Notes: generated by a model from the letters alone, not told the origin. A stretch of 63,994 nucleotides of DNA, filler included, from Basidioascus undulatus (GCA_000826855.1; 4 parts of 4 records of this genome joined end to end with filler, not necessarily neighbours in it); one strand, 5' to 3'; numbered from the whole stretch's first letter, positions 1 through 63,994 are shown. Translations and numbers: made by a program.

Positions 1-3000
1 CCTAGCGCGCGGGCTATGGCATTGAGGGTGTGTGTGGGGAGGTGGTCGATTACGCTGAGGGGTGTTGTGAGGCGGAAGTTGAAGCACGAGAGTACAGTGA
101 AAGTAAGCGTCCAAGAAGCAGTACGACGATGCGCGTTCATAACGACGGTTTCACGAGCTGAACGGCAACCGTCCCACCCAGACGTCACCGCGCCCTGAGG
201 GCGACGCGTCATACTTTGGTCTACAGAGCAAGAAGAGCGCGCGCAATTTTCCATTATTCACGCCGTCAGACAACCATACATGGCGTATGTCGATTAGGCC
301 AAGGCGAGCCGCAGCCTGGGATTGACTAGAAGACTTTCGTCGTCGTCGCTGTGGGCTTCGCACACGGGCCTTCGCACACGGTGCATGACGCCCGCTCAGC
401 AATGGACTTGATTCTACGTCCCCCATCGGGAATCAGTGACATTTATTAAGGATCTCTGGGCTTGGAAGCGAGCTGCTTGGGGCTCAATACCGATTCCTGG
501 AAAGAAGCAGCAGTAGTGGAGCAGTCTCAGATGTTGCGCCGGTCGTCATAAACCTTCACGGCGGTGGGCCTGAACTCCAGCGCCACTAGGCGATGCTGCG
601 TTATTGCGAGCAGTGTCTGCTGCTGTGGACGTTGTTTGGTGACAACTATTTATATTGGATTGACGGAGGTGGACGCTCGACTGTAAGCGGATGCGCTATC
701 GCAGCTGTAGTCTGTGCTCTCAGCTGCAGAACGCAGCTGAAGCGCGAAAGTACACTGCGTGTTCGTTTTTGTTGCGCTACCGAGATTGTAACCTACTGTT
801 TCCGGTTCACTTCGAAAAAAGAACTCTCTTACAGTACTCTCTGTCTGATGTCAAGGGACGCTTTCAGAAAATCCGAGCCGTCATGCCCCCCGAGTGACTG
901 CACAATGGAAGCGCCGCGGGCAGCTGCACTCAGTGCTGTCCGCTCTGGCTGCCATTTCATACAGTCCAGGAAGTGAGGTTTTACTAGATCACATTCCTCA
1001 GTGTACCTTCTCACGCACACTGCCGAATACTTGCAGCGCCGCGCTGACGCAGCCCACCTAGGCTTCGAACCGCGCCCCTCTCCTGCTCACTCCTGTCATC
1101 TTCGCCCTCCTGCAGCCTTCCAGAAAGCACCCCCCTAGTGGGTGTGGGCATAGCACTATTGCCCTCGGTATGTCTTTCACGACGCTGAGGCATGGAAGCG
1201 GCCCCAGTCTCACAAAATGTCGGCGAGCGAGGCCGGCTGATTTGACATTGCCGGGCAGTGCATCCAATGCTGTCGTTGCTTGAAAATGTGGTTCTCTTGC
1301 TAAAATACAGCCCATACTTTCGCTCTCCTCAATTTTAAATATACGTTTTCATTCTCCCCTGTTCCTGCCCGTCGTGCCATACAGCGAAGCAGCGGGAAAC
1401 GCCGACCGTGTTGCCAACGTTGGAACTCCCCGAGCTGCCACCAGACGACGCTTCACCCAAGATTTATTCTGGCCTTGGACGTTCCGATCTCTTGTTGTTT
1501 TGAAGAGAGTGGACGCGGACATCCAAAATGCAGACCATCTCGGGCAGTTAGGCGAGAGACATACAGCGACGGCAACTGCGACTGGACAGATGGATGCACA
1601 GTGCGGGCTGCACTCCCGCTGGCGGGTCCACGACCGGACACATTTTGCTGTCCAGGCTTGATTGTGATGGAGGGAACAAGCTCCTCATGAACTAGGATGT
1701 TTGCTCTACCGTCCCTCCGAGGTCTTCTCGCTCGGGCGTTCAGCCCATAAAGTGCGTACAGTAGAATCCTGCGAGACTGTTCAGGACCGTGACAGCGCCT
1801 ACAGTACGTGAGACCTCTGAGGTTTCATAATCCACTACAATGCGTCTTACTAAAATGATAGCAGACTGTCGCCAACCTGATTCATCCAGCCGAGAGCGCC
1901 TTCGCTGAACAGACCCCTGGCATCTGGTGTAACATTGACGAGCGTACGGTGAGGAGAGGGTCACCCTCGCATTGTCCCCCAGACTCTCAACCCTTCATAT
2001 CCCATTGAACATTCTGGAACAGAGACCCGACTAAATAACATCGACCTTATAGCGCGTACGGGACTGCTGCTGCGCGGGTGGACTAGGTGGTGCTGCCAGC
2101 TGTTTGTTCTTCATCAGCCAAGGTTCACCGCGGCGTCTGGCAGTTCATTTTGCTAGCGTGCGATGCTGGTGCTGGAAAGGGAGGTCTAGATCGGGTCGGG
2201 GTTGCTTGTGGAGCGGGGAGCAGCTGGAACGTAGGGGCGACGCTGGAGAGCGAGCGAGCGTGTGAAGCTGGTGCGTGGAGTCGGAGTCGGCTGTTGGGGA
2301 TGGAGGATAGGGAGCTGACTAGTTGTTTAGTTTTCGATGGGGTCTTTGAAAAAAAAAACTTGTAGGAATATCACAGTTGTACTGTACAGGGAGGCGGCGA
2401 CGTGAAACAATGTACACGTGTGCTGCCGCAAGCACCTCGAAGAAATAAAAATGGCCGAGGACTGTGCAAGAAACGCGTTGAGGTCACCTGGCCTGCCAGA
2501 TGTCAGCACGTGGAGCGAGTCATTATACTTGCCTGCGATGGACGCGCGTTGGTCGATCGCGGCTCCCTCCTTCCTTCTCGCGCCGTGTCCGTTCATCGCT
2601 CTTGCCCTCTCCTCGCCGCATTCGCTCCATCTCCATCTCCATCGCCCCCACCCCTGAGCTTATATCGCTCTCTCCGTCCTCCGCTCGAATTCGCACAGTC
2701 TTTCCGCGCGGGCCGTCGCTCGATCAGCGACCCCAGAGACGCGTTCGTTCGCCAGACAACAAACAAAGGACCGCCACGGCCCCCTCAGCGCCCGCCTCGC
2801 GACAGGCAGCCTTGCGCTCGTCCGTAACTCGACGCATTGTTGTCCTTGCCCCTCGATAATCGCCTTTTATCCTCCAACCACCGCCATCCCTTACGCTCTC
2901 TGAACGCGTCTTGAAGACCCCGCCCGCGCACGCATACACTCTCCTTGCTTTCCCAGCCGCTCCTTGTCTTTGCATTCCCATCCCAACGACCCTGAACGAC

Positions 3001-3022
3001 CCCTACCCATTCTACTCTCACA

Positions 3023-4350
3023 ATGCCCCTTAACACCCGCCGCCCCTCGCTCCTCCTGACCCTCCCCGACCGCGGCCCGCACCTTGCGCCCTCCGCCGGC
3101 GCCCCGCGCTCACCGCACACCCCGCCGCCCTCCTCCTTCTCCCGCCGCCCCGCACCCCTCCGCCGCCGCGGGAGCAGCATGAGCAGCCTCCGTAGCTCCT
3201 TCTCCGAGGCGAGCGTCGAGAGCAGCGAGCTCGACTGGACGCGGGACGAGGACGAGCAGCTTGAGCGGGTGCGTCTTCCTTCTCCCTTCTCCCCTCCTCT
3301 TTGCGGGTTATACGAGGGGAAGCCGACGAGGCTGACGAGGACGCGCCTGAGTAGACATGCGAAGAGCACGTCAACGACCCGACCCTCACGCCCTACGCAA
3401 GCACCGCCCCGCCCCCGCAGCTTGTCCACCTACTCGCAAAGACGGCCGTTGCGTCCAAAACGACCTCAACTGAAGAGTGGCGGCACACGCTCCGGTACGC
3501 CCCCGCTCCCCCTTCTCCCCCTCCTCTCCCTCACTTACTCATCCTCCCCACCCCGAAGGTCCACCCGCCGCCGCCTGCACACCTTCCTCAAAGCAAATGC
3601 AGGCCCCCCAGCGCCCTCGCAGCGCCCCGCGCTCTATTCGCCGTACCCCGTGCCCTCCCCGCGCGCCCATACGGGCCTGCAGCGCCTGACGGGCTCGACC
3701 ACGCCCCCCGCGGGTGCGAGCCCGGCGAACGGGCTCGGCGAGGCGCTCGGGGCGGGGCTGCAGCTCAGCACGCCCAAGGCGAAGGCCGGACCCGCAGCGA
3801 GGAAGACGGCGCTTTACCGGCAGGGGAGCATGGACTTCTTGGGGAAGGGCGCGCTGGGTGCGGGCGCGAGGGAGATGGAGACTGTTCATGAGTGCGTCTT
3901 CCCGCTTCCCCTTCTTCCTCCTTCATTTCCCTTCTTGCCTTTTGCAACTGATCTCGTCCCCCCTCCTCCCCTTCCCTCTACAGGCTGAGCAACAAGCTCC
4001 AGTCCTCCTCGCCCACCTCGCACACGACACCCCGCAAGCCCGCCGCCTCCACGGCCCCCTCGCGGAACACGCCCTCGCACCAAACCCCACGCGCCACCGG
4101 ACACCCGTACCTCCTCCGCCCATCCCCCTCGCCCTCGAAACACAAGTCCTCTTCCGTCACCACCTCCTTCGCCGCTCCCGCTCCATCATCCACCGCCCCC
4201 TCCTCGCTCTCCGCCGCCGCCGCCGCTGCTGCCGCGGCGATGCCCTCCCCGGCGCGCGCGCTCCGGCGCTCGACGCGCTCGTCAGAGCGCGAGCTCCAGG
4301 CGCTCGGGAGCCCGTTTGACGAGCAGTTTGCGGGCGTGTGGGGCAAGTGA
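3023..4350 (+). CDS. Hypothetical fungal protein, Ser/Pro-rich, about 4 exons
   Basis: ATG at 3023 after a pyrimidine-rich leader. GT..AG introns at about 3269-3354, 3495-3558 and 3892-3983 join into an open frame (LDWTRDEDEQLER|TCEEHVNDPTLTPY...EEWRHTLR|STRRRLHTFL...LGSPFDEQFAGVWGK*). No family recognised. Confidence 0.7.
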
Positions 4351-4878
4351 GTGAGGACAGGGCGTAGTGCTTTCCATTGCTTGAACGGACTGTTCTCCCG
4401 AGGGAATGTTCACGTTCATTCCTTCCCTTTTCGCGTAGACTTGACGAACTCGAACTTGACCTATAGCTCTTCCATTCTTCCCTCCTCACGTCCATGCCCC
4501 ATGTCGTATATCTCCAGCAACGCACCCCCAGCAGCAGCCCCTGTACCTGGCCCAGAGCCTGATAGTTTTCCGTTCCTCCCTTCGCCCTGGTTATCCCCTT
4601 GCGCCTCCGGCCGCCGTTCGATCTTCGATTTTGTTCTCCCCCCTAGTGTCTTCGTAGCTGCTGCTGCTGCTCCGCTCCACTCCGCAACGCACCTCTGCAT
4701 GTACAGCCCTTGAGAATCTTGTTAGCACACAATTAAGAGCGCGAGTGAGAACTTGCTTGTACCACCACCACCACACGTTGGCGGGCTGTGCTGTGTAGTA
4801 CGGAAAGTTTTCCGAAGGGAAAGTCGGGCTGGAACAGCGTGAGAGGTGAGAGGCACTTTCGACGTCTGCGGCTCGCAT

Positions 4879-6920
4879 ATGACTCACGCACTCGCCGATG
4901 CGCTCGCCATGAGCCCCTCCTCATAGCACTCATTCGCTCGCGTCCTGTCAATTCTCGGCGATTGGGCTGCAGTCGCCGACGGGCAGCAAGACCCTGATTC
5001 TGTCGACCCACCTGCACCCCTCCTCGATCTCAAACCCCTCCTCTTCCTCGATCGCACGTCGCACTCGATCGTCAAAGACGACGTCTACAGGTCCATCTCG
5101 TTTCTTCAATTGGGATTTGGAGCCGGTGAGGTGGGATCGGAAGGCACAGGCGGTGCTGGACCGGGAGGTGGGGGACGTTCCGGCGCGGGTCCGGTGCGCC
5201 TTCTTTCAATTCGTGAACGCACGACCGTATATTTTCAATATGATATTGTCTTCAGGGTCCTCCGACTCGACATAGGCCACCCGCGGATCGTCGGCCGCAG
5301 TCCCGCACCGCGAGTGGATCCTACGAAGCACCCCCCGCTCGACTACGGGCTTCTCGCGCGCTTCTTCACGCGCTCCCCAGCCTGCACACCCTCCACTTGA
5401 GCATCAATCACTTCTTCCACCGTTACGACGACGTCCCTGTCAACCAATCCATCCCCTCCGCGGCGCCCGGCGCGCTCGCGGCCCTCCCGATACGGCACCT
5501 CGCCCTGTCGAACCAGGCCGTCGACGCCGCCGCGCTCGCAGGCGCGACGCTCAGCGGGCTCGAGTCCCTCGAATGGCGCCCGAACGAACATGGAGACGGA
5601 GCGGCGTTCCGGGCGCTTGCGTCCGCGTCGGCGACGACGCTCGAGCGCGTGAAGATCACGCTCCCGCTGCCTAACCACTTTGACGCGCGCTTCCGCGAAG
5701 AAGGGCTCGAGGATTTCCCCGAGACAGCGGACGCCTACCTCCCCGGAGGCTCGCGCTCCCCCGCCACGCTCGTCCTCGTGGGACGTTCTTCCCGAGCTCA
5801 GGCTGGGCAGCGGCGTTCCTCGCTGCGCACCCGTCCCTCCTGTCCTTCACCCGCCGCTGAAGTACCAGACCGACGACCCAACGCGCCCCATGTTCGTCCC
5901 CGAGCCGCTCATGGTCTGCCCCACCGCCACCGCCCCCACCCCGACCACGTCCATCCGGCACCTCCACCTCCCCGAGCTGCCCGACCCGTCCGAGCGCCTC
6001 CTCCGCGCGTGCCCGTGCCTCGAGCACCTCGAGATCGCGTACATGAGCACTGGTATGGCTATTCTGTGCGCGCGCTTCCTCAAGCGCCGCGACGCGCTCA
6101 TGCACGAGCTGGCGGGCCACCTCGCGCGCTGTAAGGCGCTGAGGAGAGCGAAGATGAGGATGGGCCCTGCTCTGACGGCGCCGCTGCTGCACATGCTGTG
6201 CGAGGCCATGACTGCTGTGGAGGAGCTCGAGCTTTGGACGGGATGGCCGGGCGAGACGGTGGAAACGTCAGACGAGTATGACACGGATCCGACGCTCGAC
6301 ATCGTGCGTGCGGGCTTCTGCTCGGTCCGCTCCCTTCCCTGACCAAGTGTCTTCTTCTCAGAACGCCTTCATCGCCTCCCTCTCCCCCCTTCAGAGCGTC
6401 CGCGCCCTCACGCTGCGGCACGTCCTGCCCCTTCCCCCAGGGGTCCCGCACCACGAGATCGCGACCGCGCGGATCCGGGCCGAGGAAGGTCCCTTCTTCT
6501 TCTCCACCCCGAACGACGACGAAGAGCCGGACGACCGCTCATGTGCGCGGGAGATCGCCGCCTGGGTGCGCGCGCACGCGGGCGCGTTCGCAGGCGCTGT
6601 GGAGGAGATGGGGCGCGTCTTGCTGGACCTGCGCAGGCTCACGTGGGAGCCCGGGATGGACTTGGCTGGGTGGTGCGAGGATGAGAAAGGAAGGGAAAGT
6701 GGGCGGTCAGGTGGGTCATGCACGATGGGTTTGTGGGGGCGGGGAACGTCGTGGACATTCAGCACGATGCGGACGCATATGACTGTAGGTTGTCGCGCTT
6801 GGAGGCGTTGTTGAAAGGTCGCTTGCAGCTATTAGACGTGAGGATTCTGCACGTGAGGATTCTGCGCACCGGGGGCTGGACCCGGCTGGTGCAGTGTTGC
6901 CATGTTCGTGCTTCTTTAGG
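4879..6920 (+). pseudogene. Decayed F-box/RNI-like (LRR) protein gene
   Basis: LRR-like segments (LPSLHTLHL, IRHLAL, LESLEW, IRHLHL, CPCLEHLEI, VEELEL, VRALTL, LRRLTW) fall in different frames with no introns between them (shifts near 5770 and 6690). In-frame TAG at 4924-4926 after ATG 4879. End is approximate. Confidence 0.55.
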
Positions 6921-7150
6921 GGAGGCGGTGTCGCGACCACACGACCGCCAAGCCTGCACAACTCCCAGCTCCGAACCCCTGCACTGTTTGTTTCTCGCTG
7001 CATCATTGACTATGTATTATCAGCATTATGCGGTGATCTTCAAGTACACTTCATCTATCGTTCCCAAAACATAGCCAGCGCATTCAAGCGGAGAGAAGCG
7101 TCTTCGCGGACTGTCGTCGCCCAATTGTTAAGTGCTGAAACAACTCCGTA

Positions 7151-8206
7151 TCAGAACTGCCAGTCTAACAGTACAGGTGTAAGCCCCCTCCACTGTCTGA
7201 AGTCCCTCCCAAACCCAGGATGCCCTCCGCCAAGAGTTCCGAACAGCGTCCTGAAATGAACATGCCCGTGCTCGTCGCGCTCGAGTTGCTCTTCAGGGGG
7301 CCCCTTGTCCCACATAGCGCATAATCCGGCATCGTAAAAGGCTGGATGCCAAGGGAGCGATCCAATCTGGCAGACGGTCGCTATGCATCGGATGCGTACG
7401 TGAGCAAACACTTTTCAAGCAGGACTGCAACAGAAGAATGAGGGCTCTCACAAGGCCACAGCTGCCATGGCGAAACCGGGTACTGTCACGCCCTCGGGAT
7501 TCGTTGCGTGGGTTGTTTGGATATCCTCCCGGAAGTGCGGGATGCCGAAGGCGACGGTGAGCTGGGAGACAGGAGGTGCCGTGGCGAGACCGAACAGCGC
7601 GTCGGGGACGTCGCCGAGCGACGCGCCCCAGCCTCCGCTCAGGTCCTCGGGCGTTGCGATCCACTCGAAGGCCAGCCTACGCTGACGGAAGTAAGGGTGC
7701 ATAGAGAGGATGATGTTGGCCTGTGAGATCTCCTCTGGCGAGGGTACGGACGCGTGCTTTGTAAAATCGAAACCTGTACATTCAAGAGCCCCCGAAGTGT
7801 TACAGGTTGATCCAAGACCACAATACCTACGTTTAATTAAGCTAACCCAGCCGTTGCGAGAAAGTTTCGGCTAGCGGATTGGTGGTCGGTGCATAGTTCG
7901 AGCTCATCCTCTCCAATCGCAACCTCCCTCAAGCGATGCCCCCGCTGTGGAGTTCGTTCTGCAGCGCGCACGAGCGCGGCAATGATTGCGCTTGAACGGG
8001 GTTGGTACTTCCAGCAGAAAGAACCTTCAGCGTGCCTGCCGACGCCGACCGAGGTATTAATGGGCGTGCCAGTCGGACTCCGAGTATGAGTGGAGATGTG
8101 CACGAGACGTATGCGCGAGTGCGAGATGAGTTGTGAGATCTCGAGGGTGGATGAAAGATTTGATGTAGACGAGAATTTCATGGGGAGCGGTGTTGAGATA
8201 AGTCAT
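7151..8206 (-). pseudogene. Decayed F-box-like protein gene
   Basis: N-terminus MTYLNTAPHEILVYIKSFIHPRDLTTHLALAHTSR has an F-box pattern, then stops (TAA at 8057). Protein-like sequence continues in other frames (GVGRHAEGSFCW; FGLATAPPVSQL...TNPEGVTV; FRTLFGTL). Confidence 0.55.
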
Positions 8207-9437
8207 AATGATCTGTGAGCGAGGAAGACGGTGAAGACAGCTGGCAAAGTGGCTGGGCGTCGAGAGAAAGTGCCCACAGCGGCTCAGCCATGCTCCGGCA
8301 TTCATTCAGTAAACGGCCTGGCTTCGACTGGAACCCCTTCCTTCCCATCCTTCCAACGGATAACTTAATTTCATCTTCGAACGAAATCCCGTGCTTGAAG
8401 ATCTACCATGTATCAGATACAGCAAGTAACAGGACGTCGGCATCCGCTTGAGGCGTTGCACAAGGCACTTCCGGAGTTTTGGATTCTGTTCAGGGCCTGT
8501 TGATATAGTCTCAAACTTAAGCGAGTACCAAGCATACAGAAGGACAGAGCTTACACTGCAACAGTGGCAGTCGACACCAGTGTGACAAGTCTTGTAGCAA
8601 AGACATGGCAGCGACGCAAAGACGAGATTTGGAAGACCCGCTTCCCACCACATCACTCCCCTGGTTTTCACAGTTCACTTCTCAGATGAGGAAAAACCGC
8701 TGCTGCGACGAAAGCATCAATCACCCTCAGCCAGGTCATAGACCGGTGTGCTTCTCGCCGTGTCGCCACGTACAGCAACCTCAACAACTTGAATCTTCAA
8801 GACCCAGTCTGAACTTCTAATCATGAGGTTTACATCCCGGCAGGCATTGTCATAGCCACGGCCCGGCAGATCGTTTCGTGGACGCCTGACGGTGACCTAC
8901 CCGAGGTCACCCGCCCTTGTGTCCCTGTGTCGAAAAAACCGAACGGAACTTCCCTCTCTGCAGAATTAGGTTGGATCGATGTTCTTGCTGCTCCTAGTAC
9001 CGTCCCTACTTCATTTTCGTTCCCCTGTCCTTACGATTTCGCACGCGATCGGCTGACGGGTCCTTGCAGTTGCCGTCTTGCTTCCTCCGAGGCCTGCCTC
9101 TGCTCTCGTCGTACCGCACGCTGGGGCGGCAGACACGGTGACGTCTTACAGAGAAACCAGACCTGAATTCGTCTTATCAGGATCCGTGGGCGTATCACGA
9201 AGGGCAGGGCTCTTGCCCCTGGCCCGCGGGTGACGACACCTTAGCGACCGACTGTCACATGAAGATTCACTGCATCTGCTTTCTGGAGCAGCGTCCGGCG
9301 AAACGCTGCCTTCTCCTTATCTCTCCTCTATCCAGGACAAGCCCTCCATTCTTCATGGGTCAATTAAATCGAACAGAAAGCGGGTGGGAAGCTTACTACA
9401 CAACGAAGGCGGAGAGAGCGGGCCTGGCGGTGCGCCC

Positions 9438-11247
9438 ATGTCCCACATGACTAGCAACGCGGCATTCACTGAAACGTTGGCCCAGCTCATCGGCGCTGCG
9501 GGCGTGGCGAGTGCAATAAGTGCCTCTTGCGTGGTCGCCTACATTATTGTGAGCCTTTTCCAACCCGAAGGGCTAGGAGTATGGGAGATAAGGGAGTCTG
9601 GATCGCTGAGAAAATGCGCCAGCGTCGCTCGTACCTGCCTCGCAAGTCTGGGGACGGGTTCAAAGCTTTCTTTCACGGAGCTCTGGTGGGTGCAAACCTA
9701 CCTTTGGAGGCAGTACAGGACGATCTGAAAGAGGACCTCACCAGGGCTACTACCTTCTTAGCGACCTGATTTGCAACGCTATTGACGGCTGCGGTTTCTC
9801 CATTAATTTCGCGTGGCTTGCACGTAGAGGCGTCTACATGGGCGTTGCTTGCACAGCTCAAGGTCAGCCCATCAGACAATGTAGCACTTGGAAGTGAGCA
9901 ATCTCACTGAGTTCCCTGGGCACTGGCGTGTGCACCCAGGCGTGTTCTGTCAGCTCGGTGAAATGGGGGACGCCATCTGGTGCGCCCCTCCTTGACAACT
10001 TTGTCGCAATTCCCGACTGGAAGCGCCTGAGACTTATTATGATCTGTCAGGACTTTCGCCATTGCAATGCATACATTCTCGCTTCTCATAGGACGGCCAC
10101 CTCCGCGTTGGATCGCCCGGTTCTTGCTTGTGTTTGGTTGGGCAAGCCCGTCCTTATTGAGTTCGACTTGATTTCGTCTATCAAAGCTGAGATTCAGGAA
10201 TATTTTTAAAGGTCACACCAGTCATTCTCGTGGTGGTCGGTCCGACTGCCGTCGTTCATCCACCGCGGAGTTTTTGGGATGCCAATCGAGGCGGGGCGTG
10301 GTGCTGGCGAGGTGTCAGCTACACTATCGTTCTCATGTGGTACTGGGTCCGTTCCGTATCTCGTCTCGAACGTCCTGAAACAGATGAATAGACTCAAAAT
10401 AATGGAAGGACAGGCATGGGCGCTCCTCATCCTGCTCATCAACTTCCTCCTCTACCTGTACATCTACGTTAAAGTCTTCTGGTCCTTCATCGACGAGCTT
10501 CGCCGCTCGCGCCCGACTACGTTCGGGTTCTTCGAAGCGAGGGTCGCACGTCGGACGAGCCACGCAGCACCCGCAGCGACTGCGCATGGCGCTCACGCCG
10601 GCGACCAGCTGCCGCAGCTACATTCGTCGCACAGCGAAGGCGACGAAGGACTCATGGGGGGCATGCGGAGAGCCGCTTCAGCCGTGAGTGCTGGCGCTGG
10701 TGATGGTTCCGCCCCGATCGTTGGGGAGGATGTCCTCAAGGCTGCGAGGAAGCTCTTGCTGTACGTGCTGGTGTTTTCGTGGCTGCATGTCGGTTTCTCG
10801 GACATCGTGCAGACACAGCGGAGAAGTAACTGAAGTCGTGGATAATTTCATACAGATACCCGCTTATCTGGAGCATTAACTTGATCCCGCTCGCCGTCGT
10901 AAAGCTGAGCGGCATGGGCTGGCGACCGCCAACATGTCTCGTCATTTTGGCTGGGGTCTGCTTCGCCAGCACAGGTAGAGCACGTCCAAAAGACACCAGA
11001 AGCGCCTTACTGAAATTCCTTTGATACGGACCGTCAAGGGCTCGCGGACGCCCTTCTCTTTCTTTTCATCCGCAAGGCGTTCATCACTGGTGCGAAGGGG
11101 GCAGGGCGCACCGATGCAGGGGTGATCCCTCCAACCGAGCTTGAGGCTCTTTCCATTCAGAATCATTGGGAGGATGTCGGATCGGGTATGGCACCATCGG
11201 AAGATAGCCCTGGAACGGAGAAAAGAGAGCTGGAGGTGATACGGTGA
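9438..11247 (+). CDS. Git3/Gpr1-family G-protein-coupled receptor (7TM), multi-exon
   Basis: Spliced protein contains YLLSDLICNAIDGCGFSINFAW..ACTAQG|VFCQLGEMGDAIW|TFAIAMHTF, GAWCW, ARKLLL|YPLIWSINLIPLAVVKL and LAGVCFASTG|LADALLFLFIRK, typical Git3-family TM motifs. One GC-AG intron near 10142. Confidence 0.85.
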
Positions 11248-12315
11248 AGCCAGGAAATACTCTTGTAGACCACTTGTAGATTTCGGACGGGCCCATGTAC
11301 ACGGTTGAAGCAGATATTCTCATGCCAAAGGATCAAAACTGAGTAATAAATATGCCAGTTATTATCTGATTTTACAGCTCCAACCTACATTATGGTAATC
11401 AGACGGAGGAGGGACAGCGCACCTTGCCAGAACTATGTGAAAGAGCGTCACACGCTAAACCCAGCAAAGTCTTGGTGCCGCTGAATTTCCGCCCTGTATT
11501 TGGTAGACAGGCGGATAGGACAGCAACTATTTTAAACGGCGGGAGCGATCCTCAACTAGTCCATGACGGGCGGCACTCTGTAGCTAGGCACTCTCGTCCT
11601 TCTTCACGATCCACCGTTTCCATCCTCATTGGCCCTTCAAGGTCACTGACGCCAGCGTTGAACACAGTGTCATCACTGCGTCAAAATCATGCACAAGGTC
11701 ACCCGGCAGCAGATTATTATTTTGAGTTTCTTTCAGACCTACGCCACACAGCCGCTGCCCGCATGCGGATCAGATGGTCATGCAGAAGACTCGTCCGTGG
11801 AACTGGGAGCACAGTTCTGTGGATTCAGAGTGAAGAACCGCTCATGCAAGGGGTGTGGGTTATCTCGAAAGCATACGTACTACTGCAGTATACCGGCTCG
11901 CCGACACCGGCGGTCCTTCATCTCACTCTCGTTTTCACCGCACAGAGCCAACTAGAGCAGAGGTCAAGGTAAATGCAGTATTAGAGACTTGTACGCGACC
12001 GAGAATAAACAAGCCAAGCTTTAGAATAGGCGCCGAGTCCGTCCCTGCGTGTCGATGCACGTCCCTGCCCTCCCCTCTGCCGCATCCTCTCTCCCGACCA
12101 GCACCCTCTGGATTCTCCGCCAACCAAGCCCTGCGTACGCGGTACGAAGCGCTTCGCCCAAGGAGACGTTCCCCACTCCCTGCTCTTCCAGCCCCCGCAC
12201 CGCCATATCCTCCCATCTTGCCTTTCCCCACAGCTTCCATCCCATCCACGCGCATTGTCGAGCAATCCCCTTCCTGAAACCTCCACCTCCCAACCCTTCT
12301 CCATGCTCTTCTAGC

Positions 12316-13349
12316 TCAGTGTCGCCGCGGCGCTCTCCCCCTCGAGGGCAGAAGCCCGACGATCCCGAATGACAGGACGTAAGTTGCGCTGGCTGTAGAT
12401 TGTTTATGAGCATTTACAGATCCAAGTCAGTTTCCGAAGTTAGATCGACGGAATATGAAAGAAGGAGGAGGAAGGAGAGGACGAGGCTCACCGCCCAATA
12501 TGGACGTCAGGACGCCGAGAGACGTTGCGGGTGAGGAGGCAAGCGCGAAGACGAGTAGCGTCCAGCCGAGAAGGATAGTGCACGTTAGGAGCTACAGGGA
12601 GGCGAAGTAGAGTATATGGGTGAGAGTGAGCATGTCGAGCGTGAGATGGGAGCGCGATGAAAAGAAGCTGGGAGAAGTGAGGAGGACGAACGGGAATGAC
12701 CAGCCGCAGTAGGGGGGAGCGAGTCCAGTTCTGATACTGTTAGGTTTGAGACGTAGTGGAGAAAAGCGTCAGCGTGTGAAAGGAGGCCGATATGTGTGAG
12801 GAAAATGGGAGGAGTGGGTGAGTGCGGCGGATTGTGGTGATCCCGCATGCTCCGGCCTCGTGCGTCCCAACAGCACGTCACCAGTGCCAAAGAAGTATCC
12901 CCAGAGACTTCCCACCTCCCTTTGGCAATTAAGGCAAGGTCACTCACGTCAGGCGTCTCGCGCTTGACCCACGGCAGCCAGAGGAGGAGGTACAAGAACA
13001 GGCCGACGCTGCCCGCGCCAGCCGCGATTGAGAGCTTTCCCGTCGTCCTGTTCCAGCAGCGCGCGCATGTCAGTAATTCCATTGAGTGCCGAAGCGGGTA
13101 GGGTATGGGAGGGAGGGAGAGAACGCAACTGAGCCCATCCCCCGCCTGTCAAGAGGCGCTCAAACTCGGTCGGCAGATCGAGGTACCAGGCCCCCACGGA
13201 GCCGGATACGACCCTGACAGATACGCAGCGGGTGTCAGAGTGCAAGGGGGGACACGGAGGAGGGACGAGGCGCAGACAGACCACTTGAGCTGCTTCGCGA
13301 AGTTGTTGACGATCCGTGGGGACTGTGAGGCGGGCGTTACGGCGGCCAT
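12316..13349 (-). CDS. Small multi-pass membrane protein (TMEM128-like)
   Basis: Spliced exons: MAAVTPASQSPRIVNNFAKQLKW|VVSGSVGAWYL..|..GLFLYLLLWLPWVKRETPD|..ILLGWTLLVFALAS..LTSILG|SATYVLSFGIVGLLPSRGRAPRRH*. About four hydrophobic segments. Family call is from remembered resemblance only. Confidence 0.65.
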
Positions 13350-14895
13350 GATGCCGGGATAGATTTCAGGTGGTAAAAAGATTTGTACTCCTGAAAGATG
13401 TGGGGAGACGGCGGTGGTGGATACTGCGCAGAGTGCGATGGGTTCGAGATTGATTGTTGGGAGAGGGACGAAGGCAAGATGGGCCTGGTGCTGGCGCGGG
13501 AGGAACACGCCGCCTTCGCGCGCCTGCGAGGACTCGCATGTGAAAGCGCCTCGCCATGGGGGTTTTGACACTCTGCCAGTGTTTCCCTACGAGTCTTGGG
13601 TGAAGTTGTCTCTTTTTGCGCATAATATTCTAAGTAAAATGTTCCTTCTCACTCTGTGAAGCGTGGGTTCATGAGTGGGTGGGCAGTCAACGTCCAACGT
13701 CCAGACGTTAAGCGGCCCGGAGGGAGGGCCCCCAGCGTTGGCGGGCCGGCCACCCGAGATTACCAGGTATACTGTGCTGCTCAGCATAGCGGTATAGTTT
13801 ACAGCACACGGTGCACGTTATGCAGAAGCAAGTCCGATAAAGGCCACGTACACGCCTGTAAAACGCAGTGCAGCATCGCAGCCGCGTCCGGCGCGGACCG
13901 ACAAACCCTTGTGAAGCAAATTACTTCCCAAAGCAAAGAACAGAATGGGTAAAAGGTTTTTCACAGTCACTGACAACATCAGATTGGCCCAGCTGGCCCA
14001 CGCTGTACTGTGGAAGACGTCAAAGTCGACGTGGAAGATTAAGGGAAGATAGCAGTCTTCAGGCCCCTTGCCGGGTTTCCAGGACTTTGGAGTGGGTTTG
14101 TAATACTTACTAGACAAGTGCTTCATATGGAAGCGGGAGTCCCGCGCTTGCCTCTGCGTCCAGACGACTGGGGAATGGTCCTGTCGAGCAACAGACTTAT
14201 CAAACAATTCCGTCCAGATCTTGGCGGAAGGACACTCTAGGAGTAGAGATATTTATGCAGTACTTTTTTAAATCGAGTGGGCATCTCATTGAAACGAGAT
14301 TCTCGCCAGCGGGCGCCTTTACATGGGCAGATGCCCTTCACAAAAACCCGTGACGGCCGGTCCGCACGGGAGAGACGTAGGCCATGCGAAAGGAAAGGCT
14401 GAATTTCCTGCGTAAATAGGTATGGTTGCGTTTCCATCAAGTGACGAAATAAAGCTTTGCTAATCGAAAGGTGGTCGGCGAGTGTAACACAGTTGCTTCG
14501 CTTAACGACGCCCGGAGGGAGAACGAGGAGCGAGAGGAAGACTGGACCCGAGATTGGGGTGAGGGGATTCGAGCTGGTGAGGTGTATTGCTACAGAAAAT
14601 AGCGTGAAGCCTAAATGTTTAACTTCCATCCATGGACATATTGGCGGAAGAGTTCATCCGTGAGATTGAAGAGTGTGTCCACAAGACCCCCCATTTGTAA
14701 ATAACGGAAAGAATGAATGGACCAGGGCAGCTCACCCAAAGCTTGGTTCTGACCAGAGTTGCGGCAGCGAACTTTGCAGTGGGGGGCATCAGCATGACCG
14801 CTTCTGTCTGGTTCCGGTCCACTTCGACGATTTTCAGTCTACCTTTTCTGTTAAGCGAGAAGGTCCTCTTTCTCTTGAACTTCTCCCCTAGCATC

Positions 14896-15627
14896 ATGAC
14901 GGACGACGCATATAAAGGCCAGTGCCTCTGCGGCGGGACGACCGTGGCCTTGCCTGCTCAGCCGACCGAGTCGGTGCTTTGCAACTGGTGCGCTTTTCTT
15001 TGGAGAGATCGGCCCTCATCCCAGGGTAAACACAAATGTCACGTCCCTGTTTGTTCAGCTACAACTGCAGACGTACGAACGGTGGCTGTACGTGCTATAG
15101 AATTTTCTAAAAAGCATGGGAAGAGGCGGGCGGGGTGCACGTCTACTGTGCTCGTTTCTGATGAATGGGGACTGTGCCCGTCAGTGCCCTCCTGGGTGTA
15201 CGTGGTGCCCAAAGAGACGTTGAACATTCAAAACACCGGTGGAGACCTCCAGAAGTTCCAGGACAAGGCGACGAAGAGCGGCCACGCTGTGGAGGTGCGT
15301 TTATCGTCGTCAAAGATTTCAGTATTTTTGCTCCCCCTGGAATCGGTCTATGGACTGATGTAAAACAATGATCAGCGTATCCGCTGCCAAGTCTGTGGGA
15401 GGTGCGCTTGCCTTTTCTGTGTATTGGCGGGTTTCTCCTTACCCTTGCTTGTCCACAGCCCCATCGCGAACTTCCCGACCTCACCCGAGAAGGCCGGGAA
15501 GGGCATCGTACCCACCGGTCTGTTCGACTTTGAGAGCGTCCCAAAACCGAACCTGGAGATCTTTGTCGAGTGTCGGCCGAAGTGGATGAAGCCTGTGGAT
15601 GGTGCTGGGCAGGTGCAGTCCGAGTAG
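14896..15627 (+). CDS. GFA / Mss4-like (CENP-V) zinc-binding protein
   Basis: YKGQCLCG...LCNC|YNCRRTNG...ATKSGHAVE|RIRCQVCG|SPI...PNLEIFVECRPKW, giving the CxCG, CxCxxC and CxxCG(S)P pattern of GFA domains. Canonical introns. Confidence 0.9.
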
Positions 15628-16076
15628 GGTTGATACGTGATGGGAGGACTCGGCGGACATGAAGCGGAGGTGATGCATGAGTTGAGACTTGTCCTGATTT
15701 ACTCTGAAAGCAGGTGCAGGGTACAGAGAAGTAGGCAGTTGCGGGCACGGAACATGCGTCTGCTCTGAAGTTTCATGCCAATCCACGCTGTCATGCCTTG
15801 TGCCTCGAGTGGGTGAACATCCCCACAGTCTGGAATATACCAATTTGGAGACAGAAAGGGTTCTCCCTGATGGCCATATGAAGATCTGACCCTGTGCGAC
15901 CTTCTAGGTATATCTCAACGTTCTGGAAACGCAACGTTCCGTACGGCCTGGAAACTCAGCCCACAAGCTCCAGGATGACATGTGCTACAGTCTGGGACGC
16001 CCGATCAACAGTCGCTGCTCCTCACCAATAAACGCTGCGGCTGCACCGCGGTCGTCAGATGCCCCCCGCCCCCCCC

Positions 16077-16176
16077 NNNNNNNNNNNNNNNNNNNNNNNN
16101 NNNNNNNNNNNNNNNNNNNNTTAATTAATTAANNNNNNNNNNNNNNNNNNNNNNNNNNNNNNNNNNNNNNNNNNNN
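16077..16176. other. Artificial contig linker N44-TTAATTAATTAA-N44
   Basis: Exactly 100 nt with a six-frame stop linker in the middle. Confidence 0.99.
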
Positions 16177-16290
16177 CGCTCAGCTACCCCCCTGCTGCCC
16201 GCCCTGCCCCTGCTGCCCCTGGGGTCCCTGCCCCTGCGCAGCGTCCCCTCCGCCCTGCGCCCCCCAATTCCCATTCATCGCGCTGTCCAT
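16177..16290 (-). CDS. Possible 5' end of a gene with a Gly/Gln-rich N-terminus, cut by the contig end
   Basis: MDSAMNGNWGAQGGGDAAQGQGPQGQQGQGGQQG follows a pyrimidine-rich leader. Too short to identify. Confidence 0.35.
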
Positions 16291-17017
16291 CCCGCCCTCA
16301 ATCAGCGGCTGTCCATCCAAATTGGAAAACAAGTGCGGCGGGGTTCGGAAGGACAAAGGAAGGAGGTGGAGGGAGAGGGGAAGTATACATAGCCGGTCTT
16401 TTGCTCTTCGCGAACGAAGCAAAGCGATGTTGAAAGCGCATTCTGATCGATTACTCTGCCGAATCGGGTTGGAATCAACTCCTCGCTTCAAGCTCGGAGG
16501 CGAGCGCGGAGACCTAGTGCGTGCAGCTCACATTTCGCGCAGCGGTGCGCTTTCCAGCCTGTTCTCGTCCAGCAGAACAAGAACAACTGAGCTGTTAATA
16601 TCATATTTCAAATTTTGTCAGCGCTCATCATCCCACTTTGCAGAGGGCAGTCGGCTCCACTCGCCCAATGCGTCCAGCGGGTGCAGCACCTCCCCTGCGC
16701 GCTGCACGCAGCCACCTGTGCAGTCTCACCTCGCTGCGCCTTCGCCATACCCGTTCAATCAATAACTACACCGGTATCCATCTCTTGCAGTAGTCCTCCC
16801 CCCCCTCCAGTCGTTACCTCGCAGTCGTTGGGCGGCAGGCGCCGCACTCGGCTCAAGCTCTTCCCCGCCTTTCGTTCCGGTTCCAGCCATCTTGCCAAGG
16901 CGTGCGCTCTCGCTGAGAGTACAAGTATCTGGGTATTCGGACTTCTTCTTGTCTATCCCCACGCCTTTCAGCCCCATCGTGATCTATCTCCCTTCTTCAC
17001 CGACCGCGCCACCGCCA

Positions 17018-18892
17018 ATGCACCCCACCCCCATCCTCCTAGTCCTCACCGCCTTCGGCAGCCTCACCACTGCGCACCCTTCTCGTCACGCCCGGGCGAA
17101 CGGGGGCAACGCAGGAGGCAGAGGCGGTAGCGGTCCGCAGCCCAAGCCGAGCGGCGGGTTTTGCGACTCGGTCGCTGTCCGGCGCGACTGGAAGGACTTC
17201 TCGCGCGACGAGAAGCGGGCATTCGTCCAGGCCGTACAGTGCCTCATGCAGGCGCCGACGATGCAGCTCAATCCCAACTGGGCGACGGCAAGTCTGTACG
17301 AGGACTTTACCCAGGTGCATAATGAGCCGGGCCAGGTGCGTTCTTTCTTTAAGAGGTTGGATATATGGGAGAGCCGATGACTGACGCGCGGACGCTGTGA
17401 AGGATATCCACCACGTTGCGCCGTTCGCTCCTTGGCATCGCTGGTAAGCTCCTCTGTTGAGCATAACTCCGAGTTGTCTCAAGACTCACACTGTTTGCAA
17501 ACGCATTCAGGTTCATCTGGCTCTTCCTCCAACGCCTCAAGTCGGACTGCGGGTACACCGGCGAGCTGCCCTGTGGGTGTACCCTTCTATTTCTTTACGA
17601 CCAAGGACACAAGGATCCGATCTCTGACCAGGACGAATGCGTTCTTATCTTCTTCCCTCAGACTGGTCGTGGGATCAAGACTGGCGAGATCTGTCCCAGA
17701 GCTACATCTGGGATTCCGATCCCGAGGTCGGCTTTGGCACGTTCGGGTCGTACCAGGTCAACAACGCTCTGAGTGCGTCGATGCGTCCATCTCGCTATGT
17801 GGGCTTCAAAGAAAATTCACTGACGGCGGATTTTCGTTGGCATAGATGGCTCGGCTATTACCGACGGAGCGTTTGGGAACCGACAGATCACCTACCCGTA
17901 CGTGCTTTGATCTGCTCTTCGAAGTTAAGTTTTGCTAATATGAATCTATTGCCCTGGATGCAGGTTCCCCCATCCTTTCCAGCGCGACCTTCGTTCAGCG
18001 CTGCACCCGAGCATCCCCCCAGAGTAAGTCTTCAACCGTGGCTATTATGCAGCGTCTGAAACTCACCTGCTCCTCACCTCATCAGCAACGGTCTCTACTT
18101 TCAGTACAGGTAGTGAGTCCCAATTATCACCTGTTTTCTCACCCTTCCAAACTCTAACAGAGGCTCTCATGCTAGCAACGAAACTCGCATGTCCCAGATT
18201 CTCGCGCTGGACAACTACTTCGACTTCCGTAACGACTTGGAGGGTGAAGCCCCGGCGGAGTGGGGCGGCATCATGGGACCTCGTAGGTTGTTTACATTAT
18301 CCTATTGACCCCCATCTTTCTAACCCTTTCTGTTTTTAGACGACGCCATTCACCTTGCCACCGGTGGAGACCTGTCTTCCGGTGTGCGCGGCAGTGAGTC
18401 TTTCGAAGTACCGCCTATCACCTTCCCATAGCTGTCCTGGAGACTAATCACACTACTTTCATAGACATTTCATCTCCCAACGACCCCCTCTTCTACCTCC
18501 GTATGACAGATTTCCCCATCTCACTCTTCCTCATGCTTGCTCAAGCCCTTTGTATCGCCCCAGACCACGCCAACGTCGACCGCTTCTGGAAGATATGGCA
18601 GAGCCAAGGATCGAACAGGCTTTTCGACTACTCAGGCAACACCATGCTCCAGGACCCGATCGCCGCACGCATCGGCACCGCCTCGCTCGACGACCCGCTC
18701 TTCTTCCCCGGGCTCATGGACGGCGTGACCGTCCGCGACGCGATGGACACGACCGCGTATCCGCTGTGTTATACTTACGGTTCGTTGGACGTTGGAAAAG
18801 GGAACAATCGGGGTGGTAACCCTCAGAAAGGGACGAAGAAAGGCAGGTCGAGGGGGACGCGCAGCGGGTGGCGTGTGGGAGTGGAGGCGTAG
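17018..18892 (+). CDS. Secreted tyrosinase / catechol-oxidase-like type-3 di-copper protein
   Basis: Signal peptide MHPTPILLVLTAFGSLTTA; VRRDW..FS..EK.AF..AV.CL; CuA ligands VH..IHH..PFAPWHR; LP|YWSW; CuB ligands GP|HDAIH and SPNDPLFYLH|HANVDRFWKIWQ; CYTY motif. All six His present after splicing. Confidence 0.92.
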
Positions 18893-20665
18893 AAGGTGGA
18901 CGGCGGTTGTGTAGAGCTTGTGCACTGTGTGTTCCCTCGTGGACTTGCAGAATACTCCATTCCTTATATGTCTCCATTTTCCTAAGCCATTCGGAATAGT
19001 GCATTGCATCCTTCTTGTTTATACACGTTTAGACTCTTCAAACGATTGTGGCGTCTCTGCAGACCTCACCGAGAACAACGCCAGTTTTCAAAAGTGTTCA
19101 TTCAAACTATTAGACATTCATGGGACCTTTAGAGTGATCGGGAACTTGGGCGCGAGCTGGCGGCAGCAATGCGCGGCCAGCCCAATAGTATCGCACGATT
19201 GATTCAGACAGGGGAGACTCGTGGACTTTATTAGCAGTCTCCCCTTAGCTTCACGGGAGGGCAGACGTATTCAAGTCCCGTGTACATGTACCTCCCATCC
19301 ACCCTCCGGCTTCCCAGTTTTCTCACGCCTTTTCTAAAACCACCTCGCCCTTCTCCGCGTCCGCGCCTTTCTGCGTGAGGTAGCTCATGGTATGCACCAC
19401 GTCCGCCACCATGCCTGAAGGGACTATTTACCCAAGGCATATAGACCACAATGAGAGTGGCACCCTGCCAAGGGCTAGCATGACACCCTCGGGCCCAAGG
19501 GAGACGCTGGAGGGCGCAGTGACGATCGGCGCGAGGGCGGCGACAATACAGATTGCCGTGGTCGTTGCATAGATCAGGAGAGGGATGTGGCCTTCGCCAG
19601 CTTGCGCATCACCCCGTCTCCGGAGAAACTCCCAAAACTATCCTCTGGATTCGGGGTGCTGCTATCCGCATCCTCCGCTTCTTCCATCCCCCCTCAAGAT
19701 CTGCGGGGGCGCTCGAGAAGCACTCGTACCCGAGTACTGGGAACATGGCCGGATCGTATGTCCCGTAGGCTTTATGGGAGCATGTATTTTGTTCACATAA
19801 AGGTCAGAACTGGTTTGAAAGAAGAACTGCGTCTTTTGACCTACACGGTCTCCAGGGGATTTCGTGGGGCGGGGTGTGGTGTAATGGGAGTAGCGGATAC
19901 GTTGCATCGTCCGTTTGGCTGAGTTGAGCAGTATATGGAAACGTAAAATGGCTGAACCGAAGGCAGCCGACGGGAAGTGCTTAACACACCTTTCGAGCAG
20001 GATGCAGAGATCGATGACTGTCCGCAGCCATTTGACGGTTTCTGTGTGGACGAGGTTGGAGGCCGCCAAGCCCGGTATGTTTCTTTGATTAGCGCGACAA
20101 AATATAGTTACCTAAACGGTAGACATCAACTTGAAAGTGCGTGTACTCTTCCGCACACCGTCATCATGGCGACTCATTGTACGCTCGGTACGGCCTGCAA
20201 ACATCTGGCGCCCGTCCTCCAACCTTGCCCGCAGCAGTATGGCCTATCGCGGCCAAGTTTTGCAGTGTGCTAGAATTAAGGCATGCTGACACAGCCGTGC
20301 AAATAAGGGAGACTACTGACATGAATGCTGGGGTAAGTTGTGAGGTTTGTGCGAAAATTTGAAGGCTCCAGGTCGCTCGAACTTGAGCTCGTCATGTTTT
20401 AGTACAGTCAGAGGTGGTGAATTCTGGCCCTTCCGTGTATTCATTTATTGGAACGGTCGAGGAGTTGAAGGCTTTAAAAGTTTTGCTGAATGTCCAGGCA
20501 TAAACGCACTGATGCCGGACCTCACTTCCAGCGGGCAATGTCGTCAGCAGCGAAGTCGCGACGCCGGCGCGTCGATCCCAGGTTTGCCAAGTTACCTCGA
20601 CCGCCGCGCTCGCCGTTCTCGATAGCGTTCTGCTCACCCTCGGTGGTGAAGCAGACCAGTATACC

Positions 20666-23600
20666 ATGGCACCAAGAACAGTACGAATTTTCCTCCCGGA
20701 TCGCCCATATCCTCTTGCTGAATCCAGCCTCACGCCAGCTGCGCCTTCCGTTCCACTTCCAAATCCTCCGCGACCTTGTCCCCGTCCCACCCTCACCCGA
20801 TGCTCTTCCTCCTCCCTCAGACGACGAATCCGACGACGCTCAGTCCGAGGGCCCAATAGACCGGGACCCCTCCGGCCTGCTCATCCTCGCCCGCGGACTC
20901 GGGCTCAGGCGCATCGTCTGCGCCCTGCTCAAGATCTATGACGACCCGCGGAACCTCATCCTCCTTCTCAACGCGAGAAGCGATGAGGAGGACGGGATTG
21001 GGGACCTCATGGGGACTATGGGGGTGAGGAGGCCGGGGCTGAGGGTGGTTACGTTCGAGATGGGTGCGAAACAAAGGTTCGTCCATGGTCCGCGCGCTGG
21101 CCGTAGGGTTAAGGGAGACGGAGCCCGTGATCGCAATGGAAGGGATGAAGGCTCATTAATTTATGACTATTCCAGAGAGGATCTCTACCGCCAAGGCGGC
21201 TTGATCTCGGTCACATCCCGCATCCTCGTCGTTGACATGCTGAGCAAGACGATACCGACCAACCTCATCACGGGCCTCGTCGTTCTTCACGCAGAACAGT
21301 GCGTCCAGCCTCACCATAGCGCTGACATACATCTCAGCTCACATCGTCCCTGGTCTTGGCAGAGTCACGCCCACCTCGCTCGAGGCGTTCATCGTGCGCA
21401 TCTACCGCCAGGAGAACCAGGTGCGTGTGCGAGCTGTACGTTCTGCCACGAGCGAAGACTGAAGCATGTAAACGCGCAGGAGGGGTTCTTGAAAGCCTTT
21501 TCGGATCAGCCCGAGTCCTTCACTGCGGGTCTCTTGCCGCTGCAGACCGTCATGCGGCAGCTGTCGCTGCGCAAGGTGTGGCTCTGGCCGCGGTGCGTGA
21601 TCCCTAACGCTTTCTTCAGTTTTCTTCAGTCCACTTCTGGGAACTGGAAGCTGATGGTGAATGTCTCCGCAGGTTCCACGAGAAAATCCAAAAGGATCTC
21701 GTCCAGCGCAAGGCGGACGTCGTCGAGCTGTACCAGTCGCTCACGCCCGCCATGCGCGAGATCCAGACGTGCATCGTCGAGTGCATGGAGGCGACTTTGA
21801 ATGAGGTCCGACGAGCGAATGGCGCGAATGTGGGTCTTTGCCCGGTGGAGCGCTATTGAGGGAGCGCTATGCTGATAGGTATGCGCTTCCAGATCGAGGT
21901 CGACGACTTCACGGTCGAGAACGCGCTGTTCCGCAGCTTCGACCGCGTCGTGCGGCATCAGCTCGACCCCGTCTGGCACCGCGTTGGACCGAAGACGAAG
22001 CAGCTCGTCGGCGACTTGGCCGTGCTCCGGCGTCTGCTCGGGTGCGTCACGCTTCTACCGCACCGTCAGCGTCTTGCCCCGCTCGGCTGCTTACCTTCTT
22101 GTAATCCCCCAGCTACCTCCTCACCTACGACTCCGTGACCTTCCACTCCTTCCTCGAGACTATCCTCGCCTCCAACTCCACAACCGCTTCCGGCAACGCG
22201 CGCCAAAACCAGTCGCCCTGGCTCTTTATGGACGCGGCGAACACGATCTTCAGCGTCGCGAAGCGGCGCGCGTACACGACGGGCAACGCCGTGCCGGACG
22301 ACGATCAGGCCGAGGAGGACGAGGCCGCGCGCGAGGCGGAGGAGGACGAGGCCTGGGCGCTCATGTACGAGATCGAGGGCGTGCAGCCCGCCGCCGCCCG
22401 CGCCGCGCCGCGCCGCTCGGGACGAAGGAGGGGATGGCTGCCCCCCGGCGTGGAGCCTGTGCTCGAGGAGCTGCCCAAGTGGGGGCTCCTCGCGGACGTG
22501 CTGGAGGAGATCGAGAACATGATTCATTTCCAGCCGCCTCGAGAAGGTGCGGCCTTCGGAAATTCCCATTTGATCGCATCCCCTTGGCCCAACTGACGTT
22601 TGTGACGCTACAGACGCCCCCGGCTCACAGACGGTCCTCGTCATGTGCGAGTCCGACCGGACCGTCTCGCAGCTGCGCGAGTACCTCTCTTCGCGCGCCG
22701 ACTCCTCTCCCTCTTCCTCCTCGACCGAATCGCCCGGCCGGCCCATGATGGAGCGCCTCCTCCGCGAGCACTTCTTCTGGAAGGGCGGACTCGGCACGCT
22801 CTCGCGCAACCTCAAGGCTGCCTCTTCCTCTTCCTCCTCCTCGTCGAGGCCGCAGCAGCAGATGCAGCAGTCCGCGGCGCTCAAGCGCAAGGACGAGTAC
22901 CGGCGCGGGCAGCAGCCGTCGAACAAGCGACGGAGAGTCCGCGGAGGGAGCGTCGCGGCTGCGGTTACGCCTGCGCGGAAGAAGGGCGGGGCGAGGGACG
23001 ACGAGGATGTGGGGAGGGAGGCGACGGCGCTGGAAGAGGAGGCGGGCGGGATTGCGGACTTGTGCGTCTTCCCCCCTCACGCTCATCTACGACAACGCTC
23101 ACGCCGATCCTGGCCCGCAGCATCGCCGCGACCCAGCGCGCCGGCTGGCCAGCACCACCCAGCGGTCCCCTCTCCCCAAACGGCGAGCTCGGGTCTACCT
23201 CGACCAGCGCGGACGGAGGCCTCGGCCCGCCCGCTGCCCCGCTGCCCATCTTCACCCACGACTTCTCCGAGATGGACTTCGACACGTCGTTCGGCCTCCT
23301 CGCGCCAGAGCAGACGGTCGTCATCCGCCCGTACCGCGGCGAGGACGACGACCAGGTCCTCGCCGAGCTTCGCCCGCGCTACATCGTCATGTATGATCCG
23401 GACCCGGCGTTCGTGCGGAGGATCGAGGTGCGTTCGAGTTTCCCCATGTTGGTGTCCGGTAAACGGACGACTGACAGACTGGGGCCTGCCGCGGAGGGCA
23501 GATCTACCGCTCGAGCAATCCTGGACTCGGCGTGCGGGTCTACTTCATGATGTACGGCGACTCCGTCGAGGAACAGCGGTACCTTTCGGGATTGCGGAAG

Positions 23601-24780
23601 GAGAAGGACGCGTTTGAGCGCCTTATCCGCGAGAAGGGAGTGCGTCGTCCCATTCATGCATTTCCGCTGGCGGTTCACGCTGATGCTTGTAGTACTTCAG
23701 ACGATGCTTCTGCCCCTGCTCGGCAATTCAGTCGACACGCGCGGAGATGACCAGCTACTCACCGCGCTCTCGGCGCGCATTGCCGGCGGACAGCGGCAGG
23801 GCAACAAGGCGCCTCCTCGGGTACGCTTCCCATGCACGATCCTGCTCAAGACTCTGCCGACTGAGAGCGCCGCGGTTCACATCAGGTCATCGTCGACATC
23901 CGCGAGTTCCGCTCGTCCCTACCCGGCCTGCTGCACAAAGCCAACATGGAGATCCTCCCCGCGACGCTGACGGTCGGCGACTACATCCTGGACCCCACGA
24001 TGTGCGTCGAGCGCAAGAGCATTCCGGACTTGATACAGAGTTTCAATTCGGGGAGATTGTGAGCGCTTCGGTCCGCTGTCGTCGAGCTGCTTGATTTTGT
24101 GTTGACGCGCGATTGTGGGTCCAGATACACGCAGTGCGAAATCATGTCAACGCACTACAAGACTCCTATCCTGCTCATCGAGTTCGAGGAGAACAAGTCC
24201 TTTTCGCTCGAGGTACTCTCGTTCCCAGACTCGCATTCTCCACCGGACGCTGAGCTCACCCCTCTCCCTCCAGACAATCGCCGATGCAAAGACGGGCGGC
24301 CCGAAGACTGGCGCGCCGGCTACTCCTTCTCCCAACGCGCCCGACACGGACATCCAAGCAAAGCTCGTCCTTCTCACGCTCGCCTTCCCGCGCCTACGCA
24401 TCCTTTGGTCGTCCTCGCCGCACATCACGGCCGACATGTTCGCGGACCTGAAGCTGAACAGGGACGAGCCTGACCTCGCGCGCGCCGTCTCCGTCGGCGC
24501 AGGCGATGGGGCGGAGGAGGTCTGGAACACGGCGCCGGGCGAGGTGCTCCGTGCGCTACCGGGCGTGACCGGCAAAAGCGTTGGGTGGGTGACGGGCAAG
24601 GTCGGCAGCGTGCGCGAGCTGGTCGATATGAGCGAGGAGGAGGTGAGGGAGATCGTCGGCGTCGAGCCGGGGAAGAAGCTCTACGGCTTCATCCACCGCG
24701 ATGTGAACAAGCGACCGGATGCCGCTGAGAACGGGGGCGGCGCCGCTGCGGGGACTTCTGTCGGAGGATCTGGCGCATAG
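20666..24780 (+). CDS. RAD1: DNA repair endonuclease XPF (RAD1/Rad16/ERCC4)
   Basis: [53 protein letters not shown]4 nuclease [46 protein letters not shown]-terminal HhH LRALPGV. Start codon is my best guess; ATG at 20538 is an alternative. Confidence 0.95.
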
Positions 24781-24999
24781 GTTGCCAGGATATCTATCGT
24801 TCTTGTCTTGTTGTACACTGCATGGATGTTGCATTATAACCGTCCCCGCAAAGCTTCCCTCCTTTCTGTCTCTGCCTGTAATCCGCCGATGCGCCCGCGG
24901 AATGCGAAGCAGCAGGCAACATTCAAACGAGTGTATTTAGACAAAGTATATTGCAAAATCAGACAACACGACCGAGAGTAAGCGCAACCGCATGGCCCT

Positions 25000-27900
25000 C
25001 TATTGCTGGGCTCGAGCCGCCAACTGCTTCTGGTACTCCCTAAGCGCCCCCAACATCCCCCGTCAGCGACTTGAACATTAAGCGTCCTCACCGCGTGGCA
25101 GCAGCATAAACGCACTTGTACAGCCTGTTCAGGACCTGCTTGGCCAAGCGCTCCTTGCCGTCCTTGACTTTCGGGAACTTGCTCGGGAGCTCGTACTTCG
25201 CCGTGCCAATGGTCATCCACACTCGGTTCAGCGGTGTGCCGGGCGGGGCCCCCTGCCCGGGTTCCGTTGACGGCGCTACGGCTTCCGAGTGGAATTCGGG
25301 TCGGGGCTTCCCGACGTGCGTGCAGAACTCTGATGGCAGCAGCAAGCACGTCAGCAGCAGCCAAGCGATTGGCAGGAGCAAGGAATGGGAAACACGCACC
25401 GTACAGCTGCGTAGTGTACGACTTGACACCCGTCGTATCGATCTCGAACGGGGCGTCCGGATCGCGCTTGCGCTTGAGGGAGCCCTCGCCTTCACTGGAC
25501 GGCTCGACTATCGCGGCAGGCGGCGGAGTGGGCGCGGGCGTGACGCCGGGTACTACGCCGCCAGGCGGGAATGCGGGATCGGTCGACGGTGGCTCCGTCG
25601 GCGTCCGCGGGAAGCAGGCGGGTGTTGGGCGCCCGGGAGGGAAAGTCCCAACAGGAGGCGGCAGCGGCGGGAGAGCGCTCTGCTCTGGCGGGTAGCTCTG
25701 AGGTGCGGGGCTCGGCTGAGTCGGCGCGTAGGGCGTGAGCGCTGCAGGTGAGGCGGAAGACCAGTCTGCGCATCCAGAGATTGTTCAGCGGGCGCTCTTA
25801 AAGGGCAGGCAGACGACCAGCTTACCGTTTCGCCGAGGCGCCTCGCCACAACTTATCTCCTGCTGGGGAGGCGCCGGCATCGGCGGCGAGCCGAAGGGCG
25901 GCGCCCCTGCTGCACTTTTCGCTATCAGCAACCGTTGTACCAGAGGAGACTCAACGCGACGTCACGCACCGAATTGGCCTGGACCTCCTCCCGCCCTCTG
26001 CGGCGACTGCTGCATCGGTGCCATGCGCGGCGGGTATGTCCCCTGATCGGGCCATGCCGCCGGAGGTGACTGCTGCGGACGTGGCGGCGCGTCGTACGGC
26101 GACGCCTGCGGTCCGCCGAACACGGGCGAATGCGGGGGAACGGACGCGCTCGGAGGTAGTGGCGCTTGCGATGCAGGCTGGAACCGGTCCGGACCGTTCG
26201 GTTGCTGGACGGGCGACTGCGTCGCACTCCTGCTCTCAGGCGGTGTCCGCGATGAGGGGAAAGGGGGAGCAAATGGGGAGGGGAAAGGAGGCCCAGGCGG
26301 AGGCCTGCCGTAAGGGTCGAGCGGTACTCCCGGCGAGGGTGGGAAGGGTGGCGGGCCGGAAAGGGGTTCAGGCCCGCGCCGGTCCGAGTCGCCATGCCAT
26401 CTCCCCTTGTAATTGCGCGGTGGCTCGCCCCGCGGCGGAGGGGGGTACGGATCTCGGCGGAGGAAGTCAGGCGGGGGAGGCCCAGGGAACGGAGGTTGAG
26501 GGGCGGAAGGGCCGGGGGCGAAACGCGGTGGACCGGGGGCCGAAGAAGGCAACAGGAGTCGCGGAGGTTGTGGTGGACCCCAGCCGCCGGGTGCGGGCGG
26601 AGCGGGAGAGAAGCGGGGTGGGGAAGACGGGCGTTCGTAGCTCGTCATGACCGGGGGCGGAGGCAGGTAGCTTGTTGCAGGCTCGGGCGCCGCATAGCGG
26701 GGAGGTCCCTCGGACGCACTGGGGACCGGCGCGGCGGGCACGGCGTAGCGCTTGGGGTAGCTGCGCTCAGCGTCCACGCTCGCTGTGCGGGGAGGGAACG
26801 ACGAGAACGGCGGCGGCGGCGGCGGCGGCGGGGCCGCGTCTGGGCCGTATGGCGGGAAACCTTCTGGGGGGCCGGGCGCATACCGCCGAGGCGGAGATGG
26901 GGAGCGTCGGCTGGACGGAGAGGGGCGATAGGGAGAAGGAGACTCAGCGGCATGCGAAAAGATCCCACCCTGGGCCGGAGCGTAGCGCTGCGGCTCCATC
27001 GGGCGCGCCGTATCGCCCGGGCGGGCCGGGTGATACCCCGACGACGGTGGCGGCTGCGGCTTGACGTACGGCTGGTACCGGTTCGAGTCGCCGAGGTCTT
27101 GGCCCAGTACCGGTACCGGTGGGGGCGCGTACCGCTGCGGTTGCGGGGCGACGGACGACAGCGGTGAAATAGAGGCGGGCGGTACCAGCAACGGCGGCTT
27201 GAACGGGAAGCGCTGCCCGGCCTGGTTGCGGATGGGCGTGGGGCGGAAGTTGCGCCGCCCACCGATCGGGTTGTCGCTTGGGATGATGTTGATGATTCCC
27301 GCCTGCACGGCGAGCGCCGCGACGGCCTTCTGCGCCTCCTGCCGCTTCGGGAACGTCGGCTCGATGGTGTACGTCTTCTTGTTCCCCGGCCAGACCTCAA
27401 TCGAGAGCGTGCAGCCGTGTTCTGGTCGCCGTAACACAGAGGTTCAGCGACACAAGCGAAAATAAGGGAAAGACGAGACCCGAAAAGACGCACGTCCAGT
27501 CACGCCGTTGAGCAAGTACTCCCACACGGGCTCAAGCGGGCGCCCGCGCGCCTTCTGGCACGCCTGGACGATCTGCTCGATGTGGTTCTCGGCTGCAGGC
27601 CCGCTCGCCGCGGCAGGGTCCGCCGCGAGGTCGTCCCGGTTGAGGTAATCGACGACGCCCTGCGAGATGGCGAGCATGGCCGCGGCGCCCTTGGCCTCCT
27701 GCCGCTTCGCGAAGACAGGGTCGACTACGTAGGACTGCGAGATCCCGGGCGCGTGCTCGACTTTCAGGACGCAGCCGTGCACTGCGGATGTGCGTCCGAA
27801 CTCGTCAGCATGAATTGGGGGACACGTGTGCGGACAAGGGTAGGCACGCACGACCATGATCCACGTCCTCCACAAACCGAAAGACAGGCACGATCCTCCC

Positions 27901-30181
27901 GCCCCTGGCCTTCTGCGCGGCGGTATTCAGGTACACGACGGGGTTCGTCTCGCCCTTTGCGCCGTCGAGCCCCACGCCCTCTTCCAGGGGATTCGGCAAG
28001 CGCTCCAAGAACTGGCCTAGGGAGAGGACCTTTGGCGGACCGGGCGCCTTGGGCTCCGCGTACGGGTCCACGTCCTCGCCCGCATCCTCGTCGACCTGCT
28101 GCGCGGCCGTCGGCGGGGAGGGGTCGACGGCGCTGATGTGACCTAGGACATCCTGCGCCAGCGCGAGCCGCGCGGTCGCGAGCTGCGCGGCTTCGCGCGT
28201 GGCATAGATCGGCTCGACCGAGTAGGAGCGCGAGTGCAGCGGCGCGGGCTCGAGGCGGAGGGCGCAGCCGAAGGCTGTGTAACGGACCAGGCTGTCAGGC
28301 GATGGGAGCTGGGTGAAAGAAGGTAGACGACGCACTGTTCGTCTTGGACTCCGTAAAGTAGAGCCACCTGACGCCCTCTCGCGGGAGGCCCCTCTCCGCC
28401 CAAACCCTCTCAATCTTCTCCACCGACTCGTCCATCTCGTCCATCTCCATCTCCTTCTCCTCCTTGCCCACCTCCTTCGCCGCCACCTGCCCCTCCCGCG
28501 CCGCAGCGGCGGCTGCGGCAGCGACGACCGTGGCCGTCTCGCCCGTCTCAAGAAAGTCGAGCGCGCCCTTGTCGAGCGCGTCGTTCGCGGCGGCGATCAT
28601 CGCTGCGTGGCGGTCTGCGTGCTCCGCCCGCGTCGTCCAGGTGCAGAAGTTCGTGGGGCTGTGGTAGAGCGTGAGGGTGCATGCGTAGGCTGGCCGTTCC
28701 ATACCGTTCCGTATCAGCACAGGGAAAGAGGGAGGGAGGGGAAAGCAACTGACCGCCCTCTTCCCCACTGTATTCGTATTTGGGCATCGGCCGCGCCGCC
28801 CCCCGCGCCGCGATGTTGAATCGCCCTACGGCCGCATAGTCGTCAAAGACAGCCGGCGGGGGTGCGTCGCCGTGCTCGATGAAGCGCAGGACGTGCTGCG
28901 CGAGCGCGAGGCGCGCGACGGCCGTGCGCGCGTCGGCGTACGTCGCGAAGACCGGGTCTACCGTGTATGTCCGGACCTGGTTTGAGGGCAGGTGCGGGAC
29001 GGTCATAGAGCAGCCGATCACTGCGCGGGGGGTGAGCGGGGCTTTAGCACGGAAGGGAAGGGGAGGGTGACACACGGATATCTTCGATCGGGTCCCAGTC
29101 TGGGATCGCATCCTCCTCGCCTACCACACGCTTCAGCGTCTCCTCTATCAGCCCCGGTGCGTCTTCCACCACCGGCACCGGCGCGGGCGAGGAGGCTTCC
29201 GGGACGTCTTGCCCGCTGGTGATGAACTCTTCGAGCCCCTCGTCCCGCGCTTTAAGAAACACTGCGACGCGCGCGAGTGAAGGGTACGCGTGTTCGGCTG
29301 GAACCGCGTACGTTCGCGAAGGCCCACTTGGGGCGCGGCTAAGCGTGAGGGTGGCTGAGTAGACTGTGAGCGCAGCGAGGAGACGGGAGAGAAGCAGCGA
29401 TTGGATCGAGCACACGAGCGGTAGAGATTAGTCGAAGGGATTGAGAGAGCGGACGGGACGAACATGAGCGGATGGATGAGGTGTGAGTTGGCGATGGCGA
29501 TCGGAGTCGGTCGAGGGCGAGGTCAGGTAGTGCGAGGCGAAATGGGGAGAGAAACGAGAATGGTCAGTCAACGGATTGAACGATGGTGAGTATGGGGTAC
29601 GGTGCGAGTGCGCGATCGGGTGCGATGATCAGTGTACTGGCAGGAGGCCGGGTGAGTGTGTGAGAAGGGTGAGGCCAACGTGAGGCGGGTACCGCGGACT
29701 TCAGACACCAACAGAGGGAGTGCAAGGAGGAGAGGTTGAGTGACTATCCAGCATCCCCAGTCCCCAGTATACTTCCGCCCAACGCCCGAGCTGCCCATCC
29801 CCCTGCTGCTGGTCGACAAGAAAGCACCGTTCACTCACCTTCTCCGTCCTCGGCCCGGCTCACGTCAATTCTGGCGGTAGTTCCGTCGGGAAGGTGTGCC
29901 GGGGCAAGGTCATTGATGCGCGTAAGGGTCCGGCGCGCTTCCGAAGTGCGCGGGTCCGCGTCGTCCGCGCCGTCGAGGGTGTTCAAGGGAAGCAGGGGAG
30001 GCGGAGCAGGCGGTGGTGGAGGTGGGGGAGTGCCGTTCAGGCCGGGAATGTCGTCTGAGGGTGGGCGTGAGACGAGAGGATGAGGAGGAGGGGCAGGTGC
30101 TTCGGAGGCGGTGTCGTTGGGAGCGTGTGACGGTTCAGCTTGGGCAGGATCTGCACCGTCGCCGAGTAAGGGCGCCGACAT
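25000..30181 (-). CDS. Uncharacterised protein with 6 tandem plus 1 C-terminal dsRBD-like domains and a long Pro-rich disordered region
   Basis: ATG at 30181. Spliced frame stays open through introns 29364-29838, 29021-29075, 28690-28753, 28275-28335, 27782-27851 and 27422-27493. Repeating helix/[YIFH][GSA][CA]x[LM]x[LVI]/[TS][YW]x[VI]..F.xxxxA..A[VA]A.LA...G pattern. Ends VLNRLYK|EYQKQLAARAQQ*. Confidence 0.8.
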
Positions 30182-30641
30182 GGTGGTGGACCCGCCAAAT
30201 ATGCCAATGTCGGTATGGAAACTTAACGGAACTCTGAGTAGGATATACACGACGAAAGAATGAGCAATGCTTGTACGTGCCGAGGAGCGAGCCATTGAAC
30301 GCGAGCGAAGGTGAGCATCGACGGTCACGACTAACCGAAGGATGAGCGCGGAAGAAAAGTTAGTATGTTGAGCGCGGCAATGAATGCCCGCGTTGAAATG
30401 GTCAGAATAAAGTCAGGTAGCGGTAAGAAGGTGAGCGTAAGAGGACAAGTTGCAAGTCTGCCGGATGGCAAAGAGCAAAAGGGAGCGACAGAGCGACGCG
30501 GTGACGACGAAGCCGTCGTGCAAAAAGAAAAATGGATATTCCCACGCCAGACCGACTTGGTTCACCTTCAGCGGCATGGTTGCCCGTCTTCTTTCCTTTG
30601 CTAGTGTTGTTCAGCTCTTTTTCTTCTAGTGAACGCCCCGG

Positions 30642-32248
30642 ATGCCGCCCCGGAACATTGTCCGCTCCGGCAACGCGGGGATGGGCAAGTCCGCCGCAAA
30701 GGACAAGGACGACAGCAAGGCTGCCGCCGACCCGACGCGCCCGCCCCCGCTCTTCCCCGGCTTTACGGGCAAGACGCCGATGACTATTCTGAATGAGCGG
30801 TGTCAGAAAGAGGGGTGGGAGAGGGCGGTGGTGGATACGGTGAGTCGGAGGTGGTGGAGGGGGATGAGATGGGGCGCTGGGAGGTGGCGATGGGCTGGCA
30901 GTCGAGTTGCATAGCATGACTGGACTTCCGACGCATTTCGATTACAAAGTTATCTTCCCCGTGCGCTGACCTTTTGTTTGATGGACCCCCAGAAGCGCAA
31001 AGCCCCCGGCTTCACCGCGCTCGTCACCCTCCGGCGACACAACAAAAAGACGTCCTCAACTGACACCATCCGCCTCGAGCCGCACCCGCCCTTCGACTTC
31101 GCCCCCTCGCCCACGGCGGCGCTCGCAAAGCACTACGGCGCGACGTACGCGCTCTTCCGGGTCAGTGCAGGAGCTGTGTGTTGTCTGGTAGAGTGTTCGG
31201 CTGAAATATGCATTGCTCTCCCTCTTGGAACGGCTGGTTTGGATGGAAGTTTGCGAATGGACTGTCCCTCCATCGAATTCTGCCCCCCGGGCCGAGGGAT
31301 TATTGGGCCGCGCTGGAGGCGGAGAAGAAGAAGGCGCCGGAGCACCAGGCGTGGATGTGGGAGGTGTGTTGGTTCCTCCTCCCCTCCCTACCCCCTACTC
31401 CCATTCTCTCATGCGTCCTCACCTTCCGCTTCGCCACAGGCGGACCCCTTCGCCGCCGCGGCAGCCGTCAAGGCCCGTCAGGCCGCGCGCGAGAAGGCGG
31501 CTGCTGCAGCGTCCGGCGGTGCAGGCGCAAATGGAACAGGCAGCGGGCGCGAGAGCGGCGCAGCGACGCCCGTCAACCATGCGCTCGCGCCCCGCGGCGG
31601 GACGCAGAGCAAGGCGTGGGCGCTGGCTCCTGAAGTGCGGATTGCGCCTGCGCTGCGGGAGCTGGTCGGTATGTTTCTCCTACCTCTGCTCTTCCATCCC
31701 TCGACCTGGTGACAGAACAAACAAACCTCTTCTTGAACGCAGAGTCCACCATCCGCGCTGAGATGACCGTCTTCCCCGACGCGGTCCTCGCGGGCTCGCG
31801 GGACGCAGGCGCCCCATCCGGCACCTCCACGCCCACCACCACCTCCTCCTGCTCTGTGGACGTCCCCCTGCTGACGCGCGAGCTGACCACCCTTGGTTTC
31901 CGCCCCGGGCACGTTCGCTCCGCTTTGTCCTACCTCTCCTCCGCGCGCCAAGCGCTCTCCTCTTCCTCCCCCTCCACCGCGCTGGACCCGCTCCTCCTCT
32001 CCCTGTCCACGCTCTCCGACCGCGACGCCGCGCTCGAGTGGCTCCTCCTCCACGTACCAGAGGACGACCTTCCCCCGCGCTTCGCGGCGGCAGGTTCGGG
32101 TGACCCGATCGTGGCGAGTGTTCATGCTGGGAAGGGCGGGGAGACGCTGGAGAGGAGATGGATGGTTGAGCGGGTGGTGAAGGAGGCGGGGTTCCCGAGG
32201 AAGGCGGTGGGGTGGGCTTTTGGGGAGCTGGAGGACGAGGAGATCGGA
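30642..32248 (+). CDS. DEAH-box RNA helicase DHX57/Ucp12/YLR419W-like, 5' part only (dsRBD-like and UBA-like regions), truncated at contig end
   Basis: PPLFPGFTGKTPMTILNERCQKEGWER..AKHYGATYALFR|FANGLSLHRILPPGPRDYW..ADPF; LTTLGFRPGHV..ALEWLLLHVPEDDLPPRF matches the N-terminus of fungal DHX57-type helicases. The helicase core is not in the window. Confidence 0.8.
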
Positions 32249-32348
32249 NNNNNNNNNNNNNNNNNNNNNNNNNNNNNNNNNNNNNNNNNNNNTTAATTAA
32301 TTAANNNNNNNNNNNNNNNNNNNNNNNNNNNNNNNNNNNNNNNNNNNN
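32249..32348. other. Artificial contig linker N44-TTAATTAATTAA-N44
   Basis: Same 100-nt linker. Confidence 0.99.
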
Positions 32349-32739
32349 TTCCTTATACAAAACCATCTATTGGTTTAATTAATAGAGGTGGTTGGATATT
32401 GCTTCAATCACTCAGGCTTGCACAGCTACAGAGGCAGTACCTTCGCGCCCACGTTGCGGCTGCCTGTCGACTTCGAGCTTCACCGCACAGTTCAGGCAAG
32501 TTATGATCTGAATGAGACAATCAGTCACCAGAACTAAATCAACAGAATATTTGGCATTGGAACGGGTATCAAAGAAAGACCAACAGTACGTCAGCGGAGC
32601 TACGCAGTTCAGTTCCCTGTCGGGGGTTGAAACGCCTAGGGGTTGCCATCCGACGTCCATCATCCACCCGCACAGCTTGCCGCCATTCACGCTCCTCATA
32701 TCTAACTGGCAGGATCCACCCGCCTATTCAAACTCACGT

Positions 32740-34055
32740 TCAAATTCGCCTCGAATCGTATCCGTTAATCGCTCAACCGAACGCCCCCACTCTGGAGCTG
32801 CTCGACCTGCCCTGGAAGTTCCCCGTTCACGTCGTCACCTTTCTAGATCCTCGCGACCTCCTCGCCTTCTCTCTCGCCTCACGGGCCTGCCGAACCCTGG
32901 TTCTACCTCTGATCTTCGGAAGAAACGAGGCACTCCGTGTTGGGAGACATGATCAGAGTCTGAACGTGGCCCTCCAGGTGTTGGAAGGCGCCGGACAGGA
33001 ACTGAAGGAGACGATCAGGTGCGTCGTTTTGCTCGGCAGTTCTTTCGGCGGAGGACTGAATCTGTGCGGTGCCGGCGAAGGTTCCTGAAAATAGACTCCA
33101 AGCTCCGGCCAACAATTTGGATCGTTCCACCTCGAACGAGCGCGTGCGGCTGTTCCGCATCTTGAGCGAGCTGGGCAACCTCGAACACTTTCCTTTCGTG
33201 CACAGTGCGGCTGCTCATAGACGACATCCCTGCGCTTGTGAACGGGACCGGGAGGCTTCCCAAGCTGCAGCGCTTGCGGCTCGGTGTCCAGGATTGGTCT
33301 CGCGCTTCCGGCTCGGCCCCACGGGCTTGGAGACCCCCCAGATCGACTGGCTCGTAAACGATGCAACCTCTCATCCTGGCAGCTCCCTCGCACTCCACCA
33401 TGCTTTCGTCCAGCCTTCGCTGCACACGCTCGTGCACCAGCAGATTGACAATGACGCGAACGAGCAGTCCGCTTCGGGTGGCATCGTCCTCCGCTTGGTG
33501 ATCTGGATCTCCGACTTCTGTCGGCTGCCGGCGCGAGGTTGAGAATATTCAAGTACCGCACTGAAGCTCGAGACACTGGAGCTCTCGCAATAGCTTGTGA
33601 AGTATTCCCGCATCTTGAGGAATTAGCCATCGAGTTCGATAGCTGTACTGATCTTAAGCCTCGGTGGATGATACGCCAGTCTCATATTTCTTCTCTGTTC
33701 CTTATCTTTCCGACCGAGCGCTGACAGTGTTCTGCCGCGGTCGGTAGGACGATTACATCCTCCCGCTCTCAACCTTGCTCAATCTCAAACGCCTTGGGCT
33801 TTCGCACGTTCTCGAGAGGGCCGTTGATTGCCGGCGCCGTGGGGATAACGACTTAGCTTGGTATAAAAGGTGTCAAACTTGGCGGCTCGAAGTAAAGCGA
33901 AGGATTGCGGCCGCGTGCCTCCGGCTGCGCAAGTGCCGGTGGGTCCTTCTGGGGATGCGATGATGGGCAGTGACAAGTCTTTGAGGCAACATGTGTTTTC
34001 CATCGTGCGGTCTGGACCGGGTTTGGAGATGGAGGTCAAGCCTGTGGGGCAGTGA
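32740..34055 (+). pseudogene. Decayed F-box/LRR protein gene
   Basis: F-box-like LLDLPWKFPVHVVTFLDPRDLLAFSLASRACRTLVLPLIF. LRR pieces (LGNLEH, LPKLQRLRL, FPHLEELAI, LLNLKRLGL, CLRLRKC) switch frame several times without introns, near 33190, 33320, 33530 and 33950. Confidence 0.6.
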
Positions 34056-35857
34056 GAGATGTTCACAGATGAATTGAGCTTGGCGGCCTGGAGACTTGAG
34101 AGAAAGACGTAGGGAGCGAGACAGACAGACGGTAAAAAGACAGGTTGGTGGTGGTTGCTATACATACTGTCGACCAAATATCAAGTCATATAATGCGGTA
34201 CATATTTGTGAGAAAAGTAAAGGCGGCCCTTGGTGCTCTGCGCCGTTGCAAGGCTTGACAGGCGGCCACAATGTCGTTGCTCACTGCACAAGTGTAGAGC
34301 CCATAATGGAGATGACCTGAAAGCACTAATGAGGATGGCCTAACAGCATGATAGTATCTCTCTATTGTGCAGCGGTCTGGCCGCACTGAATTGTTCGGGA
34401 TGGGCAGTTAGCACAGCCGTTTCCTGATGCGGCCCCGAATGCGCAGCTTGTGTGTGAGATGTCTATATCTCACCAAAATCGGGATCATTCCAGCATTAGA
34501 GGCAGTCGGACCAGAATCTCTGTTATTTCTTTCCATGAAACAGGTGCCAGGGCTATATAGACATGCTTGAAGGGTAACGAGCGGACCCTTAGCCTGGTCA
34601 AGCGGCGAGCGACTCAGGATCTCAGTATAGTCCGAACCGAGGCTTCAAGCGAGGACGCGCCCCTAAAGGAAAAGGACTCGGGTACTTCTCCGCCATATGT
34701 TTTTGAACCCACCACCCGGAAGAGGACCTGCGCACTCTTATCAATTTCCTAACTTAATCTCGCCTTACAGTATCCCTTGGCGCATATGTGAGGGTACGGA
34801 CGTACCGTGGCTGGTTTCCTCAGATGCCATTTCAGGCCATTTCAGAACCTTGTTATCGGCAGACATGGCCGCACTGTCAGTTTGTCTATCGAGTTTGGGG
34901 CATAGGCATGTACCATTCCCTTATGATTCAGTGAAGCTTCTATTACCCGCTGGGTGATACGCGGGCTGAACATGCCGACAATTCGTCGGGTTGGTGTCCG
35001 CATCGCATGGCAGCCTCTCTGGATCAAGCTGGGCTTGCCACATTGAACTTGGAAAAGCTCACATAGTTTTTTACCAGGCACATTGCAGCACGGCGGTGGC
35101 CTCAAGCTTCAGTCAGCCAACATGCGGCCCATCGGACCCACGTCGACAAGCGTCCCCATCCAGAAAGTGGCTGCGGTATACATCCTCTCGAAGGTGAGTG
35201 GTATAATATGACAGCTGGAGGACCTTTATTCAGAAATCCAGCTTCCGGAAGCACCAACCACATTGCTGCATTGAGAAACGCAGCCTTTACACAGCCGATC
35301 CGTTTTCCTAGCCGTTGTAACCCCTCAGATACACCCGCATTTTCTCTGATGGTTCATGACCTGTGCGATTAGCCGAGGGCTGACATCCACGCGAGCAAGC
35401 GGGGGAGAGAAGACACAAATGCAGCGCGCGCCGCGTCGCGTTTCTTTCTTCTCGACCACCAACATCTCCTAGCCCTCAAACGCATACACTCGTCCTACTG
35501 TCACGCTCATACCACTACACGAAAAAAGCGCATACATTTAGATCCTCAGCACAATTTCTATCTCGTCTACGCCGTACCGCCGCCCAGTCCTCATTCAGCC
35601 ATGCCGCCAAGACGGACAAGTCCGACGCGCCGAAGGAGAAGACGCTGAAGGCGGGGTCGGAGGGTGAGTGCACCAGCTCCCTTGTGCACATACGTACGCA
35701 TGAGCTTCGAAACGTGGAAAGCATTACCTCATCCGTCTGGATCTTATTTCGGTATTCACATGGAAACAATTCAGTATCAGCAATGGGTAAAGTACTTGAT
35801 ACTGTCGAAAGCACGCGTGACCCGGCTGCAACCACAAGCGTGCATACGCACGCTGTA

Positions 35858-36481
35858 TCACGGCAATCTTTCGCTTTCCGCTATGTACAATGCCAGTCTC
35901 CAGTGCTTCGTGATCAGAGGAATTAAAAAAATCAGGGATAAATACATCAAGTCGCCTCTTCGACCGCCTCGGGCTTCGTGAGGCTGTCCGAGGTCTAGCA
36001 GCACCCTGAGTACCTCGGGTCGGAGCGGGTTGAGGGTGAAGCAGAGGTGGACGCCCTTGGGGTGGACGCGCAGGTGCGACAGGCGGCCCTGCGCTTGCTG
36101 GAGCCGATGGCAGTACGTGTACGCCCGAGGAATCGAGGTGATGATGAGCTGGCGGAGCGCCGTAACCATCGCCTGTCTGCCGTTCCACCGCTTCAGTTAC
36201 GCCCCCAGTGAAAGTCCTCCACCAAGACAGACTGCAGAACTCACCCTAGACCCCTTGTCCACCGCAGCCCAACACTCCAGCCGCCGTTCCGCCTCGGCAT
36301 ACGCCTGATCGTGAGCAGGATCGTAGGGCCTAAGAGGTAAGAGAGCTATGCCAATCAGCTTTGCCGTGGTCTGTAAAAGTTAAGTGGAGTTTCATCACCC
36401 AGGCGGAAGTCCGAGATAGTGCTTCAAAATGTCGTAAGAGACGTCGACTCGGAGGGGGGTGCGTTGGGGTGGAGTGGCCAT
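35858..36481 (-). CDS. Small hypothetical gene or gene remnant
   Basis: MATPPQRTPLRVDVSYDILKHYLGLPP|..PYDPAHDQAYAEAERRLECWAAVDK..|..MVTALRQLIITSIPRAYTYC with intron-like gaps. No family recognised. Confidence 0.35.
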
Positions 36482-37673
36482 CGTGGTGGCGTGGTGGCCA
36501 CGGATGATGAATGGTAGAGGGGAAACAGGCAAGTTCATGGCGTTTGGGGTACAGTACCTGTTCGGGGTGCGCGACGCTTTGTCAAAGAACATTCTTTGTT
36601 GTTGTACGGCTGGCCCGAGATATTGGCCCCTTCGAGCCGATTGCGGCGTTGTGCCACACCCGAAAGGTGCGCCCTCGAAACACCGCTGACAATTGAAAGC
36701 AAGAATCCCCATATGGTGGTTCTCAATTCTCTCTTCTCGGAGTTTTTATATGCTTGATTTAGGTAAATTTTGTGCAGGTTGACAAAGTAGCATCAGGGAG
36801 GATTTGACGACACCGGGCACGCCACACCTCCCGGAAACGGATAGCCCAAGAGGCAACGACGAAGCATGAAGCACACGACCGGGCTACGCCATACACAGTG
36901 ACGTATTTAGCACTACATATGTACATGTATATGCCAGTCGCTGGGCATAAAACCCCTCTCTTGCTGCTTGACTTGTCCTGCCCTCACACTGCCACTCGTC
37001 TCCCGCTCGACATCCCCTCCCCCGCTATTCTCTCTCCCCGGCTCCCCACCTTCGCCCTCCACCCAACATCCCTCTTTCATCGCACCAACTGCCCTTGCGG
37101 ACAATCTCTAACGGTTTCGATTGCCTGAAGCTGAGTCTACCTTCCTGTCTTCGCCTTTTTTCTCAGCGGTTCTCGGAGTCGGACCACCGATGCTTGCATA
37201 CTACTACGGCAGAGAATCCTTGCTTACGGGCCCTCGGTAGTACCGGCGGGCTTTTCGTTTCACCCAATGGACCGGGTAATCCAAGGGGTCCGGCCTAGAG
37301 CCCTTCGTATGAGATGCGAGCCTTGACGATATGCATCGTCAATGTGGTAGTCCAGCCGTCTTGAGACCTTCCGCTGACATTGTACACTCCTCAGGGAACG
37401 TCTTGCGTGCCCCCCGCCTCAACAGGTCGGCTCGTCATCAAGACGCAAGACCAACCATCGCGGCGCGTGCGAACAAGAGTGCAAGAGCTGGTACGCACGC
37501 GCTCAACTATCAGAGCGAGCACCAGTCAAGTGCGGGTCTGACTCGTAGTGGTCTGAGATATATATAAGGTGAAGTAGGGTCTGGATAGCTGACGTGTCAC
37601 TGGAGGAAGACTTGGGGTGGAAGGGTAGGGGGAGGATGGGCTGTGGGTGCCGGCGGGGCCGACATCCACATCC

Positions 37674-39190
37674 TCATTCGCGCTCCCCCGCACCGCTCGC
37701 TACCCACCCACAGAGATCTTCAGATCACATTTGAAAGCAAAGTTTGAGAAAGCTAAAGTAACTGACCAGCAGAAGTCGCTGCTCTTGTCGCTGCAGAGGC
37801 TCCGGCGCCAGTGGCAGTCGCTGCTGTCGCGGTAGCCCCGCTGGCGGCGACCGACGTCGAAGCTGTTGAAAGGGTGAAAGTCTCCATGGGTGTGTATGGT
37901 GGCAGCAGAACATCGCAGAACGTACAGTCGGTGCCGTGGCCGTGTTCTGGGCGACCGTCGTCTGCTGACCAACGGCGGTCTGCTGCTGAGCACCCGAAGT
38001 TGCCTGTTGAGCGACTGTCGTTGCCTGTCGTTGCCCAGCGACCGTCGTCTCCTGTTGTCCCACGGTCGTCGATTCTTGCTGCTGCCCCGCAACCGTCGTC
38101 TGTTGCCCAGCGATCGTCGACGCTTGTTGCCGCCCCGCGATCATTGCCTGTTGTTGCGAGCCTGCGGACATTCGGACAAGTCCAGATCCTGTCGTTTCTA
38201 GCGATCAATATCCTGGCTCTCACCTTGGCCTATCTGTACCCGCCCCCACAGCACTGTCAGCCACTTGGCGGTCTATCGTCTTCGGCAGAGTAATTGGGAG
38301 GGACTTACCGCCTCAGCGATCACCTGCTTGGACGAGAAGCCCGCCCATGGCCGAGTTGGCCGTCTTAACTGCTCGCGTCATCATTTTTAGAAGAGGTCCC
38401 TCTGAAAGAAAGGAAAGGTTCGTACTCGTCTGCTCCAGCTGAGAGTTCGGCACCTGCCCTCCCGATGCTCTAATCGTGAAGTCTAGGGAATGACACGCAC
38501 CGTGATAGAAGGCCGGCATCGAAGTGAGCGCCGTCCGGGCCTGGCTGGTCGCCCCTAGGGCCGAGACGAGCTGCGTCGGGTCGGCCTGGGCGCTGCCCAG
38601 CGCCGCCAGGTTGGGCTGCAGCTGCGTGAGCGCCTGGTCGGCCTGGTCGACCTGGTCGGCGAGGGGGAGCAGGCCGATGTTGCCGCTGCTCTGCGCTAGC
38701 GCCCGGACTGTAACGAGCCAACCAAGCAACTATTCGTCAGCACAGACAATACTTCGCCTAGGAAGACGTTTAAAGCACGCACTGTGTGGGACGGTAGTCG
38801 AGACGGTCGAAAGAAGCGTCTGCGAGTTGACAGCGGCTTGCCTGTAGCCACGCAACAGCCGAAGTTAAGCTTTTGTAAGCTCGCTGGGCAGAAGACCCCG
38901 GAAAGAGAGACCACACTGGACACAACAGCGCCCCGGCCAGCCTGTACAACGCCGCCCACCCCGCCTACGCCGCCCACACCCGTCCCAACACCACCCACAC
39001 CGGTCCCAACATCACCCACACCGGTCCCGACGCCGTCCACGCCAGTCCCGATACCCCCTGCCCCGACGCTGCCTGAAGCGGGAATGACGGCTCCCGGGAC
39101 GCTGGCTGGGCTGATGGGGTTGACTTGCGGGGCGGGGATGCTGATGGCGACCGAGAAGAGCGGGAGGAGGGAGAGATGAAGGAGCAGCAT
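37674..39190 (-). CDS. Putative secreted/cell-surface protein with Gly-rich and Gln/Thr-rich repeats (possibly frameshifted near 38320)
   Basis: Signal peptide MLLLHLSLLPLFSVAISIP; GTGVGGV repeats; helical middle region (LADQVDQADQALTQLQPNLAAL); QQ-TTVAG repeats; Ala/Thr-rich tail. The join between the two halves is unclear. Confidence 0.55.
37940..38165 (-). repeat. Degenerate coding repeat, (Q)QQ-x-TT(V/I)AG units
   Basis: AGRQQASTIAGQQTTVAGQQQESTTVGQQETTVAGQRQATTVAQQ; repeated cgaccgtcgtc/ctgttgc words on the + strand. Confidence 0.7.
38950..39065 (-). repeat. Coding 21-bp tandem repeat (GTGVGGV / GTGVDGV, about 4 copies)
   Basis: + strand shows repeated ccacaccggtcccaaca-like units. Confidence 0.8.
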
Positions 39191-39977
39191 GGTTGATTCG
39201 TTTAATTGGTATCTTTATTCCTGTTGGATTCAAGAGGGTTCAGCTTCAAGTCGTTCCTGCAGTGCGTGTCGTCGAAACGCACGATTAGGGAGTGTCGTCG
39301 ACAGAGCCTGCTGTCTGAGTGAGGGAAGAAGGGAAAGGGCCGTTCGAAGTAAAGACGCTTTGATAAGGCAGCTCGAAACAAAGAATTCATCAGAAGTAAG
39401 AAGTAAGACGAGCGAGGATGTGGAGCTGGGAGGTGCGCAGCGCAGCGCAGTCCGCCCTCGTTGCCAAGGAAGAGGGATCGTCGCCTCTCCTGCAGTACAG
39501 CAAAATACAGCCGCGTTGTGAGTCCGAATCCTTCCGTGCACTCCACGAGGAAAATTCAAAATACCTTTTAGGTAGATATCCGTTGGAAGTGAACTGAAGG
39601 AGGAGTCGAGTCAGCTCGGCGGTGCACATCGTGAGCGAAGAGCGTTGCTCGAAGTGGCTCGCTTCGAGTCACCTCGGTTAACAACCGCGAAACTGTCATA
39701 TGACGGACATATCGTGCTGAAGTAAAGGTTTAAGAAAATGTGGGAAGTCGGAACTTCAGTGCTCGGGACGTGAAGATCACGCGAAGCAACCAGCGAGAGC
39801 GACATCAACAAGGGTCACATCGGCAGGTGTCAAATCTAATCGCTCAAATCATTGAAAGTCATCAAGGGCATAGAAGCTACGCGAGAGTACTACTAGAGTC
39901 AAGTCTTGAAATCAAGAGTGTCCATAGAAGCAGCGCCCGCACCAGCGTCTATTCATCACCCGTCATTCCTCACCGCC

Positions 39978-42900
39978 TCACCCCTTGCCCCCGGCCCTCG
40001 TGTATTCCGGGATGCGGGTGACGTCGGGCGAGTCCTCGCCGTTCGCTAGCGCGTACTTCTCCGCGAGGACGCCCTCGTGCTTCCACGCCGACTGGCGCTC
40101 GTGCGCGATTGTCGCGACGCGCTCATTCGAGAGCGCGACGTGCCCGATCGCGCGCACTGCGATGTCGAAGCGCGAGGCTTGATTCAGGCGGAACATCATC
40201 CACCTGGGAAGGCAAGAAGTCAGCTACAGCCGGAAGTGCGGTGGGCAGAAGAGAGAGGGGGAGTGGAACGCACGGAGTCGTTGTGGTGCCCTCCTCGATG
40301 TAGCCGAGCACCTCGAAACGTTTACGGCCGATCGAGTGCGCGCGGCTGAAGAGGAGCGAGCTGTACCACCCAACGCATCGCATTCAGCGAACCGCTCAAC
40401 CTCGAACCATCGGAAAGCCCTTGACGTACCGAACCTGCAACGGGCTATCACAGAAACAAAATCATAAGTGTCTCAAAACACAAGCAAGGGGAAGCGGGGA
40501 AGCGAAGGACGCACTAGCCGTGGTAGTTGATAATCACCGGCTTGTCGGGCGTAAACAGCGAGTTGAACGCGTCCTCGTCGAGCGCGTGCGGGTGCTCGGC
40601 GTTGCCGGGAAGGATCATGAGGTCGTAAACGTTGACGACGCGGACGCGGACGCCCTCGTTGCGGAGCATTGCCGCCGCGGCGATCACCTCGAACGTTGTC
40701 TCGACGCCGATGCCGACCAGGACGACGTCGGGGCTCACACCTGGGAATATGATTGCAGAGAATTAGCGGGTGGGAAGAGGGAGGGAGGAGAGGGAGACAA
40801 ACCCTCGTCAGTCGAGTAGTCCTTCCAGATCGACGCGCCCGCGACGCAGTGAGAGTCGGCGGCCTCAACGGAGAGGAAGTTGGGGTTGGGCGCTGTTTCG
40901 GACCCCACCGCCACAATCAGCATCTCTTATTCCGATGCTCATCTCATCTCCACTTACCCTTCGAGCCGACGATCTGTCCCAAGATACCATCTTCAGCAAC
41001 TCGCACCTTCAGATACGGAAAAGAGCGAAAGCAGCTTACGAGATTGACGTAGTTCTTGCTCCGCAGCACGTGTGCCATGCACGAGATGGCGGTGTTTGCG
41101 TCTGCGGGGAAGTAAATGCGCGTGATCTTGGCGGGGAAGTTGAGGAGGATCGAGATGAGGCCCGGGTTCTGCGTGCGCCCAGTCAGTACGATTACTCGGT
41201 TAAAAGAATGGAAGGCAACGCACCTGGTGGCTGTACCCGTTGTGCTCCTGCCTCCACAGCGTGGACGTCTCGATGTAGTTGAGGGACGGGACATCGCCGC
41301 GCCCTGTATCCGAAAGCTACTATCAGCTTCCCGCGCACTCCCTGATCTTAGCGCAACAGACCCACAGCCAGTCTCAAGCGCCATCTTCAAGAACTTCACG
41401 TATTGCGCCCTGCCGCCCCCTCACTCGCATCAGCGCCTCGCTCCCCCTCTCCCTCAGACCCGAGCGAAACAGGACGCACATCATAGTCTCAATGATGCCC
41501 AAGAACGCCTCGTACGAAGGGAAGAGGCCGGTGCGGCCCGTGAGGGTGTAGCTGTGCATCCCATAGATCAGCTTCAAGAGCGAAGAGAAGGAGAAAGGGA
41601 GGAGGACGAGAACGCACCCCTGAAGGAAGCCCTGTAGCGTGTGCTCAGAGAGCATCTCGATCACGCGCCCGCCGCGGTGCGCCGTCTCCGGGTCGAACTG
41701 GAAGTTGCGGTGGGTGGTCCTGCAGCGCAAGGAGACGCATTAGCACACAGCCAGCTCTTCCAACCTCATACTGACGCGAGACGCACTTGAACACAGCGTC
41801 GAGCTTGTTCGAAGCAAGCTCTGCCGTCACACCAATCCAAAACTCAGCAAGGGCGGAAAACCGAAGGAGAAGAACGGAAATGGGAATGCGGAACACGCAC
41901 CGTCCGGGCTGAAGATCCTGAACGAGTGCGGGTTGCGCTTGACGACGTCCGCGAGGTATTCGCCCGTGGCCTTCATCGCTGAGATCTCGTCACCCTTCTT
42001 GACCGCAAACTCCTTCCAGTCGGCCAGGTCGAGGGCGACATGGTTCGAGTACGTCTCCTGCTCGCCATCCAATCTTCTTTATCAGCTTCTGTCTCTCCGG
42101 GGGCAATGAAACAAAGAAAGGTGGGGACCTTGAGCTGACCCAACCGCCTGTCCTCCCTAGGCGGGATGATGCGCAGTGCCTTGGCGTCGATAAACTCGTG
42201 CGGCTTGGGGCTCTCCGTTTCAGCGGGGGCGTTACTCGACTCGGCCGCGTCGCGCGCGATGAAGATCTCTTCGGGATGGTCTGGCTCCGGGGTCCCGTCA
42301 GCGTTTCTGCTCTCCTCTCCTCAAAAACATAACGCCAGGGGTAGGGAAGGGGAAAGGAAGGGGAAGAGGGGAAAGGAAGGGGGAGGGGAAGGGGAGGTGG
42401 GAAGGAGGGAGACGGGGACGCACAAGTCTTCAGCCACTTATCAAGCAGCCTAAACTCCTCGTCGTCCTTCTTCGCGCCCGGCAAAGGAACCTGGTGTGAG
42501 TGGAACGAGCCCTCGAGCGGCGTGCCGCGCAGGTGGCGCGGGCCGGTGTAGCCCTTGGGGGTGCGCAGAACACTATCGGTATGTGTCAATCAGTACCTTC
42601 GTGCCTGGCTAAGGAGGTAGGGGAAGCAGAGAGGGAAGGGAGAAGAGACAAGGGAGAAAAGACGAACATCATCGGCCACCGCGGCTTGTCGATCGGCTCA
42701 CTCTCCCGCGCGGCTTTCTGGATCTTGCTGTTCCCTCCAACCCCACATCAGTGAACCATCCTCTCTCTCGCTCGGAGAAGAAGCGGGAAGTGAAGGGGAC
42801 AGGAAGGGCGAGAATGGGGAAAGGGGAGGAGGGAGAGGGTGGAAGAAGACGACGCACCGGATCTCCCCATACGCCCACTCCAGCGACACAGCCAAGTCGG

Positions 42901-44641
42901 CGTTGATGCGCTCGTCCTTGGTCTTGTGCTCCTCAGGCGAGTTGGCGAGCTCGCCGTAGGACACGATGCGGACTTGGTAGCCGTAGCCGGAGTAGAGGGC
43001 CTGGGCAGTCACGTCGTCTGATTCAGCCTCGGAACCGTGCGGAATTCTGGGAGAAGGGAGAGAGGGAAGTGGAGGAAAGGAGGGCGGGAGGTGGGAGAGG
43101 GGGGGAGGAGGGAAACGCACAGCCAGCTCCAAATCATCCATCGTCCCCGGGATCGTGCGCTCTGCGATCTTGTACCCGTTCACATGGAGGATGGGCTGCC
43201 GGTCCCAACCGCGTAATGAGTCACCATGCTCCCCGCTCGGAAGGAGAAGGATGCGAGGGAAGGAAGAGAAAAGAGGAGACGGAATTAAGGCAGAGGTGGG
43301 ACAGGACGCACGATGACCGCGCCCGACTCCTTGGGGTCGATGTACTTGTGCGCGTGCCAGGCGGAAGCGGCTGGATCGGGGCAGGTTCACCCTCAGCCCC
43401 CAGCAGGAAGTGAGAAAGAGGGGGGAAAGAAGGAACGTACTCGGCCCCGTCTCCGACTCGCCGTCGCCAATGACGGCGACGACGATGAGATCCTTGTTGT
43501 CCATCGCGGCGCCATACTACTCCCTCCCTTATTTTCAGCATTTGGAACTTCCCAAAGAAGGCAAGGGAAGACGAGGAGAGGGGGGAGGAGAAGAGAAGAC
43601 GCACTGAAACAGCAAGCGCGTACCCGAGCTCGCCGCCCTCATGGATCGCGCCGGGGGTCTCGGCGTTGACCTGTTCCGTGCATCCTCACACCATCAGTAC
43701 CCTCCCTATAAAAAACAGAGAGCATGGAAAGGGGAGGGGGGAAGGACGCACATGCGACGGGAACCCGCCCGGCCAGGAGAAGGCCTTGACGAACGCTTCA
43801 AAGCCGGTCTCGTTGAGGGTGTATTGCTGCGGGGGCGGGGAGGGGTAAGCTTGATGGGTCGGGGATGGTAGGGAAGGGAAGGGGGAGAAGAAGGGGAGGA
43901 GCGTACGGGGTAGAAGCGCGTGATGGACCCCTCGAGGTAGAGAGCGGACAGAATAGCGGGGGCTGTTGACCCCCTCCAGTCAGTTCCAACCCCTCAGATA
44001 CCCATAGAAAACAACTCCGGGGAAGGCGCAGAAGGAGCGCCCAGCTCACCCCCATGTCCCGGCCCCGTCACAAAGGCGACCTTTTGGTCGACGCCCTCCT
44101 TCGCGAGGCGCGTCACAAGCGCGTTCGAGTGCGCGTACGCGAGCGTCAGGCCCGGGCAGGTCCCGAAGTGCCCGAGCAGGCGCGGCTTGATGTCCTCCTT
44201 CTTCAGGGGACGCTTGAGCAAAGCGTTGGACTTGAGGAAGATCTGGGCGACGGAGATGTAGTTCGCGCTGTGGGAGAGGGTGAGCTCGGTTGTAGAGCGG
44301 GAGAAAGCGAAGGAAAGGGACGGGGTAAAGGGATGGATGAGGATAAGAAGACGCACGCCCTCTGGAAAGCGATCAATCCCTCCAAATCATACTTATCCGC
44401 ATTGTCGAGCGCCGTCTGCGGGTCGAGCTGCACGAGCAGGTCGCGCGTGAAGTCGGGCAGGCTGGACGCCTTGGGCGGGGTCGTCCCCTCCTTATCGCCC
44501 TGCCGCACGTAGGGACTGCACCAAGCGAACGCAGTGTGAATCGTTAGCAAGTGAGGAAGCGGAGGTTGGAGGAGGGTGATGGGGAGGAGGAGGAAACGAT
44601 AACGCGGGGGAAATGACGTACTTCTCGCCAAGCGTAGGCAT
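39978..44641 (-). CDS. xfp: D-xylulose-5-phosphate/D-fructose-6-phosphate phosphoketolase (TPP-dependent), many introns
   Basis: KPRLLGHFGTCPGL, TGPGHG, FSWPGGFPSH, TPGAIHEGGELGY, IGDGESETGP, PILHVNGYKI, LEGSFHSHQVP, FRIFSPDE, IEMLSEHTLQG, GRTGLFPSYEAF, QNPGLI and VRVVNVYDLMIL motifs. Start MPTLGEN|PYV. Confidence 0.96.
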
Positions 44642-47600
44642 TCTTCTGCTCTGTTCTCGTTACTCTCGTTAAGGGTCGGGGGGTGGTCGAGGATGAGTGG
44701 GTGTGCGCGAATGTGGCTATGCGTGTGGATGCTGATCAAGATGAGATGAATTGCAGGGGAAGAGGGCCAGGGGCGGGTGGATCACATGCACGTTTATGCC
44801 TCAGCGGCATGGAGCGGGAGCATGTCATACATTGCCCGCACTGGCACTCAGCGGCCTCGAGACGCGTCTTCCACGTTCTTCGGGCACATCAATACACCCA
44901 GTCACTTCTACAGTTTGCTTACAGTCACCAGCACGTTCGCATATTCAGAGACAAGCATGTGAACAAAGGCTGGCAGGGCGCAGTGTCCCGTCCGCAAGTG
45001 AGCTTGGGAAGGAGTGAGAAGACGCAGGATGACCGACTGCTCGTTCCCACAGCGGGACATACTGGACAGGAAATTAAGCTCTCTGCCGGCCCGCGGGAGG
45101 ACCGGAATGGACGCTCGGCTTCGCGACAGCGTACCTGAAGGGGAGGTGGGGTTGATGTTGTGCAGACAGTGCAGGAGATGTGCTGTTTTGCAGGACCCTC
45201 TCCCACACTCTACCCACCTCTTATGTAAAAGCCAATCACTAACAAATCATGCAGTGCCAATCAACTGCTCCAATTAGGGGACGCGGCGAGCGGCTGCGGG
45301 ACAAGACCATGACAGATGGGACGACTGACAGGAATGATTGCGCAAATGCTGTCGGACTCCGAGGGCTTCTCCTGCTCATAAGCTCGGAGATTTCACGTCT
45401 CCGAGCACACAGTTAAATCGGTGCGGGACCCATGCGTATGCTCATGTCGAGCGCCGAGAAGAGCTCTCTCATTCAGGTGGCCCGTCGAAGTTGTTGTCGC
45501 GCGGGGGAGGCAGTATGTGCTCCTGCTCCTCAGCGCAGCTTTCCGCTGAGGCACTGGCCGCCTTGGATCCCCGTTGGGGGTGGGGGGGGGATCCAAAGAT
45601 CTACTTCTGTAAGCTCGATTCTCCGGGGTGAAAGTGCCCCAGGCCCGGCTGGATGCCGGATGGTGTGTCATGGGACAGGCAGCCAGGTTGGCCGCTGGAT
45701 ATTCAACTAGATATTGAGGGTATTGAACGGGAAACGCAGGACTCGGACTGATGAACCCGTATAAACCGGATTAGCGAGACTGACGGGACATGAAGTGACT
45801 TGAGTACAGCGCTGAACGAGACCGTGGAGCCCTCAGCTCGTGCGCCTTTCAAGGTGGAAGCATGTCTGTGCGTGTCTTCCCGTGTGCCTATTCACAGCTC
45901 AAATCTCTCATCGCACCCTTCCCCGCCTAGTTAGAAAGTGAGGCAATGAGATGCGACCGGGCAGGCGGTGCTACAGCCACCTACAGCAGGACGACTCTGG
46001 ATTCCATGCAGACTTTCTTCTGGAACACCAGCCCATGCAGGGGGAGTGGGGGAGGATCATGCGGGAAGTTGGATATAAAACTAGCTACTCTGTGCAGCGC
46101 TGCATGGTCATGGAGGTGAAAGAATGCACAGCCAACAGACTTGCAGCCGAGAATGAAGACCAACCGTGCTTGTGAGCGCACCAAGAGCCAGCAGTGCCCG
46201 CGCTGACCGGGAAGGCTTGAGCAGGCTTTAAGTATGGGAGACGGGTAAAATTCTCAGGGCTTTACGTTTGCGTCTAGAGCGTCGCATTTGTATAATCTTT
46301 GCTGCGTGGCGAGCCGGAGCTTACAACCAGTCGCCAACGGCAGGCCACCCTCTGGCAGCTTTGAGCAGCATAAGAGCTCTATGTTTAAGAGACCCTCAAG
46401 AGAGTCAAAGAAGCTCGTTTTGCCTTTGCTTTGATAAAGTTCTCAGAAGTTGCTCTCGGTCAGAGGCCCAGAACAAAGTCCGCAGGTCGCCGAGAATCAA
46501 TGGGGGACATCTTGTTAGAGCACAACACAGTATTGTAAAGAATAGCAGGAGCACTTTGGCCAATAATTTAATACTGAGCTTTGTAATACTGCTTTTGTCA
46601 TGTTTAACTGTTTGGGTGTTCGGAACGTCTCAAACGTGCCAGTGCGTGGTGCGCGGAGGAACGGCCGTCTGGGTTGTACCTGTCCAAATCAGACTATTTT
46701 TTGCTCTCCGGATTATTGAAGGGAATTGCAGATTTGAAGGTCGTGCCTCGACTGCACAAAGGCGCGCCGTCCTGAGCTGGTCATTTCCTGTGGTGCGCAG
46801 CGGCCTGTTGAAATAGAGGAGCTCTCAATCTCAGCTGAATGTAGTATTTTCAGTGATGAGGAACTTGAAATAGGACTCAAGAGAATGTTCTTATGGCTCC
46901 GCTATGGAACACAAGGAGCGTCTGCTCGGACCTCGCTGCGCCTCTCCGATGCCCCAAAGCCCCAAAGCGCAGGCTGTGTGAACCCACAGTACTGAGTACT
47001 CCAGCCCTTCTTCCGAGGATCCCCCTGCAAGTCTGGGCCACTTCTAAGCGACGTCTACAGAGATGTGAGAAGACACGCTCCTGGTGCACCAGTGACCAAG
47101 GCCCAGACGTCACTTTGAGCGTGGCGGCTGTGGAGGGTAATATCGAGCGTTAGTTCGGGCAAAACTTACTTGAGCATATTTATGGCTTTCTCTGGTGGTT
47201 GCTTGGCTGGATGAGTGTGGTTCAAAGTTAAGATGGTATGCAGTGATTGCCAGGACCTCAGTCGTGCAACGCGCATCAGCTTTGAAAAATCAATCTACTC
47301 GAGCTCTCCTCCCATCATCCCTCGACAGGTCTATGCTCCTCATATTCACCGGGCAGTGCTCTCTTCCCCAGGCCGACACGGGTATGGAATAGAGATTTCT
47401 TGCTGGATGCTCAATAACAGCGCGCTCGCCCATGAGGCCCTGGTTGCGCTGCGAATAGGAAGAGGATTGAAGGAAGATTCGATCTGATCCACCTTTTTTT
47501 CCAGAGCTAAGGCGCACAGCTTGTAGGAAGCTGTAGTGGTAGTCTGTCCCAATTCACGGTAGCAAGCCAGCCTGATCGAGGCGACACCACAATCCAAGCG

Positions 47601-48360
47601 TTGTTCGAGATCCGATAGGGCTATGTGAACGGAAATGATAGACAAATATGGTATGTCGGCTATAGGATTATCTGTCGCATACCAGCGGTATGCAGGGCGA
47701 AAGATAAACGGACTATGCTGTTTCTACGCAATCATACGCGATCACTCAAGGGATCCCGTAGAAGAAGCTGCATACGATACCATCACAATCCGAGTCAGCA
47801 GGTGTGTTTTCGGAAGCAATGATTGCTCTGACGCACGTTTCCCCCAGCTCGCTGAGCTCGGTGCCAGAAGCGTTGGTCCAAAGCCAGTTGTTGTGGTTGA
47901 GGCGGGTAGCTGGAGGAAAATATTGTCGGCGTATTGGTTGGGGAGCTTAGTGGTGCAGTGAACTACTCACCATTGGTCATGTCAACCGCTGTGAGCAAGG
48001 AGCGGCAGATTAGCAACTTTCAGGAGAAAGAGAAATGCCGTCTACATACTGCCAAAGTAACAGTGCTATGATTTGATGATTGGGCCAGTCAGCTGTCAGT
48101 CTAAGAAACACTTGTTCAGAAAAGGCCAGTCTGCACCTACACGCTCCACATAGCCGGTCGACTCCATCCAAGGTACGACCTGAACAGCCCGTGGTCGACG
48201 GTGAGCACAACGGGCTCTTTTGTGGACATTATGGAGCGAAGTGAGACCACATACATCCTCAACAAAAGCGAGCGAGATTGCGGAGCACTCAGCGATGGGT
48301 TGCGAAGGGGATGCAGAGAAGGATGCAAAACTTACCCGCTGGCTAGCGAAGATGGCGAAC

Positions 48361-48460
48361 NNNNNNNNNNNNNNNNNNNNNNNNNNNNNNNNNNNNNNNN
48401 NNNNTTAATTAATTAANNNNNNNNNNNNNNNNNNNNNNNNNNNNNNNNNNNNNNNNNNNN
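48361..48460. other. Artificial contig linker N44-TTAATTAATTAA-N44
   Basis: Same 100-nt linker. Confidence 0.99.
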
Positions 48461-49199
48461 CCTCCTCCGCCTCCTCCTCCGCGGCCGACCTCGAGGTCGT
48501 CCGCGGCGAGCCGAAGGCGGTCAACTACGCCGCGACGCGCATGGGCAGGGACGACGACGACCCTCTTCGGAGAGGGAGCACCGCGAGCAGCGTGGGCGGG
48601 AGCAGCCCGACTAGGAGCCGCGTAGGGGCGGCTATTGCTGGGACACCTTGTGGGTCATCTCCTTTCCCTTCCCCCTTCTCTCTCTCTCCCTCCTTCCCTC
48701 CTTCCTGTTTTCGGTTTGCAATGGCATGCTGATGCGTGAGAGAGGGCCGAACAGACCCCGCCCGTGGAGCAGGCTCAGATACGCCCAAAGTGAACGGCTA
48801 CGGCTTCGTCTCCCCCATGCCGTCCCCCAAGCCGAGCCAGCTCGGCCCGCAGGGCATGCGCCAGCTCATGACCTTCGGGTCGATCGAGGGCACGCCGCGG
48901 TTGGTGGGCGGGGAGGAGGAGATGGAGGAAGATCGTACGCACTACCTTCCACTTTGCCAATCCTTCCTTTTCTTTTCATTTTGCAGAAACTTACATAGTC
49001 GGATGGGACAGCCCGCGCCTTCCGCCTCCAGCCCCCACCCGCACGGGACGTCCTCGCTTACCGGCTCTCCTCGCGCGCCTCCCAATCGCTACGCCAAAAG
49101 GCCTCCCTCTTTGTCCCGCGCCCGTCCCCGCGCACCCCGCAGTCCTACTTCACCCCCACCCCCGCCTCGCTCGCGCCGGGCGGGGGCGTCGACGCATAA
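48461..49199 (+). CDS. ESS2: Splicing factor ESS2/DGCR14 (Es2, Bis1-like), 3' part
   Basis: PKAVNYAATR..AAIAGTP|..TPKVNGYGFVSPMPSP..LMTFGSIEGTP..FRLQPPPARDVLAYRLS, characteristic of the Es2 family. 5' part is missing at the contig start. Confidence 0.8.
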
Positions 49200-49969
49200 G
49201 CGAACGGCGGCGGCGTCGGGGCGTACGGCGCGTAGGGGTTATACAACGCATGCGGCGGGGGGTAGAACGCCGGCGGCGGCGGCGGAGGCGGCGTAGGGAT
49301 GTACTGCACTGCTGGGCCTTGGCCGTACGTTGCTGCCGGCGCAGGGGCGGGGCCGTATGGGGCGGGGTAGTAATATGCGGTTTGAGCGGGGGCAGGAGGT
49401 GGGGCGGAAAAGGAAGGGGTGGAGGAAGGTGTGAACGGCCGGGCGTGGACGCTCTCCTTCGCGAGCTTCCCGAGGGCGCGGATCTGGACGGCTGCGCTCG
49501 TCTGGGGGGGCGGGACGAACTCCGCCGGGCTGGAGGAGCCTGAGCCGGAATGGTCTGGCGTGAGGGGGAGAAGGGGGTGCTGATACGGCGCGGGTGGGGC
49601 GGGGATGAAAGTGGGAGGACCGGTGGGAAACATGTGCGGCGGCGGGCCGTAGGACGCCCAATGCTCGGGGTAGAAGGCGGCGGGGGGTATGCGAGCGTGC
49701 TGAGGTAGGCGCGCTTGGCTGGTGGACCGCGGGGTAGGTTGTGTGAGCGGACATCGGGGACCCCAGATACGAGGCTCGGTCGACTCACCGACTGCAGCAT
49801 CGGCGAACACGAGAAGAGCGGTAGTGTCGTCGACCCACTTGATCTTTACATCCTCCCACTTTGCAAACACGCCCTGGATGTCGCGCGTCTTGAGCTCGGG
49901 CGGGAAGCCCGAGAGCTCAAGGACCCGCGTGACGGACGAGCTGAACGGGCTGAGCGCGGTGCTCGACAT
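49145..49969 (-). CDS. R3HCC1-like RRM protein with a Pro/Tyr-rich tail (apparent 1-nt frameshift near 49685)
   Basis: RVLELSGFPPELKTRDIQGVFAKWEDVKIKWVDDTTALLVFADAAV|AKRAY matches the R3HCC1-type RRM. After the intron the natural-looking tail lies in a different frame, at a C6 run. Confidence 0.7.
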   Translation of the reverse strand: MSSTALSPFSSSVTRVLELSGFPPELKTRDIQGVFAKWEDVKIKWVDDTTALLVFADAAVGESTEPRIWGPRCPLTQPTPRSTSQARLPQHARIPPAAFYPEHWASYGPPPHMFPTGPPTFIPAPPAPYQHPLLPLTPDHSGSGSSSPAEFVPPPQTSAAVQIRALGKLAKESVHARPFTPSSTPSFSAPPPAPAQTAYYYPAPYGPAPAPAATYGQGPAVQYIPTPPPPPPPAFYPPPHALYNPYAPYAPTPPPFAYASTPPPGASEAGVGVK

Positions 49970-51837
49970 TGGGAACGGTCGGCGTGGGGGTGACTAGGAG
50001 GCGCTAGGGGGGATATTATCGCCGGAGATGGTGGTCAGGCGGAGAGCGGCGGGGGCTGGGGGAGTGGGAGGGGAAGAGCGGGTTGCTGGTGCGGGGTTCG
50101 TAAGGGTCGTGACCGATGCGTGTGCGTGTAGGGTTCAAAGGGAGAGTGGGTGGCGCAGAGGGTGTGTGTGGTGCTGCCAATATCGGCCTGCAAGAGTACG
50201 CGTGAAGAAATGGGTGCAGAACAAAACGGATGCCGAATGCGACGACGAAATGCTGGCGGACGAAGGACGAGGGATGCGGCGGGCCGTGAGCCAGGCGAGT
50301 GTCACTAGCGCATCTACTACGACTAAGTACGTAGCGCTGCAGACCGCGCCCACTTGCCATGACCCATCTTCCGTCTTTCATGATGACTAGTATTCTTCAC
50401 CGGAGCCACGAAAACGGAGCACAAGGACAGTAAATATTTGAGGAGGTCTGAAGGGTCCTACCCATACCGACTGAAGCTTTTGAAAATGGGCAATCCTGCG
50501 CAGTACTATCTCGTTTCAGTCCAGCTTTCACACCATCCGTGCATTGTGATATCGACAACTGGAACTGTTTAAAGTATTTTCAAAACTATTGGGTACAAGG
50601 ACTTCTTAAGCAGCACAGTATGTCTGTGTTGGGTACTAAGCCAAATCCTTTCACATCGTCCACTGCGTCGCGACAGACGCTGCATGCGCAACATGCAAGT
50701 GAACCGTCAAACTGCCAACGCTCGTACACACAAGATGGTGCCAGTGATACATTTTCATGTAAAACCGACCATAAGAATAAATTAATGGAGCGTGAACGCT
50801 GACCCTTCAGGCAGCAGTGCCGAAAAGACTTCTTCCGCTTGCGACGCACCAGCGCAGAGTTCCACGCACGCACGAAGAAGCAAGGTGAGGAAGAGGATGG
50901 TTGGGAGCATTGCGGGATGTGCAGGTGAGATTTGTGGGCGAGCGGGGGCGTCCAGCTAGAGGAGCGGGGGAGTGCGGATGGATTGTCGGGCGGGAGAGTT
51001 GGAAAGTACCGTAGATGGCAGAGGGCAGCGAGGACCGTCTGTGAAGCCTGTTGGCGAAACCACTATGAAGCTTTAAATCCATCATTCAGTTTGTTGCCTA
51101 GTGCACAGAAACAAAGGTCTGACAGCTCTGATCTCTTACTTGCAGACGGGACACACTGACAAGCCGAGGATGCCATTCCTTGGTGGCATGCACCGGGCCC
51201 AGTACAGCGTCTCAAACCTCGAAAATGGCCGTTTAACAGCAACAAGCTCGAAAGGGCACACTTTCTCTGACATGTTGTCGTTCACAAGACAGTTGACTGA
51301 GGGTCACTTGATAGGTGTGCGGGAGGGCGTTCTGATGCACGGCGAGTATATCACGATCAACACTTCTATACCTCTGTACTTTCCACCGCCCAGAAAATTC
51401 TCTTTCATGGTAACTGTCCTGCTGCATTTTCACTGCGGATAGAGGGTCGGCAGCGGTCCGTGTTAATGGCTGCAAGGTGTCCTACCACTCGCTGATAACC
51501 ATGCTAATTTTCTGAATACTTTCGAGCTTCAAAAGGTTCCAGAAGCCAATGTGTAACGTATGAGGGCGACACAGAGACTCGACCAAGCGAAGAAAAGGAG
51601 AAAAAAAGAACTGAGGATGCAGCGAAGGCATGTGACATCATTTGGCCCTTGCTCACGTGTCAGAAGTCGAGGCAGGGGCTCCGCGCGGCTGTATGTGGGG
51701 TTGACACTGAACAACGACCTCAACTTGTTGCGATTCACATATCTCACGACCTTCGTTTGACTCTACAACACCAGAATACATCGCACTTGACGTATACCAC
51801 CCCAAAGTACCGAAATCCAAAGCTACCACCGCGAACC

Positions 51838-53473
51838 ATGCCGCCCCGTTTCCCCGCCCACCGCGCTCTTGCCCTCGCCGTCGCTCGGCAGTACACCACT
51901 GCTGCTCCTGGAGGGGGAATCATCAGCGTACGCTTCCGTTCTCTGCACTGCTCGGAAGGGGCTGCAGCCGGACAGAGTGGTGCTGACCCTCTCCTGGCAG
52001 TCCATCCTCCACGGCTCGCCCGAGGCGAAGAAGGAGGGCGACGTCACCACCGCCCAGCACTCGAAGGCTGTCGGTCGCAACAAGTACATCCATGAGCTGC
52101 AGAGTGAGTTTGGGTGTCATACAGATCTTTGGGGTTTTAACGAACCAGGATCGGGTTTCCCCGGGTTGGAGAGGGGTGATGGATGCACGGCGCCGGCGGA
52201 CGGGCCGATAGAGGCGGAGATGTACCCGGTACCCGCCCGAGGCGGACCTTGACTGTTCCGCGATCAACGGGGAGAACGGGGCGTCGCCTCGAGGGCAGCG
52301 AGCCATTCAAGGGAATCCATTGTCCATCCTCTGCCTGGATCATGCTGTACATAGCCAGAGCTGCCCGGCAGGGCGCGCTAGAGTGCAGTACGCCGTTTGC
52401 TCGAATTACTTCTGACTCATTCCTCCTTCCTCCAGCGCACCATGTCATTCCCTCCAAAGTGGACGAATACAAGAAGGCTGCGTGAGTTCTCGCGCAGGAA
52501 GGCTCTGCTCCTTCCCCCCCGCTGGCGTTGGGGCCCAGGCTGATCGTCCGCTTGACCTTCCAGCGCCGACTACTACACTGCGCTCGCGTCTGACCCGTCG
52601 AACCACGTCAAGCTGACCGGCAGCTGGGAGACGATCATTGGCAGGCAGGACTCCTTCTTCCACAGTGTGTCCTTCTCAATCAACCCCATGTGGTCCGGCG
52701 AGCTCACCTTCGTGCCGCGCAGTCCTCGAGTATGATGGCTTTGCTGGGTACGACGCGACGACTGCGCACCTTCAGAACTCCGAGGCAAGTTGCCCCTCCC
52801 CCCTCAGACAACTATCTCACACTTCCCCAAGCTCATCACTGCCCTGCAGCTCCGCGCCAACTTCAACTCCCGCATCCTCCCGCTGCTGCGACACCGCACG
52901 AACGAGTTGAGCCAGGAGTTTGCGTTCTTCCCCTCCGCGACGCCGCACGCGACCGGCGGCGTGTTTGAGCGGAGGCGGTACGCGCTCAAGCCCGGGACGC
53001 TGCTCGAGTGGGAGAACCTGTGGAGGCAGGGGATCGAGGCGCGGAGGAAGTTCATTACGGTGCGTCGTCCACTATCAAATTGAACATGGCTGGAGTGGCA
53101 TTGTGCTGAGAGTAGGTTTGGATAAAACAGCCTGCGGGAGCGTACTTCAGCCAGGTTGGGGAGCTCCACAAGGTCACGCACCTGTGGCAGGTGCGTATCT
53201 CGGCCACTGTGTGGCCTGATGCAAGTACTGATGCTCCGCGTGCCCCGCGTTCTGCGGCGTACAGCATCCCTCGCTCGAGCAGCGCAAGACCACGCGCGAG
53301 AAGGCGTGGACCGTCGACGGCTGGGCGGAAACCGTCTCGCAGGTACGTCCAGCTTCATCTCTCATGCGCAACCGCGGGCTGAGGATGCCATGATCGATCC
53401 ACAGACCGTCAAGCTGTGCGACTCGATGGAGGCGAGCATCATGGAGCCACTGCCGTACTCGCCGCTGAAGTGA
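51838..53473 (+). CDS. NIPSNAP family mitochondrial protein
   Basis: Presequence-like N-terminus; SILHGSPEAKKEG..HSKAVGRNKYIHELQ, KLTGSWETIIG, YALKPGTLLEW, GAYFSQVGELHKVTHLWQ, RKTTREKAW..GWAETV, IMEPLPYSPLK*. Confidence 0.92.
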
Positions 53474-54002
53474 AGATCCGGGGAATGGGGAATTTTTGAG
53501 AGCAATGACGTTACGACCGCAAGGGGGATGTTTGAATGAGAAGGGCGGGATACCATCTGATCGAGAGCAGACTGTGCTGTTGTACGCGGTCTTGAGGCCG
53601 CGAGCAAGATCTACGGGACGATTGTGTTTTGGATCTGCCCCACTATGCTTGGTGTGCTTCATCTAAACGTGAACATTGCTCTATCGCAAGGAGACAGAAA
53701 AGCGGCTCTTCCACTTCCTTTCGTTATTTGGCGACGACGAGTTCGGGTTTCATTTCGGTTGGACGCGTCGCTTATGTAAGGAATCAAGCGCGTTGCCTGC
53801 CTCAACTCCTTTGCACCCCTCCCCCCCTGCCTTCAATCCCATCATCCACGTCGTCGCCACTGTCATCGACGCACCCTCGCGCGACTTTTCTACATCTTTC
53901 GATCCCCGCCGCATTTTCAGCATTCTGTTAGACGACTCTTGCACTTCGTAGCATCACTTCACGCGCTCCGAACGACTTACCGCTAGACGCGTATATTGCA
54001 GG

Positions 54003-57000
54003 ATGGCCGTACGTCAAGTATTGTACGATAACGCTTTCGGTCCATGAACTCACATCATGTCTGGGAACACAGGACTCCCTCCCCGTTCCCCCTACCGCGC
54101 CAGACGACCGCGAGCAGTCGCTCCTTTCCGACGTGATCCCCAACTCCGCGGACATCAGCCAGAAGCCGAGCCGCCAGCCGTCGCCCACGGCCAAGAAGGC
54201 CGATCCTGCTCCGCGCAAGGGCAAGGCGGCGGCTGTGGACGAAGTGGAGGAGGAGGAGGAGGAGGATGACGACGAGGCCGCGTACCAGGACGAGGAGGAC
54301 GACGCGATGGACGTCGACCAGCCCGCGGCGACGGACAAGTCGACCCGCAAGGCGCAGAAGAAGGCGAGGGAGGACGCGTTCAAGGTGCAGCGCTCGGACA
54401 TGGAGAAGGAGAAGGTGCGTTTGCGATGATGGCGGGCGACGCGGGTGGCGGGCGTGTTGAGACTGATGAAGGGGCGGATGCTCCTACACCTCGCAGCTCG
54501 CCGACTCCCTCAAGCGCTTCTCGTACCTGCTCGGACAGACGGATCTCTTCCAGCACTTCATCAACGCTCGCGTACGTCGTTATCGTCTTTTTTGGACATC
54601 GAGCGCGAATATGCGGGTGCTCACTGAATCGCGAACGTCTCCAGAAAGAGCGCGATCCCGAGTTCGCCAAGATGCTCGAGGCGTCTTCCGAGGAGAACAA
54701 CAAGAAGGGAAAGAAGAAGGCTGCGTGCGTTGATTGTCATCGCTCGGTCGGTGGGATCATGGCTAACGCGGATGGTTTGCGCAGGGTCAACAATTCCCGC
54801 ACGCGCAAGTCGGAGAAGGAGGAGGACGAGGAGCTGTTGAAGGAGGACCAGGCCGAGACAGAGGAAGACGAGCAGTTCGTGTTCACCGAGTCTCCGACTT
54901 GTGAGTCACTTGTATGGCTGGTTTAGCGACGGGGTGTGGTCGTGCGCGGGTGGCTAACAGGCGGTCTGTGAACAGACGTCACCGGCGGCACGCTGCGGGA
55001 CTACCAGATCCAGGGTCTGAACTGGATGGTGGGCTTGCACCACAACGGCATCAACGGTATCCTCGCCGACGAAATGGTACGAAAATCTTGCGTGCACTCT
55101 TCTGAGCGCTCATTGGCTCACGCTCACGCCGTGCTGTTCAGGGCCTCGGCAAGACGCTGCAGACGATCTCGTTCCTCGGCTACCTCAAGCACTACCGCGG
55201 CATCCCCGGCAAGCACCTCGTCGTCGTCCCCAAGTCCACGCTCGACAACTGGCAGCGCGAGTTCACCAAGTGGGTCCCGGGCTTCCGGACCGTCGTCCTC
55301 CAGGGCACGAAGGAGGACCGGGTCAGTCGGTTTGCTCTGGCCTTGGCCCTTCGCCAAGTTCTTCTTCCGTACTGACGCACACCTTGCAGGCTGCACTCAT
55401 CGCCAACACGATCCTCGCAGAGCAATTCGACGTCCTCATCACGTCGTACGAGATGTGCATCCGCGAGAAGGCCGCGCTCCGCAAGCTCAGCTGGGAATAC
55501 GTCGTCATCGACGAGGCGCACCGCATTAAGAACGCCGACAGCTTGCTCAGCCAGATCGTCCGCCTCTTCAACTCTCGCGCTCGCCTCCTCATCACCGGCA
55601 CGCCGCTCCAGAACAACCTCCAGTGCGTCTTCCCTGCTTCGCTCGCTGCTCTTCGGCTCTCGTTTCTGACTTGCACTCGCTTTTCTAGGGAGCTTTGGGC
55701 TCTTGTCCGTCTTGTCATACTTCTCCCAGTTAATGCGGTCCCCCGTCTGATATGGTCCTGTCCTCTTGCAGCTCAACTTCCTCCTGCCTGACGTCTTCTC
55801 CTCCGCCGAGGACTTCGACGCGTGGTTCACCAAGCAGTCGGGCGACAGCGACGAGGTCGTCAAGCAGCTGCACAAGGTCCTCCGGCCCTTCCTGCTCCGC
55901 CGCGTCAAGGCCGACGTGGAGAAGAGCCTACTCCCGAAGAAGGAGATCAACATCTACGTCGGCATGACCGACATGCAGCGCAAGTGGTACCGCAGCATCC
56001 TAGAGAAGGACATCGACGCTGTCAACGGTGCGTGGGGGTTGGTGCGTGAGCTTGTAAAACAAGCACGAGGCTGATGCAAGGCGGGCGAGGCAACAGGCGT
56101 CTCGGGCGGCAACAAGAAGGAGGGCAAGACCCGCTTGCTCAACATCGTTATGCAGCTCCGCAAGTGCTGCAACCACCCGTACCTCTTCGACGGAGCTGTG
56201 CGTCGTCGCTGCTCGCTTTGGCTCTGGTAGAATTATCGCTCATCGTATACGACGTGTTTATAGGAGCCCGGCCCGCCCTACACGACCGACGAGCACCTCA
56301 TCGACAACTCGGGCAAGATGGTCATCCTCGACAAGCTTCTCAAGTCGATGAAGGCCAAGGGCTCGCGTGTCCTCATCTTCTCCCAGATGAGCCGTGTGCT
56401 CGACATCCTCGAGGATTACTGCCTGTTCCGCGACTTCAGTGCGTCCATCTTCCCCTTCTTTCTTTCCTGCGCCTTCCCTCCTTCTTGTATAGAGTTCGCT
56501 GACCGTTTCTTCGAACAGAGTATTGCCGTATCGACGGAAGCACGACTCACGAGGACCGTATCGCGTCAATCGACGAGTACAACAAGGAGGGCTCGGAGAA
56601 ATTCATCTTCCTCCTGACGACTCGCGCGGGCGGCCTCGGCATCACCCTCAACACCGCCGACATTGTCGTCCTCTTCGACTCAGACTGGTAAGCTCGATGT
56701 CCTGCGCTCTCGTGAGGGTCTCCGTAGCTGACCGGGCCACGCTCCATTATAGGAACCCGCAAGCCGACCTTCAGGCGATGGACCGTGCCCACCGTATCGG
56801 CCAGAAGAAGCAGGTGCGTGCGCTTGACGTGCTCCTCCGACGACGCGACGGACATGCTGACTGTTTGATTGCAGGTTTACGTCTTCCGCTTCATCACCGA
56901 GAACGCGGTCGAGGAGCGTATCCTTGAGCGCGCGGCGCAGAAGCTCCGCCTCGACCAGCTCGTCATTCAGCAGGCCCGTCAGGCGCAGACCAAGGGTGCG

Positions 57001-58943
57001 TTTCCGGCGTCGTTCCCACATCGATAAAATATGATTCGGCTGACCCCGTATCTTTGCTCGCAGCTGCGAACAAGGATGAGTTGACGGATATGATCCAGCA
57101 CGGCGCGGAGAAGATCATCAACGCTCAGGAGAGGTACGTGTGCAGCATGGACGCCATAAGCCGTAGCTGACGAGGGTGCACCTATTAAACAGCATGCTCA
57201 TCAACGACGATATCGACGAGATCATCCGCTCGGGCGAGTCCAAGACGCAGGCGCTGAACGAGAAGTACGCCTCGCTCAATCTCGACGACCTCAACAACTT
57301 CAAGTCGGACTCCATCTACGCCGGTCAGGATGCGAAGGTACGTCTTGGCAACTTGATCGAGACCCTGGAGACGCGTGTCCGTACTGACTGGGAATGCGCC
57401 GCGGAGCAGAAGAAAGTCGGCACGCTCTGGATCGAGCCTGCCAAGCGCGAGCGCAAGACCAACTACTCCGTCGACGATTACTACCGCGAACAGATGCGCA
57501 TCTCTGGGCCCAAGGGCGAGAGGGGTCCGCGCCAGCCGCGCGCGCCGTCGCAGATCAAGGCGTGAGTTCCATCGTTGCGCTGCTTGTGGACTTCTCTTGC
57601 TTGTTGCGATCCTGACACGTCTTTGCAACCTCCCCAGGCCCGATTACCAGTTCTTCCCGCACCGCTTGCATGAGCTACAGCGTCGCGAGACGGCGGTTCA
57701 CCGCGTATGTATCCTGCATTTCGACCCCTTCAGAAACCTCTTGCTGACATGACGCGATCATTTCTCTCGCTGCAGCGCGCTGCTGGATACCAGGTCCCCC
57801 TGCGTACACCGGCGGGTCCGGAGGAGACGCCCGAGATGCTCGAGGAGGAGCGGAAGCGGGAGCAGGAGGAAGTCGACAACGGTGCGTTGACGTCGTCTCG
57901 TCCCCGAAGCGCAAGGCTGCCATACTGATCCTGCGGGAAACACGCAGCGGTCGCTCTTACCGAGGAGGAGCAAGCCGAGAAGGAGGAGCTCGAGCAGCAA
58001 GGCTTCATCAACTGGACTCGTCGCGAATTCCAGGGCTTCATCCGCGGTATGGAGCAGCATGGGCGTGATGTACGCATTTCGGGTACTCCTCGACGCCCGA
58101 CATTCACACTGACTTGTGCGCTTCTACAAGGACATCGCCGGCATCCGGTCGGTTATTGGCGAAGCCAACAAGACCGATGACGAGATACGCGAGTACTCGA
58201 AGGTATTCTGGGAGCGATACAAGGAGCTTGCCGGTGTGTCGTCTTCATTCTCGACCGCATAGCTGTGAGCTCATGCAGCGGCTGCGCAGACCACGAGCGC
58301 ATGATTCAGCGTATCGAGACGGGCGAGGAGCAACTCGCTGCGATGGCGTCCAAGACGGCGGCGCTCAAGAAGAAGGTGCAGTCGACGCAATACCCGCTGC
58401 AGCAGCTGCACATCCAGTACGGCGCTCAGCAGAAGGTCGGTCGCTTCGTTTCTCAATTCCCTCGAGATTGTTCTGAACCAGCTTGCTTGGCGTGTGCAGG
58501 GCAAGCAATACACCGAGGAGGAGGACCGCTTCCTCATCGTCCGCCTGTCGTTCCATGGCCTCGGCGGCGAGGACACGTACGAGCGCATCAAGCGCGACAT
58601 CTGCGATCATCCGGCCTTCCGCATGGACTGGTTCCTCAAGAGCCGGACGCCGCAGGAGCTCTCGCGTCGGTGCCATACGCTCATCGGCCTGATCGTCAAG
58701 GAGCAGGAGAAGGAGGCCGCTGCAGAGGACAAGCCCAAGGGCGGCGCCAAGGGCAAGGTACGCCGTTTTAGCAGTCGACGCTCCTCGTCATAAAGCGCCG
58801 GGGCTGACGTTCGGGAACCACTGGTGCAGAAGCGTAACATCGACGATGTCAAGGCCTCGGCGATGAACGGCGCTGGATCGTCGAGGTCGTCCACGCCGCA
58901 ACCCACAAAATCCAAGAAGGCTCGCGTGAGCACGGCAGCGTAG
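54003..58943 (+). CDS. ISWI: ISWI-family chromatin-remodelling ATPase (ISW1/ISW2/SNF2H-like)
   Basis: [107 protein letters not shown] tail ([28 protein letters not shown]). First coding exon is ATGGCC at 54003-54008. Confidence 0.97.
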
Positions 58944-59497
58944 ACTCCTCACCGTCGCTCCTCGCTGTTCACGGACTGCTTCGACCCCATCCGCATTTGC
59001 TTTTATTGTTCGAGATCTGTTTGGCTCGCGACCTGCCTGTACTGTATAGCACGCTCTCTTGTTCTTCGTTGACCCATATGTTTACATCAATGCGATCTCG
59101 CATGTAACAACATAGAAAACCACCCCGGTGGGGCATGGCAGCGTTGCGGTCCGACTGAGTCGACAATCGTGTGCGGTTCAGACTCTTGGGGGACTTGAGG
59201 AGCTACCAACCTACGCGCTCCTTGTTATTGAACCAAGACAAGGCATCAACACAATGCATGGAATGTGACACACCACAACCATGGGATGCGACGAGGTGCG
59301 ATGGCCAAGGCAGCTGAAACCCCGTCACAATTTGGCGCTCGACGGCGCAGGCGCGTCCTCCGCCTTCCTGCGTTCTTGACCTTCTCCACTGCAGAGGAGC
59401 TGCTTCCTACTACTGGTCTTGTACACGGAACCAAAGCACTCCTTTATTCCCATCTCCTATTTCTCCCCTCGCTATACAACCTCAAGTTTACCCCGGC

Positions 59498-62088
59498 ATG
59501 TCGACGGACTCGCCCAGCGCCGGCCGGTCGCTTGCGGACCGCATTGCTTCGCCTGCACGTTCTGTCTCTGCGATGTCCAACCAGAGCCTACCGAAGAGGG
59601 GTGGGTGGACGCTCTCCAACACGCACAAGACTAGGAAATGCAAGGTGAGCTCCTTGACCTTTGGCGCGATGTCTGGCGAGGTGGAGAAAGTTCACAGGTG
59701 GGGCGGTGACCGGAGCGGTGGAGGAATGCCGTGTGCTCTGTAACAGATTCGCTGACAAGCTGGCGTCTTTCGATGTGCAGGCGATCTGGAATGGGAGCAT
59801 GTGAGGCAGGATAACGGATGGTGTCGTTTGGGCCATGCTGACCCTGCCTGCGCTCGGTGGTCTCGCGTCCAGATGTCCTTACGTGCGTCTGCTGTCCTTC
59901 GTGTCTTGCCTCTCCCGGGCTTTGGCTCTGAACAATGCTATACAGGGATATGGCTGTACCTTCATTCATCCTGGCGAGCTTCATACTTCCCAATGAGTGT
60001 CTGTGTCTCAGTTCCTGACAGGGAGTGCGCTCTCCAGGTGACCCCGAAGCTGCTGGCCTCACTCCACCGCCTACGCCTTCGCGAGGAGTCTCTCAGAGCC
60101 GCAACTTCAATCGTCCTGTCGATTCAGGCTACGGCAATCGCGGCCGTCATCCTCCGCCAGCTCCTTCCTCGTACGACCGAACGAGCTCAGACGAGCGCCG
60201 CGGCTTGCTCGGCGGGCGCGTCCCGCCCCCGCCTCCTCCGCCGGCGGCGGTGCATGGTGACCGTGGGGCATCTGGAGTGTACACCCGCCGCAGGTCTGCC
60301 AGTCCGCGCAGGCGGGCTCCCTCCCCGCCGCCCCCGCCGAGGCAGCCCGAGCGCTTGTCGCCCGTGCAGCGGCGTTCGACTCCTCGACGAGATGAGGAGC
60401 GCAGACGCAGCGATGTTTTGGCGAGACCGCCTTCACCTCGCTGTAATGATCCGAAAGCTAAACATGATCGTCCCGCACCTACCCTTGCTCCGCCTGCCCC
60501 CGTCGCTGCTGCGCCTGCCGCGGCTACTTCTGCACCTGCCGCCTCCGGTGCTGCTGCTGCTGCTGCTCCCGCTCTGGACCTGTCCGGCGTCGATCTTACC
60601 GCGCTGCTCAAAACGGTCGCTGCCATTCCCGCAGCGCCTGGAGCTGCTCCTGCGCCGTCTTCTTCTGCTTCGCGTACGGACGAGCTCATGGTTAACCTGA
60701 TCGAGTGAAGTCTGCTCTGCTTGACTTTCTTCACTCCAACTGCGACGCTGACGTGCCTCTCCAGTGGTCGTATTCGCTTGCGTTCTCTCGAGCAAGAGCT
60801 CCTTGACGCTGAGAAGCATCGATACGCTTTGGAGCGTCTGCACGCTGCTAGCGCAAACGCGGCAGGCACGGTATCGGACCGCTTCAATGACGATCTTCGC
60901 GCGGCCGACTTCAACATCCGTGATCTGAAGGAGCGCCGCCGCATTGAGATGACCAAGCTCGATAAGATCGTGCACGTCATCGTCGAGCGTCTGGAGGCGG
61001 GCGGCGCTCGGTCGGCCGCATCGTCTTCGGACCTCAAGAGCCTCGAGAGCAGTCTCTCGGCGCTGAAGGAGCGCCTGCTCGCGATCGAGTCGGCGGATCG
61101 CGATCGCAAGCGCCACAGGGAGGACGGCGATGAGGGAGGGGCAATATCGGAGAAGCGCGCGGGCCAGCGGCCGGCCGTCGAGGGCGTCTCGTCTGTGGAT
61201 GTCGATGAGACGTCCGCCAAGATCACTGCGCTCGACACGAGGCTCGATGAGTGGGCGGGCCTTTACAACACGGTGCGCTTCCGCTCGCTCTGCCTCTGTT
61301 CATCGGCGATCGCTGACGGAAAAGCTGCACCATTTCAGGCTCTTGAGCAGTTCCGGCAAGATCTCGGATTGCACGCCTCGACGATCAACGCGCACACGCA
61401 GATGCTGCAAGCCAAGCCACCTCTGTCGGCCGGGGGCCTCCCGCCGGATCTCGCGAGCGCCATTATCTCGCTCGTGCGCAAGGACCACGTCGGCCCGCTG
61501 ATGGAGTTGCGCGAGGCGCTGGCGGCCATCCACACGCGCACGCAGCAAGAGACGGAGCTCGAGGACGAGGTGCGCGAGCTCCGCCGCCAGCGCGCCGCGG
61601 ACGCTCAAGCGATCGGCGAGCTCCGAAACGCGCTGGCCGAGCAAATGAAGGAGATTCAGGCGCTCAAGAAGGCGCGCGTCGATGCCGAGCTGCAGTCGCC
61701 GCCGTCGCCGCTGCAGCAGCCGCTCGTGAACTGCGTGTCTGGGACCGAGATGGCCGACGCGGCGACGGCGCTTTTGTCGCCGGTGGGAGTGCTGGAGCAG
61801 GCGGTCAGCACGGGCGACTTCTCGCAGGGCGATGAGGCGCTGGCGCCTCCGCCTTCGCCTCCCGTTCAACCTGTCGCCGCCAATAGTACTTCTCCACCCG
61901 CCGACGCCCCAGCCGACGCCGCGTCGGCGCCTGATACCCCTCAAGTTCAGCAGCCCGAGCCCGAGCAGCGACTTTCCCTCTATCCACGACCCCTTCCCGA
62001 TGAACAGCCTTCTGTTCAGCAACCGCAGGCGTTGGTTGAGCAACCGCAGCGTTCGGTCGAGGTCGAGCAATCGCAGCTTTCGGTCTAG
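59498..62088 (+). CDS. CCCH zinc-finger protein with an RS/Pro-rich region and coiled coils
   Basis: Spliced HKTRKCK|AIWNGSI|CPY|GYGCTFIHPG|DPE gives C-x8-C-x5-C-x3-H. Followed by RRRSASPRRRAPSP and heptad-like segments (LEDEVRELRRQRAADAQAIGELRNALAEQMKEIQALKK). Confidence 0.75.
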
Positions 62089-62393
62089 CAGCAGCCTGGG
62101 GGGTCCACTCCGTAGCCGATGGCAGTTGATGCGCATGCGTCTGCACCTGATGTGGAGTCGCAGCCTGCAGGGGAATGTGCAGTGGGCAGTGGCCGTTCAG
62201 TCTTGATCTGCGTGAGAGGTGACGGTCAGAGAAAGTCCAGTCTGATGAAACGTCCTTAGTTTAGACCTTCAGAATATCTTGAACATCTGCCACAGCAGAC
62301 AGTCGTTTATGGGCAGCAGGTTGGTACAGCAGCTGCTACTGCCACTGTCATTTCAGTTTCCTCTCATATGTTAAAGAGTTCTTCATATAGATA

Positions 62394-62465
62394 TCCTCGT
62401 TGGTGTAGTGGCTAACATCGGGTGTTCTCACCGCCCAGCCCCGGGTTCGATTCCCGGACGGGGAA
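62394..62465 (+). tRNA. tRNA-Glu (anticodon CTC), intronless
   Basis: Acceptor stem TCCTCGT/ACGGGGA; D-arm TGGTGTAGTGGCTAACATC; anticodon arm GGGTG-TTCTCAC-CGCCC; T-arm CCGGG-TTCGATT-CCCGG; a T4 run about 20 nt downstream. Confidence 0.96.
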
Positions 62466-62839
62466 CAACTTGCATACATTCTCCTTTTGGTGACCACTCC
62501 ATCAGCCACGCAAGCTAGGTAGAGGAATGCGACAATGTATCGCCTGGCCCCCTTTTGCTTTGGCTGTGTAAGCTTGGTATGTCAAGGTATGTGCAGCTAC
62601 AATCACGTCCCTTCCCTTTCACCTTGCACTTTGAGCCTTTTAGAATGGCGTTCTTCCACGAAACCATCCGTTCTGACTGTCCTGGCCGGGCCTCCCAGGA
62701 TGCTGCGCAAGCTCACAACTGAGCAGTAGACGCTGCATAGTTGCTCCCTGTTGTTCTACAAACGATCTTACGCATCCAACACCTCTCAGAGGCCCCCCAC
62801 TGTGCCTTAAAAGCAGTACCATAACGTCTTTTCGTTCTT

Positions 62840-62854
62840 TTAGGGTTAGGGTTA
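62840..62854 (+). repeat. Interstitial telomere-type repeat TTAGGGTTAGGGTTA
   Basis: Perfect 2.5 copies of TTAGGG, read directly from the sequence. Confidence 0.85.
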
Positions 62855-63445
62855 CAGACTGGAAGGAATCTAGCCACTGCCGCCCCGAAGGGCAACAGGG
62901 GACAATCCAAATATTTGGAGAGTAGACACGGCAGAACCGTGACCAACAACTCGCCCGCCCGTAGGCCTATGAGTCGCCGTGCAATGCGGGAAGGCTCATC
63001 GCGCCACCAAGGTTTCATGAGCCCCGGATGGCCCCTCAAGGTAAGTATGAGGGGCAAGGAAAGGAGCGAGGGAGGGATAAGAGTGTTCGAGGAGCGCACG
63101 GAACATGTGCGCGCGAGTCGGAGAGCACCGCAAGCTGTGCCGATTCTCTTCCTTGTGTCGAGCTTCAAGTTGCTACCAAAATGCAAGCGGGGAACAATCA
63201 AGTTTCCAGGAAGCACAAAACGGCCAGAATCTGGTAGGTCACAGCGGGGACTCCCTGCGGCAGCTGCGTCGAACGCCAACTAATCACGCACTTCGGATAG
63301 CGAGAGCAGGTCCGCCATCTGCGTGCAGGTCAGACTGAGGCTGTCGGCGAGGCCGCTGCTACGAAGGAATAAGCGCGCTTGGCCTCGTTTGCTCCCGTTC
63401 CATCCCCCGTTTATTTGACTTGAAATGCAATGATACCTGAATAAC

Positions 63446-63994
63446 TTATGTTGCCGCGTGCGGATGTGCGAAGTGGCGAAGCGTGAGCGCGACAAGATAC
63501 GCAATTGTGCTCAAGCTTCCTGCGCCACGCAACAGCAGCAATCCTCGTTCAGGGCGTACGTTTTCATCGTTTACGACGTCTGCAGATCTCAAGACACATT
63601 CACGAAGTCGGTCAATGCCTACATGCATTCCGAAAGCTCATACGACTCCCTGAAGAACGACGAGCTCCTCTTCACACAAAGCAAGCACGACCGTGCCCTG
63701 CCCATTCGCATCGAGGCCCCCAACGCCGACGACGGGTCCGCGGCCCTTCCCGCCGACCTGGACGAGCCCCTGCCTGCCCTGCTTGGCCTCGTGCGGCGTC
63801 TCGTAGTACACGTATGCGTTCCCGGCGCCGCCGCTGGTGCTGCCGCCCTCGAGCGCGAGCACGGCGTGCGGGACGTGGTACGTGAAGCGGAGGTCGCGCT
63901 TGGAAGCGAGGACAAAGGGGAGGGCGGGGAACGTCTTTGTGTGCTCGGGGTTCGGGGGCGGGGTGAAGAGCAGGCCGGAGAGGGAGGCGGGGTG
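63446..63994 (-). CDS. 3' part of a hypothetical protein with an RRM-like motif (runs off the window)
   Basis: GC-rich open frame with GNAYVYYETPHEAKQG (RNP1-like strand followed by a helix) and an intron-like gap near 63590-63645. Stop position is uncertain. Confidence 0.5.

Follow-up and report, generated by a model that had tools for sequence, protein, structure and literature searches.

Non-catalytic proteins with several dsRBDs are well known in animals and plants. Staufen has a five-domain layout with a non-basic terminal dsRBD, DGCR8/Pasha and NF90/ILF3 are nuclear, non-catalytic proteins with tandem dsRBDs and low-complexity regions, and the TRBP/PACT/Loquacious/R2D2 and HYL1/DRB proteins have two to three domains. 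Our literature search found no non-catalytic multi-dsRBD protein described in basidiomycetes. Here we analyze a gene of Basidioascus undulatus in a window of 63,994 nucleotides, consisting of four parts of four records of the genome (GCA_000826855.1) joined end to end with filler, and the unnamed protein family to which it belongs.

Like TRBP/PACT/Loquacious/R2D2 and HYL1/DRB, members of this family have non-catalytic tandem dsRBD folds, with basic RNA-type domains, a linker and a non-basic terminal domain. In contrast, they have five to seven domains, no GPxH motif, a longer basic motif and a long Pro-rich linker, they have no sequence match to the solved chains, and the window gene is kept in a genome with decayed RNAi. 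A typical member resembles Staufen in having five dsRBD folds in which RNA-type and protein-type domains are mixed, but it has no Staufen-specific Pfam match, it has an NLS-like patch after domain 4, and its four tandem domains derive from in-gene duplication of one intron-bearing module. With the Dicer DUF283 domain (PF03368) and the dsRBD-like domain of DHX29 the family shares a divergent dsRBD fold without GPxH and weak-to-threshold Pfam matches, but those are single domains inside helicases or nucleases, whereas the family is a free-standing array without an enzyme domain. The likeness to DGCR8/Pasha and NF90/ILF3, which are present among the fold matches, is one of fold and of a probable nuclear-scaffold layout; no WW/heme or DZF domain was detected in the family, and it has more dsRBD units. 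Cryptococcus Rde5, likened here by description only, is reported as an RNAi-linked protein in which no domains are predicted and which co-purifies with Rde3, a non-Dicer RNase III (PMC6643885); RDE5 is on a list of genes shortened or lost in the RNAi-less R265 (PMC8022950), whereas the window gene is intact.

Gene structure and tandem units

The 10-intron model, read on the minus strand from 30181 to 25000, gives a single open frame of 1372 aa with its stop at 25002-25000 (Table 1). The protein consists of six tandem units of ~78 aa, a 560-aa Pro-rich linker and a seventh, unrelated unit. As an earlier note on this DNA had proposed, phase-1 introns cut all six units at the same codon; all are GT..AG, and the codon they split lies three residues upstream of the Cys/Ala at the start of strand 2 (V115, L211, A300, T418, L559 and Q655). 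Five of these introns shift the frame and the remaining one has an in-frame stop. The repeat and the intron model of the gene are confirmed. The module proposed earlier stands in that six units bear introns, but the structural unit is not equal to the exon: each exon straddles two units, with strands 2-3 and helix 2 of one followed by helix 1 and strand 1 of the next.

Table 1. Features of the Basidioascus undulatus gene, with positions in the window
Feature	Position	Strand	Description
Whole gene	25000..30181	(-)	11 exons, 4119-nt CDS, 1372 aa, GC3 0.78
Exon 1	29839..30181	(-)	carries the start codon, an N-terminus rich in Pro/Ala and helix 1/strand 1 of the first unit; of all exons the least certain
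Unit 1	29218..29932	(-)	aa ~84-163; the most degenerate unit, without basic patch; extra relative to family
Intron 1	29364..29838	(-)	475 nt, phase 1, inside unit 1
Unit 2	28875..29163	(-)	aa ~182-259; no basic patch; extra relative to family
Intron 2	29021..29075	(-)	55 nt, phase 1, inside unit 2
Unit 3	28547..28838	(-)	aa ~272-347; probably family D1 (not rejected); basic patch lost
Intron 3	28690..28753	(-)	64 nt, phase 1, inside unit 3
Unit 4	28132..28435	(-)	aa ~385-465; family D2 (95/85); non-basic
Intron 4	28275..28335	(-)	61 nt, phase 1, inside unit 4; site of family D2 intron
D2-D3 linker	27943..28035	(-)	conserved, short helix; pattern in 113/127 long proteins
Unit 5	27642..27948	(-)	aa ~527-605; family D3; 83.7 bits; full basic patch 27690-27707
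Intron 5	27782..27851	(-)	70 nt, phase 1, inside unit 5; site of family D3 intron
Unit 6	27282..27596	(-)	aa ~621-701; probably family D4 (not rejected); 2/3 basic positions kept
Intron 6	27422..27493	(-)	72 nt, phase 1, inside unit 6
Pro-rich linker	25479..27272	(-)	low complexity; 31% Pro; holds introns 25910-25969 and 25766-25825
NLS-like tetrapeptide	25464..25475	(-)	monopartite, basic; aa 1264-1267
Unit 7	25033..25427	(-)	aa ~1280-1362; family C-terminal domain D5; predicted dsRBD fold

Four further introns were placed at 25910-25969, 25766-25825, 25330-25399 and 25040-25115. The last has no counterpart in the relatives compared, and if it is left unspliced the protein ends a few residues later. 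A blind spliced aligner, supplied with no intron positions, put introns 4, 5 and 6 at their exact positions; for intron 1 it found the acceptor but paired it with a different donor, at a low score, and it did not recover introns 2 and 3. This leaves helix 1 and strand 1 of units 1-3 as the least certain part of the model. Spliced five-domain relatives, free of introns, are present on transcript-sized contigs, in agreement with the earlier view that the units belong to a single gene.

With profiles built from relatives, the seven units score 18-84 bits, while the reversed protein or 200 shuffles reach at best 3.2 bits; exon 5 (unit 4/5) was the query that gathered the relatives, so the scores of units 4-5 are partly circular, and those of units 1-3, 6 and 7 are unaffected. 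Unit 7 has no detectable sequence kinship to units 1-6 and, as already noticed, is spliced differently, with its own conserved phase-1 intron (25330-25399) in helix 1. That it is a seventh copy of the module was rejected on hhalign (<=1%) and on this different intron. An N-terminal two-helix motif present in 111 of 127 long proteins of the family was not found in the window protein or in P0054, a relative from Pseudohyphozyma.

Predicted fold and RNA-contact residues

In the AlphaFold model of P0126, a Suillus relative, the alpha-beta-beta-beta-alpha fold occurs four times, and most 10-residue blocks of these domains have pLDDT 88-98; the pTM is 0.61 despite 194 low-confidence residues, which hints at a packed core formed by the four domains. 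Foldseek with these four domains gave a best E of 4e-7, and all nine matches at E<=0.001 are dsRBD proteins. The best VIA match was D1 against HYL1 (Z 8.6, rmsd 2.1, 70 residues), D2 reached Z 8.1 (rmsd 2.5, 71 residues), and 49 of 50 listed rows are dsRBD-type by title; the DHX29 domain ranks second and fourth in the VIA lists. The exon of unit 7, which lacks most of helix 1, was modelled as beta-beta-beta-alpha and matches the HYL1 and DRB4 dsRBDs at Z 6.7 and 6.6 (rmsd 2.1-2.3, 61 residues), with nothing below E 0.001 in Foldseek. The tool itself rates such Z values as middling, and the weight is carried by the uniformity of the match lists. Units 1-6, being split by introns, are linked to the fold via profile matches and not by models of their own. 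The models support a dsRBD fold for the tandem units and for unit 7, as the earlier note had predicted.

Against Pfam dsrm (PF00035, gathering cut-off 23 bits), one of 26 relatives scored over the cut-off (P0054, 27.9 bits) and five more below it, 5/40 relatives matched at E<=1, and none of nine single window exons matched, the domains there being split by introns. Dicer_dimer (DUF283) gave weak matches in 3/40 relatives and was over its cut-off in P0054. Single-exon matches to DUF4259 and Ribosomal_60s fall in an Ala/Glu-rich stretch and were taken as compositional. PDB sequence searches with profiles A1 and A2 returned only low-complexity or chance matches and no dsRBD chain. No catalytic domain was matched in the scanned window exons or in the sets of 26 and 40 relatives, and the window gene model leaves no space for one, which bears out the proposal that the protein is non-catalytic.

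Family domains D1, D3 and D4 and window units 5-6 keep a basic (K/R)(K/R)xDAK patch where helix 2 begins. Its three positions are under strong constraint, being basic in 123-128 of 130 D1, 128-142 of 142 D3 and 122-137 of 137 D4 domains. The motif is one residue longer than KKxAK, and GPxH in the strand-1/strand-2 loop is present in 1 of 619 domain rows and in none of the window units; the units are atypical in this respect, and the KKxA-type motif of the earlier note needs changing for this family. An acidic residue in helix 1 is conserved in D2 and D4, not in D1 or D3. D2 and D5 lack the basic patch across the family, so the basic residues of unit 7, also seen in P0054, are not a family feature. 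The suggestion that only units 5-7 keep basic residues needs changing for the family: the patch is present in unit 5 and, partly, in unit 6, and family D1 is also basic. Judged by sequence, unit 5 is the best candidate for RNA binding. Loss of the patch from four of the six tandem units in the window could reflect relaxed selection after RNAi loss. In Loqs, dsRBD3, which lacks GPxH, is described as not binding RNA even with lysines restored (PMC4748816).

A bipartite NLS pattern directly follows D4 in 87 of 122 relatives, whereas shuffling the linker gives 5.3 (max 11) and shuffling locally gives 26 (max 34); the window protein has a monopartite basic patch only.

A basidiomycete family and the RNAi status of its host

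The family comprises 169 matches, nearly all labelled 'hypothetical', across Agaricomycetes and one Pucciniomycotina yeast, with no Tremellomycete protein among the matches listed, and is best explained as vertically inherited, usually single-copy and basidiomycete. Window units 4, 5 and 7 are ~40% identical to relatives, in which the Pro-rich linker has a median of ~390 aa. Our database and literature searches, like the earlier reading, found no characterised orthologue, and the gene identifiers of six relatives had no mention in the literature found, although supplementary tables could list them. A word-index search for longer proteins with exon 6 gave 0/469 candidates, one with P0054 residues 130-560 found only itself among 7998, and a metagenome scan with the window exon gave 0/477. 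The dsRBD-type clusters of an Atlas search, which include Ascomycota 'DRBM' clusters, were all below 0.9 and are leads only. The window contig showed no synteny with 132 kb of sequence flanking the gene in relatives. Neighbours common to relatives did not look RNA-related, as judged by eye.

Ancient duplication of an intron-bearing module within the gene is well supported as the origin of the tandem units. By sequence, hhalign ties D3 and D4 to D1 and D2 with a probability of 97.7-98.9%, and mapping of orthologues and intron positions, as proposed earlier, places the shared intron in all four tandem units of relatives (27/27, 34/36, 42/42 and 34/35 loci). Four tandem units plus one is the commonest layout (66/127 long proteins), and only the window protein and P0054 have six plus one, so that the duplication inferred in the earlier note is ancient but the six copies are a lineage feature. 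Expansion of all six units in the window lineage was rejected (p-AU 0.039). The starting point was a dsRBD gene whose loop between strands 1 and 2 held a phase-1 intron, and this gene underwent tandem duplication; because each exon is flanked by phase-1 introns, copying an exon adds one complete chimeric domain in frame, which accounts for the differing numbers of units (4, 6 or 7) among lineages. The dsRBD at the C-terminus was acquired separately.

In this one fragmented assembly, the Argonaute detected is a pseudogene, with two in-frame stops, frameshifts and only 585 nt from the start to the end of MID; the RdRP is frameshifted, with ~3 frame changes read by eye, some in homopolymers; and no Dicer was found in searches of the genome. 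Searches for PAZ, ArgoMid and ArgoL1 gave no match, but they gave none in any control either. On the co-occurrence with Dicer and Argonaute raised earlier, no working copy of either was seen, in a genome whose assembly is fragmented and in which the first exon of a second Argonaute lies ~730 nt from a contig end. Two genes with a single RNase III and a dsRBD are kept (C2941 and C127), one with an Arg/Ser- and Pro-rich N-terminus. Beside the decayed Argonaute and RdRP, the 4.1-kb frame of the window gene is unbroken.

Possible function

We favour, at about an even chance, a non-catalytic multi-dsRBD scaffold that is most likely nuclear and acts for the most part outside canonical RNAi, on RNA with duplex or hairpin structure. 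The NLS-like patch would bring the protein into the nucleus, where the basic-patch domains (D1, D3 and D4; here units 5 and 6) would hold A-form RNA by its phosphate backbone. Spacing or protein docking, as in type-B dsRBDs, would fall to the non-basic domains (D2; here units 1-4) and to the C-terminal domain, which the Pro-rich linker would tether to a candidate partner such as a nuclease, a helicase or a processing machinery. Speaking against this reading are the missing GPxH and the longer basic motif, the retention of the patch in only two of six tandem window units, the monopartite patch of the window protein, and the single fragmented assembly behind the argument from RNAi loss.

A Dicer or RISC-loading cofactor like TRBP, Loqs, R2D2 or DRB4, whose basic domains would hold dsRNA while a C-terminal type-B domain docks on Dicer, is possible but unlikely; it would persist here through a further role or because its decay lags, or the assembly would have missed RNAi genes. 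RNA-binding domains, a long linker and a non-basic terminal dsRBD parallel the layout described for Loqs-PB and TRBP (PMC4748816), and the top Foldseek rows are Loqs-PB, TRBP and R2D2, as they would be for any tandem dsRBD. Agaricomycetes are reported to have 3-16 Argonautes and 5-13 RdRPs (PMC10282164), and the patch loss in units 1-4 would also fit. However, the family shows no sequence kinship with the solved chains of TRBP, Loqs or DRB, and the decay of Argonaute and RdRP with no Dicer found in this fragmented assembly, while this gene is intact and still similar to its relatives, argues against a dedicated Dicer cofactor and makes the RNA-silencing role suggested earlier less likely. In C. 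deuterogattii, DCR2 and RDE1-3 are described as kept after RNAi loss (PMC4778953, PMC8022950), so retention of the window gene is compatible with a dual role.

The missing GPxH and non-canonical motif spacing, the Dicer_dimer matches and the four of six units without the patch would also suit a protein-protein scaffold whose dsRBD folds, DUF283-like or type-B throughout, no longer bind RNA and whose basic patch serves as a surface for proteins or for localisation; the main role described for DUF283 is that of a module for protein interaction (PMC12663654). We consider this improbable, given that the basic positions are ~90-100% kept in three of four domains, exactly at the helix-2 N-terminus described as the dsRBD contact with the major groove (PMC11309768).

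A role like that of Staufen, in the transport or decay of mRNA in the cytoplasm of hyphae, is very doubtful. It would be independent of RNAi, the five-domain layout with a non-basic terminal dsRBD resembles Staufen, and Staufen dsRBD5 is among the structural matches (Z 7.9), but that match is no better than those of other dsRBDs, neither Staufen_C nor another Staufen-specific Pfam match was found in 26 and 40 relatives, and the conserved NLS-like patch makes the transport role of the earlier note less likely. That hand-picked splice sites created the repeat, or made a single gene where there is none, as the introns 2 and 3 and the intron 1 donor missed by the blind aligner might suggest, is almost certainly wrong, given the exact recovery of introns 4-6, the same intron in relatives, profile scores far above shuffles and the spliced five-domain relatives.

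A distinctly improbable reading is that fungi have in this family their missing counterpart of DGCR8, which would act in the nucleus as a multi-dsRBD partner and present hairpin or duplex RNA to a non-Dicer RNase III, such as the two single-RNase III genes kept in this genome might encode; if true, basidiomycetes would have a Microprocessor-like processing or surveillance route that outlives loss of Argonaute and Dicer. In mushroom-forming fungi the gene is conserved and mostly present as a single copy, and routine Pfam annotation does not see it. It yields a biochemical prediction that can be tested, and a knockout should be tractable in model mushrooms if orthologues are confirmed there. The family also offers an unusually clean example of how symmetric phase-1 exons multiply a domain, each unit still having the intron. 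That the gene persists next to a dead Argonaute points to fungal dsRNA biology outside RNAi.

Gene model and domain units

The fungal assembly behind the window comprises 32 Mb in 2992 contigs, and the gene is single-copy in its own genome. All six introns named in the earlier note are GT..AG and, as it claimed, phase 1, and with four further introns they yield one open frame of 1372 aa. In each of the six, the split codon lies three residues ahead of the Cys/Ala that opens strand 2. Left unspliced, five of them would put the reading out of frame and the remaining one would bring in a stop, so splicing is needed at all six for an open frame. With family profiles as its sole input, a spliced aligner recovered introns 4, 5, and 6 (numbered 5' to 3') to the base, as well as the acceptor of intron 1, and missed introns 2 and 3, so that units 1-3 are less secure in their first halves than the remainder of the model. 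Residues 704-1270 are 31% Pro. Three N runs in the window are contig joins, and genes across them are not neighbours.

Coordinates of features in the window and elsewhere in the B. undulatus assembly (G000)
Feature	Sequence	Positions	Strand
Multi-dsRBD gene	window (contig C2557)	30181-25000	minus
Intron with acceptor matching D5	window	25330-25399	
DHX29/DHX57-like helicase	window	30642-32248	plus
Converging gene	window	~21800-24780	plus
N runs	window	16077-16176, 32249-32348, 48361-48460	
Argonaute pseudogene	G000:C2459	L061:2189-3935	
RdRP locus	G000:C446 (L062)		minus
Second Argonaute first exon	G000:C839 (L063)	~733-857	minus

Judged by sequence comparison, the tandem repeat is real. Family-domain profiles scored units 1-7 at 18.3, 31.6, 30.8, 56.8, 83.7, 51.1, and 59.9 bits, against a maximum of 3.2 bits for reversed and 200 shuffled sequences. 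Pairwise alignment gave z of 5.8-31 for units 2-6 and 1.4-7.6 for unit 1, and unit 7 aligned with no other unit (z -0.7 to 1.4), which bears out the proposed six-unit repeat with a seventh domain set apart. In a tree with the domains of typical family members (D1-D4 and a C-terminal D5), unit 4 falls inside D2 (95/85) and unit 5 next to D3 (93/69), and the other units have no resolved place. Topology tests rejected neither unit 3 as D1 (p-AU 0.57) nor unit 6 as D4 (p-AU 0.65); a single clade of all six units was rejected (p-AU 0.039). Most simply, units 3-6 would correspond to D1-D4, and units 1-2 would be additions.

As a stand-in for the spliced window protein, a Suillus relative (P0126, no D5) was modelled from a 112-row alignment; the model (pTM 0.61) has four high-confidence domains of alpha-beta-beta-beta-alpha topology. 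All nine Foldseek matches at E<=0.001 were dsRBD proteins, led by Loqs-PB (4e-7), with large rmsd values indicating that the domain arrangement differs. VIA-align matched HYL1 (Z 8.6, rmsd 2.1, 70 aa), DHX29 (8.5), and Loqs dsRBD3 (8.4); 49 of 50 rows were dsRBD-type by title, with D3-D4 barely sampled. The unit-7 exon of the window itself, modelled from 15 rows (pLDDT 75), matched HYL1 (Z 6.7) and DRB4 (Z 6.6), with 20/20 of the first rows dsRBD-type; Foldseek gave nothing below 0.001 for it (best 0.027). The AlphaFold-type models thus agree with the dsRBD fold proposed earlier. Pfam found no relevant match in any of nine window exons, and among relatives the dsrm cut-off was exceeded by 1/26, with weak matches in 5/40. 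It gave no catalytic domain in window exons or relatives, in keeping with the non-catalytic protein first proposed.

Family distribution and intron history

A phmmer search of 1.84 billion representatives with exon 5 gave 80 matches; of 8000 candidates scored with a profile, 169 matched, and 120 of these matches were listed. Among the matches listed, named entries are labelled hypothetical, unnamed, or uncharacterized with two exceptions: a Grifola entry named transporter, with an MFS domain, in which two gene models have probably been fused, and a short cluster member that bears the name F-box protein. The species listed belong to Agaricales, Boletales, Polyporales, Russulales, Hymenochaetales, Sebacinales, Cantharellales, Auriculariales, and others, with Pseudohyphozyma bogoriensis (Microbotryomycetes) in addition.

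Among 127 proteins of at least 600 aa (window model included), the layout is D1-D2-D3-D4-D5 in 66, D1-D4 in 45, D2-D5 in six, D2-D4 in four, and a one-off in six. Six units plus one occur in the window protein and in P0054 (Pseudohyphozyma), and Lyophyllum P0010 repeats D2-D4; the unit-number changes in P0010 and P0054 are independent. Low-complexity spacers, one of them RGG-rich, part the last two of the six units of P0054. A two-helix N-terminal motif (P0126 residues 12-36, pLDDT 84-89) is kept in 111/127 long proteins and is absent from the window protein, which has units 1-2 in its place. In a 26-row tree, with one chosen protein left out, species mostly cluster by order, and the window protein, long-branched and without a resolved lineage, falls outside the crown group (support 91/87, best identity 41%). 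In 12 of 13 Logan contigs checked, the protein has every domain at normal length in a single frame that fills most of the contig (P0091, 985 aa in 3088 nt; P0120, 891 aa in 2799 nt), which fits spliced mRNA; the other contig is genomic in appearance.

With a spliced aligner that placed introns freely, we surveyed 45 metagenome loci, which form 24 clusters when grouped at 90% DNA identity. Among covering loci, a phase-1 intron at the window's codon was found in 24/27 for D1, 34/36 for D2, 42/42 for D3, and 34/35 for D4, with eight other calls, each site in at most two loci. GC-AG introns occupy the shared site in the three loci missed for D1 and in three others where the alignment broke off there. 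The GC donor at the D1 intron marks one relative group (L010, L020, L023, L033, L035, L040). Nine loci (L021, L024, L026, L032, L034, L038, L039, L041, L048) form one 90%-identity cluster in which L024, L032, and L034 score low, suggesting a gene locally duplicated and decayed in one organism. D1-D4 are mutually homologous by hhalign (97.7-98.9%), so the module was duplicated together with its intron, as had been supposed; kinship of D5 with D1-D4 was not detected (<=1%). D5 has a phase-1 acceptor in helix 1 in 16/17 loci, matching a window intron when the acceptor alone is compared. Because an exon takes in strand 2 of one unit through strand 1 of the next and is phase 1 at both ends, its duplication would insert a complete domain and leave the reading frame intact, and this may have been the route by which the protein grew.

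RNA contacts, RNAi genes, and function

Canonical dsRBDs contact RNA through a helix 1 Glu, a loop 2 GPxH, and KKxAK ahead of helix 2, according to published work (PMC11309768, PMC4748816). GPxH occurs in 1/619 family domain rows, and the family basic motif is one residue longer than KKxAK. Its three positions are kept in 123, 124, and 128 of 130 D1 rows, 129, 128, and 142 of 142 D3 rows, and 122, 134, and 137 of 137 D4 rows; D2 keeps the last Lys alone, and the D5 patch is acidic or neutral. Of units 5-7, to which the earlier note confined the basic residues, unit 5 carries the complete motif and unit 6 matches it at two of three positions; it is missing from units 1-4. The lysines of unit 7 are common to P0054, not to Agaricomycetes. 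After D4, 87/122 relatives have a bipartite NLS pattern, versus 5.3 with a shuffled linker and 26 with local shuffling; the window protein has a monopartite basic patch at aa 1264.

The neighbouring helicase lies head to head with the multi-dsRBD gene, their start codons 460 nt apart; it has an N-terminal dsRBD-like domain and is truncated by the contig end. The gene converging on the 3' end has a weak ERCC4 match, and we take it to be an XPF/Rad1-like nuclease. Neither was found beside relatives' genes, so we claim no functional link.

We favour, with middling confidence, a nuclear non-catalytic scaffold, and we infer its binding, location, and partner. The basic units would bind structured RNA and the non-basic units, with the terminal domain, would serve as docking sites for proteins, all tethered by the Pro-rich linker, in an Argonaute-independent process. 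That the protein is a Dicer cofactor, one that also has a second role or whose RNAi genes were missed, seems unlikely given the state of those genes. The Piwi profile found two matches at one locus, an Argonaute pseudogene with frameshifts and two in-frame stops, one in the first exon and one in PIWI; just 585 nt separate its start codon from the MID end, where PAZ and MID belong, and both are largely deleted. The sole RdRP locus has, by eye, about three frame changes within conserved blocks, some in homopolymers, with its DxDGD-type motif intact, and is probably decaying. The Dicer_dimer profile gave no candidates in the genome; PAZ, ArgoMid, and ArgoL1 profiles gave no matches, but neither did they in control sequences. 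On the other side, the ArgoN profile picked up the first exon of a second Argonaute, beyond which the contig continues for about 730 nt, all unrecognisable, before it stops, so an intact Argonaute could lie in an assembly gap, and C. deuterogattii, according to published work, lost most RNAi genes and kept DCR2 and RDE1-3 (PMC4778953, PMC8022950). On the proposed check of co-occurrence with Dicer and Argonaute, no working copy of either was seen in this one fragmented assembly, and the evidence as a whole lowers the Dicer-cofactor reading without removing it.

Three loci of RNase III families, with one RNase III domain each in the stretch read (C2941, L054; C127, L057; C1179, L056), are candidate partners. 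Two of them, C2941 and C127, end in a dsRBD, and the C127 N-terminus is Arg/Ser- and Pro-rich. Elsewhere, C1053 (L060) is a DExH helicase with two dsRBD matches, and C678 (L065), with a dsRBD, is presumably a mitochondrial-ribosome-type RNase III-like protein.

A protein scaffold free of RNA is less probable still, and a Staufen-like transport factor is improbable, the window protein lying outside Staufen, as it does TRBP/Loqs/DRB, by sequence, domain number, and motifs. Its working mode may nevertheless resemble that of animal and plant non-catalytic multi-dsRBD proteins (related literature: PMC10328071, PMC12663654, PMC10282164, PMC6643885). Full-text searches of a largely open-access literature, covering main texts, gave no description of the family and no characterised orthologue, consistent with the earlier note, which recognised no characterised fungal protein of this architecture. 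We conclude that the family is real and undescribed, and that its proteins are of a known kind, their domains being atypical.
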